Shown: piece after piece, positions 1 to 64,000 of the stretch
How positions within the stretch are numbered: position 1 is the stretch's first letter
Layout: each line of letters begins with the position of its first letter
IMG/VR virus record: IMGVR_UViG_3300021962_000077
Coordinates: 1-64,000 of that record
DNA from: a virus
Length of the DNA stretch: 64,000 nt
Strand: one strand, 5' to 3'
The notes under the pieces: generated by a model
Seen by the model: the letters and a program-made list of their open reading frames with translations, nothing else
Told to the model about the DNA's origin: nothing
Databases searched by the model: none
Translations under genes and position numbers: made by a program

Positions 1-63
1 ACTGGTACTCCTTGGCAAAATGAAGGCTATGTAACAGGTACTCCTTGGCAAAATGAAGGGTAC
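1..63 (+). repeat. 33-bp tandem coding repeat (TGTPWQNEGY x2 visible)
   Basis: ggtactccttggcaaaatgaagg occurs at 4 and 37. Confidence 0.85.
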
Positions 64-837
64 TTAGTTGTTACAGGTGGTGTACTAACATACAACGACT
101 TAGTAGGGTATGATGGTAGTCCTATTGTAACGGGGAACATGGTTGTTGGTACGTTCCAATGGGAAACTTCTATTAAAGGGGCAAATACCAGTGGCGGAGA
201 TGGCTACGGACTGTTAACAGCAACTCCCGTTGGCATGGTAGACTCTATAGAATATCAAGGGTTTGCAACTCGCACTCAACTCATATTTGTTCCAGGCACA
301 TACGGATCAAATGTTGTAACACTTACTGATATTAACGGTAGTACAAGTGTAACTATTACCATTGACGGTATTACCAGCGATGCTGGAACATTCAGTACTG
401 ACGGCAATTCCCTATATGTTAGGATTCCTGGAGACCCATTTGGTATCAATAGTAAAGTAGGGCAGACGCTGAATTTGTCAATATATGTGCCAGACGTGGC
501 AACCACTGCCGCAGGTGTTGGCTATATTGGCATGCCGCAAAAACTTAAGAGTGCTAACTACGGACTAGTAATGAGTGACATGGGCAAACACATTTATGTG
601 ACTGCTACTAGTACTGTTACAGTTCCATCATACACATCAGTGAACTTTCCAATAGGAACTACCATTGCTGTGGTTGCTGGCACAGGTGCTACTGTAAGTA
701 TTGCTATCACAACTGATACTATGTATTTGGCAGGTCCAGGTACAACAGGAACTAGAACACTGGCCGCCTACGGTATGGCAACATTGGTCAAAGTAGCACA
801 GAGTACTTGGTTTATCAGCGGCGTAGGATTAACATAA
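1..837 (+). CDS. Tail fibre/virion protein, 5'-truncated by the window edge
   Basis: Frame 1 is open from base 1 (TGTPWQNEGYV repeat) into the 139..837 ORF. G/T-rich; C-terminal ...ATLVKVAQSTWFISGVGLT resembles phage fibre C-terminal domains. Confidence 0.65.
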   Translation, partial: TGTPWQNEGYVTGTPWQNEGYLVVTGGVLTYNDLVGYDGSPIVTGNMVVGTFQWETSIKGANTSGGDGYGLLTATPVGMVDSIEYQGFATRTQLIFVPGTYGSNVVTLTDINGSTSVTITIDGITSDAGTFSTDGNSLYVRIPGDPFGINSKVGQTLNLSIYVPDVATTAAGVGYIGMPQKLKSANYGLVMSDMGKHIYVTATSTVTVPSYTSVNFPIGTTIAVVAGTGATVSIAITTDTMYLAGPGTTGTRTLAAYGMATLVKVAQSTWFISGVGLT

Positions 838-1286
838 TGACTGGTATAATGATGTCCCATATGAGTACTGCTGTTGCTCTTGGTCCAGGTGATCCTGATA
901 TAACAGCGTCAATGACAATTGGTAATGGCTTTGGAAATCTATATGGTTACAGTCCAGGGAATCCTATGCAGTTTATTCCGGCTCACGGATCGTTAACTAC
1001 AACTCCTACAGGGTTGATATACAGTATTAATTATAGTCCTGCTAGTCAGGAAACTGTGATTACATTTACTCCAGGAACTTATACTGGCGCTAACGGGTCA
1101 TTAGTAGTGACAGACGGTGAAACTATCAATGGACATACTACATATATTGTTAGTATTGGTGTGCTAACACAAACTATGTCAGCTACTCCAACACCAGACA
1201 GCCGTGTACTATTGCAAGGAAACGATCCGTTCAATCTAGTAGGACGAATCGGAATGACTGTGGCTATTGAGATAACATTAGCATAA
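837..1286 (+). CDS. Hypothetical virion-associated protein
   Basis: ATG overlaps upstream TAA (taatg). Shares FxPGTY and GxDPF...KVG/RIG motifs with the upstream fibre, suggesting a related beta-domain. Confidence 0.55.
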   Translation: MTGIMMSHMSTAVALGPGDPDITASMTIGNGFGNLYGYSPGNPMQFIPAHGSLTTTPTGLIYSINYSPASQETVITFTPGTYTGANGSLVVTDGETINGHTTYIVSIGVLTQTMSATPTPDSRVLLQGNDPFNLVGRIGMTVAIEITLA

Positions 1287-1296
1287 AGGAACAAAT

Positions 1297-2151
1297 ATGA
1301 AAACAGCAGGCGTAAACTTATCAACAATCAATGTATCAGCATTATTTAATCCTTCATTTTTTGGCAAGTATCGTTGGCTTCCAGATAAGCCCGACCCTAG
1401 AGATCATCTTTACCAATTAAATACAGCACTAACACTAGCACCAGTTGTTGATCTTAGACAGTATTGTAGTGCCATTGAAGACCAGGGAAACATTGGGTCA
1501 TGTACTGGCAATGCCATTGCTGGGCAAATAGAACTAATACAAAGAAAAGTTAATCCTACAAAAGGTCGCGATGTTAGTCGACTATTCATCTACTACGAAG
1601 AACGTGTGCTAATAGGGTCAGTGCGCTACGATTCAGGTGCTTATATCCGCGACGGTATTAAAGTAGTAAATAAAAAAGGTGCTCCGTTAGAAAGCCTATG
1701 GCCTTACATAACAAACAAATTTGCAACTAAACCTCCTACCGCTGCCTACAACGATGCCCTTAAACGTAAGGTTACAGGATATCAACGTTGTTCAAATTTT
1801 ACGGCTGTTAAAAATGCTGTGGCTGCAGGTAATCCAGTTACCATTGGATTTACTGTCTACGATAGTTTTGAAGGTGCGTGGGCAGACATTCCCAGCGGAC
1901 AACCAGGTTCGGGTATGATGCCATACCCTAATGTTGCAACAGAACAAGTCTTAGGCGGACATGCCGTGTGTATCGTGGGATACGATGATACTATGCCAGT
2001 TGCCGGTAAAGCTAATGGTAGATTTATTGTACGTAACAGCTGGGGCACCAACTGGGCCGACAACGGGTATTTTTATATGCCATATGACGTTATTAAAAAT
2101 ACATCAATGAGCAGCGACTTTTGGTTAATCAGCGCGGTAACTAATCCTTGA
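1297..2151 (+). CDS. Papain-like cysteine protease (peptidase C1A)
   Basis: DQGNIGSCTG (Gln and catalytic Cys), GGHAV (His), RNSWG (Asn), GYFY. Confidence 0.92.
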   Translation: MKTAGVNLSTINVSALFNPSFFGKYRWLPDKPDPRDHLYQLNTALTLAPVVDLRQYCSAIEDQGNIGSCTGNAIAGQIELIQRKVNPTKGRDVSRLFIYYEERVLIGSVRYDSGAYIRDGIKVVNKKGAPLESLWPYITNKFATKPPTAAYNDALKRKVTGYQRCSNFTAVKNAVAAGNPVTIGFTVYDSFEGAWADIPSGQPGSGMMPYPNVATEQVLGGHAVCIVGYDDTMPVAGKANGRFIVRNSWGTNWADNGYFYMPYDVIKNTSMSSDFWLISAVTNP

Positions 2152-2855
2152 ATATTATCTTATACACTCTACTAATGACACATGTTACTATAGCCTGTGT
2201 CACTCTATACCTGCACCGAAGTCAAGCCCATAAAAGTGTAGAATTTCATCCAGTACTAGCACATCTAATGCGCTGTTGGTTATGGTTAACCACAGGTATG
2301 ACTACTAAATCATGGGTTGCAATACATCGAAAACATCACGCATTTACAGAAAAATCAGACGATCCTCATAGTCCGCATGTACACGGTGTCCTTACAGTGT
2401 TATTTAAAGGTGCATTTTTATATGCTCAAGCTGCTAAAGATAAAAAAATGATCAGCAGTTACGGTGTAGGAACACCCGATGACTGGATTGAAAATAAAAT
2501 TTATACTCCCCACCCTTGGCTTGGAATTCTTGTAATGTTAGTCATTGACTTGTTGTTATTTGGTCCAATTGGTTTCATTGTGTGGGGAGTTCAAATGCTA
2601 TGGATTCCGTTCTGGGCAGCTGGTGTAATTAATGGCCTAGCGCACTGGTGGGGATATCGCAATGGAGAAACCAGAGATCAAAGCCGTAATTTAATACCTT
2701 GGGGTATAATTGTAGGAGGCGAAGAGCTGCATAATAACCATCATCTTAATCCTGCAAGCCCTAAACTCAGTTTAAAATGGTGGGAATTTGACATAGGTTG
2801 GTTTTATATTAGGGTTTTAGAACGCATAGGATTAGCAAAATCCAAAATCAACTAA
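2148..2855 (+). CDS. Membrane fatty-acid (delta-9 type) desaturase
   Basis: Three His boxes HRSQAH, HRKHH, HNNHH; WWEFDIGW; hydrophobic segments; TTG start. Confidence 0.92.
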   Translation: MNIILYTLLMTHVTIACVTLYLHRSQAHKSVEFHPVLAHLMRCWLWLTTGMTTKSWVAIHRKHHAFTEKSDDPHSPHVHGVLTVLFKGAFLYAQAAKDKKMISSYGVGTPDDWIENKIYTPHPWLGILVMLVIDLLLFGPIGFIVWGVQMLWIPFWAAGVINGLAHWWGYRNGETRDQSRNLIPWGIIVGGEELHNNHHLNPASPKLSLKWWEFDIGWFYIRVLERIGLAKSKIN

Positions 2856-2858
2856 ATA
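2853..2858 (+). promoter_or_regulatory. Putative late promoter TAAATA
   Basis: T4-like late -10 core upstream of the structural operon starting at 2880. Confidence 0.5.
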
Positions 2859-2879
2859 CATGATAAAAGAACGATTATT

Positions 2880-3554
2880 ATGGCAATAGAATCAGTTAAT
2901 CTTGGAGCTTATGCAAACGACGGGACCGGAGACGATCTCAGAGCTGCATTCCGCAAAGTTAATAATAACTTTGTTGCGTTAGCGCCTGCTATTTTAGACG
3001 GTGAAAATTTGGGTACTGGGATTGGTATTTTTGACAGTGTCAATCCGACAACTAATGTAATTCAATTTAACAGTTTACAAGCAGGTAATAATGTTAGCCT
3101 AAGTCTAGTAGATGGTACATTAACTATCTCTTCTGCAAATAGCGTTCTAAATAGTTTAGAAGAAGATTTAGATCTTAACGGACATAGTATAGTAGGAACT
3201 GGTACTATTGCCATAGAAGGCAGTATAACCACTACTGGTGCTATTAGTGCAGGTGATGTTCAGTCAACAGTATGGGGTATAGACATTAGAAATCTATACT
3301 TACTAATGTTGTTAGTCAGCGGTCAAACTGTTGATTTTGGAAGTTTACTTGTACCCACTCAAGGTGAGCTTGATATGGGATCATTCCTTGATCCGTATGG
3401 TATCAGCTATGACTTTGGCACATTCCTAGGCACAAGTGGGCCAACTATCATCCAACAAGATTTCGGAACATTTGATAACCCCTTTATAGGTGGTTACGAC
3501 TTTGGATCATTTACTAACCCACTTGCAGGGAATATTGATGCAGGGGCATTTTAA
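2880..3554 (+). CDS. Baseplate/tail-associated structural protein
   Basis: N-terminal ANDGTGDDLRAAFRKVNNNF motif typical of T4-like baseplate/fibre proteins; C-terminal D(F/M)G(S/T)F repeats. Confidence 0.65.
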   Translation: MAIESVNLGAYANDGTGDDLRAAFRKVNNNFVALAPAILDGENLGTGIGIFDSVNPTTNVIQFNSLQAGNNVSLSLVDGTLTISSANSVLNSLEEDLDLNGHSIVGTGTIAIEGSITTTGAISAGDVQSTVWGIDIRNLYLLMLLVSGQTVDFGSLLVPTQGELDMGSFLDPYGISYDFGTFLGTSGPTIIQQDFGTFDNPFIGGYDFGSFTNPLAGNIDAGAF

Positions 3555-3567
3555 TTAGGAGAATACA

Positions 3568-5595
3568 ATGGCTTTAAAATTAAGACGAGGACTAGAAGCA
3601 GATCGTACTAGTATATTACCTGCAGAAGGTGAGTTAATTTATACAACAGATCAAAAACAACTATTTGTTGGCGATGGAACTACTGCTGGTGGTACCCTCG
3701 TTTCGTCGGCTGTAGTTAGTGTCAATGGGATCAATGGTGTAGTATCATTAACCACCGACGACATTGACGAAGGTGTTTCAAATTTATACTACAGCGATAC
3801 CTATGCTAGAGCAGCTATTAGCGTAACTGGTGCAGGTGGTTCTTATGATTCTGGGACTGGCGTAATTACACTCACCGGCGGTGGTGGTGGATCAAGCGAT
3901 AGCTTTAAAACAATCACAGTAGCAGGTCAAAACAATGTTGTAGCTGATAGTGCAACCGATACACTAACACTTGTTGCTGGTACAAATATTACAATAACAA
4001 CTAACGATACCACTGATACTATCACAATTAATTCTACTGCAAGTAGCAGTGTAGAAAATCTCGACGACTTGTTAGATGTAGATGCAGCTAGCCCCGGAGG
4101 CGGTCAAGCACTTGTTTGGAACTCGGGTACTAGCACATGGCAAGCAGCAGATGTTGGATCTGGAACTGTGTCAGCATCGGTCATACATCAACTTGCTTGG
4201 TATTCAGATACTTATGAAGTTACTGGCAGTGACAAATTTAGTATCGATGACGATCTTGGAGCATTGTTTGTTAATGGCAACATCACTACACCTTCTTTGG
4301 TTTTACCAAACGATTCAGACGTAGACGCAATATCAGTAAACAAATTCCATAGTGGTCCAACTGAAAGTACAATTACTGCTACTAGAGCTAGAGGTACACA
4401 ATTAGCGCCAACTGCTGTTCAAGCAGGTGATGGTATTTTTGTTATGAATGTCCGAGCTAATAACGGAATTGACTATAATGATGTACTAAGAATTGTAACT
4501 GAAACTTCGTATGTAGTTGAAGCAGTTGAAGGATTAGAAGCAACTCTAAGTCTAGGCACTGCTGTTGTTACACTTACAACAGGTGATACTTCTGGTCTTT
4601 CAGAAGGACAATATGTATCGAAGACAGCAGGCGTTGGAGAATTTGGTGTAAGTTTTGGTAATGCACTTGAGGATTTTCCAGCTTATATCGTTTCAATCGA
4701 TGGTCCTACACAGATTACATTAAACGCTAATCATACTGCGGCAGGAGCAGTAACTTTCCGTAGTGGCGGTGTTACAGCCGGTATTACAAAATTCTTTACA
4801 GAATCTACAGATGGGCATGATAGACCAAATCTAAGAATTAAAGACGACGGTAGAGTACACATAGGTCCAGACATAGGTGATTTTGATGGCGATAGCTTTA
4901 ATGGTAAATTAAACATCACTTCTCAAACACCATCTGATCATGAATTTGATAAGGCCATGCTACGTTTGATATCAACAGGTAGTACAGCCAACGGACAAGA
5001 AATTAACTTTACTAGAGCTAGAGGAACTATTACCCAAGGTGGTTTAGGATTTGCCTTAACTGCTGTACAGACTGGAGATGAACTAGGTTCATTGGCGTTC
5101 TACGGTTGGTACGAACCTAACCCAGGCGGGGACAATCTTGAAAGCAGCCGTATTCTAGCAGAAGTTACTGGAACAGTTACTGGCAGTGCTATTCCTGGAA
5201 AATTAAAACTTCAGAATGCAAACTCTAGTGGAGTGATGGTTGACAGTCTTTCTTTAACTGCTACCGCTGCTACATTTGCAGGCAGTATATTAGTTGGAGA
5301 TGGTACAGTAGGTGCTCCAAGTATCGGATTCTCAACAGATGGTGGTACAGACACAGGATTCTCACATCCAAGTGACGGCACTATTGTAGTATCAACAGAT
5401 GGCGTTGAAGCTCTACGTTTTGATAACAACCAAATGACTACCTTTAGTGGCATGGCTAAAGTTGCAACTTATGCCGACGAAACTGCTGCAGAAGCTGCGG
5501 TAGACGGAAGTCCGACTAATGGTATGATGTATTATGATACAGGAGCAAATGCAGCTAAGATGTACGGTAACGGCACTTGGCATACATTATGGTAA
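3568..5595 (+). CDS. Tail fibre protein with Mtd-N-like N-terminal domain
   Basis: LKLRRG...PAEGELIYTTD..LFVGDG N-terminus; VVSVNG..GVV fibre motif; two RARGT...AVQxGD repeats. Confidence 0.7.
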   Translation: MALKLRRGLEADRTSILPAEGELIYTTDQKQLFVGDGTTAGGTLVSSAVVSVNGINGVVSLTTDDIDEGVSNLYYSDTYARAAISVTGAGGSYDSGTGVITLTGGGGGSSDSFKTITVAGQNNVVADSATDTLTLVAGTNITITTNDTTDTITINSTASSSVENLDDLLDVDAASPGGGQALVWNSGTSTWQAADVGSGTVSASVIHQLAWYSDTYEVTGSDKFSIDDDLGALFVNGNITTPSLVLPNDSDVDAISVNKFHSGPTESTITATRARGTQLAPTAVQAGDGIFVMNVRANNGIDYNDVLRIVTETSYVVEAVEGLEATLSLGTAVVTLTTGDTSGLSEGQYVSKTAGVGEFGVSFGNALEDFPAYIVSIDGPTQITLNANHTAAGAVTFRSGGVTAGITKFFTESTDGHDRPNLRIKDDGRVHIGPDIGDFDGDSFNGKLNITSQTPSDHEFDKAMLRLISTGSTANGQEINFTRARGTITQGGLGFALTAVQTGDELGSLAFYGWYEPNPGGDNLESSRILAEVTGTVTGSAIPGKLKLQNANSSGVMVDSLSLTATAATFAGSILVGDGTVGAPSIGFSTDGGTDTGFSHPSDGTIVVSTDGVEALRFDNNQMTTFSGMAKVATYADETAAEAAVDGSPTNGMMYYDTGANAAKMYGNGTWHTLW

Positions 5596-5614
5596 TTTAA
5601 CATAAGGATCTAGA

Positions 5615-8284
5615 ATGGCCTTAGAGATATGGCAGAAGCGTTCTGGCTATTCGTTTGGCACATTTCAAGAGCGCATTCCGTTAGAAATAAATCTGCCAGT
5701 ATCTCCGGATGCTGGTGTAGAAACGTTCGTAGGAAGTCGATTAATAGTCGATCTAGGAACGTTTAACAATCCACGATATGCTAATGTTGACCTCGGAGTA
5801 GGGTTTGAAGAATCTCAATACGAATACGAATTTGGTGCTCCAGATAAACCTATTGTAATTCCGCCAGAAGGAGTTACCTATACTATTATTTCTGGATCGT
5901 TACCCCCTGGACTTAGACTGTCAGATTATAAAATAGTCGGTACTCCGTTTGAAGTTCCAAGACCTACAACATTTACTTTCTGTGTACGAGCAACAAGCAC
6001 AGATGATATAGCAGATAGAACTTTTTCAATTACTATCGAAGGTGCAGATTTACCAACATTCCAAACAGCAGCAGGAGATCTTCCACTTGGTCCTGGCAAT
6101 GCCTATTATGTACTAGATTCATCTTTTGTAGATTTTCAACTTGATGCTGTAGATTTTGACACAGCCACTGGCCAAAAGCTGCATTTTTTCATAGCCAACG
6201 ACGATGGAGATCTTCCACCCGGGCTCACACTCAGCGGTGATGGAAAAATTACAGGATTTGTTGAACCTGCACTTGCCATAAAGAAAAGTGACGGTGATGG
6301 TTCATATGACAGTGGGCCGTATGACGCTGTAGTCTACGACTTCGGCGGTAGACCAAGTGATGGATATGACAGTTATGTCTATGACATTGTCAGTTATGAT
6401 TATAACATACCTACAAATACTCCTACTAAAGTTAATAGAAATTACGAATTTATTGTTTCCTTAAGTGATGGCGATACTATAAGGCAAAGAAAATTTAAAA
6501 TATTTGTTGTGGCTGATGATTATTTTAGAGTCGACAACACCCTACTTCCAGTAAGTACAGGTATATTTAAAGCCGACGGCACATTCTTAAGAAATCCAAT
6601 TTGGAGAACAGAAGCTAATTTAGGACAATATAGAGCAAACAACTATGTTACTCTAATGCTAGATATCTACTCTACTGTAGACACAGGATTAATTAGCTAT
6701 AGTATTGATGCTAGCAATTTGTATGATGCTGATCTGCTGTATACCGTAGACGACAAAGTATTATATAAAGACAAAACATACATTTGTATTAAAAACACTA
6801 CAACTCCAATTACAACACCTGACTTAGACAGTGAACATTGGTTGTTATCTAAAGTGCCGCCTGGTCTATTATTTGATTCATCAACCGGCGAATTGTTTGG
6901 CATAGTACCTTATCAACCTGCTGTTACAAAACAATATATTTTTAATGTACTGGCTACTAGATACTCAAATACTTTAGAAACTGCTTATAGTAGTAGAACA
7001 TTTACTATCGATATAATAGGTGAGATTGACAGCACAATCCATTGGTTAACTGATAATAATCTAGGAAACCTAGCTGCTAACTACACTAGTAATTTAAAGG
7101 TAGAAGCTGCCACTACAATTACAGGGGCAGTGTTAGTGTATAGCTTAGAAAGCGGCAAATTACCCCCAGGATTGAGTTTATCGTCAGACGGTGAAATAAT
7201 TGGAAAAGTAAATCAATTTTCAACTATTAATAAATCTGGGCTTACAAGATTTTATGATGAATCTAATTTTGATATTATCTATACTACATTTGATCAAGGC
7301 ACAACATCTATTGATCGTTCATACACATTCACAGTTAAAGCACGAGATCAATATAACTACAGTGCTATAACTAGAGAATTTACAATAAATGTAACTACAC
7401 CAAATGATAAACTTTATAGTAATCTAACTGTAAAACCGTTTATGCCAGTTGCACAAAGAAATATTTTTAAGTCATTCATAACTAATAATCTTGTATTTTC
7501 AGCAGGCAGTATCTACAGACCGAATGATTCAGAATTTGGGATTCAAACACAATTGAAGATGCTGGCCTATGCAGGCATAGAGACTAAAGAAGCGGCAGTG
7601 TATGTAAGTGCGATAGGACTTAATCACAAAAAGAAACAATTTAAATTTGGGGATATTAAAAAAGCAGTGGCTAAAATTCCCGGAACAAATACTGTAGTTT
7701 ATGAAGTAATATATGTGGAAATGTTTGATCCATTAGAACCAAACGGTAAAAGATTGCCTAATAAGATCAAAAATATCAGTAAAGACCAACACAAAATAAC
7801 TATTGACTCGACTAACGATTTCTGGAGTATAAGCCTAGATAGTCTAGAAGAAGATAATTTTTTCAATGGACGTAGGCCTAACCCATCTATAAAAATAGAT
7901 CAAACTAATATACAAATAAGTGATCCTAATACTAGAAATATTTTTCCATCTAGTATTTCTAACTGGCAGGATCGTATTAAAAATTGGAAAGATGACGAAG
8001 GTCAAGGATTATCAACTGAGCGAAACTATTTGCCCTTGTGGATGAGATCTATACAACCAGAAACAAAACAAGAACTTGGATTTATCTTAGCCATTCCTAT
8101 CTGCTTTTGCCTTCCAAATAAAGCAGACGATATATTAATTAATATTAAAAATTATGTTAAAACTACAGGATTTAATTTTAATCAATTAGACTACACTGTA
8201 GATAGATACATAATAGATTCGGTAACCAACGAGGATGGTGATAAATATCTTGTATTTAAAAATGACAGGAATACTATAACGTGA
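5615..8284 (+). CDS. Large virion protein with putative Ig (He_PIG-like) repeats
   Basis: Four (L/V)PPGL...G.(I/L).G units; CBM5/12-like insert at about aa 370-410. Confidence 0.7.
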   Translation: MALEIWQKRSGYSFGTFQERIPLEINLPVSPDAGVETFVGSRLIVDLGTFNNPRYANVDLGVGFEESQYEYEFGAPDKPIVIPPEGVTYTIISGSLPPGLRLSDYKIVGTPFEVPRPTTFTFCVRATSTDDIADRTFSITIEGADLPTFQTAAGDLPLGPGNAYYVLDSSFVDFQLDAVDFDTATGQKLHFFIANDDGDLPPGLTLSGDGKITGFVEPALAIKKSDGDGSYDSGPYDAVVYDFGGRPSDGYDSYVYDIVSYDYNIPTNTPTKVNRNYEFIVSLSDGDTIRQRKFKIFVVADDYFRVDNTLLPVSTGIFKADGTFLRNPIWRTEANLGQYRANNYVTLMLDIYSTVDTGLISYSIDASNLYDADLLYTVDDKVLYKDKTYICIKNTTTPITTPDLDSEHWLLSKVPPGLLFDSSTGELFGIVPYQPAVTKQYIFNVLATRYSNTLETAYSSRTFTIDIIGEIDSTIHWLTDNNLGNLAANYTSNLKVEAATTITGAVLVYSLESGKLPPGLSLSSDGEIIGKVNQFSTINKSGLTRFYDESNFDIIYTTFDQGTTSIDRSYTFTVKARDQYNYSAITREFTINVTTPNDKLYSNLTVKPFMPVAQRNIFKSFITNNLVFSAGSIYRPNDSEFGIQTQLKMLAYAGIETKEAAVYVSAIGLNHKKKQFKFGDIKKAVAKIPGTNTVVYEVIYVEMFDPLEPNGKRLPNKIKNISKDQHKITIDSTNDFWSISLDSLEEDNFFNGRRPNPSIKIDQTNIQISDPNTRNIFPSSISNWQDRIKNWKDDEGQGLSTERNYLPLWMRSIQPETKQELGFILAIPICFCLPNKADDILINIKNYVKTTGFNFNQLDYTVDRYIIDSVTNEDGDKYLVFKNDRNTIT

Positions 8285-9078
8285 CCAGCTCAATTAACAC
8301 AGATAATATTGATCCAGAATTTCCCGTAGCAGGACAGGATAATAACAGTCAAGGATTTAGAGATAACTTTCTTTACATTAAAGAAGGATTAGAAAGTGCT
8401 GCGTCTGACATAACTGATCTACAGCTTAATACACCTAGATTAGACGACGATAATGATTTTAACGGAAATATAATATCTAATGCAGTAACTTCTAGTGTGT
8501 ATGGGCTGGTATATACAGCTAGCGAAGGTGATCCAGCAGGTGAAGCAGATATTAATATTCCAAACGGGCCTCTACAATTTTTATACGCGAATAGCAATGA
8601 TTTAACAGTTACTTTTAGAAGTTGGCCTGCTATTAATCGCTATGCATCAGTAAGAGTGCATTTAATAGGTGATGCAACATCAACAAAAGTTGTAACTATT
8701 GAAACAGAAAATGCAGGATTAATAAAATTTCCTAAAGGTGTAACTAATGGATTAAAACTAATTTATGATGTTAGTAAAACAGTTGTGGGAACATATTCAT
8801 CAGGTCAGCCACAGGTTGTTTTAGACGATGTTACCGACTTAGAAGTTGGGTTTAATGTTACAGCACAAACAGGAAAAATTCCTTTAGGTACAACAATCGT
8901 AGATGTAGATTCAACAAATAATGTTGTTACATTTAATAATAATCTTACTGGTACTGTTGACGACGGTTTGACTATAGATTTTACTAGCCACGAGGTCAAA
9001 GTTAAAGTAATTGAGGCATGGACTTATAATGGCGGGTCAACTGTCTATATTAATTATATTGGAGAATATGCTCTATGA
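8281..9078 (+). CDS. Virion structural protein
   Basis: FPVAGQDNNSQGFRDNF N-terminus; GTG start overlapping the upstream stop; structural operon context. Confidence 0.55.
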   Translation: MTSSINTDNIDPEFPVAGQDNNSQGFRDNFLYIKEGLESAASDITDLQLNTPRLDDDNDFNGNIISNAVTSSVYGLVYTASEGDPAGEADINIPNGPLQFLYANSNDLTVTFRSWPAINRYASVRVHLIGDATSTKVVTIETENAGLIKFPKGVTNGLKLIYDVSKTVVGTYSSGQPQVVLDDVTDLEVGFNVTAQTGKIPLGTTIVDVDSTNNVVTFNNNLTGTVDDGLTIDFTSHEVKVKVIEAWTYNGGSTVYINYIGEYAL

Positions 9079-9308
9079 TACATCCATTAGCTGAAGACTT
9101 CAATGATTTAAAGGATGCAGAAATTGAATCGCGTATCCAAGATTTATCTAGTAAATATTTCATGAGTCAAAATCCTGCTGTTCAAAGGCAGATTGGTTTA
9201 TTTTTAGATATGTATAAAGCTGAACTACAGCATCGTCGGGCAAATGCTTGGCAAAAAGAATACCAAAAACGCAATAAAGATCTTGACGATTTAATTAAAG
9301 TAAATTAA
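9075..9308 (+). CDS. Hypothetical protein
   Basis: 77-aa ORF translationally coupled to upstream gene (atga). Confidence 0.6.
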   Translation: MIHPLAEDFNDLKDAEIESRIQDLSSKYFMSQNPAVQRQIGLFLDMYKAELQHRRANAWQKEYQKRNKDLDDLIKVN

Positions 9309-9311
9309 AAT
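9283..9311 (+). promoter_or_regulatory. Sigma70-type promoter (TTGACG-17-TAAAAT), possibly leaderless
   Basis: -10 ends 6 nt before ATG 9318. Confidence 0.5.
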
Positions 9312-9317
9312 GCTAGG

Positions 9318-9824
9318 ATGACCCTAGACAAATACGGAAATCCTATATTCACCGAACAAGATATTTTTGAATTGTTATATCAAGGACAATTTCAAAAATT
9401 AGATCAGCTGTTTGTAAAAGATTCCAAAGAGATTCAAAAATTAGAATTGGAATCTAGCATTTCATTTAAAAAACCCAACGAACAATTTTATACTCTGGCT
9501 GTGGAGGATTTTGATCATATACTACAGTCAGATTGGTTTATGCCCGAAGAATATAAAAATATGGACATAGAAGCATTTTTGATTCAGCATAGTACTAAAG
9601 AGCATAATGATCGATTAATGGAAGAATTGCAAGAATACAAAAAGCGCGATATGATCAATCTCTTACGCTGGTTAAAATACTTTGTAGATACCCTGAGAGC
9701 TAAGAACATTATCTGGGGAGTAGGACGGGGTAGTAGCGTAGCCAGTTATGTTCTCTTTATTTTAGGTGTACATAAAATCGATAGTATTAAGTATAATTTA
9801 GATTGGCGAGAATTTTTGAGATAA
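9318..9824 (+). CDS. DnaE (Pol III alpha)-like fragment
   Basis: WGVGRGSSVASYVLFILGVHKIDSIKYNLDWREFLR matches the DnaE GxGRGS...ERFL segment; ORF stops before the PDxDxD catalytic motif. Confidence 0.8.
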   Translation: MTLDKYGNPIFTEQDIFELLYQGQFQKLDQLFVKDSKEIQKLELESSISFKKPNEQFYTLAVEDFDHILQSDWFMPEEYKNMDIEAFLIQHSTKEHNDRLMEELQEYKKRDMINLLRWLKYFVDTLRAKNIIWGVGRGSSVASYVLFILGVHKIDSIKYNLDWREFLR

Positions 9825-9853
9825 GTAATAATATAATCCCTAAGGAGAAAATT

Positions 9854-10102
9854 ATGGCAATGAAAGAACAACAAAGATCAGTATATAAAACCATGCAAGG
9901 TAAAGAAGTTGACATGCATAAATTGGCTATGCAGCACGAGATGACTGTGGCCGTGGGAAATGTTAGAGTCAACGCTCGTGGCGACGAACTAGGGCCCGGT
10001 GGTCAAATTATTCGTAAAAGAGAAGATGTTCTAGAGGAATATTATCAAGGACATCCGGATGCAGCTCCGGACGAAGTTGTAATTAGAAAAAGACAAAAAT
10101 AA
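9854..10102 (+). CDS. Hypothetical protein
   Basis: SD aaggag upstream of ATG 9854; AVGNVRVNARGDELGPGG motif. Confidence 0.65.
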   Translation: MAMKEQQRSVYKTMQGKEVDMHKLAMQHEMTVAVGNVRVNARGDELGPGGQIIRKREDVLEEYYQGHPDAAPDEVVIRKRQK

Positions 10103-10110
10103 GGACAAAA

Positions 10111-10509
10111 ATGAACGTTGTAAAAGGTAAAATTATTCCGCTCAATGATAGTGTTATTATCAGTGACATGCATTTTGATGAAATAAAAACTACTTCTGGA
10201 ATTATTATCAGAAGTGACGACGGTAAAAGCGAAGGAATTAAACCTCGCTGGGGGAAAGTTTGGGCCATTGGTCCAAACCAAGTAGATGTAAAAGTCGGAG
10301 AATGGATCCTAGTAGAACATGGACGATGGACTAGAGGGGTTACAGTTGAGGACGAAGAAGGAAATCAAACTGTCATTCGTCGAGTAGATGTTAAAAACAT
10401 TCTAGCAACCGCCGACGAACGTCCAAATGATATTCAGTTTGGATCTCATAGTAGTACAGAACAAGGTCAAGTATTTAGGCCGGAAATGTTTGCGGGCGCA
10501 CAGTTTTAA
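10111..10509 (+). CDS. groES: GroES-like co-chaperonin
   Basis: PLNDSVII...KTTSGIII...GKVWAIGP...VKVGEWIL...ILA. Confidence 0.8.
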   Translation: MNVVKGKIIPLNDSVIISDMHFDEIKTTSGIIIRSDDGKSEGIKPRWGKVWAIGPNQVDVKVGEWILVEHGRWTRGVTVEDEEGNQTVIRRVDVKNILATADERPNDIQFGSHSSTEQGQVFRPEMFAGAQF

Positions 10510-10524
10510 ATCAATTTGATTATC

Positions 10525-10560
10525 AGGGCTCTTGACGAGCCCTATTTTTTTCTGTATACT
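10525..10560 (+). terminator. Intrinsic terminator overlapping a sigma70 promoter (TTGACG-17-TATACT)
   Basis: agggctc-ttgac-gagccct followed by aT7; -35 lies in the loop. Confidence 0.65.
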
Positions 10561-10566
10561 ATGCAT

Positions 10567-10815
10567 ATGAAATGCAATACCTGTAATAAAGAATACACAC
10601 CAGATTGTAACTACAATCAAGGACGCTGTCCGCATCATCCACCGTTAATAAGCATACAACCTAAAGACACCAGTCGGGGACATTTTTACGTTAGCCTTAT
10701 CAAAAGCGGATTACGAATTGTAGCAGGCATTTTTCTAATTGATGGAAACTTGCTTGTTGCAGGATCATTGTTAATCCTAGCAGAAGGGTTGGGCATTATT
10801 GAGGAACTAGTTTGA
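10567..10815 (+). CDS. Small Cys-rich membrane protein
   Basis: CxxC...C...CPH followed by hydrophobic C-terminus. Confidence 0.55.
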   Translation: MKCNTCNKEYTPDCNYNQGRCPHHPPLISIQPKDTSRGHFYVSLIKSGLRIVAGIFLIDGNLLVAGSLLILAEGLGIIEELV

Positions 10816-11249
10816 AAATAGGTTTTACTTGTTCCACTTTCGACTTGTTTCACGCAGGTCATATCATAATGCTTAAAGAAGCAAAGAGCCAATGTGATTA
10901 TTTAATTGTAGGATTGCAAACCGATCCCACCATAGATCGTCCAAAAGAAAAAAATAGACCTGTTCAAAGTATTTTTGAAAGATTTGTACAGCTACAGGCC
11001 TGTAAATATGTAGATGAAATTGTAGTATATGCCACAGAGAAAGACTTAATTGATATACTACTTTCTTATCCCATAAATGTTAGAATTTTAGGTAATGAAT
11101 ACGAACACAAAACATTTACCGGTCGACAAGAGTGTATCGACAGAGGTATAAAATTTTATTATAATAAAAGAGAACATACTTTCTCAACAACAGAACTAAG
11201 GCAACGAGTTGTAGATGCAGAAGCTGAAAAGTTAATAAGGCCAATATGA
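10812..11249 (+). CDS. Cytidylyltransferase (TagD/RfaE-II-like)
   Basis: TFDLFHAGH (HxGH), LIVGLQTD, FSTTELR. Confidence 0.88.
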   Translation: MKIGFTCSTFDLFHAGHIIMLKEAKSQCDYLIVGLQTDPTIDRPKEKNRPVQSIFERFVQLQACKYVDEIVVYATEKDLIDILLSYPINVRILGNEYEHKTFTGRQECIDRGIKFYYNKREHTFSTTELRQRVVDAEAEKLIRPI

Positions 11250-11992
11250 CAGTATTGATAGAGAAAATTAGAAAAGGCCAGTTTTTAACTGTAGATACTT
11301 CTAGCATAAACAAAAATTTTGCAGTATCTGACACTGAAGAATTATTCAATCATAATTTAAAAATTATGCCGCAAGATTGGTTTTACAGAACCAATCCAGT
11401 AAATTACACAGTGAATAGTCAAGGCTACAGAACTGAAGAATTTGAAAAAATTGATTGGGCACAGTCTGTGGTAATCTTTGGCTGTTCAACAGTTTTTGGT
11501 ACAGGTGTCAGTGACGATCATACCATTGATTATTTTTTATCTAAAATATTAGGTATTCCGGTTATAAATCTTGGTGTGGCATCAACATCAATTGCCTATT
11601 CATTACATAATTCTTTAATATTAAGTGAATATTATCCTACCCCAAAAGCAGTTGTAAATCTTTGGACAGAGTACAGTAGAACTGCATATTATTTAGATAA
11701 TAGAGTAGATAATAAAGGTGTGTGGACCGAAGACCATTTTACACAAGAATGGCTACACTATGACAGTAACTCTGCCACTCACGCTATATTTGCTCAGATG
11801 ACTAGTCATCTTCTTTGGAAAAACAAATCCGCCTACTATGAGGCTAGTTTTTTCCCTGGTACAGCAATACTATTTCATTGTGATCATTTACCAGTATTTG
11901 ATCAAGCAAGAGACTTAATACACTATGGAAGAAAGACCAATAAAATGATAGCCGAAAAAATAGCATATAATTTAAAAAAGGAGTTAAACTAA
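11246..11992 (+). CDS. SGNH-hydrolase-like protein
   Basis: NSQGYR...FGCSTVFGTG...NLG...RDLIHYG. Confidence 0.55.
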   Translation: MTVLIEKIRKGQFLTVDTSSINKNFAVSDTEELFNHNLKIMPQDWFYRTNPVNYTVNSQGYRTEEFEKIDWAQSVVIFGCSTVFGTGVSDDHTIDYFLSKILGIPVINLGVASTSIAYSLHNSLILSEYYPTPKAVVNLWTEYSRTAYYLDNRVDNKGVWTEDHFTQEWLHYDSNSATHAIFAQMTSHLLWKNKSAYYEASFFPGTAILFHCDHLPVFDQARDLIHYGRKTNKMIAEKIAYNLKKELN

Positions 11993-12265
11993 ATGACCGT
12001 AGAAAATGCAGCAATGTTCTTAGCCAACAGTATCTTAATCGGAGCAGGATTTTGTATTGTTTTTATTGTAACCATTGTAATCAATAATCTGCTACACAAA
12101 TATTGGAAGCCAGTGAGAATTTTTAGTAAGGATTCTTGGCATTTTAATCCTCCGCATCGTTTTGTTACTGAACAAGAACTTAAGGAAATGGGCAAGGAAC
12201 TAGATCCAGAATGGGGGCAAATCCGTCCAGTTGATCCAGCAGAGAAAACAAACAATCAAAAATGA
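11993..12265 (+). CDS. Small membrane protein
   Basis: SD aaggag; one TM helix. Confidence 0.6.
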   Translation: MTVENAAMFLANSILIGAGFCIVFIVTIVINNLLHKYWKPVRIFSKDSWHFNPPHRFVTEQELKEMGKELDPEWGQIRPVDPAEKTNNQK

Positions 12266-12345
12266 ATTATGATATACTAAAAAAATATAGATTTCAGGAC
12301 ATAGTTGACTACTATAAAAATATTATTTTAAATAAAGGATTATAA

Positions 12346-13260
12346 ATGAAAACCTTATGGACTGAAAAGTATAGGCCTAAAACTATTAACGGCTATGTTT
12401 TTAGAGACGATGCTCAAAAATCGCAAGTTAATCATTGGATTGAACAAAAGACTATCCCACATTTACTATTCAGCGGAAATGCAGGTATTGGTAAAACTAC
12501 CCTAGCAAAGATCTTGCTCAACGAACTAAACATAAATGATCTTGACATTTTAGAAATTAACGCTAGTCGTACAAACTCAGTAGAAGATGTTAGAGATAAA
12601 ATTGTAAACTTTGTCCAAATGATTCCATTTGGAGATTTTAAGGTAGTACTATTAGATGAAGCAGATTACTTGTCTCCCAACGCACAAGCGGCTCTTCGCG
12701 GTGTTATGGAAGAATATCACACAACCGCACGATTTATTCTTACTTGCAATTATCCTAACAGAATCATTCCTGCTTTACATAGTCGATGCCAAGGATTTCA
12801 CATTGAGCGTGTCGATATTACTGAGTTTACCGCTCGTGTTGCTACTATTCTTGTTGAAGAAAACATTGAGTTTGACCTCGATACCCTAGACACATTTGTC
12901 AAGGCAACTTATCCAGACTTACGCAAGTGTATCAATACTGTACAAATGAATAGTATGAGTGGTACATTACATACTCCAGAAAAAGGAGATACTGGAGATG
13001 CAGACTATAAGATTGAAATGGTTGAACTGTTTAAGAAAGGTAAGATTTCAGAAGCACGTAAACTAGTATGTGCTCAGGCTAGACCAGAAGAAATTGAAGA
13101 TATCTATAGATGGCTCTATGATAATGTAGCTATTTTTGGAGAAGAGTCTAAACAAGAAGCTGCCATATTGTGGATTAAACAAGGCATGGTAGATCATACG
13201 CTAGTAATCGATCCAGAAATTAATCTAGCAGCAACATTAATTAGGCTAGCACATATTTAA
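12346..13260 (+). CDS. Clamp loader AAA+ subunit (T4 gp44/RFC-small-like)
   Basis: LWTEKYRP, GNAGIGKT, INAS, LLDEAD, SRC, PDLRK. Confidence 0.93.
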   Translation: MKTLWTEKYRPKTINGYVFRDDAQKSQVNHWIEQKTIPHLLFSGNAGIGKTTLAKILLNELNINDLDILEINASRTNSVEDVRDKIVNFVQMIPFGDFKVVLLDEADYLSPNAQAALRGVMEEYHTTARFILTCNYPNRIIPALHSRCQGFHIERVDITEFTARVATILVEENIEFDLDTLDTFVKATYPDLRKCINTVQMNSMSGTLHTPEKGDTGDADYKIEMVELFKKGKISEARKLVCAQARPEEIEDIYRWLYDNVAIFGEESKQEAAILWIKQGMVDHTLVIDPEINLAATLIRLAHI

Positions 13261-13272
13261 AGGATACAATAT

Positions 13273-13512
13273 ATGGGATTCCGTACTCCGATAGACTATA
13301 ACAGTGTACATCATCAAATTTATCTTACAGGTGTAGAAATAAACAGTCCGTACAATGATGGATTTACATCTTGGCACTTAAAACAAGATCTTTATAAAAT
13401 TAAATGGTTAGTCGATGAAATCATTAGAACTAGTCCTACATTTGCAGGTGAAGATGAATTTGTAAATGAAAATAGTAAAAAGATCATGTGGAAAAGACTA
13501 AATGAAAAATAA
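13273..13512 (+). CDS. Hypothetical protein
   Basis: 79-aa ORF with SD aagga. Confidence 0.55.
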   Translation: MGFRTPIDYNSVHHQIYLTGVEINSPYNDGFTSWHLKQDLYKIKWLVDEIIRTSPTFAGEDEFVNENSKKIMWKRLNEK

Positions 13513-14029
13513 ATTAAAATTTGCTTACATGAAAACTGCAGAAACATTTGCAGCACTTAGTCATGCTCGCAGATTACATGTAGGCGCTATTATTGTTAAA
13601 GATGATAGAATTATCTCTATAGGTTACAACGGTATGCCTAGCGGATGGGATAACGATTGCGAGAACGTAGACTTTATGAGTAGAGATGCCGGACAATGGT
13701 TAAATCCAGAAGAGGTTTATCAACGGTGGCCTTTTCAAGAAGAAGATATTGATCCTGATTTAGGTCATGCTAGAAGATACAGACTTGTTACAAAACCAGA
13801 GGTGTTACATGCTGAAACAAATGCGATTGCAAAACTTGCTAAATCTAACGAATCTGGTATGGGTGCTACTATGTTTGTTACCCATGCTCCATGTTTGGAC
13901 TGTGCCAAACTTATCTACCAAAGTGGTATTGGCAGTGTTTTATATAGGGACACTTATAGGGATACTAGTGGTATCACGTTTCTGGAACGATCGGGTGTAA
14001 AAGTTGAACAAGTAGAAAAGGGCTCCTGA
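13502..14029 (+). CDS. dCMP deaminase
   Basis: VGAIIV..IISIGYNG, HAETNA, PCLDC. Confidence 0.9.
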   Translation: MKNKLKFAYMKTAETFAALSHARRLHVGAIIVKDDRIISIGYNGMPSGWDNDCENVDFMSRDAGQWLNPEEVYQRWPFQEEDIDPDLGHARRYRLVTKPEVLHAETNAIAKLAKSNESGMGATMFVTHAPCLDCAKLIYQSGIGSVLYRDTYRDTSGITFLERSGVKVEQVEKGS

Positions 14030-14040
14030 GAGCCCTTTTC
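14015..14040. terminator. Bidirectional intrinsic terminator
   Basis: gaaaagggctc-ctga-gagcccttttc between convergent genes. Confidence 0.8.
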
Positions 14041-14053
14041 TCATAACATTATT

Positions 14054-14767
14054 TTAATCTCCATAAACCGTTAACACCTCCTTTACGGCATTATGGCGTT
14101 CAATGTCCTTATGATCAAACTGTACTATGTCTAAATAGGTCAGTGATTTATTTTCTATTAGGTCGCAGAAGTTGATTAAACCATTATCGTTTAATCTGTC
14201 GGCTTGTGCTAGGTCTCCTGTAACTACCATCTTAGATCCCTCCCCTAATCTAGTCAGTAGCATTTTCATTTGATTGACTGTAGCATTTTGCATTTCGTCT
14301 GCGACAATGTATGCGTTTTTAAATGTACGTCCACGCATATAGGCCAGCGGACTTATTTCTATTACTCCTTCCTCTAACATTTTTGCAATGTCTCTAGTTT
14401 GGTAATACTCACCTAGAACATCAAAAATAGGTCTTGTCCAAGGTGCCATTTTTTCATTTAGCGTTCCTGGTAAGAATCCTAGATCTTCATCTACACTAAC
14501 GGCGGGTCTGGTAACAATGATTTTGTCTACTTGCCCCTCTTGAAATAGTTTAATTCCAACTTGTACAGCCAGCATGGTTTTGCCCGTGCCTGCTGGCCCG
14601 ATAGCAAATACTATGCTCTTCTGTTCGTCTTGGAGTTTTAGCAGATACTCTTGCTGGTTTCTATTTCGAGGTGTAAGTATCACCCTATGCTTCTTTTGAG
14701 GCATATAAGTGTTAAAATCAATCACGTTTACTTCACTTGTAAATCGTTTTTTCACTCTTTTTGTCAT
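14054..14767 (-). CDS. phoH: PhoH-family ATPase
   Basis: GPAGTGKT, TRPAV, LGFLPG, YMRGRTF, DEMQN, TRLGE, GDLAQ. Confidence 0.95.
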   Translation of the reverse strand: MTKRVKKRFTSEVNVIDFNTYMPQKKHRVILTPRNRNQQEYLLKLQDEQKSIVFAIGPAGTGKTMLAVQVGIKLFQEGQVDKIIVTRPAVSVDEDLGFLPGTLNEKMAPWTRPIFDVLGEYYQTRDIAKMLEEGVIEISPLAYMRGRTFKNAYIVADEMQNATVNQMKMLLTRLGEGSKMVVTGDLAQADRLNDNGLINFCDLIENKSLTYLDIVQFDHKDIERHNAVKEVLTVYGD

Positions 14768-14794
14768 TGTTAAATGTCTCCTACATTTGGGGAA

Positions 14795-14851
14795 TGCAGG
14801 ACGACTGTAGCGACCGCCCTGATTACTACAGTGGTCCTACAAATTTATTTA
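14795..14851 (-). promoter_or_regulatory. TAAATA promoter plus long 5'-UTR hairpin of phoH
   Basis: Minus strand TAAATA at 14846-14851, then tgtaggac-c-actgtagt...gctacagt-c-gtcctgca hairpin. Confidence 0.55.
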
Positions 14852-14898
14852 ACAAAACGGGCTAAAAGTAAACTGATAGCATATAAAATTGATTGGGC

Positions 14899-14904
14899 TA
14901 AATA
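14899..14904 (+). promoter_or_regulatory. Putative late promoter TAAATA
   Basis: Upstream of the operon leading into the lysis genes. Confidence 0.5.
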
Positions 14905-14927
14905 CATGATGAAACTGCGAGATAGAA

Positions 14928-15503
14928 ATGCATGACATTTTAGACGTTATTAAAAACATACAAACCATTTACGAAAGCAATAGTACCCTAGCTATTCTTA
15001 AAGATTTCGAACGTGTGCTCGACGAGAGCAACTTATACGTTTATGAAAACTGGTTAGACGGGGAAGTTGCTTACGGTCCTAAAGTTGATCGTCATTGGGT
15101 AACAGCCGGGTTTATGTGGCCTAGAGATAAAATGCCAGACCCTATGGCTGCTAAAAGACTTACTGAGTTAGGCTGCAAAGTCAAATATCAAAAAACTCAC
15201 CTTATCGAAGTTAGAAAAATTAAAAAGCCTAGCGACATTCGTCCAGGTACTAAAAAAGGGCATTTAGATCATAAGCCTATCTGGGTGGTAGAAATTACTA
15301 TGCCAAAGAAATTAGCCTTTGATGTATATAAAGGTTATATGGATAAAATGCGCGAAGAAAAATATGGTAACAACCCTAAGGCTAAAGGTAGTGTTCCACA
15401 GGCTGATGTAAATGCTGCAATGCCTCCAAATCCTGCGATGCCTCCGGCAGGTGCAGTTCCACAAACACCGATGCCAGCAGCTGGTGCAGCACCTGCAGTA
15501 TAA
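14928..15503 (+). CDS. Hypothetical protein
   Basis: 191-aa ORF; Pro/Ala-rich tail. Confidence 0.7.
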   Translation: MHDILDVIKNIQTIYESNSTLAILKDFERVLDESNLYVYENWLDGEVAYGPKVDRHWVTAGFMWPRDKMPDPMAAKRLTELGCKVKYQKTHLIEVRKIKKPSDIRPGTKKGHLDHKPIWVVEITMPKKLAFDVYKGYMDKMREEKYGNNPKAKGSVPQADVNAAMPPNPAMPPAGAVPQTPMPAAGAAPAV

Positions 15504-15512
15504 GGATCATAT

Positions 15513-16235
15513 ATGTCACTTAGAGCAAAAGATCTAATAGACCTAGTTAAACCGGTATTCGAAGTAGATTCGTATTCGTCAAAAATGGGCAACGACAAAG
15601 ATGTTGTTGTAATTAGTTTTACTGTAGATCAAAAAGAACCAGCAGATGACCTAGTAGCATTTTGTGAAATGGGTTATAGTTTTGTACTTGATGCAGATGT
15701 AACACCTGGTGAATTAGACGACGGTACTTATAGAGTATTTGTAGAAATACAAAGAAATAAACGTATCGGTGAACAGATTAATGAATTATTAGATGGTGTT
15801 AAAAAATTAACAGGTCACGATGATCTACGTTTTCGGTACTATAAAAGTTTTAAAAGTTTACCAGCTGATCAAAATACTTTAGAAGAAACTGTGCCTAGTG
15901 ATGCAAACTCCTACGAGATGTCTATACAAGAAAATTCAATGAATAACTTCACTAACTTTTTTGGTAGAAGTAATGTAGATACTATTTCAGCATTGAATGA
16001 AAATTCTATCAAGTTCAAAAAAATCTATGCAGAGCCATTGACCATGCGTGTCATAGACTTTGGACCCCGTGCAGAAGTCTATTCTCGTATAGAAGGACCT
16101 ATTGGTATTAGTAGTACAGATATAAGCGAGTGTTTATATCTAACAAAATATCTCGGTAATTATAATATAACAAAAATTGGCAATGCATTTGTTTTTGAGA
16201 ATCAAGGATATGCCGTTGCCTTAGAAAGGATATAA
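15513..16235 (+). CDS. Hypothetical protein
   Basis: 240-aa ORF with SD aagga. Confidence 0.7.
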   Translation: MSLRAKDLIDLVKPVFEVDSYSSKMGNDKDVVVISFTVDQKEPADDLVAFCEMGYSFVLDADVTPGELDDGTYRVFVEIQRNKRIGEQINELLDGVKKLTGHDDLRFRYYKSFKSLPADQNTLEETVPSDANSYEMSIQENSMNNFTNFFGRSNVDTISALNENSIKFKKIYAEPLTMRVIDFGPRAEVYSRIEGPIGISSTDISECLYLTKYLGNYNITKIGNAFVFENQGYAVALERI

Positions 16236-16236
16236 T

Positions 16237-16866
16237 ATGTCAGGATTTACATTTGATTTTACAGAAGATAAACTTGCAGCAATTATTGGTAAAAATCCAT
16301 ACTTAGAACATTGGTACGAGGCATTAGTACAAATTCTTCCAGACTATGATATTAATACCCCGGAAAGAGTCGCAGCTTTTGTTGCACAGTGTGCTCATGA
16401 AAGTGGCGGATTTAGAGCTATCAAAGAAAATCTTAACTATAAAGCAGAAACATTAAGAAAATTATTTTCTAAATATTTTCCAACAGATGAACTAGCAAGG
16501 CAGTATGAAAAACAGCCTGAACGTATTGCTAACCGTATATATGGTGGGCGTATGGGCAATGGTCCAGAAGAAAGTGGAGATGGATTCCGTTATTGTGGTA
16601 GGGGTCTAATTCAATTAACTGGTAAAGACAACTATAATCGCTATGCTGAAAGTCTACAGATTAGTGTAGAAGAAGCCAGTGAACATCTAACAACATTTGA
16701 AGGCTGTGTACAATCAGCTGCTTGGTTTTGGGAAGCTAACAATTTAAATGCTGAAGCAGATGCTGGCGATATTAAAAAGATGACTAAAAAAATCAATGGC
16801 GGATACATTGGTTTAGAAGATCGTATCAAACACTACGATCACGCACTACACGTATTCGGAGCATAA
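16237..16866 (+). CDS. GH19 (chitinase-like) endolysin
   Basis: AQCAHESGGF, ENLNY, GRGLIQLTGKDNY, SAAWFW, INGG..GL.DR. Confidence 0.92.
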   Translation: MSGFTFDFTEDKLAAIIGKNPYLEHWYEALVQILPDYDINTPERVAAFVAQCAHESGGFRAIKENLNYKAETLRKLFSKYFPTDELARQYEKQPERIANRIYGGRMGNGPEESGDGFRYCGRGLIQLTGKDNYNRYAESLQISVEEASEHLTTFEGCVQSAAWFWEANNLNAEADAGDIKKMTKKINGGYIGLEDRIKHYDHALHVFGA

Positions 16867-16867
16867 A

Positions 16868-17338
16868 GTGAGCACAATCGTTTGGATCCTAGGTTTTCTA
16901 CCTGATACATTGTTTGTAATGATTGCTTACCTCTGTTGGGGTGCAGGACTTGCACTGTATGTGGCCAGTAAGTTAGTTAAATGGATTCCAATGATGAGTA
17001 CCTATAAACTTCCATCTGAAATTATAGGTGTTCTTGCACTTATGTTTGGCAGTTACTTATTTGGTAGTCACGCAACTAATCTTCTATGGGAAGAGCGTGT
17101 AAAAGAAATGGAAGCCAAAGTAGCTGCTGCTGAAGCGCAAAGTAAGGAAGTCAATACAAAAATTGTCACTAAAGTAATAACAAAAACACAAATTGTTAAA
17201 ACTAGAGGTGAAGATATAGTAAAGTATGTTGATCGCGAAGTTATCAAATATGATGAAAAATTTGCCAAGGGCGGTCAATGCGAAATACCTAAAGAATTTA
17301 TTAAAGCACACAATGATGCTGCCGAGGCGCCAAAATGA
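16868..17338 (+). CDS. Inner-membrane spanin (Rz-like)
   Basis: N-terminal TM helices, coiled coil, C-terminal Cys; directly after the endolysin. Confidence 0.7.
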   Translation: MSTIVWILGFLPDTLFVMIAYLCWGAGLALYVASKLVKWIPMMSTYKLPSEIIGVLALMFGSYLFGSHATNLLWEERVKEMEAKVAAAEAQSKEVNTKIVTKVITKTQIVKTRGEDIVKYVDREVIKYDEKFAKGGQCEIPKEFIKAHNDAAEAPK

Positions 17339-17598
17339 AAATAGTTAGTATCTTATTGTTATCATTGTTAGTAGGTTGTTCAACAACAGTACCAGTTACA
17401 GCTAAATTTCCTGAAGTTCCAGAAAGGTTATTAGAAAAATGCCCTCAATTAAAAAAATTAGAAGAAGAAGCAAAGTTAAGCGACATATCAAAAACAGTAA
17501 CCGTTAACTATACAACATATTATGAATGTGCTGTTAAAAATGACGCATGGATAGAATGGTATCAAATACAAAAACAAATTTTTGAAAGTGTAAAATAA
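17335..17598 (+). CDS. Outer-membrane lipoprotein spanin (Rz1-like)
   Basis: Signal peptide with lipobox LVGC; Pro-rich; two further Cys. Confidence 0.75.
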   Translation: MKIVSILLLSLLVGCSTTVPVTAKFPEVPERLLEKCPQLKKLEEEAKLSDISKTVTVNYTTYYECAVKNDAWIEWYQIQKQIFESVK

Positions 17599-17608
17599 AG
17601 GAGTAGAT

Positions 17609-18106
17609 ATGCCTGATCAAGTGCAAGAACCAGAAAAGAAAAAAGACGAAGATTGGATGCAGAAGAAATGGCGTCCTGCTATGGGTTGGCTATACATGTT
17701 AGTATGCTTTTGTGACATGATTGTGTTTCCCGTCCTTTGGAGTATATTACAAGCCATACAAAAAGTACCTATTACACAATGGAACCCATTGTCGTTACAA
17801 GGTGCAGGGTTATTCCATGTGGCCATGGGTGCTGTACTAGGTATTGCAGCATTTGGTCGTACACAAGAAAAAATTGCTGGTGCTGCTGCTAATCCATCGC
17901 CTACATCATTTACTCCACCACCAGCTGCGCCTGCTGCTAGCGGATTTGGTATGCCAACACAAACTTATAACCCGCCAGCGCAAACATTTAGTCCACCTCC
18001 ATCGCCCCCTAGTAGCTTCGGCGGTGGGTTTGGAAGTCCGGCACCAATATCAACTACTGCAAGCGGGAAGAAAATTATCCCAACAGATCCAGATCCAGTT
18101 CTATAA
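17609..18106 (+). CDS. Holin-like membrane protein
   Basis: WRPAMGW...GAVLG...GRTQEK pattern of the GTA-type holin family; Pro-rich tail. Confidence 0.65.
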   Translation: MPDQVQEPEKKKDEDWMQKKWRPAMGWLYMLVCFCDMIVFPVLWSILQAIQKVPITQWNPLSLQGAGLFHVAMGAVLGIAAFGRTQEKIAGAAANPSPTSFTPPPAAPAASGFGMPTQTYNPPAQTFSPPPSPPSSFGGGFGSPAPISTTASGKKIIPTDPDPVL

Positions 18107-18116
18107 AGGAAATATT

Positions 18117-18329
18117 ATGAAAAAATTATTAGCACTATTAGCACTAACACTAGCTTCAACTGCTTTTGCAGGTGGTGAAATTAAGGAAATTTGTAAAGAT
18201 AAAGTTGACAAGGCCGGCAAACCAGTCTTAGACAAAAAGACCAAAAAGCCTGTTCAAGACTGTAAAAAAATCAAAGTTCATAAAAAGGTAGAAGGCGATA
18301 AGGTTCCAGAACCAGCCAAAAAGAAATAA
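18117..18329 (+). CDS. Small exported basic protein
   Basis: SD aagga; signal peptide MKKLLALLALTLASTAFA; two Cys; Lys-rich. Confidence 0.65.
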   Translation: MKKLLALLALTLASTAFAGGEIKEICKDKVDKAGKPVLDKKTKKPVQDCKKIKVHKKVEGDKVPEPAKKK

Positions 18330-18341
18330 TCTACCAAACTT

Positions 18342-18392
18342 TTGACAAAGCAAGGCCATGGCAGTATAATTACTGTTGTACCTTGCTTTTTT
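18342..18392 (+). promoter_or_regulatory. Consensus sigma70 promoter (TTGACA-17-TATAAT) nested in a terminator-like hairpin
   Basis: aaagcaagg...ccttgcttt arms followed by a T run; TATAAT at the hairpin apex. Confidence 0.75.
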
Positions 18393-18408
18393 AATTGTGA
18401 GATAAAAT

Positions 18409-19242
18409 ATGGATTACTATGAAACACTAGGCGTAAGAAAAAACGCCACCCAAGAAGAAATTAAAAAGGCCTACAGAAGCCTAGCAAATAAACACCATCC
18501 TGATAAAGGGGGAGATCAAGCTAAATTTAAAGACATTAGTGTGGCCTATGATACACTCAGTGACCCGCAAAAACGTCAAGAATATGATATGGGTGGAAGT
18601 CAAAACATTCATATCAATAGCGGCAATTTTCACGATGTATTTAATAATGCTTTTCAATTCCATTTTGGAGGAGGGCATCCATTTGGAGATATATTTGGAC
18701 GTAGGCAGCATCGAAATCGAGACTTAAACATACAATGTCAAGTTACACTACTTGACTCGTTTTCTGGTAAACAGTTTGAAGCTAGTTACACATTACCTAG
18801 TGGAAAAAATCAAACAGTAGTAATTAATGTGCCGCCCGGAGTAGACAATGGAGGTACTATAAGATACCAAGGGCTAGGGGACGATAGTATTCCTGGTATC
18901 CCTCGTGGAGATCTAAATGTCACTGTGATAATTATTCCAGATTCTAAATACGTGCGGCATAATGATGATCTGTATACTAATTTAGAAATAAATCCAATCG
19001 AAGCTATGATTGGCACTAGAAAGACTGTAAAAAATATAGACGGACAAGTGCTGAATATCGATGTACGTGCAGGAGTAAGTGATGGTACAGAATATGCAAG
19101 GGCAGGTATGGGATTTCCAAATATGCGAGGAGGAGCACGGGGAAGATTTGTTATAGTTGTAAAAATTAAAGCTCCGGCTGTGACCAATCCAGACTTAATA
19201 AAAAAATTGCAAAAAATTAACGAAGAAATCAACGGCTCTTGA
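18409..19242 (+). CDS. dnaJ: DnaJ/CbpA-like J-domain co-chaperone (no Zn finger)
   Basis: [14 protein letters not shown]-rich linker, DnaJ C-terminal domain. Confidence 0.92.
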
Positions 19243-19266
19243 CATAAATCAAAAAGAGTGTATAAT
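19239..19266 (+). promoter_or_regulatory. Sigma70 promoter TTGACA-16-TATAAT
   Basis: Consensus hexamers upstream of clpA. Confidence 0.7.
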
Positions 19267-19289
19267 AACTGTAGTAAAAAGGAATTCAA

Positions 19290-21551
19290 ATGGTAGAGCC
19301 TAGCAATGATTTACAAATGGTTTTTGAAAAAGCCATAAGTGTAGCCAAACAACTTCAGCATGAATATTTGACAATTGAACATTTGTTATTTGCCATGCTA
19401 TGCGAAGAAAGTTTTAGTAATTGTATTTCAGGATACGGTGCAGACCCTGAGTACATAAAAAAGAATTTAGAACATTATTTGAAAAATAAATGTGATGAAA
19501 TAGTAGGGGCTAGTACAGATGTTAAACCTCGAAAAACACAAACGGTAGAACGTGTATTAAATCGTGCATTTACACAAGTTTTATTCAATGGTCGTCAAAA
19601 AATTGAACCCACAGATGTTTTTGTTGCTATGATGGCTGAAAAACGTAGTTGGAGTTACTACTACATTCAGCAAGCAGAAATAGACAAAGATAAATTTGCC
19701 GAATATATCAACAGTGGAATAGAAAGTGACGAAGAAGAACAAGTGCCAGACAATCATGCAGATAAAGCATTAAAAGCATTTACCACAAATCTAAACGATG
19801 CTGTTAAGAAAAATAAAGTAGATCCAGTAATTGGCAGAATTGAAGAACTGGAAAATATAAGCCTTGCATTGGGTAGACGCAGTAAGAATAATGTTATTCT
19901 TGTTGGAGATCCTGGTGTAGGTAAAACTGCCATTGCAGAAGGTCTAGCATTTAACATTGTTAAAGGTGCAGTTCCAGAATTTCTTAAAGACTATCAAGTG
20001 TTTAATTTAGACATTAGTGCTATGTTAGCAGGTAGCAAATATCGTGGAGATTTCGAAGAAAGATTTAAACTTGTACTAAAAGGCCTACAAAAGAAAGGTA
20101 AAACAGTACTGTTCATTGACGAAGCACACATGATTAGTGGTGCAGGTTCGGCTAGCAATAGTGCTAACGATCTTAGCAATATGATGAAACCTGCTCTAAG
20201 TAAAGGTAATATCAAAGTAATTGCCAGCACTACTTGGGAAGAATATCGCAAACACTTCGAAAAGGATCGCGCATTGATGCGTCGATTCCAACGTATTACT
20301 GTAGACGAGCCTACTACAGAAGTTACACTACAGATACTTAAAGGCATCAAAAAATATTATGAACAATTTCATAATACAAAAATTAAAGATGATGCTCTAC
20401 AGGCTGCAATTAAACTTAGTGTAAGATATCAAACAGATAAAAAATTACCTGACAAAGCAATCGACTTAATCGACTTGGCTTGCAGCCGATTTAATCTTAA
20501 ACTAGCAGATGAAAGAGTGGTAACTGAAAATGAAATTCAATTTGAAATAGCCAAACTTCTTCAAATGCCTGAAGAACAGATCAGAGAAGCAGAAGATGTA
20601 GGCTTAGTAAAATTAGAAGATCAATTATCAGGAGAAGTTTATGGACAAGGCAAAGCAATTACAGAAATTGTTGATAAGATTCTTGTTGCTAGGGCTGGAC
20701 TTAAACCAGAAAACAAACCAGTTGGGAGTTTTGTATTCATGGGGCCAACCGGTTGCGGCAAAACAGAAACTGCTAAAGCTCTAAGTAAACACCTTGGTGT
20801 AAAACTTATTAGATTTGATATGAGTGAATATCAAGAAAAACACAGTATAAGTAAACTGATCGGTAGTCCTCCTGGGTATGTTGGCTTTGAAGAAAATGCC
20901 GGTCTGTTAATTACTCAGGTACAAGAGTCACCTAACTGTGTTTTATTATTCGATGAAATTGAAAAATCGCATCCTGATGTGAGTACAGTATTATTACAAA
21001 TGATGGATAACGGATTTGTTACAGGATCAAATGGGAAACGTGCTGATTGCAGAAATGTTATTTTAATTCTGACAACAAATCTTGGGGCTCAAGAAGCTGA
21101 AAAAAATACCATAGGTTTTGGTCGTCAAGAAAAAGATCATGATGATAAAGATCTTAAGAAATTCTTTACTCCAGAGTTCCGTAATAGACTCGATGCGATT
21201 GTTACATTTAATAAACTAAACAAAGAGACTATGGTTAAAATTATTCATAAGTTTGTTGATGAATTAAAAGATCAAGTCAAAGATAAAAGCATACGTGTTA
21301 AAATCGACTCTGCTGCTACAGAGTGGTTAATTGAAAAAGGGTTTGACGCTAAGATGGGTGCAAGACCGTTACAGCGTGTTATTGATAAAGAAATTAAACG
21401 TCCTATGGCTAGGTTAATGCTATTTGGAGATTTAAAACAAGGCGGTAGTTTAAGTATTACTGTTAAAGATGATCAAATTTTCTTAGTAGCAAAACCAAAA
21501 GCAGTTCGGATACCATTATTAACTGTGGAAAAGACAAGTGATACGGTGTAA
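19290..21551 (+). CDS. clpA: ClpA-like AAA+ chaperone
   Basis: Clp N-domain, two Walker A (GDPGVGKT, GPTGCGKT), IGF ClpP-docking loop, no ClpB middle coiled coil. Confidence 0.92.
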   Translation: MVEPSNDLQMVFEKAISVAKQLQHEYLTIEHLLFAMLCEESFSNCISGYGADPEYIKKNLEHYLKNKCDEIVGASTDVKPRKTQTVERVLNRAFTQVLFNGRQKIEPTDVFVAMMAEKRSWSYYYIQQAEIDKDKFAEYINSGIESDEEEQVPDNHADKALKAFTTNLNDAVKKNKVDPVIGRIEELENISLALGRRSKNNVILVGDPGVGKTAIAEGLAFNIVKGAVPEFLKDYQVFNLDISAMLAGSKYRGDFEERFKLVLKGLQKKGKTVLFIDEAHMISGAGSASNSANDLSNMMKPALSKGNIKVIASTTWEEYRKHFEKDRALMRRFQRITVDEPTTEVTLQILKGIKKYYEQFHNTKIKDDALQAAIKLSVRYQTDKKLPDKAIDLIDLACSRFNLKLADERVVTENEIQFEIAKLLQMPEEQIREAEDVGLVKLEDQLSGEVYGQGKAITEIVDKILVARAGLKPENKPVGSFVFMGPTGCGKTETAKALSKHLGVKLIRFDMSEYQEKHSISKLIGSPPGYVGFEENAGLLITQVQESPNCVLLFDEIEKSHPDVSTVLLQMMDNGFVTGSNGKRADCRNVILILTTNLGAQEAEKNTIGFGRQEKDHDDKDLKKFFTPEFRNRLDAIVTFNKLNKETMVKIIHKFVDELKDQVKDKSIRVKIDSAATEWLIEKGFDAKMGARPLQRVIDKEIKRPMARLMLFGDLKQGGSLSITVKDDQIFLVAKPKAVRIPLLTVEKTSDTV

Positions 21552-22173
21552 AGAAACTAAAAAACTGTTCATGGACGAGTATGCTTACAAGGCAGTATTA
21601 GTTGTTCCAGGAGCACACTGGTTTAGATCAAATGATTTGGATGGTGTTAGTAAAAGAATACGTGCCCTAAAACGCGGTGGTAGTCCCTACAAGTCTGGTT
21701 TTATTACTATAAAAAATGAAGATGATCTACAGTATATAGAAAAACTTGTCAAAGTATTAAAGCAGATGACTGACTTTAATATTAGAGTTGAGATCCCGTT
21801 AGTCAGTGTCTATACTAATTTACCAACAGACATTGACAAATTATGTAGTTTAGATTCAGAACGAGTCAAATATATATCTAAACCTCCTAGCCAAGGACTA
21901 GATAAAAATATAGTTGTTATGAATCGTACAGGTTGGGATTTTAAAATAACACTAGGACCAACTAGCCAAAATTACAGTAATTTTGTCGAATGGGCAGAAA
22001 ACGGGAAAGATCTTGTTAAATTAACAGGCAGCGCAAAGAGAGCTCTAATGCGTGACTCCCACTGGGGCGGCAGTCATTTTTATGCTAAAAACGACAAAGC
22101 AGTTACTATGACTCGTGTGTTTTTAGGCGATACAATCAGTAGAGTCGATCAAGTAGTTAATCTTAAAGATTAG
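21538..22173 (+). CDS. Hypothetical protein
   Basis: 211-aa ORF, GTG start overlapping the clpA end. Confidence 0.65.
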   Translation: MIRCKETKKLFMDEYAYKAVLVVPGAHWFRSNDLDGVSKRIRALKRGGSPYKSGFITIKNEDDLQYIEKLVKVLKQMTDFNIRVEIPLVSVYTNLPTDIDKLCSLDSERVKYISKPPSQGLDKNIVVMNRTGWDFKITLGPTSQNYSNFVEWAENGKDLVKLTGSAKRALMRDSHWGGSHFYAKNDKAVTMTRVFLGDTISRVDQVVNLKD

Positions 22174-22229
22174 GAAATATCTGTATACTGCGTTTACGAT
22201 AAATACATTGTAAATGCAGGATATTTCTT
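22172..22229 (+). promoter_or_regulatory. Late promoter (TAAATA 22200-22205) in the loop of an RBS-sequestering hairpin
   Basis: ctgcgtttacga-taaataca-ttgtaaatgcag plus outer aggaaatatc/gatatttctt. Confidence 0.7.
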
Positions 22230-22577
22230 ATGAAAATAATAGAGCTATTTGAGGACTTTCAACTACCTTCAGAAAAAAAGGACGATAAACTACCCTTTGA
22301 TCTTAAAGACGATTTAGAATTCTTCATGCGAAATGACGATGATTTTTATCGTCGTCACTACTATCCTCACATCATCAAATGTAAAAACTATATGGAATCA
22401 GGCAAAAACCTGGGTCCACGTGCATTTAAAAAACTTGTAAACCACGCTTACGAGTGCTATACTAAAAAATTCCCTGTTCGTCAATTACCTGATTCATTAG
22501 AAGAAGACATAGTTAACAAGATATGTTCTAAATTGCATAATGAAGAAGTAAAATATATTAAAGAAAAAGTCTATTGA
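22230..22577 (+). CDS. Hypothetical protein with CTS-like N-terminus
   Basis: MKIIELFE start. Confidence 0.65.
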   Translation: MKIIELFEDFQLPSEKKDDKLPFDLKDDLEFFMRNDDDFYRRHYYPHIIKCKNYMESGKNLGPRAFKKLVNHAYECYTKKFPVRQLPDSLEEDIVNKICSKLHNEEVKYIKEKVY

Positions 22578-22578
22578 T

Positions 22579-23310
22579 ATGAAACTCAAAGAAGGCGGCA
22601 ATGTAGTTCCAGGTGCTGTAGAACTTACACGCAAAAATTTTAATACAGCAGTACATAATCTAAAAAAAGTGTTGCCTGACGGTATTAATGTATATCCTAT
22701 TGGATCAGCTGGGCACAAAGAAGTTAGCAGTGACATTGATGCACTTATTGATGCCGGCGAACTTATGGCTGTTTTTCCCGCTAAAGAATTAAAATTAAGT
22801 CGTAAAGCATTAGAAGATTACTTTAAAGAACAAGGCCTGTTTGCTGCTAGAACAGGAGTAAGTATCCACGTTGGTATCCCTACTGGTGAAGGCGATAGCG
22901 TAGTACAAGTAGACTTAATGGCAGTAGAAAATGCTGCCCGCGTACAACCTTTACACACGCATGATTATACCGATCCAACTATGAAAGGTGGAACCTTACA
23001 TGGTATGTGGGCAGATCTTGCCAACCTAAGTTCTTTACCCGATCATTCTAGTTTAATGATGAGTCCATATAAAGGTCTAGTAGACAGAGAAACTAAAGAA
23101 TTAATAACACACGACAAAGACGAGATAGCAAAAATTATTATCGGTCCTACTGCCAGTGCAAGCGACATGGGTAATCCTAAAAGAGTATTAGCCGCGCTAC
23201 AACAATATCCAGACAAGTATAAAGCAATCAAAGACAAATACTTCCCACAAGAAAGTCTAGGCACAGCCAGTTGGTTTAGACAAATGATTAATATTGCGAG
23301 CGTAAAATGA
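22579..23310 (+). CDS. Pol-beta-superfamily nucleotidyltransferase-like protein
   Basis: IGSAG-x6-DID...VQVDLM (GS, DxD, third D). Confidence 0.65.
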   Translation: MKLKEGGNVVPGAVELTRKNFNTAVHNLKKVLPDGINVYPIGSAGHKEVSSDIDALIDAGELMAVFPAKELKLSRKALEDYFKEQGLFAARTGVSIHVGIPTGEGDSVVQVDLMAVENAARVQPLHTHDYTDPTMKGGTLHGMWADLANLSSLPDHSSLMMSPYKGLVDRETKELITHDKDEIAKIIIGPTASASDMGNPKRVLAALQQYPDKYKAIKDKYFPQESLGTASWFRQMINIASVK

Positions 23311-24458
23311 GACTAAGACAACTGTTTGAAGCTGCGCCTCCGGCTGTTGGTCGTAAATATCAACATATTGAAGATCTTGTTTTCACCAATGGTTCAAGTG
23401 GTGGCTTGCATGCCATTGAACGTATGCGTCATATGACAGAAGCAGGTGGCAACATTGAATTAAAATGGGATGGCAGTCCTGTTATATATTGGGGCAGAGA
23501 TGAAGCGGGTAGATTTAGTCTAATACCAAAAAATGCTTGGGAATATCTCAAAAGAGGTAAAACAGAAACTAATACTGGTGCCAAGACAGTAATGAATTCT
23601 GCAGAAGATGTTAGAAATTTTATCATGCAGACCGGCAAAGCAGAACCAGGTAGAGAAGCAGAAAGAAAACAGTACGCTAAACAACTAGCTGATCTTTGGC
23701 ATTTGTTTGAACAGGCTAGTCCTGAACGTGGATTTATTGAAGGCGGTCTATTATTCTTTCCTGGTGCGCCAGCTGTACTAAACAAACAAACACTAGAATG
23801 GGATTTCACTCCTAATATTACCAGTTTCCATATACCAAAAGATTCAGAACTAGGTAAACGTATTGGCAAAGCTAAAGTAATGATTGCTGCCACTGGCTAC
23901 TATGAATCACTGGGTAGTAGTGATGAATCACGTTATCCGAACGCAGAAGAATTATCTACACCCACAGTTATTGTGCAAGGTACTACCTATGTAGAAGAAG
24001 CACCTAATATTCCGCAAGAAGGTCTTGACCGTATAGAAAATTTCATACAAACAAATGCTGCTGCCATTGACGGATTTATTGCAGGTCAGCCTGGTCTAAG
24101 TAAACCAGGTGATGTTCTTTATAAGTTTTACAATCAAAATTTACGAATAGCTGGTGTTAAGCAAAAGTTTATCGATTGGGCTACTGCTAATTTGTCAGCA
24201 GGACAAGCACAAAAGGTAGTAAAAGATCCTAGACTAAATGTTGTATTAGATGCTGTGGAAATGTTAACTAACGAAAAGATGAAGATTATTCAACAGTTAA
24301 GTCAAGGTACACATGGAAATATTAGACAGACTAAACCAGAAGGTTATGTGCAAGCGCATCCAGGAGCACGAGCATCTGGAGAACCGTTTAAACATGATTT
24401 GCCTGGACAGTTTGTCAAGGCTATTGACCAAGCCAATTGGGCTCCAAGGAAAGACTAA
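23307..24458 (+). CDS. ATP-dependent ligase-like (KxDG) nucleotidyltransferase
   Basis: HIEDL, KWDGSP (motif I), IEGG, PEGYV, VKAID; MRLRQLFE start. Confidence 0.6.
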   Translation: MRLRQLFEAAPPAVGRKYQHIEDLVFTNGSSGGLHAIERMRHMTEAGGNIELKWDGSPVIYWGRDEAGRFSLIPKNAWEYLKRGKTETNTGAKTVMNSAEDVRNFIMQTGKAEPGREAERKQYAKQLADLWHLFEQASPERGFIEGGLLFFPGAPAVLNKQTLEWDFTPNITSFHIPKDSELGKRIGKAKVMIAATGYYESLGSSDESRYPNAEELSTPTVIVQGTTYVEEAPNIPQEGLDRIENFIQTNAAAIDGFIAGQPGLSKPGDVLYKFYNQNLRIAGVKQKFIDWATANLSAGQAQKVVKDPRLNVVLDAVEMLTNEKMKIIQQLSQGTHGNIRQTKPEGYVQAHPGARASGEPFKHDLPGQFVKAIDQANWAPRKD

Positions 24459-24459
24459 T

Positions 24460-25266
24460 ATGCGTCTAAGAGAATTATTACAAGAAGATATAGATAGAAC
24501 AGGCGAAGGTAAAAGTGCAGTTGTAGGCTGGGGGCGTGGTATGGGGCATAAAGGCCATATGTTCTTGGCCAGTAGTGTTATTACACAAGCCAACGATACC
24601 GATAGTGATCCATATTTTGTTGTTAGTCGTACTGTTGGCAAAGATGATCCTATTACGCCAGAAGAAAAATTAGCAATTTATAAAAAAGTATTTCCTAAAC
24701 ACGGTCATATCTTTCAAACAGCTACAGAAGAAATGCCCGACCTTACACGAGTCTTAACTAGATTAAATCAGCATGGGTACACAGATGTAACTGTGGTTGT
24801 AGGTGCAGATCAAGTTAACGCTCTAAGTTATGTAAAAAATTATAATGGTAAACCTAACAAAGCAGGAGATATTCCGTTTCATTTTAACACATTAAATGTT
24901 ATCAGCAGACAAGAAACAAATGATCCAAGCCGCGAACAAGAAGGACCACGTGCTACACCTATGCGAGCTGCTTTAATGGATCCTACAAAGTCAGAAGAAG
25001 AAAAATTTGCTGTATGGCGTGATGCTATGAGTCCAGAGCTTAGTGACGAAGAAGTTATGGATCTAATGCAGAAAGCACAACAACGTATGGCTAGTTTTGA
25101 AAAACCTAAAGCGGCAAAGAAAAGTAAAGAAAAAGAAGTAGCAGAAGTTGCACCCAAAGGTTGGGAAGGTACTGTTAAAGCTATGAAGAAACACGATGAT
25201 ATTGATAATCCATGGGCACTAGCACATTGGATGAAAAACAAAGGCTATAAAAGTCATAAGAAATGA
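24460..25266 (+). CDS. HxGH cytidyltransferase/adenylyltransferase-like protein with basic C-terminal module
   Basis: WGRGMGHKGH, VVGADQ, RATPMR; MRLRELLQE start. Confidence 0.65.
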   Translation: MRLRELLQEDIDRTGEGKSAVVGWGRGMGHKGHMFLASSVITQANDTDSDPYFVVSRTVGKDDPITPEEKLAIYKKVFPKHGHIFQTATEEMPDLTRVLTRLNQHGYTDVTVVVGADQVNALSYVKNYNGKPNKAGDIPFHFNTLNVISRQETNDPSREQEGPRATPMRAALMDPTKSEEEKFAVWRDAMSPELSDEEVMDLMQKAQQRMASFEKPKAAKKSKEKEVAEVAPKGWEGTVKAMKKHDDIDNPWALAHWMKNKGYKSHKK

Positions 25267-25550
25267 AACAGTATAGAATTACATCAGCCGATATTAATCA
25301 AAGTAGCCCAGACGATTGTTATCTTGCACCTGAAGATCCTATACATGAATTAAAAGCCATACAACATCTAGCTGGATTAGGCAGTGATGCTAGACTACAT
25401 GAATTGCGTGTCAAACAAGGTAGTAATATATCTGTAACTGGTATGGAAAAAGCAGAGCTAATGCGTAAGCATAATATTAAACCCGGAACTGACGAATGGT
25501 TTAAACTTTGGTTTAGCAAGCCTTATCTTACAGGAGAAAAACCTGTATGA
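25263..25550 (+). CDS. Hypothetical protein
   Basis: Coupled 95-aa ORF; IKPGTDEWFKLWF. Confidence 0.6.
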   Translation: MKQYRITSADINQSSPDDCYLAPEDPIHELKAIQHLAGLGSDARLHELRVKQGSNISVTGMEKAELMRKHNIKPGTDEWFKLWFSKPYLTGEKPV

Positions 25551-26950
25551 AAATTTTAGATATTCTTGAAGACCAAACTGATCAGCCAGATCTGATACAG
25601 GCATTTAAAGATTTCCTGCCGTTGGCAATGAAAGAACTTGATCTTTCTCAACTACCACCTATTAAATTAGAACCAAAAATAGAACAAAAAAATCAGCCCA
25701 CCTTTGGACGGTTTCAAGAAAAGGCACAGGTGATTTATCTTGGTATAAAAAATAGGCATCCTATTGACATACTAAGAACTCTGGCACACGAGCTTGTACA
25801 CTATAAACAACTATTAGACGGTAAACTTGGAAGTAAGCACAGTGGTGACACCGGAAGTCCAACTGAGAACGAAGCACATGTAAGAGCAGGAATTATAATG
25901 AGACATTTTGGCAAACAATTTCCTCATTATTTTGATGATCAAGCAGTAGAACTAGACGAAGATGCAAGTGATCGTGAAATACATAACTATGAAAAACTAG
26001 ACAAGATTCTAGTTTTATTATGTAAAATGGTCGTTAAAGGTCAAAAGAAAGACAAAGATTACTATGGTATGGTTGCAGCCTGTGTTTTAGATCCCGATAA
26101 TCGCATGGTTGCTAAGGTAAACTATCCTAGAGAAGACGGACTACGTGTTCATGCAGAACGTGCTGCTATGGAAGCATATTATGACAAATATGGAGAAATA
26201 CCCGAAGGTAGTATTGTAGTGACCACACTAAGTCCTTGCAATGAGTTTAGTGACGAAACAGCAGACGGACGTGCGGGTAACAACTGTGTAGATCTAATTA
26301 ATAATAGTCCAATACGTAAAGTCTATTGTGGTTATATGGATCCTAGTCAAGGTGACGAATCACATGCGGAACGTGACTTTAATCTTATGGAAACTGAAAA
26401 CGGTAGCATACGTGAACTATGCAAATCTTTTGCAGATACTTTTTTAGACGAAGATCAACATCCAAATGACATACCACGCGGTCCTGAATTTAAACCTACT
26501 ATGCCAGCAGGTACTGTTAGAGTAGATGTAAGCGATGTATATGACTGGTATAAGTTAGGTAAAAATATCAGCAACTTAGGTAATGCTAAAGCTAGTGATT
26601 TTGGTAAGGGACCTCCTAGTACTATTATGGCATTTGGCAGCGAGCCTGAAGAACACAAGTATATTAAGAATCTAAAGAAGTTAGGATTAGATACTACTGA
26701 CATAGATCCCCTTGATCCTAAGCAACCTAAAAAAATGCCTCGTCAGAAGGTTGATCCTACTTACAACGTAGGAGAAAATTTTGCTGATGGTAAAAATCCT
26801 GGACGCAAAGGTCTAGCCAAACGCAGCGGTGTTAATACTAAAGCATCAGTAAGTACATTACGCAACGTGGCTAAACACAGCTCGGGTGAAAAGGCTCGTA
26901 TGGCACATTGGCTAGCCAACATGAAGGCTGGTAAGGCTAAAAAGAAATGA
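25547..26950 (+). CDS. Multidomain protein: zincin-like HExxH domain + RibD-like zinc deaminase + basic C-terminal module
   Basis: RTLAHELVH...E.EA; VHAERAA...TLSPC-x14-C...GYMDP; MKILDILE start. Confidence 0.7.
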   Translation: MKILDILEDQTDQPDLIQAFKDFLPLAMKELDLSQLPPIKLEPKIEQKNQPTFGRFQEKAQVIYLGIKNRHPIDILRTLAHELVHYKQLLDGKLGSKHSGDTGSPTENEAHVRAGIIMRHFGKQFPHYFDDQAVELDEDASDREIHNYEKLDKILVLLCKMVVKGQKKDKDYYGMVAACVLDPDNRMVAKVNYPREDGLRVHAERAAMEAYYDKYGEIPEGSIVVTTLSPCNEFSDETADGRAGNNCVDLINNSPIRKVYCGYMDPSQGDESHAERDFNLMETENGSIRELCKSFADTFLDEDQHPNDIPRGPEFKPTMPAGTVRVDVSDVYDWYKLGKNISNLGNAKASDFGKGPPSTIMAFGSEPEEHKYIKNLKKLGLDTTDIDPLDPKQPKKMPRQKVDPTYNVGENFADGKNPGRKGLAKRSGVNTKASVSTLRNVAKHSSGEKARMAHWLANMKAGKAKKK

Positions 26951-27546
26951 CTCTAGTTTATATACATGGTGCAAGTGCTACTAGCGAAAGTTTTAACTAC
27001 ATTCGCGAGCACATACCCGGAAAAAACATATCTGTTAACTATAACAGTGCCGATGGGTTTGAACATAACCTTAAAGATATGCAGACTGCACTAACAGATA
27101 TAGAAGATATTTTCTTTGTTGCACACAGCCTAGGGGGTATTTACGCATTGCACCTTGCAAATTATATGCCCAATCAAGTTATAGGTGCTGTAACTCTAAG
27201 CACGCCATATGGCGGTGCAGAACATGCAGACTATGCCAAATATTTTTTACCTTTTAGTAGATTACTACGTGATATAGGACCTAGTAGCTGGCCTATGCGA
27301 CAAGCAAATAAAATAGAAATACACCATCCTTGGACCAATGTAGTTACTGTGAAAGGATCGGCCCCTTGGATTATAGGCGATAATGATGGTGTTGTCACTG
27401 TTCGTAGCCAAAAAGAACACGAACACGATATGGAAATTATAGAAGTAAACATTAATCATTACGAAGTAGTGCTAAGTGAACAAGTTGTTGACATTATTAA
27501 AGAACGAATAAATATGCATACGAGTCAAAAATATGAAAATACTTGA
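26947..27546 (+). CDS. Alpha/beta hydrolase (lipase/esterase-like)
   Basis: YIHG, AHSLGG nucleophile elbow, TPYGG, NDGVV, NH. Confidence 0.85.
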   Translation: MTLVYIHGASATSESFNYIREHIPGKNISVNYNSADGFEHNLKDMQTALTDIEDIFFVAHSLGGIYALHLANYMPNQVIGAVTLSTPYGGAEHADYAKYFLPFSRLLRDIGPSSWPMRQANKIEIHHPWTNVVTVKGSAPWIIGDNDGVVTVRSQKEHEHDMEIIEVNINHYEVVLSEQVVDIIKERINMHTSQKYENT

Positions 27547-27910
27547 AATCATTACGGAAAGCGGTGGAATGAAACCTATACATCCGCAGCACAAAGCGGC
27601 TATTAAAAATGCCACTACTTTTCCATCGATGAATATGAATTCTGGAAGTCAATATTTAGGATATCGTATGGGCATTGCTCTAGCAGGTGCTCCTGAATAT
27701 CCCACTAAACAAGAAGCAGATAACTGGATCGGAGGAGATCCTTTACTAGCGCCATATACTGAAGAAGAAAACGAAATGATAAATGCCGCTGCCAAACAAG
27801 TAGGCGGAGGTAAAAGGCAAACATGGAGTAACAATCGCAGCTTAGAAACTGCGGATGTAAACAAAACAAGTCCTGTGGCTAAACGCAAAAAGAACAAATA
27901 CGGAGTTTAA
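27533..27910 (+). CDS. Hypothetical protein with CTS-like N-terminus
   Basis: MKILEIITE start; TAAATA at 27509-27514. Confidence 0.65.
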   Translation: MKILEIITESGGMKPIHPQHKAAIKNATTFPSMNMNSGSQYLGYRMGIALAGAPEYPTKQEADNWIGGDPLLAPYTEEENEMINAAAKQVGGGKRQTWSNNRSLETADVNKTSPVAKRKKNKYGV

Positions 27911-27911
27911 A

Positions 27912-28547
27912 ATGAAGATAACAGATTTATTAAATGAAGAACAGATTGCAGAAATTAGTCTAGGTGATTATCGTAAAAAAGCTATGTTAAACAAAGCCAT
28001 GGCTCAGACAGACAAATTTTTTGGCCGTGACGATCCTGAAAAAGTAGCTCATGCTGATAGAACTATTGCAAAGAGAGAAAAGGGTCTAGCCCGTGCAGAT
28101 CATCGTGCAGAGAAAAAATTACAAGCAATGCCAAAACACGAACCAGCTCCTCGTGATCCTGCTGCTGATGCAGAACGATTGGCTAAAATGAAAGCACGTT
28201 TTAGACAGCTAGGCGGAACTAGTTATCAATATGCAGATAGGATGAGTGACGATGATCGTGAAGCACAAGATCTACATCAGGCTATTCAACGTTTAGAAAG
28301 ACACTTAGGAGAAACTGCTAGTGCCGGTGCTACTAGTGCTGCTAGTATTGGTACTGTAGATGCCCCACATATTAGCCCAGGTAAAGCACGTGGTAAAAAG
28401 AGCTATACCGGTAGCCCTAGTACAGGGTCCGGGACAAAAGCACCACCACAGCCTAAGATTATACAGCCTAAAACCAGTTCAGGTACTGCTAAGAATGCAT
28501 TAGATATGAAGGGCGCGAACTTATTCGGCGCACCTATTAAACGATAA
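27912..28547 (+). CDS. Putative internal head protein
   Basis: MKITDLLNE start; modules begin after AE/GE (EISLG, ETASAGATS). Confidence 0.6.
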   Translation: MKITDLLNEEQIAEISLGDYRKKAMLNKAMAQTDKFFGRDDPEKVAHADRTIAKREKGLARADHRAEKKLQAMPKHEPAPRDPAADAERLAKMKARFRQLGGTSYQYADRMSDDDREAQDLHQAIQRLERHLGETASAGATSAASIGTVDAPHISPGKARGKKSYTGSPSTGSGTKAPPQPKIIQPKTSSGTAKNALDMKGANLFGAPIKR

Positions 28548-28570
28548 ATATACAATAACGGAGATTTACA

Positions 28571-29710
28571 ATGGATTTACAACCTCATCCAGACGACCAC
28601 GAAGCTAAAATGGCTCGCGCTGACCTTTTTAAACTAGCACAGTATTCATTTAAACTGTTTAAGATGATTCACGAAGATATGGAATTAGAAGGCTGGGTGC
28701 AGGCTAAGATTACCAAAGCTGCTGATTATATTGCTTCAGTATATCACTATATGGAATACGAAATGAAGTTTAGTGAGTATGGTGAAAGATTAGAACAATC
28801 TGACATGTATTCTTCTATGAGTGAAAGTCAGCAACGTGCTATTAAGCACATGTTAAGTGAAGCAAAAGAAACTATGAAAAAGTTAAATGCTGCACAGGCT
28901 AAAAAACTTAAGAAAAAAGGTAGTAAAGTTGAAGAAGCTTCTAAACCAGATTTCTTAGACATGGATAAAGATGGTGACAAGAAAGAGCCGATGAAGAAAG
29001 CTGTCAAAGACAAGAAGGTCAAAGAAGGTTTTCCAACTGTTGATGATGCTCGTAAGCGTCATGAACAAGAAAAAGGTACTGGTAAATTTGACAAGAAAGA
29101 AACTGAAAAAGGTACACAGTATACACGCAAATCTAGTACATTCACCGACGGCGGTGATGATAGTGATGTAAAAGCAGCTAAAAAGAAAGCCAAGAAAACC
29201 GACGAAGGCGTAATGGACACAGTTAAGAAAGTTGGCAAGAAAGTTGCCGGCGCTGTTAACAAAGCAGTTGGTCATGGCAGTGATGAAGACATGATTAAAG
29301 ATCTACAACGCAAGTCAGGTGCTCCCGTTACAGGCAAAAAACCTGCACCAGTCAAAGAAGCCAGCAAAAAGAAAGCTGACAAAGACTATGACGGTGACGG
29401 CAAAGTTGAAAGCGGTAAAGACGAATACTTAGGTAGTCGTATTGCTGCTGCTAAGAAGGCCGGCAAAATGGAAGAAGCTGCTAAATGTAATCACACACCA
29501 AAAGGTAAATCTTGCCCAGTACATGGACTAAAAGAATGCGGAATGACCTATGAAAGTTCCACTGGCGATTACTCAGCTAAGAAAGCGGCCGCAGGTAAAG
29601 ACATCGGCAAGCCAGGCAAGAATTTTGCTAAGATTGAAAAGTCTGCAGGTGGTGGCGAAAAAGGCAAGCGTATTGCTGGTGCAGTTCTAGCTAAATTACG
29701 CAAAGGCTAA
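28571..29710 (+). CDS. Highly charged modular putative head/core protein
   Basis: TAAATA at 28545; Lys-rich modules separated by xxE sites; DxDxDG loops DMDKDGD and DYDGDG. Confidence 0.6.
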   Translation: MDLQPHPDDHEAKMARADLFKLAQYSFKLFKMIHEDMELEGWVQAKITKAADYIASVYHYMEYEMKFSEYGERLEQSDMYSSMSESQQRAIKHMLSEAKETMKKLNAAQAKKLKKKGSKVEEASKPDFLDMDKDGDKKEPMKKAVKDKKVKEGFPTVDDARKRHEQEKGTGKFDKKETEKGTQYTRKSSTFTDGGDDSDVKAAKKKAKKTDEGVMDTVKKVGKKVAGAVNKAVGHGSDEDMIKDLQRKSGAPVTGKKPAPVKEASKKKADKDYDGDGKVESGKDEYLGSRIAAAKKAGKMEEAAKCNHTPKGKSCPVHGLKECGMTYESSTGDYSAKKAAAGKDIGKPGKNFAKIEKSAGGGEKGKRIAGAVLAKLRKG

Positions 29711-29716
29711 TTTGTA

Positions 29717-30832
29717 ATGGACATGAAGAAAATTCTACAGGCTATGGACGGTGCTTCTACAAAGCCTGTAGAAGGTGTCAATAGCATGGCTAAATTTCTT
29801 AGTGTTGTTAAAGAAGCAGAAGTAGCAGCACCGGTTTCAACACTACCTCCAGAACAATTAGAATATAATCGTCTAAGAGCACAAGTTGATACTTTAAATT
29901 TTATGCAAAGTGATAGAGCTAACAGCAATACTTTTGTAGATCAAGATCCTCAACTAGTAGTTAAACAAAATGCCATGCGAACAAAATTAGCTCAGATGGC
30001 TGCTGCATTAAAGGCCAAAGGTATAGATGCTGCCGCTGAATACGATGCTCCAGAGCCAGGTGATCAACCTGCACAACCAGTTGACCTAGCACAAAAATAT
30101 AATAGTAAAAAACCGCCTGTGCCGACTCAAGAAAATAAAACTGGCAAAATTAAACAATATTTTGAAGCTGTTCAAACAGAAGCTCAACAAGCATTTGATC
30201 AACGTCGAGCAAAGTTCAAAGAACAAGCTCGACGAATAGCACAGCGTATGCGTGAAGATGCCAAAGTTAGTGCTATAGATCCTGCTAAGAAAACTATTAC
30301 CTATACTGATCCACAAACAGGAATTTCTACCACTGTTCCGCAGGCCATGGCCAAACCAGGAGAAGGCGGACAGGTAATGATTGATAAGAATCAAGTTGAT
30401 CAAGCGGTAGGTCAAAGCCAGCCGCCAGCAATCAAAGTTGGTGATACAATTAAAATGTTAGATACTGAGTCTAGCAGTGCAAGTGTACGTATGCACAGAG
30501 CATTGCAACGCGAAAAAGAAAAGCGTGAGTTTAGTCAACGCTATGCTGAGAAACATTTCCCCATAGGTAAGAAACCTGAGCCAATTAAAGAACCAAAGAA
30601 AGACCAAGATGTAATTGAATACGGTGATACTGCCAAAGGTCAAAAGATGTTGACTAAGGTGCAGAAACGTGCCGTAGATAGAGTAGTATCTAAAAAAGCA
30701 GAAACAGATCCTAAGTATGCTAAGAAGAACGCAGATACTGCTGACCGTGCTTGGGAAAGAATGACAGACAAGGATGTAGCGGAAGGCAACGAAGATCCTT
30801 CTTGGATAAACAATCTAAGGCTTAGAAAATAA
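29717..30832 (+). CDS. Modular putative internal head protein
   Basis: 371-aa ORF, modules separated by VKE/MRE/VIE/VAE. Confidence 0.55.
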   Translation: MDMKKILQAMDGASTKPVEGVNSMAKFLSVVKEAEVAAPVSTLPPEQLEYNRLRAQVDTLNFMQSDRANSNTFVDQDPQLVVKQNAMRTKLAQMAAALKAKGIDAAAEYDAPEPGDQPAQPVDLAQKYNSKKPPVPTQENKTGKIKQYFEAVQTEAQQAFDQRRAKFKEQARRIAQRMREDAKVSAIDPAKKTITYTDPQTGISTTVPQAMAKPGEGGQVMIDKNQVDQAVGQSQPPAIKVGDTIKMLDTESSSASVRMHRALQREKEKREFSQRYAEKHFPIGKKPEPIKEPKKDQDVIEYGDTAKGQKMLTKVQKRAVDRVVSKKAETDPKYAKKNADTADRAWERMTDKDVAEGNEDPSWINNLRLRK

Positions 30833-31269
30833 TGGATGAGCAACTAATTAAAGCAATGAAGATGGCACATGCAAATACATTTGCATTCTATCTTAAAACA
30901 CATGGATTTCACTGGAATGTTGAAGGTGAAAATTTTCCTCAGTATCATACGTTCTTCGAAATGATATACAGCGAAGTATACGGATCTGTAGATAAATTTG
31001 CAGAAGAAATTCGTGCTTTAGGTTCATATGCTCCTGCAGGGTTAGGACGACTAATGGAATTAGCCGGTATTGAAGATCAACGTGAAGTAGTCGATGCTAG
31101 AATGATGTTAGAAATACTGTATCAAGATAATCAAACAGTTTTAGAAAGTGTTGGACAAGCCTACGAACTAGCAGAAAATGCTGGAGCACATGGTCTAAGT
31201 AATTTCTTAGCCGAGCGTCAAGATGCACATAAAAAACATGCTTGGATGATTAGAGCAACATTAAAGTAA
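30832..31269 (+). CDS. dps: Dps/ferritin-like DNA protection protein
   Basis: HGFHWNVEG..F..YH..FE..Y...D.FAEEIR...KHAWM. Confidence 0.92.
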   Translation: MDEQLIKAMKMAHANTFAFYLKTHGFHWNVEGENFPQYHTFFEMIYSEVYGSVDKFAEEIRALGSYAPAGLGRLMELAGIEDQREVVDARMMLEILYQDNQTVLESVGQAYELAENAGAHGLSNFLAERQDAHKKHAWMIRATLK

Positions 31270-31271
31270 AG

Positions 31272-31362
31272 GACACACTACCTTAGGACCTTATGGTTAT
31301 TAAGTGTGGGGCGGCTGCTGCCCGTAGAAAGTGATTCGCTACATGGACTACTGAGTGAGCAA
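31272..31362 (+). ncRNA. Candidate structured RNA (unassigned)
   Basis: GC-richer intergenic stretch with stems cacact/agtgtg, gacc/ggtt, gggc/gccc, gtag/ctac and a possible pseudoknot ttcgct/agtgag. Confidence 0.5.
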
Positions 31363-31381
31363 GAATTTTAAGGATTATTAA

Positions 31382-32032
31382 ATGTCTTCAATTTATAAAG
31401 ATTTAGTCGAAAGTTTTGGATACACTCCAATTATGGAAGCTGTGTCATTAGACTCTATCATGGCAGCAGTTGGGCAAGAAAAAGACGAACAAAAACGTGC
31501 GGCCGCACTAAATGATATTGCATGGAGAGAAAATCTTCCTGGACTATATGATCCTATTAGTGGTTATTTTGTTCGTAAACAAAGTATGCCTGCGGGACGC
31601 GGTGTTCAACGATACAACATTGGTGCTACTGCTAGCCGTGGGGACGACGAGGTATTGAGTAGTAAAGGATTAATTCCAGACAATGCTAAAACTACTAGTC
31701 CGCTTGGTAAGTTAGCAAATAAGATAACTGGTAAAGATAGCGATGCATACGATCGAGATATTAGAGCTCGTAGTGCTGCTGCTCAAAATCCGCCAGCAGG
31801 ACAGGCTGCACAGCCTTCATCCGCCTCTGATCAAGCCACTGCTAGTCAAACGCAGACTAGCAATTACACAGGTACTGACCAAAGAACACCTAATGCAAGA
31901 GATGCTAACACTGCTCCGCCTAAACAAGATGATTCTAAACCAACTGCTCGAGTTACAATTCCAGGACAAGGCGGTGATATAGAAGTTAAACGTAAAAGAT
32001 ATGCAGAATTACTTGCTAAAGCTAAAGGATAA
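31382..32032 (+). CDS. Hypothetical protein (putative virion protein)
   Basis: 216-aa ORF; low-complexity A/Q/T/P C-terminal half. Confidence 0.6.
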   Translation: MSSIYKDLVESFGYTPIMEAVSLDSIMAAVGQEKDEQKRAAALNDIAWRENLPGLYDPISGYFVRKQSMPAGRGVQRYNIGATASRGDDEVLSSKGLIPDNAKTTSPLGKLANKITGKDSDAYDRDIRARSAAAQNPPAGQAAQPSSASDQATASQTQTSNYTGTDQRTPNARDANTAPPKQDDSKPTARVTIPGQGGDIEVKRKRYAELLAKAKG

Positions 32033-32035
32033 AAA

Positions 32036-32809
32036 ATGAACTTTTATAAAGACCCGCTAATAGAAAAATTAAGAATAATCGAATCTCAAATCATTGGTGA
32101 AGGTTTATCTGACGACGAATTTGTAGAGTTACAAAGGCTAAGAGCCGAACTTGGTGATGACCCAGCTTCTGCTAAACTACACTCAGAAGTAGATGCAGTA
32201 GTTAAAGCAAGAGCTGCCGACTTTGAAAAGTCTGCTGATACACCAGCTGATACACCAGCTGATACACCTGCTGATACACCAGCTGATAAACCAACTGTTG
32301 AATGGCCGAAAACTAGAGACGAAATTATTGCATTCCAACGAGCAAATAACTTACAAGCTGACGGGTTGATTGGTCAAAAGACTATGGCTGCACTAATAGC
32401 TGCCGGAGCAACTCCACCGCCAGGATTTAAACCAGTCAGTAATAAAGTTAAGCCTACTGGAAAACCTCCGGGGCAAGCTGGGCAACCAACACCTACTACA
32501 CAGGCTGGAATACCTCCAGAATTATCAAGGGCTATACCTAGTCCAAAAGAAGGTGATCAGTACTGGGTTAACGGTACAAGATATGAGTTTAGAAGCAACT
32601 ATGATGGTCGACAGTTTGGAAAACCTCAATGGACTGTTGAGCATAAACCTGGTGATTTTGCATTTAAGGCAGATACAGAATGGGCTGCAAAAAATAAATT
32701 CACAGGTACCCCGGCTCAAGCAAATGCCCAGTTTATGCAGAAAACTTACCCGAAACCACAAGCAGAATCTACTGAAATAGATAGATTAAAAGAACTACTT
32801 AAATTTTAA
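32036..32809 (+). CDS. Peptidoglycan-binding-domain protein
   Basis: IIAFQRANNLQADGLIGQKTMAAL (PG_binding_1 pattern); ADTP linker repeats. Confidence 0.75.
   Translation: MNFYKDPLIEKLRIIESQIIGEGLSDDEFVELQRLRAELGDDPASAKLHSEVDAVVKARAADFEKSADTPADTPADTPADTPADKPTVEWPKTRDEIIAFQRANNLQADGLIGQKTMAALIAAGATPPPGFKPVSNKVKPTGKPPGQAGQPTPTTQAGIPPELSRAIPSPKEGDQYWVNGTRYEFRSNYDGRQFGKPQWTVEHKPGDFAFKADTEWAAKNKFTGTPAQANAQFMQKTYPKPQAESTEIDRLKELLKF
32234..32290 (+). repeat. 12-bp tandem repeat GCTGATACACC(A/T), 4 copies plus a partial
   Basis: Encodes (ADTP)4-ADK. Confidence 0.9.
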
Positions 32810-32815
32810 TCAAAT

Positions 32816-32842
32816 AAAAAGCACCCCTGGGGTGCTTTTTTA
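32816..32842. terminator. Bidirectional intrinsic terminator
   Basis: aaaaagcaccc-ctg-gggtgctttttt between convergent genes. Confidence 0.85.
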
Positions 32843-33160
32843 TTAGTGCCAATTACCTTGAAAGCAATGACGCATCTCATGTCCTAAGGTATGCATATTT
32901 GGACGCTTGCTAGTAATGATTGTACAACTATTGCCTTCCCAAAAAGAGCAGGCTTTAATAGCAAAACCAAAACCACCGTTGTTGCGCTTGCGGCTTTCTG
33001 CATCACATACTTGTTGAACATTGTCAACTGGCATCCATTTGATATTCATCGGAGTCTTTTGAACGTCACCTGCTGGAAATGATGCCGTAGGATCATCCCA
33101 ATCTGCCGATGCTGAGCCCAATTGAGCAATCAAAAAAAGTGTAAGAACAGTTTTTTTCAT
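32843..33160 (-). CDS. Small exported protein with HExxH motif
   Basis: Signal peptide; LGHEMRHC; four Cys; own sigma70 promoter and SD gagg. Confidence 0.7.
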   Translation of the reverse strand: MKKTVLTLFLIAQLGSASADWDDPTASFPAGDVQKTPMNIKWMPVDNVQQVCDAESRKRNNGGFGFAIKACSFWEGNSCTIITSKRPNMHTLGHEMRHCFQGNWH

Positions 33161-33188
33161 GTCTACCTCTGTGTGTTAATATGCTATA

Positions 33189-33217
33189 ATTATAGCCTCA
33201 AAAGTATAGATTGTCAA
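33189..33217 (-). promoter_or_regulatory. Sigma70 promoter TTGACA-17-TATAAT (minus strand)
   Basis: tgtcaa 33212-33217 and attata 33189-33194 on the + strand. Confidence 0.75.
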
Positions 33218-33255
33218 TTATTTTGGTTAACCAAAAATTAATACTTAAATATACT

Positions 33256-33747
33256 ATGATCAAAACTTTAGACACAATCGATTCAAATTTTCTATACGAA
33301 GAATATGCCAAAATAGAACATCATATTGATTGGTTTATAACGGGACAACAAGGACGCCAAACGTGTATACAGACTAGACCAGATCAACCCTTGGGGTTAG
33401 ATGGGTGTGGTAGCGTAGATCCAAGTGTAGGTATAACATCCTATAACTGTGTTAACAGTTTGGTACAAGGTACTATTTGGCAAGAACTGATCGAAAAGTA
33501 TCAAATGTTTAGAACAAGATTTTTATGGATAAATGAAAAATCCTGTTATTCAATACACAAAGATTCTAGTCCAAGAATACATATACCAATTTTTACAAAT
33601 CCGCAGGCATTATTTTATTTTAGTAAATCAGGATTTCAATATTTGGCTCCAGATAAAATATACTGGGTAGACACTAGAAGTATGCATAGTTTTGTAAACT
33701 TTTCTGATCAAAAAAGACTGCATCTAGTTGGCTGTGTTGAAGGTTGA
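33256..33747 (+). CDS. 2OG-Fe(II) oxygenase (Asp/Asn beta-hydroxylase-like)
   Basis: YSIHKD...RIHIPI.TN...HSFVN...RLHLV; ATG 4 nt after TAAATA (33246-33251). Confidence 0.7.
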   Translation: MIKTLDTIDSNFLYEEYAKIEHHIDWFITGQQGRQTCIQTRPDQPLGLDGCGSVDPSVGITSYNCVNSLVQGTIWQELIEKYQMFRTRFLWINEKSCYSIHKDSSPRIHIPIFTNPQALFYFSKSGFQYLAPDKIYWVDTRSMHSFVNFSDQKRLHLVGCVEG

Positions 33748-33771
33748 CAAATAAAACAAATATAGTATAAT
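33744..33771 (+). promoter_or_regulatory. Sigma70 promoter TTGACA-16-TATAAT
   Basis: Consensus hexamers; SD gaggag follows. Confidence 0.7.
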
Positions 33772-33794
33772 AGGCAAATTAACGAGGAGATGTT

Positions 33795-34058
33795 ATGTCA
33801 TCAAGAATGTATGGCCCTGAAGAAAAGGCTAAATTAGAAAGATTAATTACCGAAGGTAGTACAGTACTACGTGAAATTGAAGATTTAAAAGAAGGCTTAA
33901 AAGAAACCGTTAAGGCAGTAGCAGAAGAACTTGATATCAAACCCAGTATCATCAATAAAGCAATTACCATTGCACATAAAGATAATTGGAAAGATCACGA
34001 AGACGAATGGAACGAGATTGAAATGATCTTGGGCGTAACTAAACGTCTACCAGAATAA
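33795..34058 (+). CDS. dsDNA-binding protein (T4 DsbA-like)
   Basis: 87-aa coiled coil followed by AEELDIKPSIINKAI. Confidence 0.55.
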   Translation: MSSRMYGPEEKAKLERLITEGSTVLREIEDLKEGLKETVKAVAEELDIKPSIINKAITIAHKDNWKDHEDEWNEIEMILGVTKRLPE

Positions 34059-34654
34059 TGTCTAGGCTAGTTGCATTCGGATGTTCTTATACCCAAGGGT
34101 CTTCCTTGGATGACAATTATCAATTTCCCCCTTATCCTGCAGTACCTAGTATTTTTGCGTGGCCTCAAGTTTTAGCAAATTTATTAGGTTTAGAATGTAA
34201 AAACTATGCAGTAGGTGGAAGTGGTAATTTAGAAATTTTATGGGAACTTCTAAAAAAGAATGTATCGTCAAATGATATAGTTCTTTTAGGATGGAGCCAT
34301 TTCAATAGAGAAATCATTTTTGATAAACAACAAGAATTTTCAAGAATGTTAGATAATGAAGAAACATTCAAGCGTTGGTTGTTGGCGCACCCCGAATCCG
34401 ATATTAACATAAGAAATTGGTTATATATTCATCACGCCAACAAATATTTAAAAAGCAAAAAAATAACAGCTTATAATGTTTTTTGTGCATTTGATATCGA
34501 TCCTAGTACTAAACCAAGTTGGATTGAAATAGATAATATGTTACCTTGTAATTTCCAGCCGTTAGATCGTGGGCATGACGGTTTACACCCGGGTATAAAA
34601 AGTCACGAAGATCTAGCAAATAACATATATAAATACATAACAAACGTAGGGTAA
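34058..34654 (+). CDS. SGNH-hydrolase-like protein
   Basis: FGCSYTQG, WP, NYAVGGSGN, DGLHPG..SH. Confidence 0.6.
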   Translation: MSRLVAFGCSYTQGSSLDDNYQFPPYPAVPSIFAWPQVLANLLGLECKNYAVGGSGNLEILWELLKKNVSSNDIVLLGWSHFNREIIFDKQQEFSRMLDNEETFKRWLLAHPESDINIRNWLYIHHANKYLKSKKITAYNVFCAFDIDPSTKPSWIEIDNMLPCNFQPLDRGHDGLHPGIKSHEDLANNIYKYITNVG

Positions 34655-34712
34655 GCAGGGCCATAAACCGCACAATAGGTATTTGTGAGCCAAAAATCAC
34701 ATAAGGAAAAAT
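34628..34712 (+). promoter_or_regulatory. TATAAATA promoter and tandem GCCAWAAA-loop hairpins in the DNA polymerase leader
   Basis: gcagg-gccataaa-ccgc and tgtga-gccaaaaa-tcaca directly before SD taagga. Confidence 0.6.
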
Positions 34713-37385
34713 ATGAGCTATGTAGACGCATGGTTCGATCGCGAGAACGACATTATCAAGATTGTCGAGCGTTCGAACCAAGGTAAAAGAGAATTTAGAG
34801 ACATACCTGTTAGGTATACATTTTACTACGAAGATGCACGTGGTAAATTTCAATCAATTTATGGCACGCCGTTATCAAGAGTTGTTTGCCGTAATTCAAA
34901 AGATTTCCGTAAAGAAATGGCCATACACTCTAACAAAAAGATGTATGAAGCAGACATTAATCCAATCTTTGTTTGTCTAAGTGAAAATTATTTAAATCAA
35001 GACGCACCAAAACTAAACACTGCCTTCTTTGACATTGAGGTAGACTTTGATCCAGAACGTGGGTATGCTAGCCCAGACGATGCATTCATGCCAATTACTG
35101 CTATCGCAGTTTATCTGCAATGGTTAGAAACAATGGTCTGCCTAGCTATTCCGCCTAAGGGAATGAGTATTGACACCGCCAAAGAACTAGTAAAAGATTT
35201 TCCTAACACACATATTTTTGACAACGAAGCAGATTTGTTAGACACATTTTTGAAATTAATCGAAGATGCAGATGTTATCAGTGGTTGGAACTCAGAGGGT
35301 TTTGATATTCCCTATACTACCAATCGCATTACCAAAGTACTCAGCAAAGACGATACACGCAGGATGTGCTTGTTTGGACAGTATCCTCGCAAGCGTGAAT
35401 ATGAAAAATATGGAAAACAGGCCATAACATATGATATGATTGGTCGTGTACACTTAGACTATCTTGAATTATATCGTAAGTACACATATGAAGAACGTCA
35501 CAGCTACAGACTAGATGCCATTGCCGAATATGAATTAGGTGAACGTAAAACACAATACGAAGGCACACTTGATCAACTATACAACAATGACTTTAAAAAG
35601 TTTGTTGAATATAACAGACAAGACTGTGCGCTTCTTGATCGATTAGATAAGAAACTAAAGTTCTTAGATCTTGCCAATAAACTGGCACATGAAAACACTG
35701 TACTACTACAAACAACAATGGGTGCTGTGGCTGTGACAGAACAGGCCATTATTAATGAAGCACATCGCAGAGGATTTCAAGTTCCCAATCGTACTAAAAT
35801 GGACGATCGTGAGAGCAACGAAGGTGCCGCGGGTGCCTATGTTGCTTACCCTAAAGAAGGCCTACAAGATTGGATTGGATCACTGGACATTAACAGTCTA
35901 TATCCCAGTGCTATTCGTGCGCTTAACATGGGTCCAGAGACTATTGTGGGGCAGTTACGTTCTACATACACAGATGAGTACATAACAGAACAAACTACTC
36001 TTAAAAAGAAAACGTTTGCTGCCGCGTGGGAAGGATTGTTTGGATCGCTAGAATATGAAGCTGTTATGCGGCAAGATCGCGGAGTCGATGTTACTATCGA
36101 CTGGGAATCCGGAGAAAGCGATACACTTAGTGCCGCAGAAATATACAAATTAATTTATGATAGTAATCAACCTTGGATGTTAAGTGCCAATGGAACTATT
36201 TTTACATGGGAAAGAGAAGGAATCATTCCCGGATTATTAAAACGATGGTATGCTGAACGTAAAGAGATGCAGGCCAAATTAAAGGAGAGCAAAGATGCAG
36301 GCAATGATATTGAAGAAGAGTATTGGGATAAGCGACAATTGGTTAAGAAAATTAACCTCAATTCGCTTTACGGTGCGATCCTTAACCCTGGCTGTCGCTT
36401 TTTCGATAAGCGTATTGGGCAATCTACCACTCTTACTGGGCGACAGATTGCCAAGCACATGGCTGGAAAAGTCAATGAGATCATCACTGGAGAGTTTAAT
36501 CATGTCGGCAAGGCAATCATATACGGTGACACAGATTCTTGTTATTTCTCAGCATATAAAACCTTAAAGAAAGACATAGATAGTGGACAAATACCTTGGA
36601 CTAAAGAAACTGTCGTACAACTTTATGACCAGATTGGAGAAGAAGTAAACACAACGTTCCCACAGATGATGCTAGACTCTTTTCATTGTCCAAAGAGTCG
36701 TGGTGAAGTTATCAAAGCAGGACGAGAAATCGTTGCATCAAAAGGATTGTTTATTACTAAGAAACGTTATGCCGTACTCTATTATGACAAAGAAGGCAAA
36801 CGAGCAGATGTTGACGGTAAACCTGGTAAAATCAAAGCCATGGGCTTAGATCTAAAACGCAGTGATACTCCAGAATTTATTCAAGACTTTCTAAGTGATG
36901 TATTAGAAAAAGTACTAACAGGTGCAACTGAAGAAGAAGTTTTAAATCAGATTACAGAATTCCGCACTCTATTTAAGGCTAGACCTGGCTGGGAGAAAGG
37001 ATCTCCTAAACGTGCTAATAATATTACTGAGTATCAGGCTAAAGAAGTCAAACAGGGCAAGGCCAATATGCCGGGTCACGTAAGAGCCAGTATAAATTGG
37101 AACACGCTTAAACGCATGATGGGAGACAAATATTCGATGAGTATTACAGATGGTGCTAAAGTAATCGTGTGTAAAATTAGAGATAATCCTATGGGGTTTA
37201 CTAGTGTGGCATATCCAGTAGATGAACTACGGTTACCGCAATGGTTTAAGGATCTGCCATTTAACGATGCTGAAATGGAAACTACTATCATTGATAACAA
37301 ATTAGATAATTTGATTGGCGTACTAGGTTGGGATATTAGATCAACTGAAGAAAAAAATACGTTTAATAGTTTATTCGAGTTTTAA
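34713..37385 (+). CDS. Family B DNA polymerase (T4 gp43-like)
   Basis: Exo motifs DIE, GWNSEGFD, YNRQD; pol motifs DINSLYP, KINLNSLYG, YGDTDS, KKRY. Confidence 0.96.
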   Translation: MSYVDAWFDRENDIIKIVERSNQGKREFRDIPVRYTFYYEDARGKFQSIYGTPLSRVVCRNSKDFRKEMAIHSNKKMYEADINPIFVCLSENYLNQDAPKLNTAFFDIEVDFDPERGYASPDDAFMPITAIAVYLQWLETMVCLAIPPKGMSIDTAKELVKDFPNTHIFDNEADLLDTFLKLIEDADVISGWNSEGFDIPYTTNRITKVLSKDDTRRMCLFGQYPRKREYEKYGKQAITYDMIGRVHLDYLELYRKYTYEERHSYRLDAIAEYELGERKTQYEGTLDQLYNNDFKKFVEYNRQDCALLDRLDKKLKFLDLANKLAHENTVLLQTTMGAVAVTEQAIINEAHRRGFQVPNRTKMDDRESNEGAAGAYVAYPKEGLQDWIGSLDINSLYPSAIRALNMGPETIVGQLRSTYTDEYITEQTTLKKKTFAAAWEGLFGSLEYEAVMRQDRGVDVTIDWESGESDTLSAAEIYKLIYDSNQPWMLSANGTIFTWEREGIIPGLLKRWYAERKEMQAKLKESKDAGNDIEEEYWDKRQLVKKINLNSLYGAILNPGCRFFDKRIGQSTTLTGRQIAKHMAGKVNEIITGEFNHVGKAIIYGDTDSCYFSAYKTLKKDIDSGQIPWTKETVVQLYDQIGEEVNTTFPQMMLDSFHCPKSRGEVIKAGREIVASKGLFITKKRYAVLYYDKEGKRADVDGKPGKIKAMGLDLKRSDTPEFIQDFLSDVLEKVLTGATEEEVLNQITEFRTLFKARPGWEKGSPKRANNITEYQAKEVKQGKANMPGHVRASINWNTLKRMMGDKYSMSITDGAKVIVCKIRDNPMGFTSVAYPVDELRLPQWFKDLPFNDAEMETTIIDNKLDNLIGVLGWDIRSTEEKNTFNSLFEF

Positions 37386-37386
37386 T

Positions 37387-38169
37387 ATGAAAATTATAGT
37401 TGCTGGTTACGGATACGTGGGCAAAGCAGTACAGGCTGCTTTTGGCTACAAACATGAAGTGGTAATAGTTGACCCTGCTCTTACAGATGAAGATATTAGG
37501 AATCACTTTGATGCGGATTGTATTATTATTTGTGTTAGTACTCCACCTACCGACTCTGGGACTTGCAATGGTGCAAATGTACTAGATGTAATCGATCAAA
37601 CTCCGATTGATATACCAATAATGATTAAAAGTACCGTAAGTCCAGATATAGTTGATCTATTAGAAGAAAAATATTCTAAACATAGCATTGTAATAAGTCC
37701 AGAATTATTAAGAGCTAGATCTAGCGCAGAAGATTTTATTAATCAAAAGTATGTTATTATAGGCGGAGAAGATCCCGAGTGTTTTTGGCAAGAACTTTTT
37801 ACAGATACTTTACCAAGTTGTAAGTTAGCATTAAAATGCTCTATGAAAGAAGCATCAATAGTCAAATATGCTTCAAATAGTTTTCTTGCATTAAAAACGT
37901 CATACTTCAATCAATTATACGATGTATGTCAATCTACTAATACTGACTTTGACATTGTTAGACACATTATGTCACAGGATCTACGTATTGGATCGGATCA
38001 TACTATGGTTCCAGGTCCAGACGGAGAAAGAGGATGGGGCGGTCATTGTTTCCCCAAAGATACACTTGCCTACACACTATGGGCAAGATCAATAGATGCT
38101 AGACAAAGTGTTCTAGAATCAGCCATATCATATAATAATATGGTAAGAAAAAACATTGACAAAAAGTAA
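37387..38169 (+). CDS. UDP-glucose/GDP-mannose dehydrogenase family protein (lacks C-terminal domain)
   Basis: GYGYVG Rossmann, IKSTV, SPE, KYASNSFLA, GWGGHCFPKD. Confidence 0.88.
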   Translation: MKIIVAGYGYVGKAVQAAFGYKHEVVIVDPALTDEDIRNHFDADCIIICVSTPPTDSGTCNGANVLDVIDQTPIDIPIMIKSTVSPDIVDLLEEKYSKHSIVISPELLRARSSAEDFINQKYVIIGGEDPECFWQELFTDTLPSCKLALKCSMKEASIVKYASNSFLALKTSYFNQLYDVCQSTNTDFDIVRHIMSQDLRIGSDHTMVPGPDGERGWGGHCFPKDTLAYTLWARSIDARQSVLESAISYNNMVRKNIDKK

Positions 38170-38184
38170 TTTTCTAAATATAAT
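38156..38184 (+). promoter_or_regulatory. Sigma70 promoter TTGACA-17-TATAAT with overlapping TAAATA
   Basis: Consensus; TAAATA at 38175-38180. Confidence 0.75.
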
Positions 38185-38201
38185 ATTACGAGGAGACATT
38201 T

Positions 38202-38930
38202 ATGAAAGATATTTTACAAGATATTGTAGCACATACATACCAATTAGGTATTATTTCGCTGGTAAAGATTACAGGCAACAACGGAGAAACTCTAGTTGAA
38301 TCAATGGCTGAAGATCGTTCAGTTATTATTTCTGCAAAAACTGTAGAGCCTGTTACAGAATTTGACGGCATTTTTGGTATGCCAAACTTAGATAAACTTA
38401 AATTTTTACTTAACTGTGAAGAATATAAAGAGGATGCTAAGATAACTGTTGTTGAAGCAACAAGAAATAACGAAGTAGTACCAACAGGTTTACATTTTGT
38501 AAATCAAACACAGGATTTTCAAAACGACTATCGTTTTATGAATACTGAAATTATTAATGAAAAACTTAAATCAGTTAAGTTTAAAGGTACTACTTGGGAA
38601 ATTGATTTTGAACCAAGTATTACTAGTATTACAAGATTAAAATATCAATCACAAGCTCACAGTGATGAACCAAACTTTCAAGTTAAAACTGAAAATAATA
38701 ATCTTATCTTTAGTTTTGGAGATGCAGGATCACACGCAGGTAGTTTTGTGTTTCAACCAAATGTTAGCAAATTAAAACACACATGGTCTTGGCCAGTTAG
38801 CCAGGTTACGAGTATACTTGCATTAAGTGGTAATAAGACTATGAAGATTAGCGATGCAGGTGCTATGATGATCACCGTAGATAGTGGTATGGCAACATAT
38901 GACTATATTTTACCAGCAATGAGCAAATAA
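38202..38930 (+). CDS. Probable sliding clamp (gp45/PCNA-like)
   Basis: 242 aa, beta-rich pattern ending ...YDYILPA (PCNA-like end); next to the polymerase; clamp loader present in the window. Confidence 0.55.
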   Translation: MKDILQDIVAHTYQLGIISLVKITGNNGETLVESMAEDRSVIISAKTVEPVTEFDGIFGMPNLDKLKFLLNCEEYKEDAKITVVEATRNNEVVPTGLHFVNQTQDFQNDYRFMNTEIINEKLKSVKFKGTTWEIDFEPSITSITRLKYQSQAHSDEPNFQVKTENNNLIFSFGDAGSHAGSFVFQPNVSKLKHTWSWPVSQVTSILALSGNKTMKISDAGAMMITVDSGMATYDYILPAMSK

Positions 38931-38932
38931 TT

Positions 38933-39154
38933 ATGGAAACTAAACGCAGAACCGTTGTTAGAATGATAACTTATCGCTTGACCGCATGGTTATTTACAAT
39001 CTTTTGGACTTACTTGTTTACAGGTAACTTAGGTAACTCAGCAGGATTTGCCACAGCCTTGCACATTCTTCTCAGTATAGATTACTACATACACGAAAGA
39101 ATATGGCTTAGAATTAAATGGGGTAGAATAGATGGGGACATCAATGCCGAGTAG
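38933..39154 (+). CDS. Small membrane protein (DUF2061-like)
   Basis: ETKRRT...TYR...YYIHERIW..IKWG. Confidence 0.7.
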   Translation: METKRRTVVRMITYRLTAWLFTIFWTYLFTGNLGNSAGFATALHILLSIDYYIHERIWLRIKWGRIDGDINAE

Positions 39155-39632
39155 AGAAAAAGACCAAGCAGACTTTGACTTGGAAACATTTGTAGATTTG
39201 TTTGACACAGCTATTTCGTCAGATAATCCTGCTGTACAACGAGCATTGAAAAACTTGTTGATGATTGCGGCTATTGTTAATGCAGAAGATCCCCAAGCAG
39301 GTATGCGTCAAGGGCCGTTAAAAAGAGTGTTGGAGGATCAACGAAATATTATTCGTAGATTAGAAAATATAGAAAACAACGGTGGCAACTTACATAGACA
39401 ATATGGTCCTATTCCTAGTACACCAAATATGCCTACACCTTGGGTTGTGCCAACACCAGTTCAAAGTCCTAATACTGGAACACCAAATTTTCCTCCAGGT
39501 ACAATTTGGACTACAACTAATACATCTACCAGTTACGCTGCCAAAGACAGCGGAGCAGTGGCTGCACAGGGTCATGTATCGACAGTATCACTTGACGGAT
39601 TATTTGAAAAACTAGAAGCAAAGTCTCTATGA
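39144..39632 (+). CDS. Hypothetical protein
   Basis: ORF 39132..39632; likely start at second ATG after ggggac. Confidence 0.6.
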   Translation: MPSREKDQADFDLETFVDLFDTAISSDNPAVQRALKNLLMIAAIVNAEDPQAGMRQGPLKRVLEDQRNIIRRLENIENNGGNLHRQYGPIPSTPNMPTPWVVPTPVQSPNTGTPNFPPGTIWTTTNTSTSYAAKDSGAVAAQGHVSTVSLDGLFEKLEAKSL

Positions 39633-41311
39633 ATCGAAATTTAACAGCAACACAAAATGACTATGCATATTTCTTGCCAGCAACGTCAGGATTTTATAGC
39701 ACATTCATAGGTAAACAACGCTATGGAAACTATGTAGATCCTGCACGGTTACCTGCTAGTTTTACTAATGGTGTTGAAGGATTGAATTATCTTAATCCGG
39801 ACAAAGGCATGTTCTATTATCATCACTGCCTTTATTCGGCAGGACACGCTAATTTAGATTTGTCTAAACCAGACGAAACTGAAGACATGTTCCGTAATAG
39901 AGATCGTTCGACTAGTTGGGTGTTAGGCGATTCAGGTGGATTCCAGATTGGTAAGGGTGTATGGGCCGGTGAGTGGCGTGATCCAAACGGTCCCGAAGTT
40001 GCTGCTAAATGGAAAGAAGTTAATGCCAAGGGTATCGAACTTGTCCCACAATTAGATGCCAGCGGCAATCCTAAGCTAGATAAAAATGGCAATCCAAAGA
40101 TGACCAAGATTGATCATCCTAAACTTTATCAAGCACAATTAGATGCCGCACAAAAGAAACGTGAACAAGTATTAACTTGGATGGACGCACTTATGGACTA
40201 TGGAATGGTACTGGATATTCCAGCATGGGTGGCTCGTAGTCCTGCAGGTATGGCTGCTACAGGTATCGAGTCATACGATCAAGCCGTTGATGCTACCAAA
40301 TACAATAACGAATACTTTATTAAACATCGTACTGGTGCATGTAAATTTCTAAACGTTCTTCAAGGCGAGACTCACAGTCAAGCAGAAGATTGGTATCAAA
40401 AAATGAAAGACTTTTGCGATCCAAAAGTATATGAAGACAAAGCATTTAATGGTTGGGCCATGGGTGGCCAAAACATGTGTGATATTCACTTGGTCTTAAA
40501 AAGACTAGTGGCATTAAGATTTGATGGACTACTTGAAAAAGGCAAACAAGATTGGATGCATTTTTTAGGTACATCAAAATTAGAGTGGGCAGTCCTGCTC
40601 ACAGACATCCAACGTGCTGTAAGGAAATATCATAATGAAAACTTTACCATATCTTTTGACTGCGCCTCACCGTTTCTGGCAACAGCAAACGGACAAATCT
40701 ACATCCAAACAGAAACAGAAGACCGCACTAAATGGGTCTATAGGATGCAGGGTGGCGCAGACAACAAAAAATACGCCTCTGACACACGTCTCTTCAAAGA
40801 TGCTGTAGTACAAGATGGTATATTTGAAGGATTTGAATCTAGTCCAGTTATGGATCAAGTCCAAATGAAAGACATCTGCATTTACGGACCAGGCGATGTA
40901 AACAAGAATGGCAAAGAAGGTAAAACAAGTTGGGATTCATTTAGTTATGCTATTATGATGGGCCATAATGTATGGATGCATTTAAATGCGGTTCAAGAAG
41001 CCAATCGACAATATGATTTGGGCAAATTACCTTCAATGTTGGTTGACGAACAATTTGATAGAGTGTATTATAAGGACATAGTAGAAGCTATTTTTGCAAC
41101 AGATGACAGAGCTACCGCAGAAGCAATTATTGAACACTACAGTAGATATTGGGATACTATAATTGGTACTAGAGGTAATACTGGTAAAAGAATTGTGAAT
41201 GCACATACCAAAGCTGATGAACTAGGTATACCGGCTGTAGATTTCAGTGATCTTAAAATAGTTAAGAAACAAGAACCTGTAACAACAACATTTGAAGATT
41301 TGTTTGAATGA
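39629..41311 (+). CDS. TGT/DpdA-family guanine transglycosylase-like protein
   Basis: LGDSGGFQ, VLDIP, VLQG, WAMGG, HFLG, SFDCAS, HN in TGT order; no CxCxxC zinc motif. Confidence 0.8.
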   Translation: MNRNLTATQNDYAYFLPATSGFYSTFIGKQRYGNYVDPARLPASFTNGVEGLNYLNPDKGMFYYHHCLYSAGHANLDLSKPDETEDMFRNRDRSTSWVLGDSGGFQIGKGVWAGEWRDPNGPEVAAKWKEVNAKGIELVPQLDASGNPKLDKNGNPKMTKIDHPKLYQAQLDAAQKKREQVLTWMDALMDYGMVLDIPAWVARSPAGMAATGIESYDQAVDATKYNNEYFIKHRTGACKFLNVLQGETHSQAEDWYQKMKDFCDPKVYEDKAFNGWAMGGQNMCDIHLVLKRLVALRFDGLLEKGKQDWMHFLGTSKLEWAVLLTDIQRAVRKYHNENFTISFDCASPFLATANGQIYIQTETEDRTKWVYRMQGGADNKKYASDTRLFKDAVVQDGIFEGFESSPVMDQVQMKDICIYGPGDVNKNGKEGKTSWDSFSYAIMMGHNVWMHLNAVQEANRQYDLGKLPSMLVDEQFDRVYYKDIVEAIFATDDRATAEAIIEHYSRYWDTIIGTRGNTGKRIVNAHTKADELGIPAVDFSDLKIVKKQEPVTTTFEDLFE

Positions 41312-41568
41312 CACTACCAGACGAAAGATATCGAGCAGTTGTACAAACAAGGAGATTCCTGCTTGACCTCTGCAATCCACAGCATACTCCGCGTATTCCT
41401 AAACTTATAAGAGATACTGCTCGCTCTATGTTACGTCATTATCCAAGCGAGTACGAAATGTTAATTGCCTGCGATGAAGCTCCTGATTTGTTCCAAGAAC
41501 GTATGGAAGATGTAACTAGATTTTTTTCAAAATATCAACAAGGTAAAAAGGATAAAAATGAAACGTAA
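41308..41568 (+). CDS. Hypothetical protein
   Basis: MTLPDERYRAV...LRHYP. Confidence 0.65.
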   Translation: MTLPDERYRAVVQTRRFLLDLCNPQHTPRIPKLIRDTARSMLRHYPSEYEMLIACDEAPDLFQERMEDVTRFFSKYQQGKKDKNET

Positions 41569-42082
41569 CTATACTAACGGCACATTAGAAGGTGTAGAAT
41601 TCTTTATTGGCACAGAAGTTGAGCACACACCTGCATTTGGTATGCCTACGCTATTTGTAACAGGATTACAATCAATAAATGCAATTGAAGGTGTTCTAGC
41701 CAATAACAACGTTAAACACATATTCTTTGGTGCTAATCATAGTTTCAATCCTGTGTATAATGACTACGCAGGTTGGAAACAATGGGATGACATGATTACT
41801 CATTTCTTAGACAAAGATTATCTTTGCTCACTAGATATACCGTTGAGTGCAGTAGAAGAATTTCACGACGGCGGACTTTGTGAATATTTGAATTTTATTC
41901 CGCAGATAAGAGTGCCAATACCTTATATAAAATTATGGAATTATAATACAATGCTTAAGATTGATGACAAAGATTTTAAGGCAACTAATCCTGGTGTGTG
42001 GTCCCACAGTCTACACTCACTAATGTCCCGAAGAACTTTTACAGACTGGTCACAATATAAAAATGATGAAGTGATAAAATGA
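41558..42082 (+). CDS. Hypothetical protein within the deazaguanine cluster
   Basis: FIGTEVEHTP, HIFFGANHSF, KIDDKDF.ATNPGVW. Confidence 0.7.
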   Translation: MKRNYTNGTLEGVEFFIGTEVEHTPAFGMPTLFVTGLQSINAIEGVLANNNVKHIFFGANHSFNPVYNDYAGWKQWDDMITHFLDKDYLCSLDIPLSAVEEFHDGGLCEYLNFIPQIRVPIPYIKLWNYNTMLKIDDKDFKATNPGVWSHSLHSLMSRRTFTDWSQYKNDEVIK

Positions 42083-42477
42083 ATCAAACAACAATGAGAC
42101 AAGACTGGCGTCCAAACAAAATGATTTGGGTTACCTTTCGTAAAGAAGGTATTCATAAGTATCCAGCCGCACTTACTGAACCAACACTAGCAACAGGAGA
42201 TGAATATGATGTATCGTTTTTGGGTCATCCTCATCGTCATATATTCCATTTTCGTGTCTGGATTTCAGTTACCCACAACGATCGTGACATCGAATTTATT
42301 CAATTTAAACGCTGGTTGGAAAAACTATACTCAGATGGTACAGTACAACTAGACTATAAGAGTTGCGAAATGATGAGTGATGAACTTCATTCTATCATTT
42401 CCAATAAGTATCCAGGTCGTGAGATCTGGATCGAAGTCTCCGAAGACGGAGAAAATGGTTCATTTATCAAATACTAA
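42079..42477 (+). CDS. QueD/PTPS-like T-fold protein (divergent)
   Basis: GHPHRHIFHFRV (HxH), DIEF, SCEM, VSED. Confidence 0.65.
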   Translation: MNQTTMRQDWRPNKMIWVTFRKEGIHKYPAALTEPTLATGDEYDVSFLGHPHRHIFHFRVWISVTHNDRDIEFIQFKRWLEKLYSDGTVQLDYKSCEMMSDELHSIISNKYPGREIWIEVSEDGENGSFIKY

Positions 42478-42495
42478 AAACAAGGAAAAAGTAAA

Positions 42496-42729
42496 ATGAT
42501 TAAAAGTTACAAAGGTTATGCCTATTTTGACAACCATCCTGAGATTGTAAAAATCTTTGAGGACTTAGAGGCATTTCATGATTTTTGTCGCTTTGAATTA
42601 ATGCCTTTCAATGAGGCAGATCTCTATAACAATCGTAGCTATGTATGGCGAGCGTTTAGTGATCGAAACGGCAGACGTTACCCTGCTAAGAAACGTCAAT
42701 TTGAAAAGAAACCATATAGAGCATACTGA
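42496..42729 (+). CDS. Hypothetical protein
   Basis: 77-aa ORF with SD aagga. Confidence 0.6.
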   Translation: MIKSYKGYAYFDNHPEIVKIFEDLEAFHDFCRFELMPFNEADLYNNRSYVWRAFSDRNGRRYPAKKRQFEKKPYRAY

Positions 42730-43826
42730 TGGCAAAGATTTGGCTTATTGATTTAGAAGCCGTTGAAACAAGGTACACTGGTCAATGGAAGACCCATGTA
42801 CCTAATCTCTTACGCAAGGAAGGACATGATGTTCAAGTTATTTCTGGTCCGGTGGATATCCCTAGTGCTACTACTCCCGGTGCTTTTCTTAATTTCGGCG
42901 GGACTAATATATACAAAGCTAGCCAAGTTGAGCAAATCGGTAGGTTATTTTGTAGCGGATCCGTTACCGCTGGCGACCATTTTATTTTTACTGATGCTTG
43001 GCATCCAGGCATTATAAATCTAAAATATATGAGTGAACTACTGAATATCCCAGTAGTTACACACGGTCTTTGGCATGCTGGTTCATACGATCCTCAAGAC
43101 TTTCTTGGGCGCTTAGTCGGTAAAAAGGCTTGGGTACGTCACGCTGAAAAAAGTTTTTATCACGCATTTGATCATAACTATTTTGCCACAGAGTTTCACG
43201 TACACTTGTTTATGAAACAGTTACTCAACGATGGCTACACTAGTGAAAATCCTTGGTGGCACGAGGATTGGTATGAACGCTATGACAGCGGTAAAATTGT
43301 TAAGACTGGTTGGCCTATGGAATATATGCAGGATACTCTTGCACCTTATAAAGGTCTGAAGAAACGAGATATGATTTTGTTTCCGCACCGTATTGCACCA
43401 GAGAAGCAAGTTGAAATTTTTAGAGACTTAGCTATCCACTTACCGCAATACGAGTTTGTTGTTTGCCAAGATCGACAACTTACTAAGCATGAGTATCACA
43501 CACTGCTAGGCGAAGCAAAGATGGTGTTTAGCGCCAATCTACAAGAAACACTGGGTATCAGTTGGTACGAAGGTGCTTTAGTAGATACTATACCATTAGT
43601 TCCAGATAGACTTAGCTATAGTGAAATGGCATTTGATACATTTAAATATCCTAGCCAATGGACTGAAGACTTTGATGCATATACTGTTTATCGTCCAAAT
43701 TTGTGTCGTTTAATTATAGAACACATGGCTAACTATAACACTAGAATTTCGTCAATTCGTAAACAAGCAGATGCATTAACAGAACAATTCTTTTCAGCAA
43801 CTAGGTTATTAGAAAGACTAAAATGA
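42729..43826 (+). CDS. GT-B glycosyltransferase (GT4-like)
   Basis: FPHRIAPEK and ETLGISWYE (E-x7-E). Confidence 0.8.
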   Translation: MAKIWLIDLEAVETRYTGQWKTHVPNLLRKEGHDVQVISGPVDIPSATTPGAFLNFGGTNIYKASQVEQIGRLFCSGSVTAGDHFIFTDAWHPGIINLKYMSELLNIPVVTHGLWHAGSYDPQDFLGRLVGKKAWVRHAEKSFYHAFDHNYFATEFHVHLFMKQLLNDGYTSENPWWHEDWYERYDSGKIVKTGWPMEYMQDTLAPYKGLKKRDMILFPHRIAPEKQVEIFRDLAIHLPQYEFVVCQDRQLTKHEYHTLLGEAKMVFSANLQETLGISWYEGALVDTIPLVPDRLSYSEMAFDTFKYPSQWTEDFDAYTVYRPNLCRLIIEHMANYNTRISSIRKQADALTEQFFSATRLLERLK

Positions 43827-44284
43827 TACTGAAACTGTTAGAACGTTTAGGTCGTAAACGTATTATCATGGACCGTATTGACAACGAGCCATATCTAGAA
43901 AGATACTATATCTTTCTAAAAGATCGTACATGGTTTCCATTTAATATCTTTATTCATAAATTTCTAAAATCAGATCCAGACGATGTACACGATCATCCTT
44001 GGCCTTATGCTACACTAATCTTAAAAGGTGGCTATTGGGAGTGGATTCCGCAGTTTGATAGCAAAGGTAATAAGTTTAGTGAAATTGCCAAATGGCGCGG
44101 TCCTGGACATTTCCGTATGTGCAGTGCTACCAGTTATCATAGAATCGAATTAGATCCTAATATAACTGCATGGACCTTGTTTATGCCTGGTCCACAACAG
44201 CGAGAATGGGGATTTCTCGTTAAAAATAAATGGATTCAAAATGACGACTACCTACAAGATCGCAGACAACACAACAAGCAATAG
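43823..44284 (+). CDS. Cupin-like metal-binding protein
   Basis: HDHPW...ILKGGYWE...HRIEL...WTLF..GP. Confidence 0.65.
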   Translation: MILKLLERLGRKRIIMDRIDNEPYLERYYIFLKDRTWFPFNIFIHKFLKSDPDDVHDHPWPYATLILKGGYWEWIPQFDSKGNKFSEIAKWRGPGHFRMCSATSYHRIELDPNITAWTLFMPGPQQREWGFLVKNKWIQNDDYLQDRRQHNKQ

Positions 44285-44627
44285 TATCACATGGTCCGAT
44301 GGGTCTATGTCAACCCTACCATATCTTACAGGTTCATCATCCGGAACATATTCGATTACATCAAATGGTAGTAATTATGCATTTACTAGTCCTATGGCAG
44401 TTGTCAAACAAGAACCTAATAGTTTAACAGTACAAGGTAAAATTATTCATAATGGACTAGATTTAGAAGAACGGTTATCTACAATCGAAAAAGTCTTGCA
44501 AATACCAGAACGTGATGTTAAACTAGAGGCTAAGCATCCAAAGCTAAAAGAATTATATGATGCATATATTCATGCTTTGGGAAAATATAGAACATTTGAA
44601 GCAATTAAAGGCGACGATAATGACTGA
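44241..44627 (+). CDS. Hypothetical protein
   Basis: S/T-rich N-terminus, coiled-coil C-terminus. Confidence 0.6.
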   Translation: MTTTYKIADNTTSNSITWSDGSMSTLPYLTGSSSGTYSITSNGSNYAFTSPMAVVKQEPNSLTVQGKIIHNGLDLEERLSTIEKVLQIPERDVKLEAKHPKLKELYDAYIHALGKYRTFEAIKGDDND

Positions 44628-44874
44628 AGAAAAGAAAATGCAAATTACATTTGCACCCGGAGCATTTGATTCTTTTGAAGGTACACAGGAAGAATTAGAC
44701 GAACTTGTAAAAGAAATACAAACTATGTTCTCCGAACTTACACCTGAAGAATTAAAAAATCGTAGTCAGCCTGTAGACATCACTGATTTGATTGATGACG
44801 AAACTTTAACTGATGAACAGTTTGAGCAAATTTTAGAAAATCTCGTTGGTGAGCAAAATAAAAAATTGCAATAA
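44620..44874 (+). CDS. Acidic hypothetical protein
   Basis: FAPGAFDSFEGTQEELD. Confidence 0.6.
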   Translation: MTEEKKMQITFAPGAFDSFEGTQEELDELVKEIQTMFSELTPEELKNRSQPVDITDLIDDETLTDEQFEQILENLVGEQNKKLQ

Positions 44875-44883
44875 GGAAATAAT

Positions 44884-45096
44884 ATGAAAGAATTTATAGT
44901 AAAAGAAAATGATGCTTTTAGACTTCGCGTAAAAAGTCATAAATGTATTAACCCATCAGATCTTAATAGCTTAGAATTTATTCAAGAAATTAAAAACAAT
45001 AAAGGTGACATAGATGAAACATCAACATACAATTTTTTCCTCACTGACGAAGAAATTAAAAAACTTGCTGTCGGGCTCACAACTATCTCAGAATAA
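44884..45096 (+). CDS. Hypothetical protein
   Basis: 70-aa ORF with SD aagga. Confidence 0.55.
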   Translation: MKEFIVKENDAFRLRVKSHKCINPSDLNSLEFIQEIKNNKGDIDETSTYNFFLTDEEIKKLAVGLTTISE

Positions 45097-45652
45097 AATT
45101 TCTGATGATGAATATGTCAGTCTAGTTAAAAAAATCTGTAAGCAGATTGAAAAAAGTAACTGGCGGCCTAGTTGTGTCGTAGGCATCACTAGGGGAGGTC
45201 TATTGCCTGCTGTAATGATCAGTCATTACTTTAACGTTAAGATGTATTCTTTAGATATAAGTTTACGTGACGGTGGAGAATGCACTAGCAATTTATGGCT
45301 AGCTGAAGAAGCATTTGGTTACACTCCTAAAGAAGAACTAGACGAACAATTATATTTAGAAGTTAGTGGTATTCCAGCTTCTTCAGCAAGAGCACAAAAA
45401 GACATATTAATTGTAGACGATATTAATGATACAGGTGCTACACTAAATTGGCTTATGGACGATTGGCGTAGTGGATGTTTGTCCTATGACCCTAAATGGA
45501 ATAACATTTGGAATCATAATGTTAAATTTGCAGTAGTAGTTAATAACATTTCAAATAACTGCAATGTCAAAATGGATTTCGTTGGAAAAGAAATTGACAA
45601 GTCTAAAGATGACTCTTGGATTATTTTTCCTTACGAGGAATGGTGGAAATGA
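45014..45652 (+). CDS. Purine phosphoribosyltransferase (Gpt/Hpt-like)
   Basis: VGITRGGLLPA, LIVDDINDTGATL (PRPP loop), WIIFPYE; true start uncertain. Confidence 0.85.
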   Translation: MKHQHTIFSSLTKKLKNLLSGSQLSQNKISDDEYVSLVKKICKQIEKSNWRPSCVVGITRGGLLPAVMISHYFNVKMYSLDISLRDGGECTSNLWLAEEAFGYTPKEELDEQLYLEVSGIPASSARAQKDILIVDDINDTGATLNWLMDDWRSGCLSYDPKWNNIWNHNVKFAVVVNNISNNCNVKMDFVGKEIDKSKDDSWIIFPYEEWWK

Positions 45653-45828
45653 TTAAAAAAATCATCAACGTGCTACATTTTATACTAATACCTGTCATTG
45701 CAATATGGGCATTTAACACTCTTTGGCCAAGTGCAAGTATTCCTCTATCTATTGAAACTTGGATTGCAGGTGCAGTATTATTTAATAGGCATGCAATAGA
45801 ACGTCTCATTAAATTTAAAAATGACTGA
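45649..45828 (+). CDS. Small membrane protein
   Basis: Hydrophobic 59-aa ORF, coupled start. Confidence 0.5.
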   Translation: MIKKIINVLHFILIPVIAIWAFNTLWPSASIPLSIETWIAGAVLFNRHAIERLIKFKND

Positions 45829-46189
45829 TTTAGAAAAAGCACTTAGTCAAGGTAGAGCTCCCTGGAAATCTATTGAATATAGAACTAAAGATTACTGGGT
45901 CTTTTCAGATGCGTATCCTGTAACTCAAGGGCATTTATTATTTGTTCCAACATATGAAAACTTTGACAACGTCATTGAATGTTGTAAAGCCGCTTACAAA
46001 TTCGGATATCTAGGGGTAGAATCTGAGAAATGGGATGGCTTTAATGTTGGACAAAATTGCGGAGAGGCTGCTGGACAAACAGTAGAATATCCGCATGTTC
46101 ATATGATACCTAGACGCAAAGGTGATATGGAAGATCCTCGCGGCGGGGTAAGACACGTAATACCAGAAAAAGGAAATTATAAAAAATGA
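45821..46189 (+). CDS. HIT-family nucleotide hydrolase
   Basis: DAYPVTQGHLL, GFNVGQN.GEAAGQTV, HVHMIPR. Confidence 0.88.
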   Translation: MTDLEKALSQGRAPWKSIEYRTKDYWVFSDAYPVTQGHLLFVPTYENFDNVIECCKAAYKFGYLGVESEKWDGFNVGQNCGEAAGQTVEYPHVHMIPRRKGDMEDPRGGVRHVIPEKGNYKK

Positions 46190-46443
46190 GCGGAAAAGGT
46201 TCTAGTCCCAGACCGTTTAGCGTTGATCAAAAAACATTTGCTAACAACTGGAATACTATTTTTAAAAAGGAAAAACCCATGTCAGAAACAGAAAAAAAAG
46301 GTACTTGCGGATGCGGTCGTAGCCCTACTGGTAACTGCATCGGATGGCATGCTCTATCTGAAGATGTATATCTTCATCAAAAAATGCTTTGGAACGAAGA
46401 ACAGTTTCGAAAAGATGAAGAACAAAATTCACAAAAAAGTTGA
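46186..46443 (+). CDS. Small protein with CDGSH-like Fe-S motif
   Basis: CGCGRSPTGNCIGWH resembles C-x-C-x2-S-x3/5-C-D-G-x-H. Confidence 0.5.
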   Translation: MSGKGSSPRPFSVDQKTFANNWNTIFKKEKPMSETEKKGTCGCGRSPTGNCIGWHALSEDVYLHQKMLWNEEQFRKDEEQNSQKS

Positions 46444-46675
46444 TCCTCGAACAACTGCTGCCAAGGAAGGCTACATCCATACAGTAAGGCTTCCTTGGCA
46501 CAGCCATCATGCTATGAATGATTGGAACGAGACATGTGCATCTATAATTGAAATATTTGGATTACCTGGGGATAGATTCTTAACCCATGCAACTACAGAT
46601 CATATGGATTTTATGTTTAAATCCCCTAAAGATTTAAACTTGTGTAAAATTTTAATTAGCGAAAAAATATCGTAA
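46415..46675 (+). CDS. Hypothetical protein
   Basis: WNETCA..IE.FGLPGDRF. Confidence 0.55.
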   Translation: MKNKIHKKVDPRTTAAKEGYIHTVRLPWHSHHAMNDWNETCASIIEIFGLPGDRFLTHATTDHMDFMFKSPKDLNLCKILISEKIS

Positions 46676-46678
46676 AGG

Positions 46679-46707
46679 TTGACACAACCTAAATAATCAT
46701 GTACACT
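46679..46707 (+). promoter_or_regulatory. Sigma70 promoter TTGACA-17-TACACT with internal TAAATA
   Basis: Dual promoter upstream of folE. Confidence 0.6.
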
Positions 46708-46750
46708 AGTACAACATAATGACATCCACGTCATAAACTCGGAGAATAAT

Positions 46751-47536
46751 ATGGTATATAACAAAGTATATGAAAGCAATGATCCAGAAGGATCAGAATC
46801 TTCAAGGCCTGTTTCAATAGATAATATAGATGAAGCAGAATATGAAGTTGGTTATTTAGGAGATGCTATTCGTGCCAAGATGCGGCGTGATGGTAAAAGA
46901 TTCTGGGCTGGTGACAATATCAGCAACTACCTACATCCTACAGATAAAGAACATCTAATTAATGAAGCCACAGAAGCATTTGAATTAGTACTAGACCGTT
47001 TATTAATTGATCGTGAAAACGATCCTAATAGTAAAGGCACAGCACGTAGACTGGCTAAAATGTATTTTGAAGAAATAATGGCAGGTAGATATGAACCAGC
47101 ACCAGATTGTACAGCGTTTCCTAATGATAGCGCGGATCGTTATGAGGGTATGCTTGTGGTTCGCAGTGAGCTTCGTAGTATGTGCAGTCATCACCATCAG
47201 CCTGTTAACGGTGTGGCTTATATTGGAATCATCGCCGCAGAAAAACTCATTGGATTGTCCAAGTACACACGTATTGCCCAATGGTGTGCTCGTAGAGGAA
47301 CCCTACAGGAAGAACTGTGTATTGACATAGCCAACGCAATCGAACAGGCCACAGGCAGTAATGATGTCGGTGTTTATATACAGGCTCAACATGGTTGTTG
47401 TGAAAACAGAGGAATTATGGCACACTCAAGTTTAACGCAGACTACAGTGTTGCGAGGGCTTTTCAAATCTGATACAAGCGTTAAAAAAGAGTTTATGGAC
47501 AATATTAAACTTCAACAAGATTTTGCACCGCGATGA
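46751..47536 (+). CDS. folE: GTP cyclohydrolase I
   Basis: SMCSHH, IGLSK, LQE, HGCCENRG. Confidence 0.95.
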   Translation: MVYNKVYESNDPEGSESSRPVSIDNIDEAEYEVGYLGDAIRAKMRRDGKRFWAGDNISNYLHPTDKEHLINEATEAFELVLDRLLIDRENDPNSKGTARRLAKMYFEEIMAGRYEPAPDCTAFPNDSADRYEGMLVVRSELRSMCSHHHQPVNGVAYIGIIAAEKLIGLSKYTRIAQWCARRGTLQEELCIDIANAIEQATGSNDVGVYIQAQHGCCENRGIMAHSSLTQTTVLRGLFKSDTSVKKEFMDNIKLQQDFAPR

Positions 47537-47646
47537 TCATCACAAACTGCACAGGCGAGATTCGATTGCCTTGGGAACCAGGGCTGTTAGAATGGTTGCA
47601 GGAACACTATCCTGCCAGCCAATATAGAGTGGTAGAATTAACTTAA
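47533..47646 (+). CDS. 37-aa hypothetical protein (not in ORF track)
   Basis: atga overlap with folE stop; MIITNCTGEIRLPWEPGLLEWLQEHYPASQYRVVELT. Confidence 0.5.
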   Translation: MIITNCTGEIRLPWEPGLLEWLQEHYPASQYRVVELT

Positions 47647-47657
47647 AGGAAAACAAA

Positions 47658-47849
47658 ATGAGTAAATTGAGCAAATTGAATAAAGTAAACGAAAGTATCA
47701 CACTGCACCGTTATGACAACGGCTTTATGGTAGAAGTGGGTGGACGTGATGATGAAAACGATTGGAAAACTGCCAAGGTTCTTTGCAACACAGAAGAAGA
47801 AATGATCGCTGTGGTCAAAGAGTGGATCACTATGGAAATTGATACTTAA
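47658..47849 (+). CDS. Hypothetical protein
   Basis: SD aagga; YDNGFMVEVGG. Confidence 0.6.
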   Translation: MSKLSKLNKVNESITLHRYDNGFMVEVGGRDDENDWKTAKVLCNTEEEMIAVVKEWITMEIDT

Positions 47850-47859
47850 GGGGAAATTT

Positions 47860-48555
47860 ATGTTTGGATCTAACTATACAGAGTATAATGTTTTAAACTA
47901 TAGATCGGCTAGTGAGATTAATCAAGCTATGGGTAGAGTCTATGGCTATATGGGGCTAGCTACACTTGTCAGTATGTTGGTCAGTTTATTTGTAGGTACA
48001 ACACCTGAATTAGTAAACTTTTTCTTCACTGGCATTATGCATTGGATTGTAATTTTTGCACCGTTAGTTGCTGTAATTGGACTAACTATTGCATTGAATG
48101 CCAATCCGTCAAAAGAAATTGCACTTGCCATGCTTGTAGGTTTTTCAGCTATAATGGGGTTGAGCTTTGCTGTAATCTTTGCTGTATACACAATGGCTAG
48201 TATTTTTAGTGCATTTATGGGAGCAGCAGTGTTGTTCGGTACTATGAGTTTTTATGGTTACTTTACCAAAAAAGATCTAGATAGCCTAGGAAAATTTATG
48301 TTTGTTGGACTTATTGCTATTGTTATTGCCAGCCTTATCAATATTTTTGTTGGTAGTACTGTAATGCAAATGGTTATAAGTGCTTTGGCAATTATTATTT
48401 TTATGGGACTGACTGCTTATGACACTCAAAAGATTCGAGAAATTGTTAGCGCAGAAACTACACCAGCTGTAGAAATAAGTGGTGCATTAACACTGTACTT
48501 GGATTTTATTAATATATTCCTAAGTTTGCTACAGCTATTCGGTGATAGAAAATGA
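47860..48555 (+). CDS. Bax inhibitor-1/YccA family membrane protein
   Basis: About 7 TM; YDTQKI; ALTLYLDFINIF. Confidence 0.9.
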   Translation: MFGSNYTEYNVLNYRSASEINQAMGRVYGYMGLATLVSMLVSLFVGTTPELVNFFFTGIMHWIVIFAPLVAVIGLTIALNANPSKEIALAMLVGFSAIMGLSFAVIFAVYTMASIFSAFMGAAVLFGTMSFYGYFTKKDLDSLGKFMFVGLIAIVIASLINIFVGSTVMQMVISALAIIIFMGLTAYDTQKIREIVSAETTPAVEISGALTLYLDFINIFLSLLQLFGDRK

Positions 48556-48770
48556 ATTCAGCAGAACAGGCAAGTAATCTAATTTTTAGAGCAAAACATC
48601 TTGTTGAGTTTATAGTAGAAACAGAAGTGCCAGAAAATTTTAGATTTAATGGCACTATTCCGTTTGACATTACTATAAAAGATAATATAATTACTGCAAA
48701 GGTTTATGCTATAGATTTCGATGAGGCTGTACATAGGCTAAATGAATATTTAGAAAGTTGCAATGACTAG
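48552..48770 (+). CDS. Hypothetical protein
   Basis: 72-aa coupled ORF. Confidence 0.55.
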   Translation: MNSAEQASNLIFRAKHLVEFIVETEVPENFRFNGTIPFDITIKDNIITAKVYAIDFDEAVHRLNEYLESCND

Positions 48771-48787
48771 TTGTCAGAAAGATTAAA

Positions 48788-49648
48788 ATGAGTAAAATAA
48801 AAATAGCCGAATTATTCTATAGTATACAAGGAGAAGGACGTTACATGGGTGTACCGTCCGTATTCTTACGCACCTTTGGTTGTAACTTTAAATGTGCAGG
48901 GTTTGGTATGCCGGCAGGACAACTAAGCACTGAAGTTGAAGATATTGCCTACACTCATGAAAATATAGAATCGTTTCAACGTTACGAAGAGCTACCTTTG
49001 GTTAGTACAGGCTGCGATAGTTATGCATCGTGGGATCCAAGATTCAAAGATCTGAGTCCTATGCTAGAAAGCAATGCTATTGTTAATCGTATTATGGAAA
49101 TACTTCCACATCGTCGTTGGGAAGACGAACATCTTGTTATTACTGGCGGTGAGCCATTGCTGGGGTGGCAACGTGCTTATCCAGATCTATTAGATCATCC
49201 TAGTATGCACAGACTCAAAGAGATCACATTTGAAACCAATGGCACTCAAAAACTCACACCTGAGTTTAAAGAATATTTGTTAGGATGGGATCGACAGGAT
49301 CATCAGCAGAGAGAAATCACTTTCAGTGTAAGTGCCAAACTTCCTTGCAGTGGAGAAAAGTGGGAAGAAGCTATTCTACCAGAAGTTGTATGTGAATACG
49401 AAGAAGTAGGCACAGCGTATCTAAAATTTGTTATTGCTACAGAAGAAGATAGAGACTATGCATTGAAAGCGGCTGGCGAATATCGTGCGGCTGGTTTTAA
49501 AGGACACGTTTATCTCATGCCAGTGGGTGGTGTAGAAAGTGTTTACACGTTGAATAATCGTCGTGTTGCAGAACTGGCAATGAAACATGGTCTACGCTAC
49601 AGCGACAGACTACAAGTACCATTGTTTAAAAATGAATGGGGAACCTAA
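48788..49648 (+). CDS. queE: 7-carboxy-7-deazaguanine synthase (radical SAM)
   Basis: FYSIQGEG, FLRTFGCNFKC...CDS (expanded Cys spacing), ITGGEP, FETNGT, SDRLQ. Confidence 0.88.
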   Translation: MSKIKIAELFYSIQGEGRYMGVPSVFLRTFGCNFKCAGFGMPAGQLSTEVEDIAYTHENIESFQRYEELPLVSTGCDSYASWDPRFKDLSPMLESNAIVNRIMEILPHRRWEDEHLVITGGEPLLGWQRAYPDLLDHPSMHRLKEITFETNGTQKLTPEFKEYLLGWDRQDHQQREITFSVSAKLPCSGEKWEEAILPEVVCEYEEVGTAYLKFVIATEEDRDYALKAAGEYRAAGFKGHVYLMPVGGVESVYTLNNRRVAELAMKHGLRYSDRLQVPLFKNEWGT

Positions 49649-50121
49649 TGATAAAACAATTTTTCAAAAAAATCACAGGTATAGAGGCAATTGAAAATGC
49701 TAAATTGGCAGCTCGTGCAGAAGCAGAAGCCGCTGTAAAAATTGCAGAAGACGCTGCCAACGCTGCCAAAGATGCATTAGATGCAGTTGAACGGGCAAAT
49801 AAAGAAGCCGAGATAGCTAAGATGACTCCAAAAGAACGTGCTACTGCTAGAGGAGAACCTTGGGTAGACGTGTTAGAAACTCACGTTAACAAAGATAATA
49901 TTCGAAATGGCTTTTTTGAACTTGACTGGAACGATCTATTTGTGCTACAATTGAAACAAGCTGGATATGGTTTTGATGGTGATCCAGACGAAGAAATCGT
50001 AGATCGTTGGTTTAGAGATTTAGCCAGGAACATGTTAGGTGAAGAAGGCTTGGATCAAAGTCGAGGATCTGGATTTATTAATGTAAGCAAACTAGCGGAC
50101 GGTAAAGCCGAAGTAAAATGA
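49648..50121 (+). CDS. Hypothetical protein
   Basis: Ala-rich coil then GEPWV...GFFELDWN. Confidence 0.65.
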   Translation: MIKQFFKKITGIEAIENAKLAARAEAEAAVKIAEDAANAAKDALDAVERANKEAEIAKMTPKERATARGEPWVDVLETHVNKDNIRNGFFELDWNDLFVLQLKQAGYGFDGDPDEEIVDRWFRDLARNMLGEEGLDQSRGSGFINVSKLADGKAEVK

Positions 50122-51137
50122 GTTATATTCTAGTTGATACTGCTAACACGTTTTTTCGTGCAAGGCATGTAGTAAGAGGTGATGCTAATATTAAACTTGG
50201 CATGGCCATGCATATTACATTTAACAGTATCAAAAAAGCATGGCAAGATTTTGGAGGGAAACATGTCGTATTCTGTCTCGAAGGTCGATCATGGCGTAAA
50301 GATTTTTATGCTCCTTACAAACGCAATCGACAAGAAACCCGCGATGCAATGTCAGCAAAGGAACAAGAAGAAGATAAATTGTTCTGGGAAACTTTTGATG
50401 CATTCAAAACATTCATTAGTGATAAGACTAATTGTACAGTTTTACAACATCCAAGATTAGAAGCCGATGATTTAATTGCAGGTTTTATACAAGCTCATCC
50501 AAATGATAATCATGTAATCATTAGCACAGACACAGATTTTCATCAATTAATTGCACCCAATGTCAAACAGTATAACGGTGTAGCAGATACACTGACTACA
50601 CACGAAGGTATCTTTGATAAAAAAGGTAAATCAGTTCTTGATAAGAAAACTAAAGAGCCAATGCCGGCACCAAATCCAAAGTGGATTTTATTTGAAAAAT
50701 GTATGAGAGGTGATACCAGTGACAATGTTTTCTCTGCTTATCCTGGCGTTCGTACTAAGGGTAGTAAGAACAAAGTCGGACTGACAGAAGCGTTTGAAGA
50801 CCGTGACAAAAAAGGCTTCAATTGGAATAATCTCATGCTTCAGCGTTGGGTTGATCATAACGGAATCGAACATCGTGTATTAGATGATTATCAGCGTAAT
50901 GTTACCCTTGTTGATCTAACTGCACAGCCTACAGAAATTAAACAGATCATTCGTGACACTATTGACCAAGGCGCAAGACCAAAAGATATTAGTCAGGTAG
51001 GAATTAGACTTTTAAAATTCTGTAATTTATATGACTTACAGAAAATCTCTGATAATATACAAAGTTATGCAGAACCATTTCAAGCCAAGTATCCTGAATC
51101 AGCAGTTACTTGGCGCAAACTAGTTGAGGAAGTTTAA
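50118..51137 (+). CDS. 5'-3' exonuclease/RNase H (T4 rnh/FEN-like)
   Basis: LVD, WRK..Y..YK.NR, EADD, STDTD..Q, GDTSDN..PG. Confidence 0.9.
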   Translation: MSYILVDTANTFFRARHVVRGDANIKLGMAMHITFNSIKKAWQDFGGKHVVFCLEGRSWRKDFYAPYKRNRQETRDAMSAKEQEEDKLFWETFDAFKTFISDKTNCTVLQHPRLEADDLIAGFIQAHPNDNHVIISTDTDFHQLIAPNVKQYNGVADTLTTHEGIFDKKGKSVLDKKTKEPMPAPNPKWILFEKCMRGDTSDNVFSAYPGVRTKGSKNKVGLTEAFEDRDKKGFNWNNLMLQRWVDHNGIEHRVLDDYQRNVTLVDLTAQPTEIKQIIRDTIDQGARPKDISQVGIRLLKFCNLYDLQKISDNIQSYAEPFQAKYPESAVTWRKLVEEV

Positions 51138-51611
51138 ATGACAGAATTATATGCTAAGCCGATAGTCGATGGTAAATTTTGGATCGTTGAAATGAACGGA
51201 GAAAAAATTGCCACTTTACACAAAAAAGAAAACAACAAGTTTATGTTGAGTAATAAAGATGGCGAAATTTACTTCAGTAAAAAAGAAGAATTGACTAAAC
51301 AATTTGGCAAAAATTTCTTTTTACCTAAGATCAAAACAAAAATTACTTCAGTCGAAATAAATGAATGTCACGGATTTCCTACTAGTTGTACACCTTACAA
51401 TAGTATGTTTGATGTAAGACAGAAATTACCATTATTCACAAAAAGTTCTGCAAGTAAAAGTTTATATTGTGCAGGGTACTATATAATTAAATTCGACAAA
51501 GGATGGGTAAAGAGTTTTTGTCCTAAACTTATCACCATTGAAAGATACCCTTTTAAAGGTCCATTTACTAGTGAATTAGAAATGAAACAGGTATTATCAA
51601 ATGTCAAATGA
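51138..51611 (+). CDS. Hypothetical protein
   Basis: 157-aa ORF. Confidence 0.7.
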   Translation: MTELYAKPIVDGKFWIVEMNGEKIATLHKKENNKFMLSNKDGEIYFSKKEELTKQFGKNFFLPKIKTKITSVEINECHGFPTSCTPYNSMFDVRQKLPLFTKSSASKSLYCAGYYIIKFDKGWVKSFCPKLITIERYPFKGPFTSELEMKQVLSNVK

Positions 51612-51849
51612 TCCTATTAACACCATTGCCATACAACAGTTTATACAACAAGTTAAAATTGCAGATGCTAGTCAACAAAAAGAAATAAGACTAGATATGA
51701 AACAGGCAAAAAATATCAGCTTTGCACTAACAGAAGTTCTAGCAAAATTAACACAAGATTATGAAGTAATGCTTCAAGAATTGTTAAAAGCCGGTGGTAA
51801 CGACACTATAACAGTTGCCATGGACGGTGGTGGATTTGGCACGAAATAA
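51601..51849 (+). CDS. Hypothetical protein
   Basis: 82-aa ORF ending MDGGGF. Confidence 0.6.
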   Translation: MSNDPINTIAIQQFIQQVKIADASQQKEIRLDMKQAKNISFALTEVLAKLTQDYEVMLQELLKAGGNDTITVAMDGGGFGTK

Positions 51850-51852
51850 GGA

Positions 51853-51887
51853 TAAATATATGCGTAGTTATCAAGGACGCATATATG
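51853..51887 (+). promoter_or_regulatory. TAAATA promoter overlapping the 5' arm of a start-codon-sequestering hairpin
   Basis: atatatgcgt-agttatcaagg-acgcatatat(g): perfect 10-bp stem covering the ATG. Confidence 0.7.
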
Positions 51888-52169
51888 TCAAGGCCCAAGC
51901 CAAACGTATTATTAGAGCATATTAATAAGAAAACTTATAAGAGCGAGCAGATCTTAGAAGCAGATGCTATTTGGGCGGTGTTTTATAAAGGCGAGCCATT
52001 TAATTTGAAAAGTTCTAACAGTTTAACCAGTTATCCTGGACCTAAATATAAAAAAGTAAGTTTTTCAAATCCTGGTCATGCACATAATCTTGCTAAGAAA
52101 TTGAACTTGACATTTGGCTGTCAAGACTTTCAAGTTGTAAAATTAACACAGGGCGAAATTATAAAATGA
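51885..52169 (+). CDS. Hypothetical protein
   Basis: MSRPKP...GPKYKK.SFSNPGHA. Confidence 0.7.
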   Translation: MSRPKPNVLLEHINKKTYKSEQILEADAIWAVFYKGEPFNLKSSNSLTSYPGPKYKKVSFSNPGHAHNLAKKLNLTFGCQDFQVVKLTQGEIIK

Positions 52170-52555
52170 TAAGCAAAGAAACATATACTACTATGTTTCT
52201 AAAAGAATGGGGCAAAAGTGCAGATGCTGCCAATCTAAAGCTGTATACTAGAACGTGGTGGCAAAACAACAGATCAAAAGATTCGGGCGGTTTACGTCTT
52301 ACTGATCAAGGTTATGAATTTTTGGTTGGAGAACTAAATTTAAAAGAATATGAAATTCCTTTTACCGAACCAATCGAACTTAGCCCGCAAACAATAATCT
52401 TTTTGGACAGATACATCGACTGTCCATACTATCTTACCAATAAAAGTATCACAGTATTCTCTGAACGTAAAAGTTTTGAACTTTTTATGTTTTCGGACGA
52501 CATACGAAAACTTGGCATCATCAAAGCCATCAATAATTTAAAAACGCAAGAATAA
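52166..52555 (+). CDS. Hypothetical protein
   Basis: GLRLT..G motif. Confidence 0.65.
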   Translation: MISKETYTTMFLKEWGKSADAANLKLYTRTWWQNNRSKDSGGLRLTDQGYEFLVGELNLKEYEIPFTEPIELSPQTIIFLDRYIDCPYYLTNKSITVFSERKSFELFMFSDDIRKLGIIKAINNLKTQE

Positions 52556-52575
52556 AATTTTTGGCTAACAAGCTG

Positions 52576-52604
52576 TTGACAGAATAGAATTATTGTCATA
52601 TAAT
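52576..52604 (+). promoter_or_regulatory. Sigma70 promoter TTGACA-17-TATAAT
   Basis: Perfect consensus. Confidence 0.8.
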
Positions 52605-52647
52605 ACTAGGACAGTGATAGCAATTTTTTTAACAAGATAGGAATTTT

Positions 52648-53745
52648 ATGAGCGAAATCATTTCTCGTACAGTTGGCCCAAAAGGTGCTATGAAAGGTCT
52701 ACGCAAGGCTTTTAAAAATAAACGTCCGTTGTTTCTTTGGGGACCTCCGGGCATTGGCAAATCAGATATTATCAAACAACTAGGTGCCGAGTTAGATGCT
52801 CATGTCATCGACGTTCGTTTGAGCTTGTGGGAACCTACTGATATTAAAGGTATTCCATACTTTGACTCAAACACTAGCAAAATGGTTTGGGCTCCTCCTA
52901 GCGAATTGCCAGATGATGCAATGGCAAAAGAGCATAATCAAATTATCCTATTCTTGGATGAAATGAACTCTGCGGCACCTAGTGTGCAAGCGGCAGCTTA
53001 TCAACTTATTCTAAATCGTCGTGTTGGTACTTATAAGTTGCCAGATAACGTTGTAATGGTGGCAGCTGGTAACCGTGAAACTGACAAGGGCGTAACTTAT
53101 CGCATGCCTGCTCCGTTGGCCAACCGGTTTGTTCACTTGGAGATGCAAGTAGATTTTGATGACTGGGCACAATGGGCCACTGACAATCGTATTCATAAGG
53201 ATGTAGTCGGCTATTTAACTTTCTCTAAAAAGGACTTGTACGACTTTGATCCAAAATCTGGTTCACGTGCATTTGCTACACCTCGTAGTTGGAGCTTTGT
53301 TAGCGAATTGTTAATGGATGATGATACCGAAGAAGATACACTGTCAGATTTGATTAGTGGTTCCGTTGGTGAAGGCTTGGGCATTAAGTTTATGGCACAC
53401 CGCAAAGTATCAAGCAAGATGCCTAATCCTACAGATATTTTGCAGGGTAAAGTTAAAGAGATTAAGACCAAAGAAATCTCTGCTCAATACAGTTTGGTTA
53501 CTAGTTTGTGTTATGAACTGAAAGATGCCGCTGACAAAAAAGCCAAAGACTGGAACAAACAGGTCAATCACTTTTTTGAATTTATGATGAATAACTTTGA
53601 AACTGAGTTGGTTGTTATGGGCACTAAATTGAGTCTAAGCCAATACAAGTTGCCATTGGATCCAGATGAGATCGAGTGTTTTGATGAGTTCCATGGTAAG
53701 TTTGGCAAGTACATTGCACAGGCTACAGAAAAACACGAACGTTAA
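52648..53745 (+). CDS. MoxR/AAA_5-like ATPase
   Basis: GPPGIGKS, LFLDE, AAGN, PLANRF, TPRSW. Confidence 0.88.
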   Translation: MSEIISRTVGPKGAMKGLRKAFKNKRPLFLWGPPGIGKSDIIKQLGAELDAHVIDVRLSLWEPTDIKGIPYFDSNTSKMVWAPPSELPDDAMAKEHNQIILFLDEMNSAAPSVQAAAYQLILNRRVGTYKLPDNVVMVAAGNRETDKGVTYRMPAPLANRFVHLEMQVDFDDWAQWATDNRIHKDVVGYLTFSKKDLYDFDPKSGSRAFATPRSWSFVSELLMDDDTEEDTLSDLISGSVGEGLGIKFMAHRKVSSKMPNPTDILQGKVKEIKTKEISAQYSLVTSLCYELKDAADKKAKDWNKQVNHFFEFMMNNFETELVVMGTKLSLSQYKLPLDPDEIECFDEFHGKFGKYIAQATEKHER

Positions 53746-53762
53746 TCTAAAAATTATATCAT

Positions 53763-53791
53763 TTGACACCTCCTTCGGGAGGTGTTATAAT
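53763..53791 (+). promoter_or_regulatory. Sigma70 promoter whose spacer is a C(UUCG)G hairpin
   Basis: TTGACA-cctccttcgggaggtgt-TATAAT; stem acacctcc/ggaggtgt. Confidence 0.75.
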
Positions 53792-53820
53792 ATATACATA
53801 CAGTAAACGAAGGAACTAAA

Positions 53821-55017
53821 ATGTCACACATTGATCCAGTAATTGACAAAATTATTGTAGCTCGCGTTGGCTTGCTACTACGTCATCCGTTTTTTGGCAA
53901 TATGGCTACTCGTCTTAAAATTATGGACGGTAGCGATTGGTGCCCTACAGCGGCTACTGACGGACGTCATCTATACTACAATCGAAAATTTTTTGAAAAA
54001 CTAAGCACTAAAGAAGTCGAGTTTGTAGTAGCACACGAAATTCTACACAATGTATTTGATCATATGTCTCGTAGCGAAGGCAGAAATAAAGCAATTTGGA
54101 ATGCCGCAGTTGACTATACTGTTAATGGTCAATTAGTTCGTGATCGAATTGGAACAAGTCCCAAAGACATTAAAATTTTCCATGATCCAAAACATTATGG
54201 TAAACCTGCAGAACAAATTTATGATGAAATCTTTGAAGAAGAAGATGAAAAAAGTTTAGCTGCCTTAGGTCAATTACTTGACGAGCATATCGATTGGTCC
54301 GACGGTGACGATAACGGCAACGGCAACGGAAAACCACAATATTCTAAAGAAGAACTTAAACAAATCAGAGACGAAATTCGTGAGGCTACTATACAAGCAG
54401 CCAATGCGGCAGGTGCAGGTAACGTTCCTGCTAATATCCAACGAATGATCAAAGAACTAACTGAGCCAAAGATGAATTGGCGCGAAATATTGCGTCAACA
54501 AATTCAAAGTACTATTAAGAACGACTACACATTTATTCGTCCTAATCGCAAGGGCTGGCATATGAGTGCTATTCTTCCAGGTACTAACTACGACGAAACG
54601 ATTGATATCTGTATCGGTATTGATATGAGTGGTAGTATCTCAGATAAGCAAGCCAAAGATTTTATTGCAGAAATAAAAGGTATTATGGATCAGTACCAAG
54701 ACTATAAGATTAAATTATGGTGTTTTGATACTCGAGTGTATAACGAAGCAGATTTTGATGGCACTGGTAGTAACGATATCATGGAATATGAAGTTATCGG
54801 CGGTGGCGGAACTGAATTTGATGCTAACTGGGAATATATGAAAGAGCACGATATTCAACCTAAAAAGTTTATCATGTTTACAGACGGTTATCCTTGGGGT
54901 AGTTGGGGCGATGAAAATTACTGTGATACAGTATTCATTATTCATGGCAACGATAAAATTGTTCCGCCTTGGGGGACTTACGCATATTATGAACAGAACG
55001 GTACCATTAGAAGTTGA
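53821..55017 (+). CDS. Metallopeptidase-like + VWA domain protein (DUF2201-like), AAA partner
   Basis: AATDG, AHEILH, IDMSGS (MIDAS), GGGGT.F, FTDG. Confidence 0.85.
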   Translation: MSHIDPVIDKIIVARVGLLLRHPFFGNMATRLKIMDGSDWCPTAATDGRHLYYNRKFFEKLSTKEVEFVVAHEILHNVFDHMSRSEGRNKAIWNAAVDYTVNGQLVRDRIGTSPKDIKIFHDPKHYGKPAEQIYDEIFEEEDEKSLAALGQLLDEHIDWSDGDDNGNGNGKPQYSKEELKQIRDEIREATIQAANAAGAGNVPANIQRMIKELTEPKMNWREILRQQIQSTIKNDYTFIRPNRKGWHMSAILPGTNYDETIDICIGIDMSGSISDKQAKDFIAEIKGIMDQYQDYKIKLWCFDTRVYNEADFDGTGSNDIMEYEVIGGGGTEFDANWEYMKEHDIQPKKFIMFTDGYPWGSWGDENYCDTVFIIHGNDKIVPPWGTYAYYEQNGTIRS

Positions 55018-55543
55018 TTCTTTCAGTGCCGGACAAGTTGAAAGTAAAATTTGGGCGGCACAAGAATTAGAACGTGTTGTAGCTCATACTCATATTCTTA
55101 GAATTAGCATTCTAGGTGGATGGTATGGGTTGCTACATTTTATTTTAAAATCAAGAGGGCGACAAATGATTGAATGGTGTCGCAGTTACGATATTAACCC
55201 CTCTGTATGTTCAGTGGCTAATGTTATTAATAACACATGGGAAATGAAGGAATGGTCGTTTAAAAGCCTTCCTATGGATGCTAATCTTGTAGACTTTTCT
55301 GATGGCACTAATACTGTCATTAATACATCTACAGAACATTTTTCCAGTAACCAGTGGTATGAAAATATCCCCGAAGGATTCTTGTGTTTATTTCAAGGTA
55401 ACGATTTAGATATAGAAGACCATGTACAACGCCCTCAAGATCTTGCACATTTTAAATCTATGTTTCCTCTAAAAACAATGTTGTTTGAAGGTGAACTTAA
55501 ATTTCCTGAATATACTAGATATATGATAATTGGACACAAATAA
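54989..55543 (+). CDS. SAM-dependent methyltransferase-like protein
   Basis: ILGGWYG, YDIN, INTSTEH, RYMIIG. Confidence 0.55.
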   Translation: MNRTVPLEVDSFSAGQVESKIWAAQELERVVAHTHILRISILGGWYGLLHFILKSRGRQMIEWCRSYDINPSVCSVANVINNTWEMKEWSFKSLPMDANLVDFSDGTNTVINTSTEHFSSNQWYENIPEGFLCLFQGNDLDIEDHVQRPQDLAHFKSMFPLKTMLFEGELKFPEYTRYMIIGHK

Positions 55544-55824
55544 TGGCTATTAAAAACGGTAAGCCTAATCCATTAAATTACTTTGACCTACGCAAGGTAG
55601 ATTTTCCTGCGTTTCATTTTTACTATACTAGTCTTCCAAAATATACCCCTAATTTTATAAAACAATTAGATAACTGGATTTTTAATAGTTTGAACAGTCG
55701 ATACTACATAGGACAGGCGTTAGAACTAGACGCAAATAATAATCTTGTTTACGTTACTAGGATCGGATTTGAAGCTGAAAAAGAACTAAGTTTCTTCAGA
55801 ATTGCCTGTCCACATTTATCTTAA
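55543..55824 (+). CDS. Hypothetical protein
   Basis: 93-aa coupled ORF. Confidence 0.6.
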   Translation: MAIKNGKPNPLNYFDLRKVDFPAFHFYYTSLPKYTPNFIKQLDNWIFNSLNSRYYIGQALELDANNNLVYVTRIGFEAEKELSFFRIACPHLS

Positions 55825-55863
55825 TGATAATTATATACGTATTTTATTTCTAAAGGAGAAGTC

Positions 55864-56112
55864 ATGACAGAAGAAGTACAGAACCAACCAGCAGCAGCAG
55901 AAACCGCTCAACCTGCTCAACAAAAAGGCGCTGATTTAAATATCAATGATCTAAACGCATTAAAACAAATTATTGATGTTGCAAGTTCAAGAGGTGCCTT
56001 TAAACCAGGTACTGAAATGGTTGCAGTAGGTCAAGTTTATGAAAAACTAGCTTCGTTTTTAGAAGCAGTTGCTAAACAAGCCGAAGCATCAAAAGAAAAA
56101 ACTGGAGCATAA
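55864..56112 (+). CDS. Hypothetical protein
   Basis: SD aaggag; IIDVASSRGAF; TAATTA at 55828. Confidence 0.65.
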   Translation: MTEEVQNQPAAAETAQPAQQKGADLNINDLNALKQIIDVASSRGAFKPGTEMVAVGQVYEKLASFLEAVAKQAEASKEKTGA

Positions 56113-56113
56113 T

Positions 56114-56740
56114 ATGGAATTAAAACATGTAGGTAGAGTTGTTGGTACTGGACGTAAATGTCTAGTAGCCTATAGAACATTGCCCGGAGATTCTAGTAAT
56201 TGCTTAATTGTCCCGACAGAAGGCCTAACTGATGCACAACACGATGCAATTATTAACTTAGTAAACAGCACGGCAGGACAAGATGCAAATGAATTTGCGG
56301 AAGTAATGGCAAGAACTAATTTTCCCGACGGAAGTATCATGTTGGCTAACCTACATGTTAATGGAAAATTAATTAAAGTATCCACTAGTCAAATTGAAAT
56401 GACTCCTAATACTCAGATGAAAATTTTGTTATCTGAGTTAAACCAGATTATTGCCGAACAACGAGGTCTAACTGTCGATCAATTAGCTATTCAAACTAAG
56501 GATACTAAAGGATCAGAAGTTAAAGAAATAGCATCTGCTAAGGACATAAGTCCAAAACAAGGCGAAGATGTTACTAAAACTGTTGAAGAAAGACAAGCAG
56601 AAGTTTTAGCAGATAGCTCTATGACTCCGGAACAGAAAGCTTCTAAACTACGCAGTGAAGCAGATCGTTTATACAAGCAGGCCGCTATTTTAAGAAAAGA
56701 AGCCGAAGAACTAAGTCCAATAAAGAAAAAAGAAAAGTGA
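56114..56740 (+). CDS. Hypothetical protein
   Basis: SD ggag; LKHVG N-terminus; coiled-coil C-terminus. Confidence 0.65.
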   Translation: MELKHVGRVVGTGRKCLVAYRTLPGDSSNCLIVPTEGLTDAQHDAIINLVNSTAGQDANEFAEVMARTNFPDGSIMLANLHVNGKLIKVSTSQIEMTPNTQMKILLSELNQIIAEQRGLTVDQLAIQTKDTKGSEVKEIASAKDISPKQGEDVTKTVEERQAEVLADSSMTPEQKASKLRSEADRLYKQAAILRKEAEELSPIKKKEK

Positions 56741-57057
56741 CATTAAAAGGAAGAAATTTTCCTAAAGATGTCATCGCACACTGGCCTGAGGTATTCGGGG
56801 AGATAAATCTCAACGTAGTACCGCTAAAATATTTACATACTATCAGTGTGACATTTAAAGATGGCAAAGTTTGGGAAATTGATGTAACGAAAAACGGTAA
56901 GAATAATAACTGGGATTCTTTTGAAAAGGAGATCCAAGAAATATTTGTCACCTATGAGGAAAATATCGATAACATTGACTTTCAGATAAACACTGAAAAA
57001 GTCAAAAGCGATATAATAAAAACCACTGCAAAATTTTTAAAGAAAAAGAAATTATAA
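56737..57057 (+). CDS. Hypothetical protein
   Basis: 106-aa ORF, GTG start. Confidence 0.6.
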   Translation: MTLKGRNFPKDVIAHWPEVFGEINLNVVPLKYLHTISVTFKDGKVWEIDVTKNGKNNNWDSFEKEIQEIFVTYEENIDNIDFQINTEKVKSDIIKTTAKFLKKKKL

Positions 57058-57744
57058 ATGAAAGTCAGATTACTGTCATATAGTCAACCAACAGAAGAAT
57101 TTTTTGATCAGGGAATTTCTGATGCTCAAGAGTTAATTGCTTATTGTGCTAGAGTATCTAATCCAAGTAATCAACTTAATACTGATACTAGTGAAAAACT
57201 AATTAGATATCTAATCAAACATCAGCACTGGAGTCCTTTAGAAATGGTTAGTGCTTGTATTGAGATTACTACAACAAGAGATATTGCAAGGCAAATTTTA
57301 AGGCACAGAAGTTTTAGTTTCCAAGAATTTAGCCAACGTTATGCAGATCCTACTAAAGATCTTAATTTTGTCCTTAGAGAAGCAAGATTACAAGATCCAA
57401 AAAATAGACAGAACAGCATCGATGTTGTACAAGACACTCCAGAATCACGTATTCTAGCCACAGAGTGGGAACGTGCTCAACAACGAGTGTTATATGCAGT
57501 TAAAGAAGCATACCAGTGGGCCATTGATCATGGTATTGCTAAAGAACAGGCTCGTGCTGTACTACCCGAAGGTATGATGGAAAGCCGGTTATATATGAAC
57601 GGCACACTGCGTAGTTGGATACATTTTATAGAACTACGCAGTGCTAACGGCACACAAAAAGAACATCAAGAAGTTGCCAAGGCCTGTGCCTCGGTTATTG
57701 CGACTGTATTTCCGCTTGCTTCAGACTTAATAAGTACTGATTAA
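57058..57744 (+). CDS. thyX: Flavin-dependent thymidylate synthase
   Basis: HWSPLE, RHRSFSFQEFSQRY, ARAVLP, R....TQKE. Confidence 0.95.
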   Translation: MKVRLLSYSQPTEEFFDQGISDAQELIAYCARVSNPSNQLNTDTSEKLIRYLIKHQHWSPLEMVSACIEITTTRDIARQILRHRSFSFQEFSQRYADPTKDLNFVLREARLQDPKNRQNSIDVVQDTPESRILATEWERAQQRVLYAVKEAYQWAIDHGIAKEQARAVLPEGMMESRLYMNGTLRSWIHFIELRSANGTQKEHQEVAKACASVIATVFPLASDLISTD

Positions 57745-58780
57745 ATCTACCTTCTAACCAAGCCCAGTCATTAATCTTACGAAGTCCTTCTGGATTTTGT
57801 TTATTATCTAATCCAAATCTTCTTCCGGCAATCGCACCTGCTACAATATATTGTCCGTAGGTTGTTTTCTTACCTCTAGTACACCATGCAGCAAGACGCT
57901 TATCTGTTTCTAACTGAACTTGTCGATCAATTACTGCACTTGCTAGTTTAGCACATTCTCTAAATGCAGCTCTCCAGCTAGCGAAAGGACTAGTGTCAAA
58001 AGTATTATAATTACTTATTTGCTCCATAATCTTAATATTTGCGCCGATACTAGTAGTTACGTCTACACTGTCTCTGCTAGCTTGAAGTATTAAGTGTCTA
58101 GGAATAAGTTTTACTCCGCCATTACCATAGATTAAGTCATTAACTCTGTTTTTACTTTGCCAAATATGGACTACGTCAAAGTCCCAGCTTGGCACTTCAT
58201 AATCGAAATTAAAATCTTCAGCTATCTCTGCATCTGCATCAACTACCCAGAAAAAATCTGTAGAGCTAGAAACGGCTGCACAAAAATGAGCATTAAAAAT
58301 ACCTTTAATATTTTTTATATGTTTTGCATGTGGATATTTTGTTAACAGATGTTGAAAATTTATATCTGCATTTTTTTCTTTATATGACAAAAAGAATACA
58401 TCATATAACTTATTATAAAATACACCAAAGTCAATAAACTTTACATTATTAAAAAAGTTTTTTTCAAACTCATCATCTGTAAACTTATAGTCTTTAGGAA
58501 TTAAAAATAAATTTGAATACTTTAATAGCTGGTGATGTACATATGACTCGTCCCATTTAGGAATTGTAAAATGCTGCATATCTTTAGACATGCCTATGTC
58601 AGCAGGAATAAGCCAAAACATTTTTGTATTAATTTGAGCTTGAAGTCTTTTAGCGTATATAACGTAATTAAATTCTTTATCAACTTGAATAGTTTTAGAC
58701 TTTGGATATTTTGCCTTTAACCAATTAAGTTTATACTCGGGGAAATCTTTCTGATGATAAAACACAATATCGTAAAACAT
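57695..58780 (-). CDS. Glycosyltransferase-like protein with internal duplication
   Basis: FWVVDADA (DxD), YGNGGVKL, WRAAFRE; degenerate N-terminal copy (FWLIPAD...WDESYVH). Confidence 0.6.
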   Translation of the reverse strand: MFYDIVFYHQKDFPEYKLNWLKAKYPKSKTIQVDKEFNYVIYAKRLQAQINTKMFWLIPADIGMSKDMQHFTIPKWDESYVHHQLLKYSNLFLIPKDYKFTDDEFEKNFFNNVKFIDFGVFYNKLYDVFFLSYKEKNADINFQHLLTKYPHAKHIKNIKGIFNAHFCAAVSSSTDFFWVVDADAEIAEDFNFDYEVPSWDFDVVHIWQSKNRVNDLIYGNGGVKLIPRHLILQASRDSVDVTTSIGANIKIMEQISNYNTFDTSPFASWRAAFRECAKLASAVIDRQVQLETDKRLAAWCTRGKKTTYGQYIVAGAIAGRRFGLDNKQNPEGLRKINDWAWLEGRFNQYLLSLKQAEIQSQ

Positions 58781-59700
58781 TATTCTTTGTCCAATACTTT
58801 AAAATCTAATCTTGTATAATCAACATGCACCATTTTAAAAAACTTACTGGCATTTGCATCAAGTATACTAATAGGTAAATCTAGTCGTGATTTCAATTCG
58901 ACTCCTAGACGTTCTGCTTCTTGTAAAGCTTCATCGTCTGTTTTAGCAGATAATGAATTCCAAATTGTATCTAGGTGATCGAAATCTCTTACGTTTACAT
59001 AATCCCATGATTTATCAAAGTTTGTCATGTAACAACCTTGCCTTGATCCAAGTATTGCCCATACTCCATTTGGTACATCCATGCCAACATTCATCCATGT
59101 TACAAGTCTATGCAAATTTTTCCAATGGATTTGATTAATAAATGTGCCAGGGTCTACTGTTACACCCCTATCTAAACTCATCTTAACGCCTTCACGGAAT
59201 CCTGCACGCCATGCTTGGTATGGACTAGCATTGTTATGCACATTGCTATAACAAGCATTCATTTGAATATATTCAGCATCCCAACAAAAATCAACTTGGG
59301 CATTAGGATCGTCAGCAGGTGCGTTTTCATGCGTTTTCATGTTTAACACGTATTCCTTTGGCCACAACTTCAGTCCACCGTTTCCGTACATAAGACCATT
59401 TATAGCGTTATATCCTGCCCAAGAAATTACACATTTTGTCAAATCTTTATTTGTATCAAAGTCAACTTCTTGATTAAAAAATTCTTCACGAACAATATTA
59501 TCACCGTCAACTGTAATAAATCTATCTGTTTCGCTTAATTTAGCACAGGCTTTATGGGCAGCATCGCTACCTTTAACTCCATGTACACGTTTAGCCCAAG
59601 GTGCTTTATTGCATAAGTCTGCATAATTTTTTTCAGCATTAGGTTCGTCGTAACTAAGATATATAATATCAAAATCTATTATTTTAAACTTTTGGCTCAT
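58780..59700 (-). CDS. Glycosyltransferase-like protein (paralog of 57695-58780)
   Basis: LSYDEPNA, FITVDGD, YGNGGLKL, WRAGFREG. Confidence 0.6.
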   Translation of the reverse strand: MSQKFKIIDFDIIYLSYDEPNAEKNYADLCNKAPWAKRVHGVKGSDAAHKACAKLSETDRFITVDGDNIVREEFFNQEVDFDTNKDLTKCVISWAGYNAINGLMYGNGGLKLWPKEYVLNMKTHENAPADDPNAQVDFCWDAEYIQMNACYSNVHNNASPYQAWRAGFREGVKMSLDRGVTVDPGTFINQIHWKNLHRLVTWMNVGMDVPNGVWAILGSRQGCYMTNFDKSWDYVNVRDFDHLDTIWNSLSAKTDDEALQEAERLGVELKSRLDLPISILDANASKFFKMVHVDYTRLDFKVLDKE

Positions 59701-60331
59701 ATTTTTCCTTTAATGCATATGAATCAAAAAATTTGATAGTAAACAATCTTATTTTAGAAGTAATTGATTCTACTATCATTTCGTGCGGAACAGTAACTGA
59801 TCCTTTGGCAATTAATTCATTTAAATCAACATTAAATACTCTGTATAAAATATTTTTGTTTTCTTGAGATGTAACATAAACTTGTTTCATATAGTTGGCA
59901 ACAGCATTATGTAATCGTTGTTTTTCTTCCTCATCTAATACTATTACCCAATTTTTATTTTCAATGTCGTTTAAGATAGTAATAGTAGCTGGATTATCCG
60001 TTTGGGGTATTAAAATTAATGTTGACGACTTAGAATTTAAAGTAACAATTTTAGGAACAATATCAAATTTGTTATTTACATCAGTAACTACTTTAAATTG
60101 TGCAGTACTTTCCCCGCTAGGGATTAAACTGCTGAGATCCTCACTATTAATTTCAAAGCAAGGTACTTCTATATTAGAATTCTGTCGATCAGTAATAGAT
60201 AAAATATCACCTGTTACTTTATCAAAGTACACATATCTTGTATTACTAAATTTTAAAGATGCTTCAATTTCAGCAAGTTCTTCAGGAGTTAGATCAAACT
60301 CAACTTCTAAATCTTCATATTCTTCATTCAT
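59684..60331 (-). CDS. Hypothetical protein
   Basis: 215-aa ORF inside the GT operon. Confidence 0.65.
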   Translation of the reverse strand: MNEEYEDLEVEFDLTPEELAEIEASLKFSNTRYVYFDKVTGDILSITDRQNSNIEVPCFEINSEDLSSLIPSGESTAQFKVVTDVNNKFDIVPKIVTLNSKSSTLILIPQTDNPATITILNDIENKNWVIVLDEEEKQRLHNAVANYMKQVYVTSQENKNILYRVFNVDLNELIAKGSVTVPHEMIVESITSKIRLFTIKFFDSYALKEKYEPKV

Positions 60332-61160
60332 TGATCTTCTCCAAGTATGTAACTATATCATCTGTTAAGAATTCATTTTCTATATAATGAAAAATACCTG
60401 TTTGTCTGTATTGGTTAACGTAAAATTCAAATTCGTCATTAAAATAATAGTCACATGCATTAACCCAACTATCATGTACCGTAGGCCATCCTTGAATGTT
60501 AGGTCTCATATGAGCAAATGATACATTTAATCTTGGTTGCACTACTGCATCATCCATTCCAGTAATTTTTAAAGCTATAGCGGCACTAACGTCCATACTT
60601 AACCATCTTTGTTTAGCCTTAGGAGTTAATTTGCTATACGTTGTTTGCCAATTATTAACAATAAATTCAAGTGTTTTATAAAAAGCAAAAGCTTCTGGTG
60701 TCTTTTTAAAATAATGAAAACCAAAATAAACATTTGGAAGATCGTTATAAACAAACACCTGTCTATTTAATTCATTGGAAACAATATTTCCTCTATAATC
60801 TTTTACAGACGATGCAAAAAATATTTCGTGATTTGATAATAATTCCCATTTAGATACTAGATCATCTAAGACAATCATATCTGTATCTAATACGATAGTC
60901 TCATCATACGGTGAAGCATGGATGAATTTCCATCTATTTTCAACTTTCCATGCAGATTCTTCTGCATGGTCCTTCCAAGGAATTGGAATAACTTGATCAA
61001 ACACTGCTAGATATTGTTCTGGTACTTGATCATTAGTGATAATACTAATAGCAGAATATGTTGACTGTGTTTTTTTAATTGATAATGCAAGTGCATAGGC
61101 TTGTCTTACATAATCTATGCCTTCGCTGTTTTGTGCTAAAACTAAAAAACCTTTACTCAT
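60324..61160 (-). CDS. GT-A glycosyltransferase (GT8-like)
   Basis: AQN...YVRQA, SPYDETIVLDTD, FHY. Confidence 0.7.
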   Translation of the reverse strand: MSKGFLVLAQNSEGIDYVRQAYALALSIKKTQSTYSAISIITNDQVPEQYLAVFDQVIPIPWKDHAEESAWKVENRWKFIHASPYDETIVLDTDMIVLDDLVSKWELLSNHEIFFASSVKDYRGNIVSNELNRQVFVYNDLPNVYFGFHYFKKTPEAFAFYKTLEFIVNNWQTTYSKLTPKAKQRWLSMDVSAAIALKITGMDDAVVQPRLNVSFAHMRPNIQGWPTVHDSWVNACDYYFNDEFEFYVNQYRQTGIFHYIENEFLTDDIVTYLEKINE

Positions 61161-61992
61161 TTATACATCTCGCTAAACTATACTTGTTCATAACATGAAT
61201 ATCTAAATTATCAGTTTTTATTAGAGTATATTCTCCAATATAATTTTGTTTTTCAACTAGCATAGTCATTGACGTATCTGTTGATGACACTAGTACATCC
61301 CTATCACGTGTATAGTACAATTTTCCAGGTAATGAACTTATTAAACTAGCACCGGTGCTACCATTTAACATATGAATAGCTATGCTAAAAGCATAATCAT
61401 TTCTAAAACTACTTGGTCCAATTGCATAAAGTAGCCTATAGTAGGCCCAATTATATCTAATGTGTTGTACAATTTTAAAAAAAGATTTAGCTAAAGATGT
61501 TTTTTTAAAATAAAAAACTGTTGCCCAATAAAAAGGTATTGTGTATTGATTAAAATATTCAAAACTACTTGTATCGCGCCACTGTGCTAGATCGTAACCT
61601 GTTTTATATATAGCAAGATCACTTTCTAAATCCCAAACTTGATTTAAATTATCAGAATTTAAAATATAATCTACATCCATTATTATTGTTTCGTCATATG
61701 GGCTTATGTCATATGCATCTGCTCTAGTGAAATTTTTCCATGGCAGAACTTTATTAGTAATAGATCCATCATAAAATTGTTTTTTTTGAACATATGATGA
61801 ATTAATATCTATAATATGTTCAAATACATTAATTTTTTCTGGGTACGTTCTCTCAATGTAATCCCTATTGTCTGTAGCAAGTGTAACAGAAACATTTAAA
61901 AATTTTTTGATTCGATCTGCGGCAAAAATAGCCATCTGAACATAGTCAATATCAGGGTTATTTTGAGCAAATAAAAGAACACCCTTGCTCAT
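61153..61992 (-). CDS. GT-A glycosyltransferase (paralog)
   Basis: AQN...YVQMA, SPYDETIIMDVD, RND, HVMNK. Confidence 0.7.
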   Translation of the reverse strand: MSKGVLLFAQNNPDIDYVQMAIFAADRIKKFLNVSVTLATDNRDYIERTYPEKINVFEHIIDINSSYVQKKQFYDGSITNKVLPWKNFTRADAYDISPYDETIIMDVDYILNSDNLNQVWDLESDLAIYKTGYDLAQWRDTSSFEYFNQYTIPFYWATVFYFKKTSLAKSFFKIVQHIRYNWAYYRLLYAIGPSSFRNDYAFSIAIHMLNGSTGASLISSLPGKLYYTRDRDVLVSSTDTSMTMLVEKQNYIGEYTLIKTDNLDIHVMNKYSLARCINE

Positions 61993-62336
61993 ACTGAAAT
62001 TAAATCCTGAATTCTACGTTTAGATTTGATTTCGGAGTACTTAGAAAAGTATTCATTACTGGCTTTAAAATATTGAGATGATATTTCTTCATGAAAAGTT
62101 TTTATATTTTCAATATTAACTGGTATTTGATTAATGTCTATTAGTATACAGTTCAAACTTCCTGCATCAATAATCGATTTTACAAATGAAATTAGTTCTA
62201 GTGTGATATGAAAACTAGAACCATTTACATAATAAATTAAATTTTGTTGAAATTCTTCAAACGCTGCATTACGTTGATTTGTCAGAGTAGCCATATAATT
62301 GGCTGTTTGAAATGCTTTTTCTAATTGCTCGTCCAT
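61989..62336 (-). CDS. Hypothetical protein
   Basis: 115-aa ORF with SD gggag. Confidence 0.65.
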   Translation of the reverse strand: MDEQLEKAFQTANYMATLTNQRNAAFEEFQQNLIYYVNGSSFHITLELISFVKSIIDAGSLNCILIDINQIPVNIENIKTFHEEISSQYFKASNEYFSKYSEIKSKRRIQDLISV

Positions 62337-62339
62337 GAG

Positions 62340-62377
62340 ATCTCCCGCTGTATAGTGTAATTATCTCAGCGGGAGAT
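62340..62377 (-). promoter_or_regulatory. RBS-sequestering hairpin with TAATTA in the loop
   Basis: Perfect 11-bp stem atctcccgctg/cagcgggagat; SD in the 3' arm on the minus strand. Confidence 0.65.
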
Positions 62378-62396
62378 GATAGATAACTAATTCTGG

Positions 62397-63353
62397 TTAC
62401 AGAGTTGTTTGGTTAGCAATCGTTGGAGTGATTGCAAATGCACCTTGAATTGGAGTAACTGTAAAGGTACTTGTAATTGTACCGCTTAGAACTTCGTCAA
62501 TCGCTGGGCCAATACCAGTTTGAGTGCCTAAGTCTCCGTCAGTTAATGTTGCTGTAAGTTCAATTACATACGGACTTGTAGTAACATATCTCGCCTGAAC
62601 AGTAAATGTGTTAAGAGCATAAGGAGCACTTTGAGTACTAGTATAAATTGTTTGATTAACACCCGACAGTGTAATGCTACTAGTAGTACCGCTTGCTCCG
62701 CTGCGTGTAACAGTAAATGCTCCAAATGTAGAACTACTTTGATTAACAGCAAATGTTAAGGTACCCATACCAGATAATGTATTAACCCATGCTGTGTATT
62801 TGTTGTTTACAACACCACTGGCCAAACTAGCTGTGTAATTAATTTTTCCGCCTGCATTGAAGAAATATCTAGCTTGCACAGTGTCTGTTAGTGTAACTCT
62901 AGCCACATGTGTGATAGATGGAGCTGTTAAAGTTGTACCCCATGCAGTAGATCTGGTAGATGTTACTGCAGAACTGCCTAGTTGTGAACCGGCTGCTAGG
63001 AACCTGTCAGTTACAACTGCACTAGCAACACCTTGATACTGTGTTACGATAGCATTAGAAATAACTGTACCGCTAGCAATCGTAACCAAGTTAGCCCATG
63101 CAGGACCTTGTCCTGTACCAGTGCCTACTGATCCGATCTGTTTTGTTCGTGCTTTTGCTAAATCAGTTCTTAAATTAATCCAGCTTGAAGCACGAATAAT
63201 GCTACCAGCTGTTACGGCCGAGCTGGCCAATGATTGGCCGTAGCCATATCTCGAGTCTGCTAAATCAGTTGCTGGATTAGTACCACCTGTACCAAGAACT
63301 GCTGCTGCTTTTTTTTGAATAGCGTTAAATGTCGCTGCTGAAATTGTTGCCAT
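62397..63353 (-). CDS. Virion structural (tail) protein
   Basis: GYGQ, W..LR.D, ARYFFNAGG motifs; T/S/G/A-rich. Confidence 0.65.
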   Translation of the reverse strand: MATISAATFNAIQKKAAAVLGTGGTNPATDLADSRYGYGQSLASSAVTAGSIIRASSWINLRTDLAKARTKQIGSVGTGTGQGPAWANLVTIASGTVISNAIVTQYQGVASAVVTDRFLAAGSQLGSSAVTSTRSTAWGTTLTAPSITHVARVTLTDTVQARYFFNAGGKINYTASLASGVVNNKYTAWVNTLSGMGTLTFAVNQSSSTFGAFTVTRSGASGTTSSITLSGVNQTIYTSTQSAPYALNTFTVQARYVTTSPYVIELTATLTDGDLGTQTGIGPAIDEVLSGTITSTFTVTPIQGAFAITPTIANQTTL

Positions 63354-63365
63354 TTCTTTAATTCC

Positions 63366-64000
63366 TTATATAATAATTGCTTCTACAAGCTTCACACCAG
63401 CATCATTACTTGATTCAAGTGCTATTGCAAACGTGTCTGGAAAACTACTTGCTCTTACAGGAGTGCCTACTAATAATAAACGGGCAGCACCTGCGCATCC
63501 ATTACTAGAAGCAACTAGTCTATCACCTTTTTGTACTGGTCCAAGAACTTTTATTGGTACTCGACCCTTAAGAGCGACCGGTGTGCCACCAGCTAGACCT
63601 TGATTCATCAAGTAAGCGGGCGCTGCACTCACAGCTCCAAATGCTCTTGATCCAGGTTGGCATGCAGTTACTTCTTGTTCTCCACCTACCATTAGTACAG
63701 TACCTACTTCGTATTCTGCATCGGCAAGGTATTTCTCTGCCAAGTCAGCTTCATCTGCAAATATTGCATTACCTCTGAAGGTAACAGCATAGATATCTCC
63801 TGCGCTGTCACGTGCCGCTACAGTATTAACAGTATTAGCAGTGTCGGCTAATAGATAAGATCCACCATCGACTTGCAATCTATCAGATTGAGTGGCTGTT
63901 CCATAGAAATTATCTGCCCAAACTTCGGTAAATCCTAGCGATGAATTACCTATTTTGCTGACTGCATCAGTGACCGGTAATAGATCTCTACCCGATAACT
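63366..64000 (-). CDS. Tail fibre C-terminal part with intramolecular-chaperone-like domain, truncated by the window edge
   Basis: ADLAEKY.AD..YE.GTV...PAYLMN...VALKGRVP.KV; frame continues upstream of 63878. Confidence 0.7.
   Translation of the reverse strand, partial: LSGRDLLPVTDAVSKIGNSSLGFTEVWADNFYGTATQSDRLQVDGGSYLLADTANTVNTVAARDSAGDIYAVTFRGNAIFADEADLAEKYLADAEYEVGTVLMVGGEQEVTACQPGSRAFGAVSAAPAYLMNQGLAGGTPVALKGRVPIKVLGPVQKGDRLVASSNGCAGAARLLLVGTPVRASSFPDTFAIALESSNDAGVKLVEAIII

Follow-up and report, generated by a model that had tools for sequence, protein, structure and literature searches.

A possible capsid-delivered nucleic-acid repair kit of three nucleotidyl-transfer enzymes in a jumbo T4-related phage

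The 64,000-nucleotide stretch of DNA that was analysed (the window) comes from an uncultured giant phage of a jumbo T4-related lineage. It contains three tightly coupled genes, referred to here as g1, g2 and g3, and the explanation we tentatively prefer is that their products form a capsid-delivered fill-and-seal nucleic-acid repair kit. The three enzymes would act jointly on broken nucleic-acid ends: g1 would extend or fill at the 3'-OH, g2 would then seal the break as a lysine-nucleotidyl ligase, and g3 would assist the reaction in some way, which is the least certain step. Each protein would carry a short leader at its N-terminus or be part of a fused polyprotein, and a gp21-type prohead protease would cut after [ILV]-x-Glu; leader and cleavage would thus bring the kit into the phage head, from which it would enter the cell together with the DNA and be ready for repair ahead of all phage gene expression. 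The preferred substrate would be DNA breaks or gaps, possibly with a ribonucleotide patch that is sealed by the RNA-ligase-like enzyme, with RNA repair nearly as likely. We infer these activities and the substrate from folds, motifs, synteny and fusions, which are described below; the literature yielded no measured activity for g1, g2 or members of their families, and nothing on DUF6267, the family to which g2 belongs.

Gene layout and linkage in relatives

All features described here are on the plus strand. The gene g1 (22579..23310) encodes a predicted minimal PolX-like nucleotidyltransferase of the Pol-beta superfamily with 243 amino acids and without a Pfam family, g2 (23307..24458) a DUF6267 protein of 383 amino acids with a putative divergent KxDG ligase fold and a helical insert at about residues 238-333, and g3 (24460..25266) a predicted divergent HxGH nucleotidyltransferase (CTP_transf_like, NMNAT-like) of 268 amino acids, whose core spans about residues 14-213 and whose basic tail begins after VAE (residues 227-229). 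A reading of the window made from the letters alone, referred to here as the sequence-only reading, had described three tightly coupled genes of different nucleotidyl-transfer folds. The coupling is evident in the overlaps or 1-nt gaps at the junctions, as g1 and g2 have an ATGA in common, the g2 stop and the g3 start are separated by 1 nt, and g3 again has an ATGA in common with the next gene; the difference in folds is supported by the fold and family searches for all three. The head gene of the cluster (22230..22577, 115 amino acids, leader MKIIELFED) ends 1 nt upstream of g1, and this leader-bearing gene is kept upstream in most of the 80 viral loci compared. A longer open reading frame for g3 from 24313 was rejected in favour of the 268-residue reading from the ATG at 24460, because g3 homologues begin with MRLRELL.

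Of the 80 viral loci, 37 encode g1 and g2 as one fused protein, as do 2 more with a 5' truncation; the two are separate genes in 32, and 9 have no g1. In 77 loci, g3 lies downstream of g2 at a distance of at most 100 nt. A fusion of all three genes occurs in 3 of the loci, the proteins P0381 and P0442 contain all three domains, and fusions were found in every pairing. Synteny in relatives, which the sequence-only reading had suggested looking for, is thus strong and is accompanied by strong linkage through fusion. In 67 diverse multidomain g1 proteins, DUF6267 is present in 23 (Pfam) or 27 (custom HMM) and in both domain orders, and no other partner family reaches more than 3 proteins (PF01467 in 3).

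The same fusions could arise if the proteins were functionally unrelated cargo, strung together for co-packaging, or if they were cytoplasmic enzymes whose leaders have no packaging role, a reading that we regard as improbable. It draws on the free shuffling of cargo-type modules, since the g3 tails of relatives carry a g27533-like module and g1 domains are also joined to GNAT, sigma-70 region 4, RuvA_C and other modules; cargo-module fusions of this kind may mean co-packaging and not a common pathway, which also counts against the repair kit. However, g1 is joined to DUF6267 far more often than to any other partner, and the g2-g3 pair is kept in the replication gene block of T4-like cyanophages, between gp41/MazG and primase, where g2 has no leader, and its linkage there is therefore independent of cargo stringing. 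In S-PM2-type cyanophages g2 and g3 are fused, as seen in S-PM2d138 with matches to DUF6267 (1.6e-111) and PF01467 (1.3e-6). A further point against the repair kit is that g1 is missing not only from the 9 viral loci mentioned but from all 66 cyanophage-type loci examined.

A predicted polymerase core of the family-X type

The AF2 model of g1 (pLDDT 92.5) has the fold of a minimal family-X polymerase consisting of palm and thumb. The best 50 Foldseek matches were all family-X polymerases (Pol lambda, mu, beta and TthPolX, with E from 3.6e-6), as were the best 8 rows in VIA (Z 10.0-10.8, rmsd 3.2-3.9, 159-178 residues aligned), in which about residues 1-210 of the model were superposed; among these 8 was ASFV PolX (5hr9), aligned at Z 10.1 over 159 of its 176 residues. 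CCA-adding enzymes and CD-NTases, the latter among the weaker matches at Z 6-7.3, were aligned in VIA over the palm alone (Z at most 7.3, about 90-100 residues). For this reason, tRNA 3'-end addition or cyclic-nucleotide synthesis, which the sequence-only reading had associated with the fold, is not the best fit for g1. The 8-kDa dRP-lyase and the fingers (HhH) domains of canonical PolX are absent from g1, the matches starting at or after Pol beta residue 142.

The signature of Pol-beta nucleotidyltransferases follows the pattern hG[GS]-x(7-13)-DxD with a third carboxylate on a later strand. In g1 it comprises GSAG (residues 42-45) and DID (residues 52-54) at 22702..22740 and the strand QVD (residues 110-112) at 22906..22914. 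Across 50 homologues, down to 21% identity, only the columns G42, D52, D54, Q110 and D112 are invariant, and the same five are invariant again in 67 multidomain homologues, with G42, S43, D52, D54 and D112 of the signature invariant or nearly so in both sets. The motifs named for the three genes by the sequence-only reading are present and invariant in the alignments, but the spacing in g1 is GS-x8-DID instead of the x9 it had given.

By sequence, g1 belonged to no Pfam family at E <= 0.1 and to no PHROG, and the NCBIfam rows were noise. The A1 profile built from the 50 homologues gave weak Pol lambda rows against the PDB (E 0.1-0.5) and, over the GS...DxD stretch, matches to Tailor TUTase and Pol lambda (E 0.006-0.3). 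The model suggests that g1 is a stripped-down family-X-type polymerase, and templated synthesis is proposed for it as part of the tentative fill-and-seal reading.

The putative ligase-fold partner and the nature of the substrate

The protein g2 scores 58.4 bits with PF19782 (DUF6267), for which the cut-off is 27, and aligns well only over the N-terminal residues 19-70; this is its sole Pfam match, with no membership in PF01068, PF01653 or PF09414, and for its relatives the PF19782 assignment was precomputed. Motif I is the KWDG of residues 53-56 (23463..23474), with K53 as the candidate nucleotidyl-lysine, followed by IEGG (residues 144-147, in IEGGLLF), PEGYV (residues 344-348) and FKHD (residues 361-364). 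In an alignment of 26 DUF6267 sequences, which form two clades at 21-24% identity, K53, W54, D55, G56, G146, E345 and G346 are the same throughout the jumbo-phage and cyanophage clades. The stretch PEGYV...FKHD (24336..24398) contains candidates for ligase motifs IV and V and was placed by hhalign on T4 Rnl1 residues 226-243 at a non-significant E of 0.09; none of the hhalign comparisons of g2 with T4 Rnl1, Rnl2 and gp30 was significant.

With the AF2 model of g2 (pLDDT 80.8), 49 of the best 50 rows in pdb_via were ligases, the first 12 rows being RNA ligases. The best match was NgrRnl (Z 6.7, 174 residues, rmsd 4.6), followed by REL1 (Z 6.5), Trl1 (5.4-5.7) and Rnl1 and Rnl2 (5.2-5.3), with the DNA ligases (Z at most 5.0) ranked behind them, and the best 10 rows of the wider VIA search were all polynucleotide ligases (Z 5.0-6.5); these values are below the stated VIA noise level of Z 7-8, and Z differences under about 1 are ties by VIA's own note. 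The weakness of each fold match taken alone counts against the repair kit. Foldseek returned nothing for g2 in the PDB at E <= 1e-3, and in BFVD the named matches beyond its own family were RNA ligases, Atu_ph07 being the strongest at E 4.5e-3. In the Atlas listing with DUF6267 excluded, the nearest named family was PF09414 with a score of 0.76, which is a lead only. An OB domain was not seen in the g2 model, which has a helical module in its place. Together with the motifs, the model points to g2 as a divergent protein of the lysine-nucleotidyl (KxDG) ligase fold, again at the strength of the tentative reading as a whole.

Taken at face value, the RNA-ligase neighbours of g2 argue against a DNA kit and favour the repair of RNA, in particular tRNA, as does the relative G001, which already has a separate canonical ATP-dependent DNA ligase. 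Here, g1 would act like RlaP and restore nucleotides lost from cleaved RNA, and g2 would rejoin the ends as an RNA ligase; as the enzymes would be pre-made, the repair would be independent of a translation jammed by anticodon nucleases. RlaP is described as adding 1-2 NMPs to damaged RNA (bioRxiv 10.64898/2025.12.29.696909), and the combination of a Pol-beta nucleotidyltransferase, an RNA ligase and a HAD phosphatase is described as an established phage theme (PMC7824862). The BFVD matches and the helical module in place of an OB domain fit this reading, as do two fusion proteins, namely P0447, which carries a g1 domain and a PF09414 RNA_ligase at the DUF6267 position (1 of the 67 multidomain proteins), and P0473, which adds a HAD-like domain. 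Nevertheless, we consider it somewhat less probable than a DNA kit. By sequence g1 is not RlaP, because the PF10127 profile has no match in it, and a six-frame search with PF10127 found it in none of the 5 relatives, most of whose loci have a g1 homologue, with the control matched in 2 genomes. In addition, g1 matches PolX including the thumb, whereas RNA-specific nucleotidyltransferases match the palm alone; the operon has no kinase or 2',3'-cyclic-phosphodiesterase that would heal typical anticodon-nuclease ends; and in the ranking of RNA over DNA ligases for g2, Z differences under about 1 are ties.

The HxGH enzyme

Judged from its motifs and family matches, g3 is a divergent HxGH adenylyl- or cytidylyltransferase, nearest to the NMNATs. 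It carries HKGH (residues 30-33; 24547..24558), in which G32 and H33 do not vary and H30 has a conservation of at least 90%; the cyanophage homologues have TTGH at this position. HxGH enzymes have a second motif of the ISxTxxR type, and in g3 the corresponding RATPMR (residues 164-169; 24949..24966), with T166, M168 and R169 invariant, aligns with ISGTKMR and SASKVR of cyanophages. Each of the three alignments thus has invariant columns within the named motifs; conservation of the catalytic residues was a check that the sequence-only reading had put forward. The PHROG matches phrog_3041 (1.9e-23) and phrog_395 (1.4e-11) are both labelled "cytidyltransferase", and 27 of 30 Atlas matches fall into PF01467 clusters with scores of 0.94-0.95. 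A direct match of g3 to PF01467 was not found, and the link is transitive through homologues that exceed the cut-off of 21 bits, namely L143 CTase with 22.1 bits and S-PM2d138 with 29.1 bits.

A true NMNAT that counters NADase defences, with g1 or g2 making or destroying signalling nucleotides, would agree with the NAD+ rebuilding or new nucleotide-signal pathway that the sequence-only reading had considered, but we judge this very unlikely. The S-PM2 fusion protein has the NMNAT families nadD and nadR as its best NCBIfam rows (2.9e-6 and 6.7e-5), the cyanophage enzyme is named an NMNAT homologue by its authors (PMC10665884), and CD-NTases are among the fold matches of g1. These NCBIfam scores are, however, far under the cut-offs (27.5 against 112 bits for TIGR00482 and 22.3 against 341 bits for TIGR01526), and g3 itself gave no rows for the NMNAT equivalogs (nadD/nadR/nadM). 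NAD+ rebuilding by g3 is disfavoured by the 299.6-kb relative G001, which has NadV (E 6e-64) and an adjacent canonical CTP_transf_like (PF01467) gene elsewhere in its genome, and by two phages with both g2 and g3, S-PM2 and S-CAM1, in which NadV was not found. A signal pathway is disfavoured by the restriction of the CD-NTase matches to the palm, and neither variant accounts for the PolX thumb or the recurrent ligase-fold fusion.

A role for g3 within break repair would follow if g2 represented a new family of NAD+-using polynucleotide ligases and g3 were its dedicated NMN adenylyltransferase, acting with g1 in capsid-injected break repair, although we give this variant little credence. NMN and ATP would be converted to NAD+ and this to ligase-AMP; with its own cofactor recycled, the machine would therefore keep working where defence NADases have destroyed NAD+. 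It would then also follow that the "missing" ligase of T4-like cyanophages is DUF6267; PF01068, PF01653 and PF09414 had no match in S-PM2 and S-CAM1. PgVPolX, described below, is a viral precedent for the joining of PolX and an NAD+-dependent ligase.

Leaders, cleavage sites and packaging

The sequence-only reading had assigned a leader resembling a capsid targeting sequence to all three proteins, which holds for g2 and g3, whereas g1 has only MKLKE (22579..22593), five residues with L-x-E directly before the conserved GGN. The g2 leader MRLRQLFE (23307..23330) ends in L-F-E before Ala and resembles the N-terminus of T4 Alt, MELITELFDE; the g3 leader MRLRELLQE (24460..24486) is followed by D, and the N-termini of its orthologues share M[RFLK]LR..[LIF].E. 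Leader-bearing open reading frames number six of the 79 listed, all within 22230-28547. The g2 core is preceded by an [ILV]-x-E|A site, with E at P1 and A at P1' in 80 of 80 loci and I (39), L (37) or V (4) at P3, in fused and split forms alike. For the g1 domain, the motif xxxGG[NKAG] was found at 82 of 116 starts, with E at P1 in 77 of these 82 and L, I or V at P3 likewise in 77; several g1 homologues begin directly at MGGN or MSGN.

The capsid targeting sequence of T4 and the Glu-specific cleavage by gp21 have been described (PMC9026906). A gp21-type prohead protease (Peptidase_S77) scored above the cut-off in three of the five long relatives and was absent from the source's own 73.6-kb record, which is 21% complete. 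S-SZBM1_140 (PMC9146016) and S-CREM2 ORF154 (PMC10665884), which we confirmed to be homologues of g3, are reported as detected by LC-MS in purified cyanophage virions, and both start leader-like (MRFRQFIIE and MKNFSSFLTE, each before A). The [ILV]xE sites, the protease in relatives and these virion proteins make the route of head packaging and injection, which the sequence-only reading had proposed, plausible, and from the cut-site motif we infer cleavage and packaging of g1 and g2 in this lineage. Against their packaging stand the short pre-sequence of g1, the lack of a leader on cyanophage DUF6267 proteins, and the absence of the DUF6267 homologue S-SZBM1_141 from the virion list in the main text of the paper (PMC9146016).

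Relation to known systems

ASFV Pol X works with the ASFV ligase. In PgVPolX of Phaeocystis globosa virus 16T, a PolX core is fused to an NAD+-dependent ligase and is described as combining gap filling and sealing (PMC5537341). The present system resembles both in coupling or fusing a small viral PolX core to a putative polynucleotide ligase, and g1 resembles ASFV Pol X in consisting of palm and thumb alone. It differs from both in that the partner is DUF6267 and, according to Pfam, neither a LigA-type NAD+-ligase nor a member of an ATP-ligase family, that g1 has no detectable sequence membership in PolX families, that a third, HxGH enzyme is attached, that the host is bacterial, and that putative signals for head targeting and cleavage are present.

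Phage RNA-repair modules consisting of RlaP (PF10127), Rnl1/Rnl2 ligases and HAD phosphatases are described (PMC7824862; bioRxiv 10.64898/2025.12.29.696909), and they share with the present genes the genomic coupling of a Pol-beta-superfamily nucleotidyltransferase to a known or, here, putative lysine-adenylate ligase; in one homologue PF09414 replaces DUF6267. In contrast to RlaP, for which a helical domain is described, g1 has a PolX-like thumb, and the present proteins are candidate virion cargo, which the available text of these sources does not report for the known modules. With the T4 internal proteins and Alt, as described in PMC9026906, the present proteins have in common a short leader that ends in Glu and has L or I at P3, a gp21-family protease in relatives and, as proposed, delivery along with the DNA, but the predicted cargo here consists of repair-type enzymes that are often joined into polyproteins with [ILV]xE sites at the internal junctions. 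The g2 and g3 homologues of cyanophages include the "cytidylyltransferase" of T4-like gene cluster 71 (S-PM2d138) and the S-SZBM1 and S-CREM2 proteins; unlike the present locus, the cyanophage loci have no g1, their DUF6267 lacks a leader, and they are situated in the replication block. Polyvalent injected proteins are reportedly a concept related to T4 head cargo.

If the fill-and-seal reading is true, no polymerase-X-like enzyme family would have been described in bacteriophages before that of g1; the available text of a 2022 review of phage DNA polymerases places ASFV alone under viral family X (PMC8775771). DUF6267, a family found widely among marine and freshwater myoviruses, would be assigned a function, and the long-annotated cyanophage "cytidylyltransferase" would gain a concrete, testable context. 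Nucleic-acid repair enzymes, carried ready-made in the capsid, would join ADP-ribosyltransferases, anti-restriction proteins and RNA polymerases among the cargo that phages are known to inject, and the conserved [ILV]xE junctions would show, as a design taken from nature, how polyproteins could bring foreign enzymes into T4-type heads.

Gene layout and conservation of the cluster

The cluster comprises three open reading frames on the plus strand, namely g1 (22579-23310, 243 aa), g2 (23307-24458, 383 aa) and g3 (24460-25266, 268 aa). g1 and g2 have an ATGA in common, as do g3 and the gene that follows it, and the gap between g2 and g3 is 1 nt, which confirms the three-gene, tightly coupled cluster described in the sequence-only reading. 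A longer reading of g3 with 317 aa from position 24313 was ruled out by the N-termini of the homologues, and since these start with MRLRELL, the ATG at 24460 is taken as the true start. Every motif noted earlier in the three proteins was found again among the most conserved columns of deep alignments, with the correction that the spacing in g1 is GS-x8-DID and not GS-x9-DID. The order ClpA-like gene, two small genes, g1, g2 and g3 is kept among 80 viral loci, as the synteny check in relatives showed. In the window, a 753-aa ClpA/ClpB-like ATPase (19290-21551), whose synteny with the trio extends to nearly all 80 loci, and a DnaJ-like protein (18409-19242) lie just upstream, both named by eye from their sequences.

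g1 and g2 form a single ORF in 37 of the 80 loci, with two more truncated at the 5' end; 32 loci have them as separate genes, and nine lack g1. g3 lies at most 100 nt from g2 in 77 loci; two of the three exceptions lack downstream sequence. All three genes are fused in loci L032, L033 and L054, and the homologues P0381 (1165 aa) and P0442 (888 aa) carry the g1, g2 and g3 domains in the order of the window. Among 67 multidomain proteins with a g1 domain, DUF6267 (PF19782), the family of g2, occurs in 23 according to Pfam or 27 according to our own HMM, in both domain orders, and PF01467 occurs in three.

In T4-like cyanophages, g2 and g3 are either fused (S-PM2d138, 591 aa, open in many contigs) or adjacent (locus L143, S-CAM1, S-SZBM1), and are located between gp41/MazG and the primase. 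Because none of 66 cyanophage-type loci carries g1, the old core, judged from gene content, is g2 plus g3, with g1 as a frequent addition. In S-CAM1, an unannotated open frame of 193 aa (locus L002, 6149-6727) directly follows the DUF6267 gene and matches the g3 profile with an E value of 6e-52; no CDS is annotated in the record from 6176 to 6977. In the IMG/VR copy of S-PM2 (locus L131, 3001-4777), the frame of the g2-g3 fusion gene runs into stops once some 190 aa have been read, and LN828717 (locus L001, 4986-6761) and many related contigs contain a single open g2-g3 frame of 590-597 aa, so the two S-PM2 sequences look as if they differ by a frameshift.

g1, a PolX-like enzyme

Searches with g1 gave no Pfam or PHROG match, NCBIfam yielded noise for g1 as for the other window proteins, tblastn against isolate phages gave no match, and single-sequence searches of the PDB with g1, g2 and g3 returned noise only. 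At E ≤ 1e-3, a whole-library search with g1 yielded 165 cluster representatives. G42, D52, D54, Q110 and D112 are the sole invariant columns in 50 homologues, and the same holds for the 67 multidomain homologues. The AlphaFold model computed from the 50-sequence alignment reached a pLDDT of 92.5 and a pTM of 0.84, and the best 50 PDB matches of this model in Foldseek are all family-X polymerases, with E values from 3.6e-6 and about 200 aligned columns, which bears out the polymerase-beta-type fold first read from the motifs. The top eight matches in VIA, an independent search, are likewise PolX enzymes (Pol beta, TthPolX, TdT, ASFV PolX 5hr9, Pol lambda and Leishmania Pol beta), with Z scores of 10.0-10.8 and 159-178 residues aligned over model residues 1 to about 210. 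TUTases, CCA-adding enzymes, CD-NTases and MenT align with the palm only, over about 90-100 residues with Z scores of at most 8.3 in VIA. Since the PolX matches of both searches span palm and thumb and the other nucleotidyltransferases the palm only, g1 is, according to its predicted structure, a minimal palm-plus-thumb PolX-like enzyme, the same minimal type as ASFV Pol X. A CCA-adding enzyme or a CD-NTase was rejected as a reading of g1 because such enzymes match the palm alone. g1 is also not a recognisable RlaP, whose family PF10127 was found in none of five relatives. No related paper on PolX in bacteriophages came up in the partly accessible literature, and a PolX-like family in phages appears to be new.

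g2, a ligase-like DUF6267 protein

g2 matches the Pfam family DUF6267 with 58.4 bits, and two DUF6267 clades with 21-24% identity between them show no variation at its KWDG, G146 and E345-G346. In the model of g2 (pLDDT 80.8), residues from about 238 to 333 form a helical insert. Foldseek found nothing in the PDB at E ≤ 1e-3, the best rows being Trl1, T4 DNA ligase and Rnl1, and all of the top ten VIA-wide matches are polynucleotide ligases, with Z scores of 5.0-6.5 that lie below the noise level of the tool. In a second structure search, 49 of 50 rows are ligases and RNA ligases take ranks 1-12 (NgrRnl 6.7, REL1 6.5, Trl1 5.4-5.7, Rnl1/Rnl2 5.2-5.3), followed by DNA ligases with values of at most 5.0, all Z scores again being below noise level. 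As each single Z score is below noise, the predicted ligase fold rests on the consistency of the matches together with the invariant KxDG motif. Among predicted viral structures, DUF6267 proteins take the first 16 places, and at least five of these carry a fused cytidyltransferase-like domain; the first named matches outside DUF6267 are RNA ligases, with that of Atu_ph07 as the best (E 4.5e-3). Alignment of the g2 profile with T4 Rnl2, Rnl1 and gp30 by hhalign gave nothing significant; in the non-significant Rnl1 row, PEGYV...FKHD of g2 falls on Rnl1 residues 226-243. Against the PDB, the g2 profile matched only a helical stretch of the nickase N.BspD6I (E 0.003), taken as spurious, and a further profile (A4) gave noise. 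The literature search for DUF6267 found no paper. A predicted complex of g2 with residues 1-215 of g3, run without controls, obtained a score of 0.00 and a mark of 0.32.

g3, a predicted HxGH nucleotidyltransferase

In PHROG, g3 matches phrog_3041 (1.9e-23) and phrog_395 (1.4e-11), both named "cytidyltransferase". g3 has no direct match to PF01467, and 27 of its 30 feature neighbours in the Atlas are PF01467 clusters, with scores of 0.94-0.95. Homologues linked to g3 by profile do match this family, namely the L143 protein with 22.1 bits and S-PM2d138 with 29.1 bits; the best NCBIfam rows of the latter are the NMNAT families nadD and nadR, far under the cut-offs. G32, H33, T166, M168 and R169 are invariant in the homologues. 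The rebuilding of NAD+ suggested for this gene is unlikely, and g3 was rejected as the NAD-salvage NMNAT of the phage, because the 299.6-kb relative G001 carries NadV beside a canonical PF01467 gene at another place in its genome, and S-PM2 and S-CAM1 have no NadV. In G001 (loci L152 and L156), the NadV-type NAPRTase (E 6e-64) and the CTP_transf_like gene beside it, at about 91.2-93.7 kb, look like a standard NAD-salvage pair. A literature search for "cytitidyltransferase" (so spelled) in cyanophage found no match. The window contains a separate small gene of cytidylyltransferase type with an FHAGH motif (10812-11249), whose position is unrelated to g3.

Leaders, candidate cut sites and proposed capsid packaging

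The leader M[KR][IL]x[EDQ][LI]..E was recognised by eye at six of 79 ORF N-termini, all within 22230-28547. The CTS-like leader assigned to all three proteins is present in g2 and g3, whereas g1 has kept just MKLKE|GGN ahead of its domain. The core of g2 is preceded by Glu and then Ala in 80 of 80 loci, with I (39), L (37) or V (4) at P3, and this Glu|Ala site is kept behind a leader and behind a fused g1 domain alike. The triple fusions have I-Q-E at the g2/g3 junction. The motif is seen at 82 starts of g1 domains; immediately ahead of GGN, 77 of these carry E at P1, and L, I or V occupies P3 in 77. Several g1 homologues start at MGGN. The 125-aa leader-bearing protein at 27533-27910 corresponds to a module joined to the C-terminus of g3 after VAE in many relatives (P0267, P0292, P0298 and others), which, at the sequence level, shows module shuffling among cargo genes.

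The leaders are similar to the start of T4 Alt (MELITELFDE), a protein annotated as a capsid component that enters together with the DNA; a 10-residue capsid targeting sequence and Glu-specific processing by gp21 are described for T4 in the accessible part of PMC9026906. A gp21-type Peptidase_S77 gene is present in three of five long relatives, including the 299.6-kb contig, and absent from the 73.6-kb fragment of the phage itself, which is 21% complete. Two proteins detected by LC-MS in purified virions and named "cytidylyltransferase", S-SZBM1_140 (PMC9146016) and S-CREM2 ORF154 (PMC10665884), both taken from the accessible parts of these papers, are g3 homologues (hhalign probability 97.1%, E 5.9e-11; HMM E 6e-27 and 2e-17) with the leader-like starts MRFRQFIIE|A and MKNFSSFLTE|A. 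These published proteomes lend experimental support to packaging of the g3 family. The main text of PMC9146016 does not mention S-SZBM1_141, the DUF6267 homologue, which is leaderless. Behind the g3 homologue of cyanophages lies a gene for proteins of 368-457 aa (S-SZBM1_139, locus L162, 6989-8362; L143, 4786-5892); no Pfam family matches the L143 copy, and S-SZBM1_139 was detected in virions.

Substrate and proposed mechanism

The interpretation given in the sequence-only reading is supported in part. In the best-supported reading, g1 would extend or fill at a 3' end, g2 would seal the break, and g3 may play some supporting part; in the jumbo lineage, the enzymes would enter the cell from the capsid. 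That the trio acts on DNA is favoured by the PolX fold of g1 including the thumb and by viral precedents, namely ASFV Pol X and PgVPolX, which joins a PolX core to an NAD+-dependent ligase and was shown to fill and seal (PMC5537341, accessible part). The position of g2 and g3 in the cyanophage replication block points in the same direction, as do six-frame searches of the complete genomes of S-PM2 (LN828717) and S-CAM1 (NC_020837), in which PF01068, PF01653 and PF09414 had no match, so that DUF6267, located in this block, is their sole ligase-like candidate. This absence is consistent with the accessible part of PMC2993671, which states that some marine cyanophages lack gp30 and other quasi-core genes. 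RNA as the substrate is favoured by the RNA ligases as nearest folds of g2, by one of the 67 multidomain g1 proteins, P0447, with a PF09414 RNA_ligase domain in the usual place of DUF6267, by the extra HAD-like domain of the homologue P0473, and by the separate canonical ATP-dependent DNA ligase of G001 at about 42.4-42.9 kb. A repair theme coupling RlaP and ligase is also known from the accessible parts of PMC7824862 and bioRxiv 10.64898/2025.12.29.696909. The two lines of evidence could both be accommodated if DNA were repaired with a ribonucleotide patch. Coupling of PolX to a ligase, repair modules of an NTase and a ligase, and cargo loaded by a CTS are all already known separately; the predicted role of DUF6267 as a ligase-type partner of the PolX-like g1, the recurrent third HxGH enzyme, and the apparent capsid delivery of the set as putatively cleavable polyproteins appear to be new.

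Phage and genome setting

The 73.6-kb IMG/VR fragment, of which the window covers 64 kb, is rated 21% complete, and the genome is therefore estimated at about 350 kb. The DNA polymerase in the window is closest to those of jumbo myoviruses, first Sinorhizobium phage Phosso (50.5% identity), then Atu_ph07, SCTP-2 and E. coli phages of 350-380 kb. A DNA search with positions 22000-26000 found zero matches in isolate phages, the searches brought up no cultured member of the jumbo clade, and the accessible part of PMC9723584, on phages encoding bS21, contains nothing bearing on the trio locus. The whole window contains a single copy of the T4 late-promoter word TATAAATA, as opposed to 9.3 expected from shuffles, which suggests that the late promoters, if the phage has any, differ from those of T4; sigma-70 and terminator scans of the window performed no better than shuffles. 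Downstream of the trio, at 25547-26950, lies a gene for a leader-bearing protein of 467 aa with an HExxH stretch (HELVH) and a cytidine/deoxycytidylate deaminase domain (PF00383, 1.3e-8), directly followed by an alpha/beta hydrolase without a leader (26947-27546).

What the first reader, a model, noticed from the sequence alone, without database searches (positions are those of the whole stretch)
31272..31362. Compact multi-stem, possibly pseudoknotted RNA between dps and the next gene
Seen: one of few long intergenic gaps (~110 nt) and visibly GC-richer than its surroundings. P1 cacact(31274-79)/agtgtg(31303-08) encloses ccttag and hairpin gacc-ttat-ggtt; P2 gggc/gccc with loop ggctgct; P3 gtag/ctac encloses attcgct, which can pair with the 3' tail agtgag (31354-59). 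It has no U-tract and no tRNA cloverleaf. Inference: an unassigned ribozyme, riboswitch-like element or small RNA.
Basis: partly seen in the sequence, partly recalled or inferred. Interest (0 to 1): 0.7.

Follow-up and report, generated by a model that had tools for sequence, protein, structure and literature searches.

The report
Phage RNA antisense to 23S rRNA
The gap after the phage's dps-like gene holds a real, folded, pseudoknotted small RNA of a large uncatalogued family from giant lake phages, and its exposed loops are the base-pairing mirror image of a core stretch of bacterial 23S ribosomal RNA, so the phage may grip host ribosomal RNA directly.

Summary
Window 31266-31365 (+) matches a covariance model I built at 89 bits. 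Helices P2, P3 and the inner P3 hairpin covary strongly. Its P3 partner and its pseudoknot partner are wrong: GUAG 31324-27 pairs with CUAC 31348-51, and the 3' tail pairs with the P2 loop. There is no Rfam, tRNA or tmRNA match. The element follows a co-oriented ORF's stop codon by 0-6 nt in 65 of 85 loci, next to unrelated genes. The CM finds one strong copy in three of four complete 347-525 kb genomes and two in the fourth. Loop L1 is the exact antisense of E. coli 23S nt 1921-1933, and the P3 loop of 1930-1937. Best reading: an RNA that pairs with host 23S rRNA at helix 69-70; this is inferred and no expression data exist. Earlier AI notes of this scan reached the same reading on other DNA. 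My literature searches found nothing in print.

The parts
30832..31269 (+). Upstream ORF: Dps/ferritin-like protein of 145 aa. Its TAA stop (31267-31269) lies 4 nt before P1.
   Evidence: Pfam PF00210, E 3.1e-24; ORF list.
31266..31365 (+). The whole RNA element as matched by covariance model R1.
   Evidence: 89 bits, E 4e-24; the only strong match in the 73.6-kb record.
31274..31278 (+). P1 5' strand CACAC. It pairs with 31304-31308 (GUGUG); U31279-A31303 can extend the helix.
   Evidence: Paired in 66 of 67 sequences (A3) and 61 of 61 (A4), but essentially invariant, so it carries no covariation support.
31278..31290 (+). L1, CUACCUUAGGACC. It is single-stranded inside P1 and is the exact antisense of E. 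coli 23S rRNA nt 1921-1933.
   Evidence: In a set picked without regard to L1, 121 of 128 variants keep at least 11 nt of antisense to 23S within 1917-1933.
31287..31298 (+). P1a hairpin, GACC-UUAU-GGUU. It is variable and dispensable. Together with L1 it aligns to the antisense of 23S helix 69 plus linker.
   Evidence: 50 of 59 distinct segments form a hairpin of 3 bp or more, with many different stems; 17 of 111 variants lack it. The window aligns 21 of 23 positions with one gap, reached by 0 of 300 shuffles.
31304..31308 (+). P1 3' strand GUGUG.
31309..31323 (+). P2 hairpin: GGGC (31309-12) pairs with GCCC (31320-23). Its loop L2, GGCUGCU (31313-19), forms the pseudoknot. 31311-31320 is also a 10-nt antisense match to 16S nt 519-528; this match is weak evidence.
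   Evidence: Three P2 pairs covary, e.g. GC 46, CG 13, AU 5. 16S match. By chance about 0.8 ten-mer matches are expected per query.
31324..31327 (+). P3 outer stem 5' strand GUAG. It pairs with 31348-31351 (CUAC).
   Evidence: All four pairs covary. The window-versus-L003 substitutions at 31326, 31349 and 31350 are compensatory.
31331..31344 (+). Inner P3 hairpin: GUG (31331-33) pairs with CAU (31342-44). Loop L3 is AUUCGCUA. UUCGCUAC (31335-42) is antisense to 23S nt 1930-1937.
   Evidence: CM alignment; the stem covaries. 85 of 128 variants have at least 8 nt of antisense to 23S within 1927-1937.
31348..31351 (+). P3 outer stem 3' strand CUAC.
31354..31361 (+). Conserved 3' tail AGUGAGCA. 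Pseudoknot pairs: A31358-U31316, G31359-C31315, C31360-G31314.
   Evidence: Correlated changes in loop and tail in L141, L179, L117, L214 and the L114 group.
31382..32032 (+). Downstream ORF of 216 aa with no family hit; its SD AAGGA is at 31370-74. This is a neighbour, not part of the RNA.

Best explanation
Window 31266-31365 (+) encodes one member of a large, uncatalogued family of structured RNAs of about 100 nt from T4-like giant phages.

Fold. Three helices meet with no linkers. P1 carries a large internal loop L1 and an optional hairpin P1a. P2 has the 7-nt loop L2. P3 carries an inner hairpin with loop L3. The 3' tail folds back onto L2 as a pseudoknot.

Expression. The RNA appears to be read through from the upstream gene, because it begins 0-6 nt after that gene's stop codon. 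It is not tied to any particular neighbouring gene.

Most likely mode of action. L1 and L3 are antisense to one contiguous, universally conserved stretch of 23S rRNA: the 3' strand of helix 69, the linker, and the 5' strand of helix 70 (E. coli nt about 1920-1937). The RNA would therefore base-pair with host large-subunit rRNA, either in free 50S subunits or in assembly intermediates. That would alter subunit joining or ribosome maturation.

Shown: family, fold, covariation, strand, genomic setting, complementarity. Inferred: that it pairs with rRNA in the cell, and what follows from that.
For: Family.
- R1 finds exactly one match in 100 of 100 loci from the 16-mer scan (58-111 bits).
- It finds one match in 80 of 80 new loci from a second scan that did not use L1 (36-106 bits).
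- It finds none above 13 bits in 13 of 13 cellular-genome 16-mer hits.

Fold.
- On alignment A3, 90.4% of cells are paired against 75.8% in shuffles, and 247 cells show a change on both sides against a shuffle mean of 87 (0 of 500 shuffles reach either value). Versions with partners slid by 1-3 columns give 24-47% paired.
- The result repeats on A4 and A5.

Strand.
- In P2 and P3 there are 29 G-U/U-G cells against 5 A-C/C-A cells.
- 85 of 86 upstream ORFs are co-oriented with the element.

Pseudoknot.
- L141: loop C to G with tail G to C.
- L179: loop U to C with tail A to G.
- L117: loop GAACCC with tail GGGUUC.
- L214: loop CCCUUGA with tail UCAAGGG.

Autonomy.
- Upstream genes fall into 21 clusters and downstream genes into 33, among 86 each.
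- The CM finds 1, 2, 1 and 1 strong copies in four complete genomes of 347-525 kb.

rRNA complementarity, against E. coli rrnH fetched as L232.
- L1 matches 13 nt, 23S 1921-1933; two variants match 15 nt.
- 13 of 5000 dinucleotide shuffles reach 13 nt. 5 of 5000 also have a second match of 10 nt or more.
- Every match of 12 nt or more in the family is antisense; the longest sense match is 11 nt, in 1 of 72 variants.
- In the L1-unbiased set, 121 of 128 variants keep at least 11 nt at 1917-1933.
- The P3 loop's best duplex site in all three rRNAs is 23S 1928, next to the L1 site.
- A rare alternative P3 loop matches 10-11 nt at 1966-1977. A local fold of the rRNA pairs that strand with the 1930s strand.
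- L1 plus P1a aligns to the antisense of helix 69 plus linker over 23-26 nt in 7 of 7 variants that were aligned (0 of 300 shuffles reach the score).
Against: - No expression, RNA ends or binding data exist. No RNA run was listed, and the 5' and 3' ends are unknown.
- The rRNA target is invariant, so no covariation between RNA and target can be obtained. The complementarity could be a relic of origin from captured rDNA.
- 41 of 128 variants have P3 loops (GGAGUCGUGCC or GGCCGGGAAUCC types) with no antisense match of 7 nt or more in 23S 1900-1990. Their duplex energies are no better than shuffles.
- L1 and L3 overlap by 4 nt on the target in the window's class.
- In mature ribosomes helix 69 and helix 70 are folded (own knowledge), so pairing needs an open state.
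- E. coli rRNA was used as a stand-in; the host is unknown.
- The rRNA match was found after the fact, so the p-values are post hoc.
- In the window nothing shows that the RNA is released from the polycistronic transcript.
Confidence: 0.5

Rival explanations
1. The fold is functional, but the rRNA antisense is only a relic of its origin as a captured, inverted rDNA piece. The conserved loops would now be read by a protein (phage or host) or by another RNA, and the element would work as a protein-binding or scaffolding ncRNA.
For: - L2, which also looks antisense to 16S 517-528, is replaced outright in L117 and L214 while its pairing with the tail is kept. Intramolecular structure is therefore what selection keeps there.
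- 41 of 128 variants carry P3 loops without rRNA complementarity.
- P1 and the tail are nearly invariant without any rRNA explanation.
Against: - Three L1 classes with different flanks (13, 12 and 15 nt) all keep complementarity to the same 23S site. Some P3 loops extend by following the rRNA sequence (UUCGCUACCU, UCGCUACCUU).
- No conserved neighbouring protein gene was found.
Confidence: 0.22
2. It is a self-cleaving ribozyme or RNA-processing signal of a new class that cuts the polycistronic transcript just after the upstream stop codon.
For: - It has a compact pseudoknotted three-way junction with many invariant nucleotides.
- It starts 0-6 nt after a stop codon in 65 of 85 loci.
- Known small ribozymes are common in phage DNA (own knowledge).
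Against: - No match to any Rfam ribozyme model at E up to 10 (locus) or up to 1 (14 loci).
- The hammerhead core word is found in 0 of 136 variants.
- The invariant nucleotides lie in hairpin loops rather than at the junction.
- There are only one or two copies per genome.
Confidence: 0.08
3. It is a cis-acting element of a flanking gene: a riboswitch or translational operator of the next gene, or a stop-codon recoding or termination-reinitiation signal of the upstream gene.
For: - In the window and in 10 of 20 diverged loci it lies upstream of homologues of the same gene.
- It lies directly after a stop codon.
Against: - Flanking genes are unrelated across the family: 21 and 33 clusters.
- The next ORF is on the other strand in 18 of 90 contexts.
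- A TAAATA box lies between the element and the next gene in 39 of 80 loci.
- The stop-to-P1 spacing is not frame-constant (0, 1, 3, 4, 5 or 6 nt).
- The read-through frame is open for 33 codons in the window but 19 in L038 (read by eye).
- The 13-aa mini-ORF in the window has no AUG in L100 and lies in a different frame in L096.
Confidence: 0.07
4. It is a 3'-end structure that stabilises or terminates the upstream transcript, for example a nuclease-blocking fold like viral xrRNAs.
For: - It is always downstream of a co-oriented ORF.
- It is followed by an intrinsic terminator in some loci (L122, L141) or by the next gene's own promoter-like box.
- A three-way junction with a loop-to-tail pseudoknot recalls xrRNA topology (own knowledge).
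Against: - With one or two copies per 350-525 kb genome, it is not a general terminator or stabiliser.
- The upstream genes are unrelated.
- This reading does not explain loop sequences conserved far beyond what a fold needs.
Confidence: 0.07

Closest known systems
Loop-presenting antisense RNAs (CopA/CopT of plasmid R1, RNA I/RNA II of ColE1, Sok/hok); own knowledge
   Same: Recognition nucleotides are displayed in the loops of stable hairpins. A hairpin (P1a) that mirrors a target hairpin (helix 69) suggests a kissing start followed by a longer duplex.
   Different: Those RNAs are encoded opposite their target and are fully complementary to an mRNA or primer of the same replicon. Here the proposed target is host rRNA, complementarity is 9-15 nt plus 8-10 nt in two loops, and the RNA has a pseudoknotted three-way junction.
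3'-UTR-derived base-pairing small RNAs (CpxQ, SroC, DapZ type); own knowledge
   Same: The element starts right after the stop codon of a co-oriented gene, has no promoter of its own in most loci, and some loci end in an intrinsic terminator.
   Different: Those sRNAs target mRNAs, usually with Hfq, and share the mRNA's terminator. Here most copies are followed within 10-40 nt by the next gene, and the conserved loops match rRNA.
Eukaryotic and archaeal snoRNA guides (box C/D, H/ACA); own knowledge
   Same: Short antisense elements to the conserved core of rRNA; a bipartite hold on one contiguous rRNA stretch.
   Different: The C-box word is found in 0 of 136 variants and a terminal ACA in 0 of 136. 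No guide-RNA proteins are known in bacteria or seen here. The architecture is different.
Viral cis elements that pair with rRNA (calicivirus TURBS with 18S; HCV IRES IIId with 18S; T7 epsilon); own knowledge
   Same: A virus uses Watson-Crick pairing with ribosomal RNA.
   Different: Those elements lie inside mRNAs, act in cis on translation of that mRNA, and pair with small-subunit rRNA. This element is gene-independent and matches large-subunit rRNA.
PA5oct-type element of cultured Pseudomonas jumbo phages (MK797984 about 115474-115600; identical in Paride and 9 other records)
   Same: It starts right after a stop codon, and has CCUUAGGACCG followed by a hairpin and then a GUG-AUUCGCUAC-CAC hairpin.
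   Different: It scores only 16.4 bits (E 0.036) with R1. It has no GGCUGCU loop or GUGAGCA tail and ends in its own terminator. It is not among the four ncRNAs listed for PA5oct (PMC7318152, passages read). Homology is likely but not proven.

Membership tests
Any Rfam 15 family (including twister, twister-sister, hammerhead, HDV-like, hatchet and pistol ribozymes, all riboswitches, SRP, 6S, Y RNA) | Score against the family covariance model | tested here: not met
   There were 0 matches at gathering score in the 64-kb window and 0 at E up to 10 in 31150-31500. In 14 further loci no match overlapped the element at E up to 1.
tRNA / tmRNA / tRNA-like | Cloverleaf or tmRNA fold detectable by ARAGORN | tested here: not met
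   0 genes in the window and 0 in 73 variants with flanks. Only 1 of 200 loci has any tRNA or tmRNA nearby.
Riboswitch / cis-regulatory leader | Consistent association with the 5' end of functionally related genes | tested here: not met
   Downstream genes fall into 33 clusters among 86; 18 of 90 contexts have the next ORF on the opposite strand; a TAAATA box intervenes in 39 of 80 loci.
Riboswitch / cis-regulatory leader | Expression platform (terminator or SD-sequestering helix overlapping the aptamer) | tested here: not met
   No terminator-like site lies in the gap. Where terminators follow (L122, L141) they are separate hairpins 12-20 nt downstream.
Intrinsic terminator | GC-rich hairpin followed by a U tract | tested here: not met
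   The scan of 30000-33000 finds only the site at 32816-32840.
Self-cleaving ribozyme (new class) | Site-specific self-scission | not testable with these tools
   This needs an in vitro transcript. Only negative model matches are available.
Trans-acting antisense RNA against rRNA (proposed kind) | Conserved single-stranded segments complementary to the target | tested here: met
   L1 matches 13 nt and L3 8 nt of E. coli 23S 1921-1937. 121 of 128 and 85 of 128 variants keep these matches. 13 of 5000 shuffles reach 13 nt.
Trans-acting antisense RNA against rRNA (proposed kind) | Physical pairing with the target in the cell, and an effect on it | not testable with these tools
   No RNA run was listed and no binding data exist.
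3'-UTR-derived sRNA | Position directly after a co-oriented ORF, with no promoter of its own | tested here: met
   85 of 86 upstream ORFs are co-oriented; 65 of 85 end 0-6 nt before P1. TAAATA occurs upstream in only 7 of 80 loci. No sigma-70-like site lies in the window's gap.
3'-UTR-derived sRNA | A stable processed RNA species with defined ends | not testable with these tools
   No transcript data.
Box C/D or H/ACA guide RNA | Conserved box motifs (words recalled from memory) | tested here: not met
   The C-box word occurs in 0 of 136 variants and an ACA three nt from the modelled end in 0 of 136. CUGA occurs in 41 of 136 and is not conserved.

The most novel reading that the evidence does not exclude
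The RNA is a molecular clamp or guide for the decoding-centre face of the ribosome. L1 and L3 would hold 23S helix 69-70 while L2, once freed from the tail pseudoknot, holds the 16S 530 loop (10-11 nt antisense; its best duplex site in all three rRNAs is 16S 517). The phage would thereby tie up or re-programme host ribosomal subunits. Alternatively, it would guide a phage enzyme to these rRNA sites, which would make it a snoRNA-like system in the bacterial world.
Probability: 0.12. Interest if true: 0.97.

Novelty: categorically new. Interest (0 to 1): 0.86.

Why it matters
If the reading holds, giant phages carry a dedicated folded RNA that recognises the most conserved part of the large-subunit rRNA by base pairing. 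That part is the helix 69-70 region, which forms the central bridge between the ribosomal subunits (own knowledge). Phages are known to retool translation with proteins, tRNAs and tmRNAs. I found no phage or bacterial RNA in print that targets rRNA itself.

The target stretch is identical in E. coli, so the idea can be tested at once with standard ribosomes. The fold would also be a new RNA family, present on at least 180 viral contigs, for databases and structure work. A likely distant relative in the cultured PA5oct and Paride phages offers a genetic system. Even if the rRNA idea fails, this is a widespread, strongly covarying, pseudoknotted RNA of unknown function.

Tried and rejected
- Thermodynamic test. 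The gap folds no better than shuffles on either strand, so energy alone would have dismissed a real RNA.
- Repeats in the record. The element is unique in the 73.6-kb record. One 11-nt word at 32881-32891 is complementary to L1; about 0.035 such words are expected by chance. I did not follow it further.
- Cultured phages. blastn of the window element and of a class II variant against 50,697 phage records gave only chance-level hits. The Microcystis phage MaAM05 hit gave no CM match.
- Mini-ORF MVIKCGAAAARRK. Rejected: L100 has no AUG and the frame differs in L096.
- Stop-codon read-through. Rejected: the spacing is not frame-constant and the extension is not conserved.
- tRNA cluster idea. Rejected.
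- Minus-strand RNA that mimics rRNA. Rejected on the G-U versus A-C counts and on gene orientation.
- rRNA complementarity of P3 loop types B and C. Not better than shuffles.
- The 16S 337-345 and 350-357 matches. They hold only for some variants or rest on covarying stem bases, so I treat them as chance.
- 5S rRNA 9-mers. Chance level.
- RNA evidence. No RNA holder was listed for window 29700-32900.
- Control rRNA loci. The LSU family search returned no loci for the control genomes.
- Supplementary tables of PMC10690425 and PMC7318152 were not open. The former's list of candidate viral RNAs could contain this motif.
- Literature. Four full-text searches and passages of PMC10690425 and PMC7318152 gave no description of such an RNA. 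Other papers were seen only in search listings.
Full report
**The locus.** The window belongs to an IMG/VR virus record of 73,584 bases that is judged 21% complete. The phage is T4-like: it has a family-B DNA polymerase (phrog_262, E 2.5e-200) and a baseplate-wedge connector. The gap 31270-31381 lies between a Dps/ferritin-like gene (30832-31269; Pfam PF00210, E 3.1e-24) and a 216-aa ORF without any family hit (31382-32032). GC of the core is 49% against 37% for the record. The gap has no tRNA, no terminator-like site and no sigma-70-like promoter. No Rfam family matches at gathering score in the window, or at E up to 10 in 31150-31500. Folding energy is not better than that of shuffles (z = -0.51 and -0.06).

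**Close relatives.**
- Of 28 viral contigs that encode a Dps relative, 5 (93-94% protein identity) carry the gap and the element. The other 23 (56% identity or less) do not.
- Of 13 metagenome loci that I read, 5 carry it, in two sequence versions.
- Against the nearest relatives the flanks are 79-85% identical. The 112-nt gap has only 4 differences. The longest perfect run of the 1.2-kb alignment (83 nt) covers the end of dps and the first 56 nt of the gap.
- Three of the four differences (31326, 31349, 31350) turn GUAG/CUAC into GUGG/CCGC. They therefore keep a stem between 31324-27 and 31348-51.

**The family.**
- Among 20 diverged loci, 10 have the element directly upstream of the homologous gene, although the gene before it is usually not dps.
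These yielded 73 distinct variants.
- A second scan used only the P1 3' strand, the P2 loop and the tail.
- A covariance model built from 67 sequences (R1) finds exactly one match in 100 of 100 loci of the first scan. It finds one match in 80 of 80 new loci of the second scan.
- It finds nothing above 13 bits in the 13 cellular-genome contigs that hold the 16-mer.
- In 71 other sources around Dps or downstream-gene homologues, only the window and L100 match.
- No cultured phage holds this subfamily.

**Structure.** On alignment A3 with my structure, 90.4% of cells pair, against 75.8% in shuffles and 24-47% when partners are slid. 247 cells show changes on both sides against a shuffle mean of 87 (0 of 500 shuffles reach this). 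The result repeats on the model-fitted alignments A4 (61 distinct rows) and A5 (79 distinct rows). These two alignments lean towards the structure by construction.
- P2, outer P3 and inner P3 each covary at three or four pairs.
- P1 (CACAC/GUGUG) is nearly invariant, so it is supported only by its constant complementarity.
- P1a is a variable hairpin. 50 of 59 distinct segments fold, with many different stems, and 17 of 111 variants lack it.
- The RNA strand is the + strand. In P2 and P3 there are 29 G-U/U-G cells against 5 A-C/C-A cells. The G-U pair in P1a is present in 60 of 60 rows.

**Pseudoknot.** The P2 loop GGCUGCU and the tail AGUGAGCA can form GCU/AGC. Five lineages change both partners together:
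- L141: loop C to G, tail G to C.
- L179: loop U to C, tail A to G.
- L117: loop GAACCC, tail GGGUUC.
- L214: loop CCCUUGA, tail UCAAGGG.
- The L114 group: loop G to A, tail A to U, which fits a register with one bulged base.

130 of 136 variants keep the tail but only 87 of 136 have that loop.

**Genomic setting.**
- In 90 distinct contexts the upstream ORF is co-oriented in 85 of the 86 cases that have one. It ends 0-6 nt before P1 in 65 of 85.
- The next ORF is co-oriented in 68 contexts, on the other strand in 18 and absent in 4.
- Upstream proteins form 21 clusters, of which Dps-like is the largest with 21 of 86. Downstream proteins form 33 clusters.
- A TAAATA box lies 0-31 nt after the tail in 39 of 80 loci and directly abuts it in 17. 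It lies within 80 nt upstream in only 7 of 80. From memory, this box is the core of the T4 late promoter.
- The window itself has no such box.
- The CM finds 1, 2, 1 and 1 strong copies in four complete genomes of 347-525 kb. The second copy in G002 is a diverged paralogue, again placed just after a stop codon.
- The element is therefore an autonomous unit read through from whatever gene precedes it. It is not the leader of the next gene.

**Ribosomal RNA.** I noticed from memory that the invariant loop looked like the complement of 23S rRNA. I checked this only on tool-derived sequence, E. coli rrnH fetched as L232.
- L1 (CUACCUUAGGACC, 31278-90) is the exact antisense of 23S 1921-1933. Two variants reach 15 nt.
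- The common P3 loop (UUCGCUAC, 31335-42) is antisense to 1930-1937.
- A rare alternative P3 loop is antisense to 1966-1977 over 10-11 nt. A local fold of the rRNA pairs that strand with the 1930s strand.
- Every match of 12 nt or more in the family is antisense. The longest sense match is 11 nt, in 1 of 72 variants.
- 13 of 5000 dinucleotide shuffles of the window element reach 13 nt, and 5 of 5000 also have a second match of 10 nt or more.
- L1 was part of the first search pattern, so I judged its conservation on the second set. There, 121 of 128 distinct variants keep at least 11 nt of antisense, all within 23S 1917-1933. 85 of 128 have at least 8 nt of antisense at 1927-1937 in P3. 41 have none.
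- L1 plus P1a aligns with the antisense of helix 69 plus linker over 23-26 nt in 7 of 7 variants aligned. The window aligns at 21 of 23 positions, and 0 of 300 shuffles reach the scores. The 5' domain therefore looks like an inverted, shortened copy of this rRNA region.
- The P2 loop with its closing pair is also antisense to 16S 517-528 over 10-11 nt, and this is its best duplex site in all three rRNAs (2 of 60 shuffles as good). However, such a match is expected 0.2-0.8 times per query by chance. L117 and L214 also replace this loop while keeping the pseudoknot. I rate this link as weak.

**Reading.**
- Shown: a large family, a covarying pseudoknotted fold, the strand, independence from neighbouring genes, and conserved complementarity of two loops to one contiguous stretch of 23S rRNA.
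- Inferred: the RNA pairs with host 23S rRNA at helix 69-70, in free 50S subunits or in assembly intermediates, and thereby affects subunit joining or maturation.
- From own knowledge, this stretch is among the most conserved in 23S, and helix 69 forms the central intersubunit bridge. I did not test its conservation across bacteria here.
- The direction of any effect is unknown.
- Against the reading: there are no transcript or binding data. One third of the variants have P3 loops without rRNA complementarity. The target is folded in mature ribosomes. An invariant target gives no covariation test. The match was found post hoc.

**Known things and earlier notes.**
- Four full-text searches found no description of such an RNA. 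Passages of PMC10690425 and PMC7318152 gave none either. The supplements were closed, and those of PMC10690425 could list the motif among its candidates.
- Earlier AI notes of this scan, on other genomes, reach the same 'antisense to 23S helix 69-70' reading for related RNAs. Several first-stage notes describe copies of this same family. These notes are leads, not evidence.
- One note named PA5oct and Paride. I checked this. PA5oct has a weak R1 match (16.4 bits, E 0.036) right after a stop codon. It carries CCUUAGGACCG followed by a hairpin, a GUG-AUUCGCUAC-CAC hairpin and its own terminator. The stretch is identical in 9 records and 99.2% identical in 2 more, Paride among the identical ones. 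It is not among the four ncRNAs reported for PA5oct. I regard it as a likely distant relative, not as a member of this subfamily.

**Verdict.** The finding is real and its anatomy needs correction. It belongs to an uncatalogued RNA family whose conserved loops mirror 23S rRNA. The mechanism is a well-founded inference at about even odds, and it can be tested directly with E. coli ribosomes.

Noticed in passing
window 14768-14927 and 47537-47657: Two other long, relatively GC-rich gaps with visible inverted repeats. They share no sequence with this element.
   Followed up: no
window 18107-18408, 46676-46750, 52556-52647, 53746-53820: Gaps with near-consensus sigma-70-type promoters (TTGACA, about 17 nt, TATAAT). 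The phage probably uses host RNA polymerase for part of its programme.
   Followed up: no
window 32881-32891: An 11-nt word complementary to L1 lies inside the minus-strand ORF 32843-33160 (metalloprotease-like HExxH protein). About 0.035 such words are expected by chance in the record.
   Followed up: partly
window 32816-32840: A perfect 11-bp hairpin flanked by A and T runs lies between convergent genes. It is probably a two-way terminator that ends the transcription unit holding the element.
   Followed up: no
window 31382-32809; L092, L096, L101; L002: The 216-aa ORF shares only its N-terminal domain with proteins of 545-854 aa in relatives. The next ORF (257 aa, peptidoglycan-binding domain, ADTP repeats) resembles a further part of a fused 418-aa protein in L002. 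The gene may be split or shortened here.
   Followed up: partly
L129 1-261 (-); L277 3994-4372 and 4617-4690: Phage contigs of this family encode tmRNA (beta/permuted type, 107-110 bits). In one case ARAGORN also calls a tRNA with a Pyl anticodon. The tmRNA type may hint at betaproteobacterial hosts.
   Followed up: no
G002:C1:108411-108510 (-) = L330: The 525-kb phage genome holds a second, diverged copy of the element (56.6 bits) with a shorter P1. It again follows a stop codon and precedes a TATAAATA box.
   Followed up: partly
MK797984 115474 to about 115600 (L328 1513-1640): PA5oct, Paride and 9 other cultured Pseudomonas jumbo-phage records carry an unannotated element with the same L1 core and AUUCGCUAC hairpin plus its own terminator. 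Part of it is annotated as the end of a hypothetical protein.
   Followed up: partly
L157 2539-2651 (-): A sub-threshold Rfam hit (Atu_At1 sRNA, 43.5 bits against gathering score 60) lies directly beside the element on the other strand.
   Followed up: no
window 31281-31287: The L1 core CCUUAGG is a near-palindrome (6 of 7 positions self-complementary), so two copies of the RNA could kiss through L1. This follows from the rRNA sequence and was not tested.
   Followed up: no

Follow-up and report, generated by a model that had tools for sequence, protein, structure and literature searches.

Why would a putative base-exchange enzyme and the DNA polymerase of one phage end in the same short peptide? 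The window that raises this question is a stretch of 64,000 nucleotides (positions 1 to 64,000 of IMG/VR record IMGVR_UViG_3300021962_000077) from an uncultured giant phage, and all features given below with window coordinates lie on its plus strand. The translated polymerase ORF (34713..37385, 890 aa) ends in ...STEEKNTFNSLFEF, which includes TFNSLFEF (residues 883-890, 37359..37382), the presumed clamp-binding epitope. The translated ORF of the putative enzyme (39629..41311, 560 aa) ends in ...KQEPVTTTFEDLFE, which includes TFEDLFE (residues 554-560, 41288..41308), the proposed clamp-docking peptide. An earlier note on this DNA had read T-F-x-x-L-F-E at both ends and had placed a probable clamp gene (38202) between the two genes; the motif matches exactly in both translations, and by its coordinates the 242-aa ORF 38202..38930 does lie between them.

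The enzyme was not recognized by sequence. Neither Pfam (E ≤0.01) nor PHROG gave a match, searches of the PDB with phmmer and with a profile found no sequence match (the best profile matches were noise, e.g., FtsH at E 0.14), and the Pfam TGT family (PF01702) did not match the enzyme, with two of 99 family members matching weakly (best E 0.043). Since these searches gave no identification, fold comparison was needed. The AF2 model (pLDDT 91.4) shows a TGT-type barrel that Foldseek matched to the Z. mobilis TGT (E 3.7e-8, probability 1.00) and VIA to the T. maritima TGT 2ash_B (Z 20.1, rmsd 4.3 Å, 299 aligned, residues 12-472); among the matches listed by VIA, 50 of 50 entries were TGTs (Z 19.0 to 20.1). 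The earlier assignment of this ORF as TGT/DpdA-like thus held at the level of the predicted fold.

Across 99 sequences of the enzyme family, P198, H311 and D344 are invariant, and the near-invariant positions include D101-S-G-G-x-Q106 and D196; DSGGFQ occupies residues 101-106 of the window enzyme, and D344 lies in F-D-C. We take D101, D196 and D344 to be candidate counterparts of the catalytic and substrate aspartates of TGTs, D102, D156 and D280 in Z. mobilis numbering. The titles of PDB entries that name C158, D156 and C281 mutants agree with this correspondence. The CxCxxC...H zinc site of tRNA TGTs was not found in the enzyme, as had been noted before: CxCxxC occurs zero times in the 560 residues of the translation, and no conserved Cys cluster appears among the invariant columns of the 99 family sequences. 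The insertion of about 50 residues that had been reported after DSGGFQ was likewise recovered by alignment and hhalign insert states, with a length of ∼52 residues (121-172, 39989..40144), and was modelled by AF2 with high confidence as a helix plus beta-hairpins. It is clade-specific: among the 13 aligned enzyme sequences it is full-length in the window enzyme and in two close relatives (P0005 and P0019), P0121 and P0122 have a shorter version, and the remaining eight lack it. By its predicted fold, the enzyme belongs to the tRNA-guanine-transglycosylase/DpdA superfamily, of which it would be a highly divergent member that lacks the zinc site.

The polymerase is of family B and resembles T4 gp43 (PF00136, 3.8e-36; phrog_262, 2.5e-200), with 26% identity to gp43 over 699 columns (E 1e-57). 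Pfam and PHROG yielded no sequence-family match for the 242-aa protein encoded at 38202..38930, which is PCNA-like by fold. Its AF2 model (pLDDT 89.6, pTM 0.86) has the form of a two-domain beta-alpha-beta clamp protomer; the best Foldseek matches were PCNA (yeast PCNA, E 5.9e-11), and VIA aligned 219 residues of it (1-240) to Haloferax PCNA 3ifv_C (Z 18.1, rmsd 3.1 Å). Folding of this ORF as a clamp, which the earlier note had set as a test of its proposal, was therefore borne out by the model. Homologues carry a PCNA or sliding clamp annotation in two phage records, and PCNA-peptide complexes are present among the structural matches to the window clamp. In PA5oct, the clamp homologue has been found in virions and bears the annotation 'structural protein'. 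A gp44-like large subunit of a clamp loader is encoded at 12346..13260 (phrog_168, 8.2e-80).

The barrel of the enzyme is followed by a tail (residues 514-560, 41168..41308) that is predicted to be disordered, as the earlier description of a flexible tail implied. The pLDDT falls below 50 at residues 514-528, 533-536 and 542-560, and a short terminal helix is modelled at residues 555-559. An alignment of 35 distinct close tails shows the clade-conserved element EL/FGIPxVDFSDL[KR], and F555, F559 and E560 are invariant across 27 aligned close relatives. Conservation of the tail in homologues had been proposed as a further test. The motif was found in 120 of 120 close homologues. A 13-sequence enzyme alignment and then a divergent one of 10 sequences were used to gather 155 IMG/VR loci; of the 150 distinct relatives from these, 119 have [FY]xx[LMFI]F within the last 60 residues, as compared with 1 of 1097 control windows and a mean of 7.2 (maximum 15) in shuffled tails. 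The last 10 residues contain [LMIF]F in 34 of 96 full-length representatives at 50% identity, as compared with 244 of 4180 control windows and a mean of 9.5 (maximum 18) in shuffles. The motif is lacking in 31 of the 150 locus sequences and in 39 of the 96 representatives, and one lineage (L114, L125, L142, L152) encodes the enzyme with a tail that lacks the motif.

The position of the motif differs within the family. In most relatives it is internal to the tail, its usual place being after GTRGxTGKKxVNAxT, and an acidic linker leads from it to a second motif, of the KL[DN]xLE type, at the terminus. The clade of the window has lost the motif at this site and carries one ∼30 residues further on, at a new C-terminus. 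The suggestion of a strictly C-terminal peptide of the T4 type accordingly fits the clade of the window and not the family as a whole. In some relatives the tail reads Q-x-x-F-x-x-L-F, which is PIP-like in spacing only. For the window tail, the canonical consensus of the PIP box, Qxx[LIM]xx[FY][FY], was considered and rejected, as TTTFEDLF lacks the Q and has a single aromatic at its end.

How specific is the motif to these two proteins? Among 352 ORFs of at least 40 aa in the 73.6-kb contig, 24 carry a loose [FLIM]xx[LIMF]F within the last 14 residues, and the long plus-strand ORFs among them are only four, namely the polymerase, the enzyme, a 166-aa ORF directly upstream of the enzyme and a Bax1-I membrane protein. 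Among distinct sequences from the related loci, 73 of 78 polymerases and 13 of 74 enzymes have F..[LMFI]F within the last 12 residues, and the broader [FYLMV]xx[LMFI]F lies in the same span of 131 of 133 distinct polymerases. In a comparison of the 43 ORF families shared with eight or more of 80 related loci, no other family had F..[LMFI]F in more than two members, and those were antisense shadow ORFs. This specificity and the enrichment over control windows led us to reject chance as the source of the shared peptide. The 166-aa ORF (39132..39632) is Pro/Thr-rich and ends in SLDGLFEKLEAKSL; it may be a further, lineage-specific carrier of the motif, for which 2 of 80 loci gave homologues, both weak, and Pfam and PHROG searches no match. 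A third motif-bearing client in the interval between the clamp and enzyme genes of other loci was also considered and rejected: 6 of 115 intervening ORFs have [LFMI]F near the end, none of them consistently across loci.

The two tails also vary together. PA5oct has HFDSLFGW and SFNSLFDV in the tails of the polymerase and the enzyme, Vibrio phage 2.275.O has NNTDLFDW and NNNDLFGW, and ACP17, a T4-like phage with a remote type of DpdA, has SLDDLFE and TLDELFE; all three are cultured phages that bear the feature. Among the loci compared, the tails share an identical 8-mer in L120, agree at 7 of 8 positions in L132 and both contain FFEF in L108. In a permutation test with 112 unique pairs, matched tails had 3.589 identities of 8 as compared with 3.381, and 5 of 5000 permutations reached the observed value; the excess is small (0.2 identities of 8), and because the loci are phylogenetically related the permutation count overstates their independence.

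The gene order is conserved as well. Of the 80 loci in each of two sets, 79 and 70 contain the polymerase and 80 and 77 the clamp, and the gap between the clamp and enzyme genes has a median of 191.5 nt over 152 loci. In the window the clamp gene lies ∼0.7 kb upstream of the enzyme gene, with two small ORFs between them. In cultured PA5oct and in Vibrio phage 2.275.O, as in the window, the polymerase gene precedes those of the clamp and the enzyme, and deazaguanine genes come after; the clamp and the enzyme are gp314 and gp316 in PA5oct and proteins 465 and 468 in Vibrio phage 2.275.O.

Genes for 7-deazaguanine precursors accompany the enzyme gene. They encode GTP cyclohydrolase I (FolE, 46751..47536; PF01227, 1.3e-38; phrog_2197, 2.9e-45), a QueE-like radical-SAM enzyme (48788..49648; phrog_2076, 8.4e-51) and a QueD paralogue resembling DpdL (42079..42477), a proposed CDG decarboxylase whose LxxxHRHxF motif reads LGHPHRHIF in the translation. 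DpdL was defined in PMC10516641, and tblastn matched the window protein at 55.5% in ACP17 and 34.4% in phiST. The enzyme and the DpdL-like protein are accompanied by a conserved 365-aa protein (42729..43826) with 40.6% identity to gp317 of PA5oct (E 4e-91) and 35.8% to gp124 of ACP17 (E 3e-62), for which Pfam and PHROG searches gave no match. Precursor genes and the enzyme are encoded together in the window, PA5oct, Vibrio phage 2.275.O and ACP17, and the DNA of PA5oct is described as resistant to cleavage by restriction enzymes whose sites contain G (PMC12191111). This gene context suggests that the substrate of the enzyme is DNA. Expression of dpdA and dpdL of ACP17 in E. coli is reported to have yielded no dDG (PMC10516641), a failure that is compatible with a missing phage partner and also with trivial causes listed by the authors.

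The closest precedent for a shared peptide of this kind is T4, in which gp43, gp55 and gp33 are described as binding gp45 through hydrophobic-acidic C-termini that resemble one another, can be exchanged and are carried by flexible linkers (PMC2988020). The C-terminus of T4 gp43 is EEKASLDFLFG, in which SLDFLFG is the known clamp-binding tail (PMC2988020), and the tail of the homologous window polymerase aligns with it; by homology with T4 and RB69, the polymerase tail probably binds the window clamp. The enzyme tail resembles the epitopes of the gp45 clients in that the protein ends in a polymerase-like hydrophobic-acidic peptide, which follows a flexible linker and is common to a polymerase and a non-polymerase protein. 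It differs from them in that the putative client is a DNA base-exchange enzyme and not a polymerase or transcription factor, that the motif is internal and followed by a second one in most relatives, and that the clamp is recognized as PCNA-like by its fold and matches no sequence family.

Binding of PCNA on new DNA through PIP boxes is known for DNMT1, FEN1 and ligase. The proposed tether would be similar in holding a DNA-processing enzyme to a clamp of PCNA fold via a motif in a disordered region, where the motif can be internal, and the enzyme motif shares the h-x-x-h-a hydrophobic spacing; unlike these clients, the window system belongs to a bacteriophage and does not match the canonical PIP consensus.

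As regards phage DpdA proteins (bDpdA and DpdA1-4 in PMC10516641), the enzyme shares the fold of the TGT superfamily, and the window contains FolE, QueE and DpdL of the 2'-deoxy-7-deazaguanosine gene set described there, without QueC. It departs from them in having no Pfam TGT match and no zinc motif and in having the 52-residue insertion and the tail with the polymerase peptide. The family profile aligned with ACP17 gp123 (hhalign 96.4%, E 1.3e-9, 183 columns), which indicates remote homology and not subfamily membership; tblastn of the enzyme at 1e-5 did not reach ACP17. DpdA3 of phiST (CGPG_00065) matched the profile at 85.6% (hhalign, E 5.5e-6) over 83 columns only and is 259 aa long as compared with 560 aa; filing the enzyme as DpdA3 was not adopted, given this short and weaker match.

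Taken together, the whole is probably best explained by a clamp-docked transglycosylase that modifies DNA in a manner coupled to replication. In such a system the enzyme would swap guanine in the phage DNA for a 7-deazaguanine base supplied by the neighboring FolE, QueE and DpdL genes. The disordered tail would join the catalytic barrel (residues 1 to ∼513) to TFEDLFE, a putative copy of the polymerase TFNSLFEF that may dock in the ligand pocket of the PCNA-like trimeric clamp of the phage, the very site presumably used by the polymerase tail. With three such sites, a clamp at the fork or remaining on the new duplex would carry the transglycosylase along fresh DNA and so tie base exchange to replication. 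Clamp tethering is well supported by comparison, namely by the predicted folds, the disorder and conservation of the tail, the specificity of the motif, its co-variation with the polymerase tail and the T4 parallel. A pure replication factor would not be expected in virions, and the occurrence there of the PA5oct clamp homologue counts against this explanation.

Sharing and co-variation of the motif point to a common partner of the two proteins and not to which partner this is, and the peptide might bind another hub of the replisome, such as the single-strand-binding protein, the helicase-primase or a phage-specific scaffold. Many tails have the second conserved terminal motif KL[DN]xLE past the acidic linker, which implies at least one further partner, and in Phosso the enzyme gene adjoins primase and helicase genes and not the clamp gene. 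We nevertheless consider another hub unlikely, because the polymerase is a homologue of T4 gp43 and its tail aligns with that of T4, which binds the clamp, and because the enzyme gene has that of the clamp as a conserved immediate neighbor in the loci compared. Even less probable is a regulatory role of the tail, either in pacing replication by competition for the clamp or in oligomerization, auto-inhibition or turnover of the enzyme. The enzyme peptide, which is almost the same as that of the polymerase, would compete with it for one site, and TGT enzymes act as dimers; however, a trimeric clamp offers three sites, so that competition need not be exclusive, the tail is predicted to be unpacked from the barrel, and co-variation with the polymerase tail is not expected of a self-contact.

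The resemblance might also have no functional meaning, the hydrophobic-acidic ends being convergent, or the enzyme might be a tRNA TGT to which replication is irrelevant. The shortness of the motif, the representatives that lack it and the indirect case for a DNA substrate speak for this possibility, which we regard as very improbable in view of the very large enrichment over control windows and the confinement of the motif to two of 43 ORF families. Loss of the motif at its usual site in the clade of the window together with its presence at the new C-terminus argues in the same direction, as do the absence of the tRNA TGT zinc site and the location of the gene within a replication and deazaguanine operon.

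Modification of phage DNA with 7-deazaguanines is currently described as post-replicative and as the work of a free-standing DpdA (PMC10516641). The word 'clamp' has 0 occurrences in the main text of that paper, and a link between clamp and transglycosylase was not found in print in our literature search. The clamp-docked transglycosylase proposed here leads to a broader and more tentative reading, to which we give somewhat less than even weight: DNA hypermodification may be a replisome function, with the transglycosylase as a toolbelt client on the phage clamp beside the polymerase. If so, very high guanine replacement could be helped, the failure of dpdA and dpdL of ACP17 in E. coli would be explained by a host without the phage clamp and its loader, and tails of the FxxLF-acidic linker-KLDxLE type would mark a bivalent client of the clamp and a second replisome protein. 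A clamp-docking tail would provide a concrete mechanism for recruiting a base-exchange enzyme to newly made DNA, and a DNA-modifying transglycosylase would join the clients of sliding clamps as a phage parallel to PCNA-tethered DNMT1.

The earlier note had proposed that a polymerase and a TGT/DpdA-like transglycosylase (hereafter, the enzyme) share a C-terminal peptide through which both dock on a clamp encoded between them. The peptide itself is borne out, since the polymerase (34713-37385, +) ends ...EEKNTFNSLFEF and the 560-aa enzyme (39629-41311, +) ends ...PVTTTFEDLFE, and a 242-aa ORF (38202-38930, +) does lie between the two genes. A loose version of the motif was found near the C-terminus of only four long plus-strand ORFs on the contig, one of which is a Bax1-I membrane protein. 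Between the clamp and enzyme genes, a 166-aa Pro/Thr-rich ORF (39132-39632, +) ends SLDGLFEKLEAKSL; this end contains both an LxxLF motif and a KLE element, resembling the two tail motifs of the enzyme family. The ORF showed no family match, and weak homologues occur in just 2 of 80 loci.

The window represents 64 kb of a 73.6-kb contig with a G+C content of ~37%, and its source is an uncultured tailed phage. Its replication genes are of T4-like kind, among them those for a family-B polymerase, a clamp loader, a 5'-3' exonuclease, thymidylate synthase, dCMP deaminase and PhoH. Homologues of the window genes were found on IMG/VR and metagenome contigs reaching ~370 kb and, among cultured jumbo phages, in PA5oct-like Pseudomonas phages, Vibrio phage 2.275.O and Phosso of Sinorhizobium. 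A 168-aa ORF at 9318-9824 (+) matches no more than a fragment of the DnaE-type Pol III alpha domain (PF07733, 6.6e-11; phrog_11127), and a similar small 'DnaE-like' gene is annotated close to the enzyme gene of Phosso.

Sequence searches with the enzyme, including those with a 99-sequence profile, failed to find a match in Pfam, PHROG or PDB, and the Pfam TGT family was matched, weakly, by only 2 of the 99 family members. Clustered at 90%, the family numbers at least 7952 proteins, of which 935 representatives reach E 1e-3 or better, and the alignment drawn from it yielded a confident model (pLDDT 91.4). The predicted structure is that of a TGT barrel (Foldseek, E 3.7e-8; second aligner, Z 20.1, rmsd 4.3 Å, 299 residues aligned across residues 12-472), in line with the assignment made previously. 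Also as claimed, the 560-aa translation lacks the CxCxxC zinc site, and an insertion (residues 121-172) follows DSGGFQ (residues 101-106); it is full-length in the window and in two close aligned relatives (P0005, P0019) and shorter in two others (P0121, P0122). In the 99-sequence alignment D344 is invariant, and D101-S-G-G-x-Q106 and D196 are among the positions that hardly vary; going by TGT numbering, D101, D196 and D344 presumably occupy the places of the TGT aspartates. The family profile matched gp123 of phage ACP17 remotely (96.4%, E 1.3e-9, 183 columns) and DpdA3 of phiST only partially (85.6% across 83 columns), and the enzyme family is therefore regarded as a distinct and remote branch within the DpdA/TGT superfamily.

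The 242-aa protein had no Pfam match, and its sole PHROG match is a family of unknown function. Its model, built from an alignment with 34 relatives, is confident (pLDDT 89.6, pTM 0.86). The top Foldseek matches are eukaryotic and archaeal PCNAs (E 5.9e-11, probability 1.00), and with the second structural aligner (Z 18.1, rmsd 3.1 Å, 219 residues aligned across the whole chain) PCNA accounts for all 50 among the matches listed. Given these matches and the confident model, the protein is predicted to fold as a clamp, as the earlier note required. Homologues are labelled PCNA or sliding clamp in two phage records, and a gp44-like clamp loader is encoded at 12346-13260. In PA5oct the clamp homologue (L081:5915-6661) carries the annotation of a structural protein, detected in virions by ESI-MS/MS, where a replication clamp would not be expected. 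The gene between polymerase and clamp (37387-38169, +) encodes a short (260 aa) UDP-glucose/GDP-mannose dehydrogenase-like protein (PF00984, 2.7e-20), found in 33 of 80 related loci.

Conservation of the enzyme tail was assessed in two locus sets, namely 80 loci with relatives of 59-84% identity and 80 more at ~35% identity to a divergent member. Residues 514-560 are predicted to be disordered, with a helix of five residues at 555-559. F-x-x-[LFI]-F-E ends all 120 of the closest homologues, with one extra residue in three. In both locus sets [FY]xxLF[DE] directly follows a conserved GTRGxTGKKxVNAxT segment and either forms the protein end or precedes an acidic linker that leads to a second, KL[DN]xLE-type motif at the terminus. 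This second motif stands at the extreme C-terminus of most relatives (L001-L080, L084-L163; PA5oct, L081:6998-8620), with 54 carriers among the 74 distinct sequences of the first locus set, and suggests a second binding partner; it is absent from the window's clade. There the first motif has been lost at its usual position, and another lies ~30 residues downstream at a new C-terminus, which points to selection on having the motif rather than on its place. The usual position is taken by a clade-conserved element, KA[DE]E[LF]GIPxVDFSDL[KR] (41198-41254, +; residues ~524-542), between barrel and terminal motif, which may be another short linear motif.

Among distinct locus sequences, the final 60 residues contain [FY]xx[LMFI]F in 119 of 150, compared with 1 of 1097 control windows from the same proteins and a mean of 7.2 (maximum 15) in shuffled tails. 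For full-length 50%-identity representatives, [LMIF]F occurs in the last 10 residues of 34 of 96 (control windows, 244 of 4180; shuffles, mean 9.5, maximum 18), and the motif is absent from 39 of the 96. Conservation of the tail, whose absence would have refuted the earlier note, thus extends to roughly half to four-fifths of family members.

Among 43 ORF families common to the related loci, the strict motif was found in more than two members only of the polymerase (73/78) and the enzyme, and it ends 131 of 133 distinct polymerases. The order polymerase, clamp, enzyme is widely kept; the polymerase was found in 79/80 and 70/80 loci of the two sets and the clamp in 80/80 and 77/80, with a median clamp-to-enzyme gap of 191.5 nt (152 loci). 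Judged by sequence, the polymerase and enzyme tails co-vary within genomes, as in Vibrio phage 2.275.O (...NNTDLFDW and ...NNNDLFGW), PA5oct (HFDSLFGW and SFNSLFDV) and ACP17 (polymerase SLDDLFE, remote DpdA gp123 TLDELFE). Both tails carry the same 8-mer in locus L120 and agree at 7 of 8 positions in L132, and FF replaces LF in both tails of L108, L091 and L160. In a permutation test on 112 unique tail pairs, 3.589 of 8 positions were identical versus 3.381 expected, and 5 of 5000 permutations reached the observed figure; this is a small excess, and the loci, being related, do not count as independent. In one motif-less lineage (L114, L125, L142, L152) the enzyme gene lies 3-5 kb away from the clamp gene, a single event and hence an anecdote. 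A homing-endonuclease gene splits the PA5oct polymerase gene in two (L081:608-5834), the second part bearing the clamp-type tail.

The enzyme gene is accompanied by genes for FolE (46751-47536), a QueE-like enzyme (48788-49648) and a DpdL-like QueD paralogue (42079-42477) with an LxxxHRHxF signature, which matches DpdL of ACP17 (55.5%) and of phiST (34.4%). DpdL has been proposed to be a CDG decarboxylase leading to 2'-deoxy-7-deazaguanosine and is found in phages with DpdA, FolE, QueD and QueE, without QueC (PMC10516641). The same deazaguanine neighbourhood occurs in PA5oct, Vibrio phage 2.275.O and ACP17, and several restriction enzymes fail on PA5oct DNA, which the authors attribute to modified G (PMC12191111). 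From the precursor genes and this resistance, DNA is a reasonable inference for the substrate. The 365-aa product of 42729-43826 (+), which matches no family, accompanies the enzyme and DpdL, with 40.6% identity to PA5oct gp317 and 35.8% to ACP17 gp124. Just downstream of the deazaguanine genes (45014-46189, +), a phosphoribosyltransferase-domain protein (PF00156) and a HIT-family protein could serve purine salvage of excised guanine.

The window polymerase is a homologue of T4 gp43 (E 1e-57), which ends EEKASLDFLFG. The gp45 clamp is bound by gp43, gp55 and gp33 via hydrophobic and acidic C-termini that closely resemble one another, are interchangeable and sit on variable linkers, and an RB69 clamp crystal shows the 11 C-terminal residues of the polymerase on a hydrophobic patch (PMC2988020). 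By analogy, the enzyme would be a clamp client of the T4/RB69 type; in contrast to the gp45 system, the role of client falls to a putative DNA base-exchange enzyme, the clamp has a predicted PCNA-like fold, and the motif is often internal in the enzyme family, closer to a PIP box. The canonical PIP box, Qxx[LIM]xx[FY][FY], is not present in the window tail. A link between DpdA or deazaguanine modification and a sliding clamp was not found in the literature, judged mainly by titles, and 'clamp' occurs 0 times in the main text of PMC10516641; within these limits, such a link is not in print.

Taken together, the comparison supports the interpretation of the earlier note as far as it reaches, and the enzyme is probably tethered to the phage clamp by its tail peptide. 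Expression of ACP17 dpdA and dpdL in E. coli yielded no dDG (PMC10516641); the lack of a phage clamp would account for this result, but so would the trivial causes listed by the authors.
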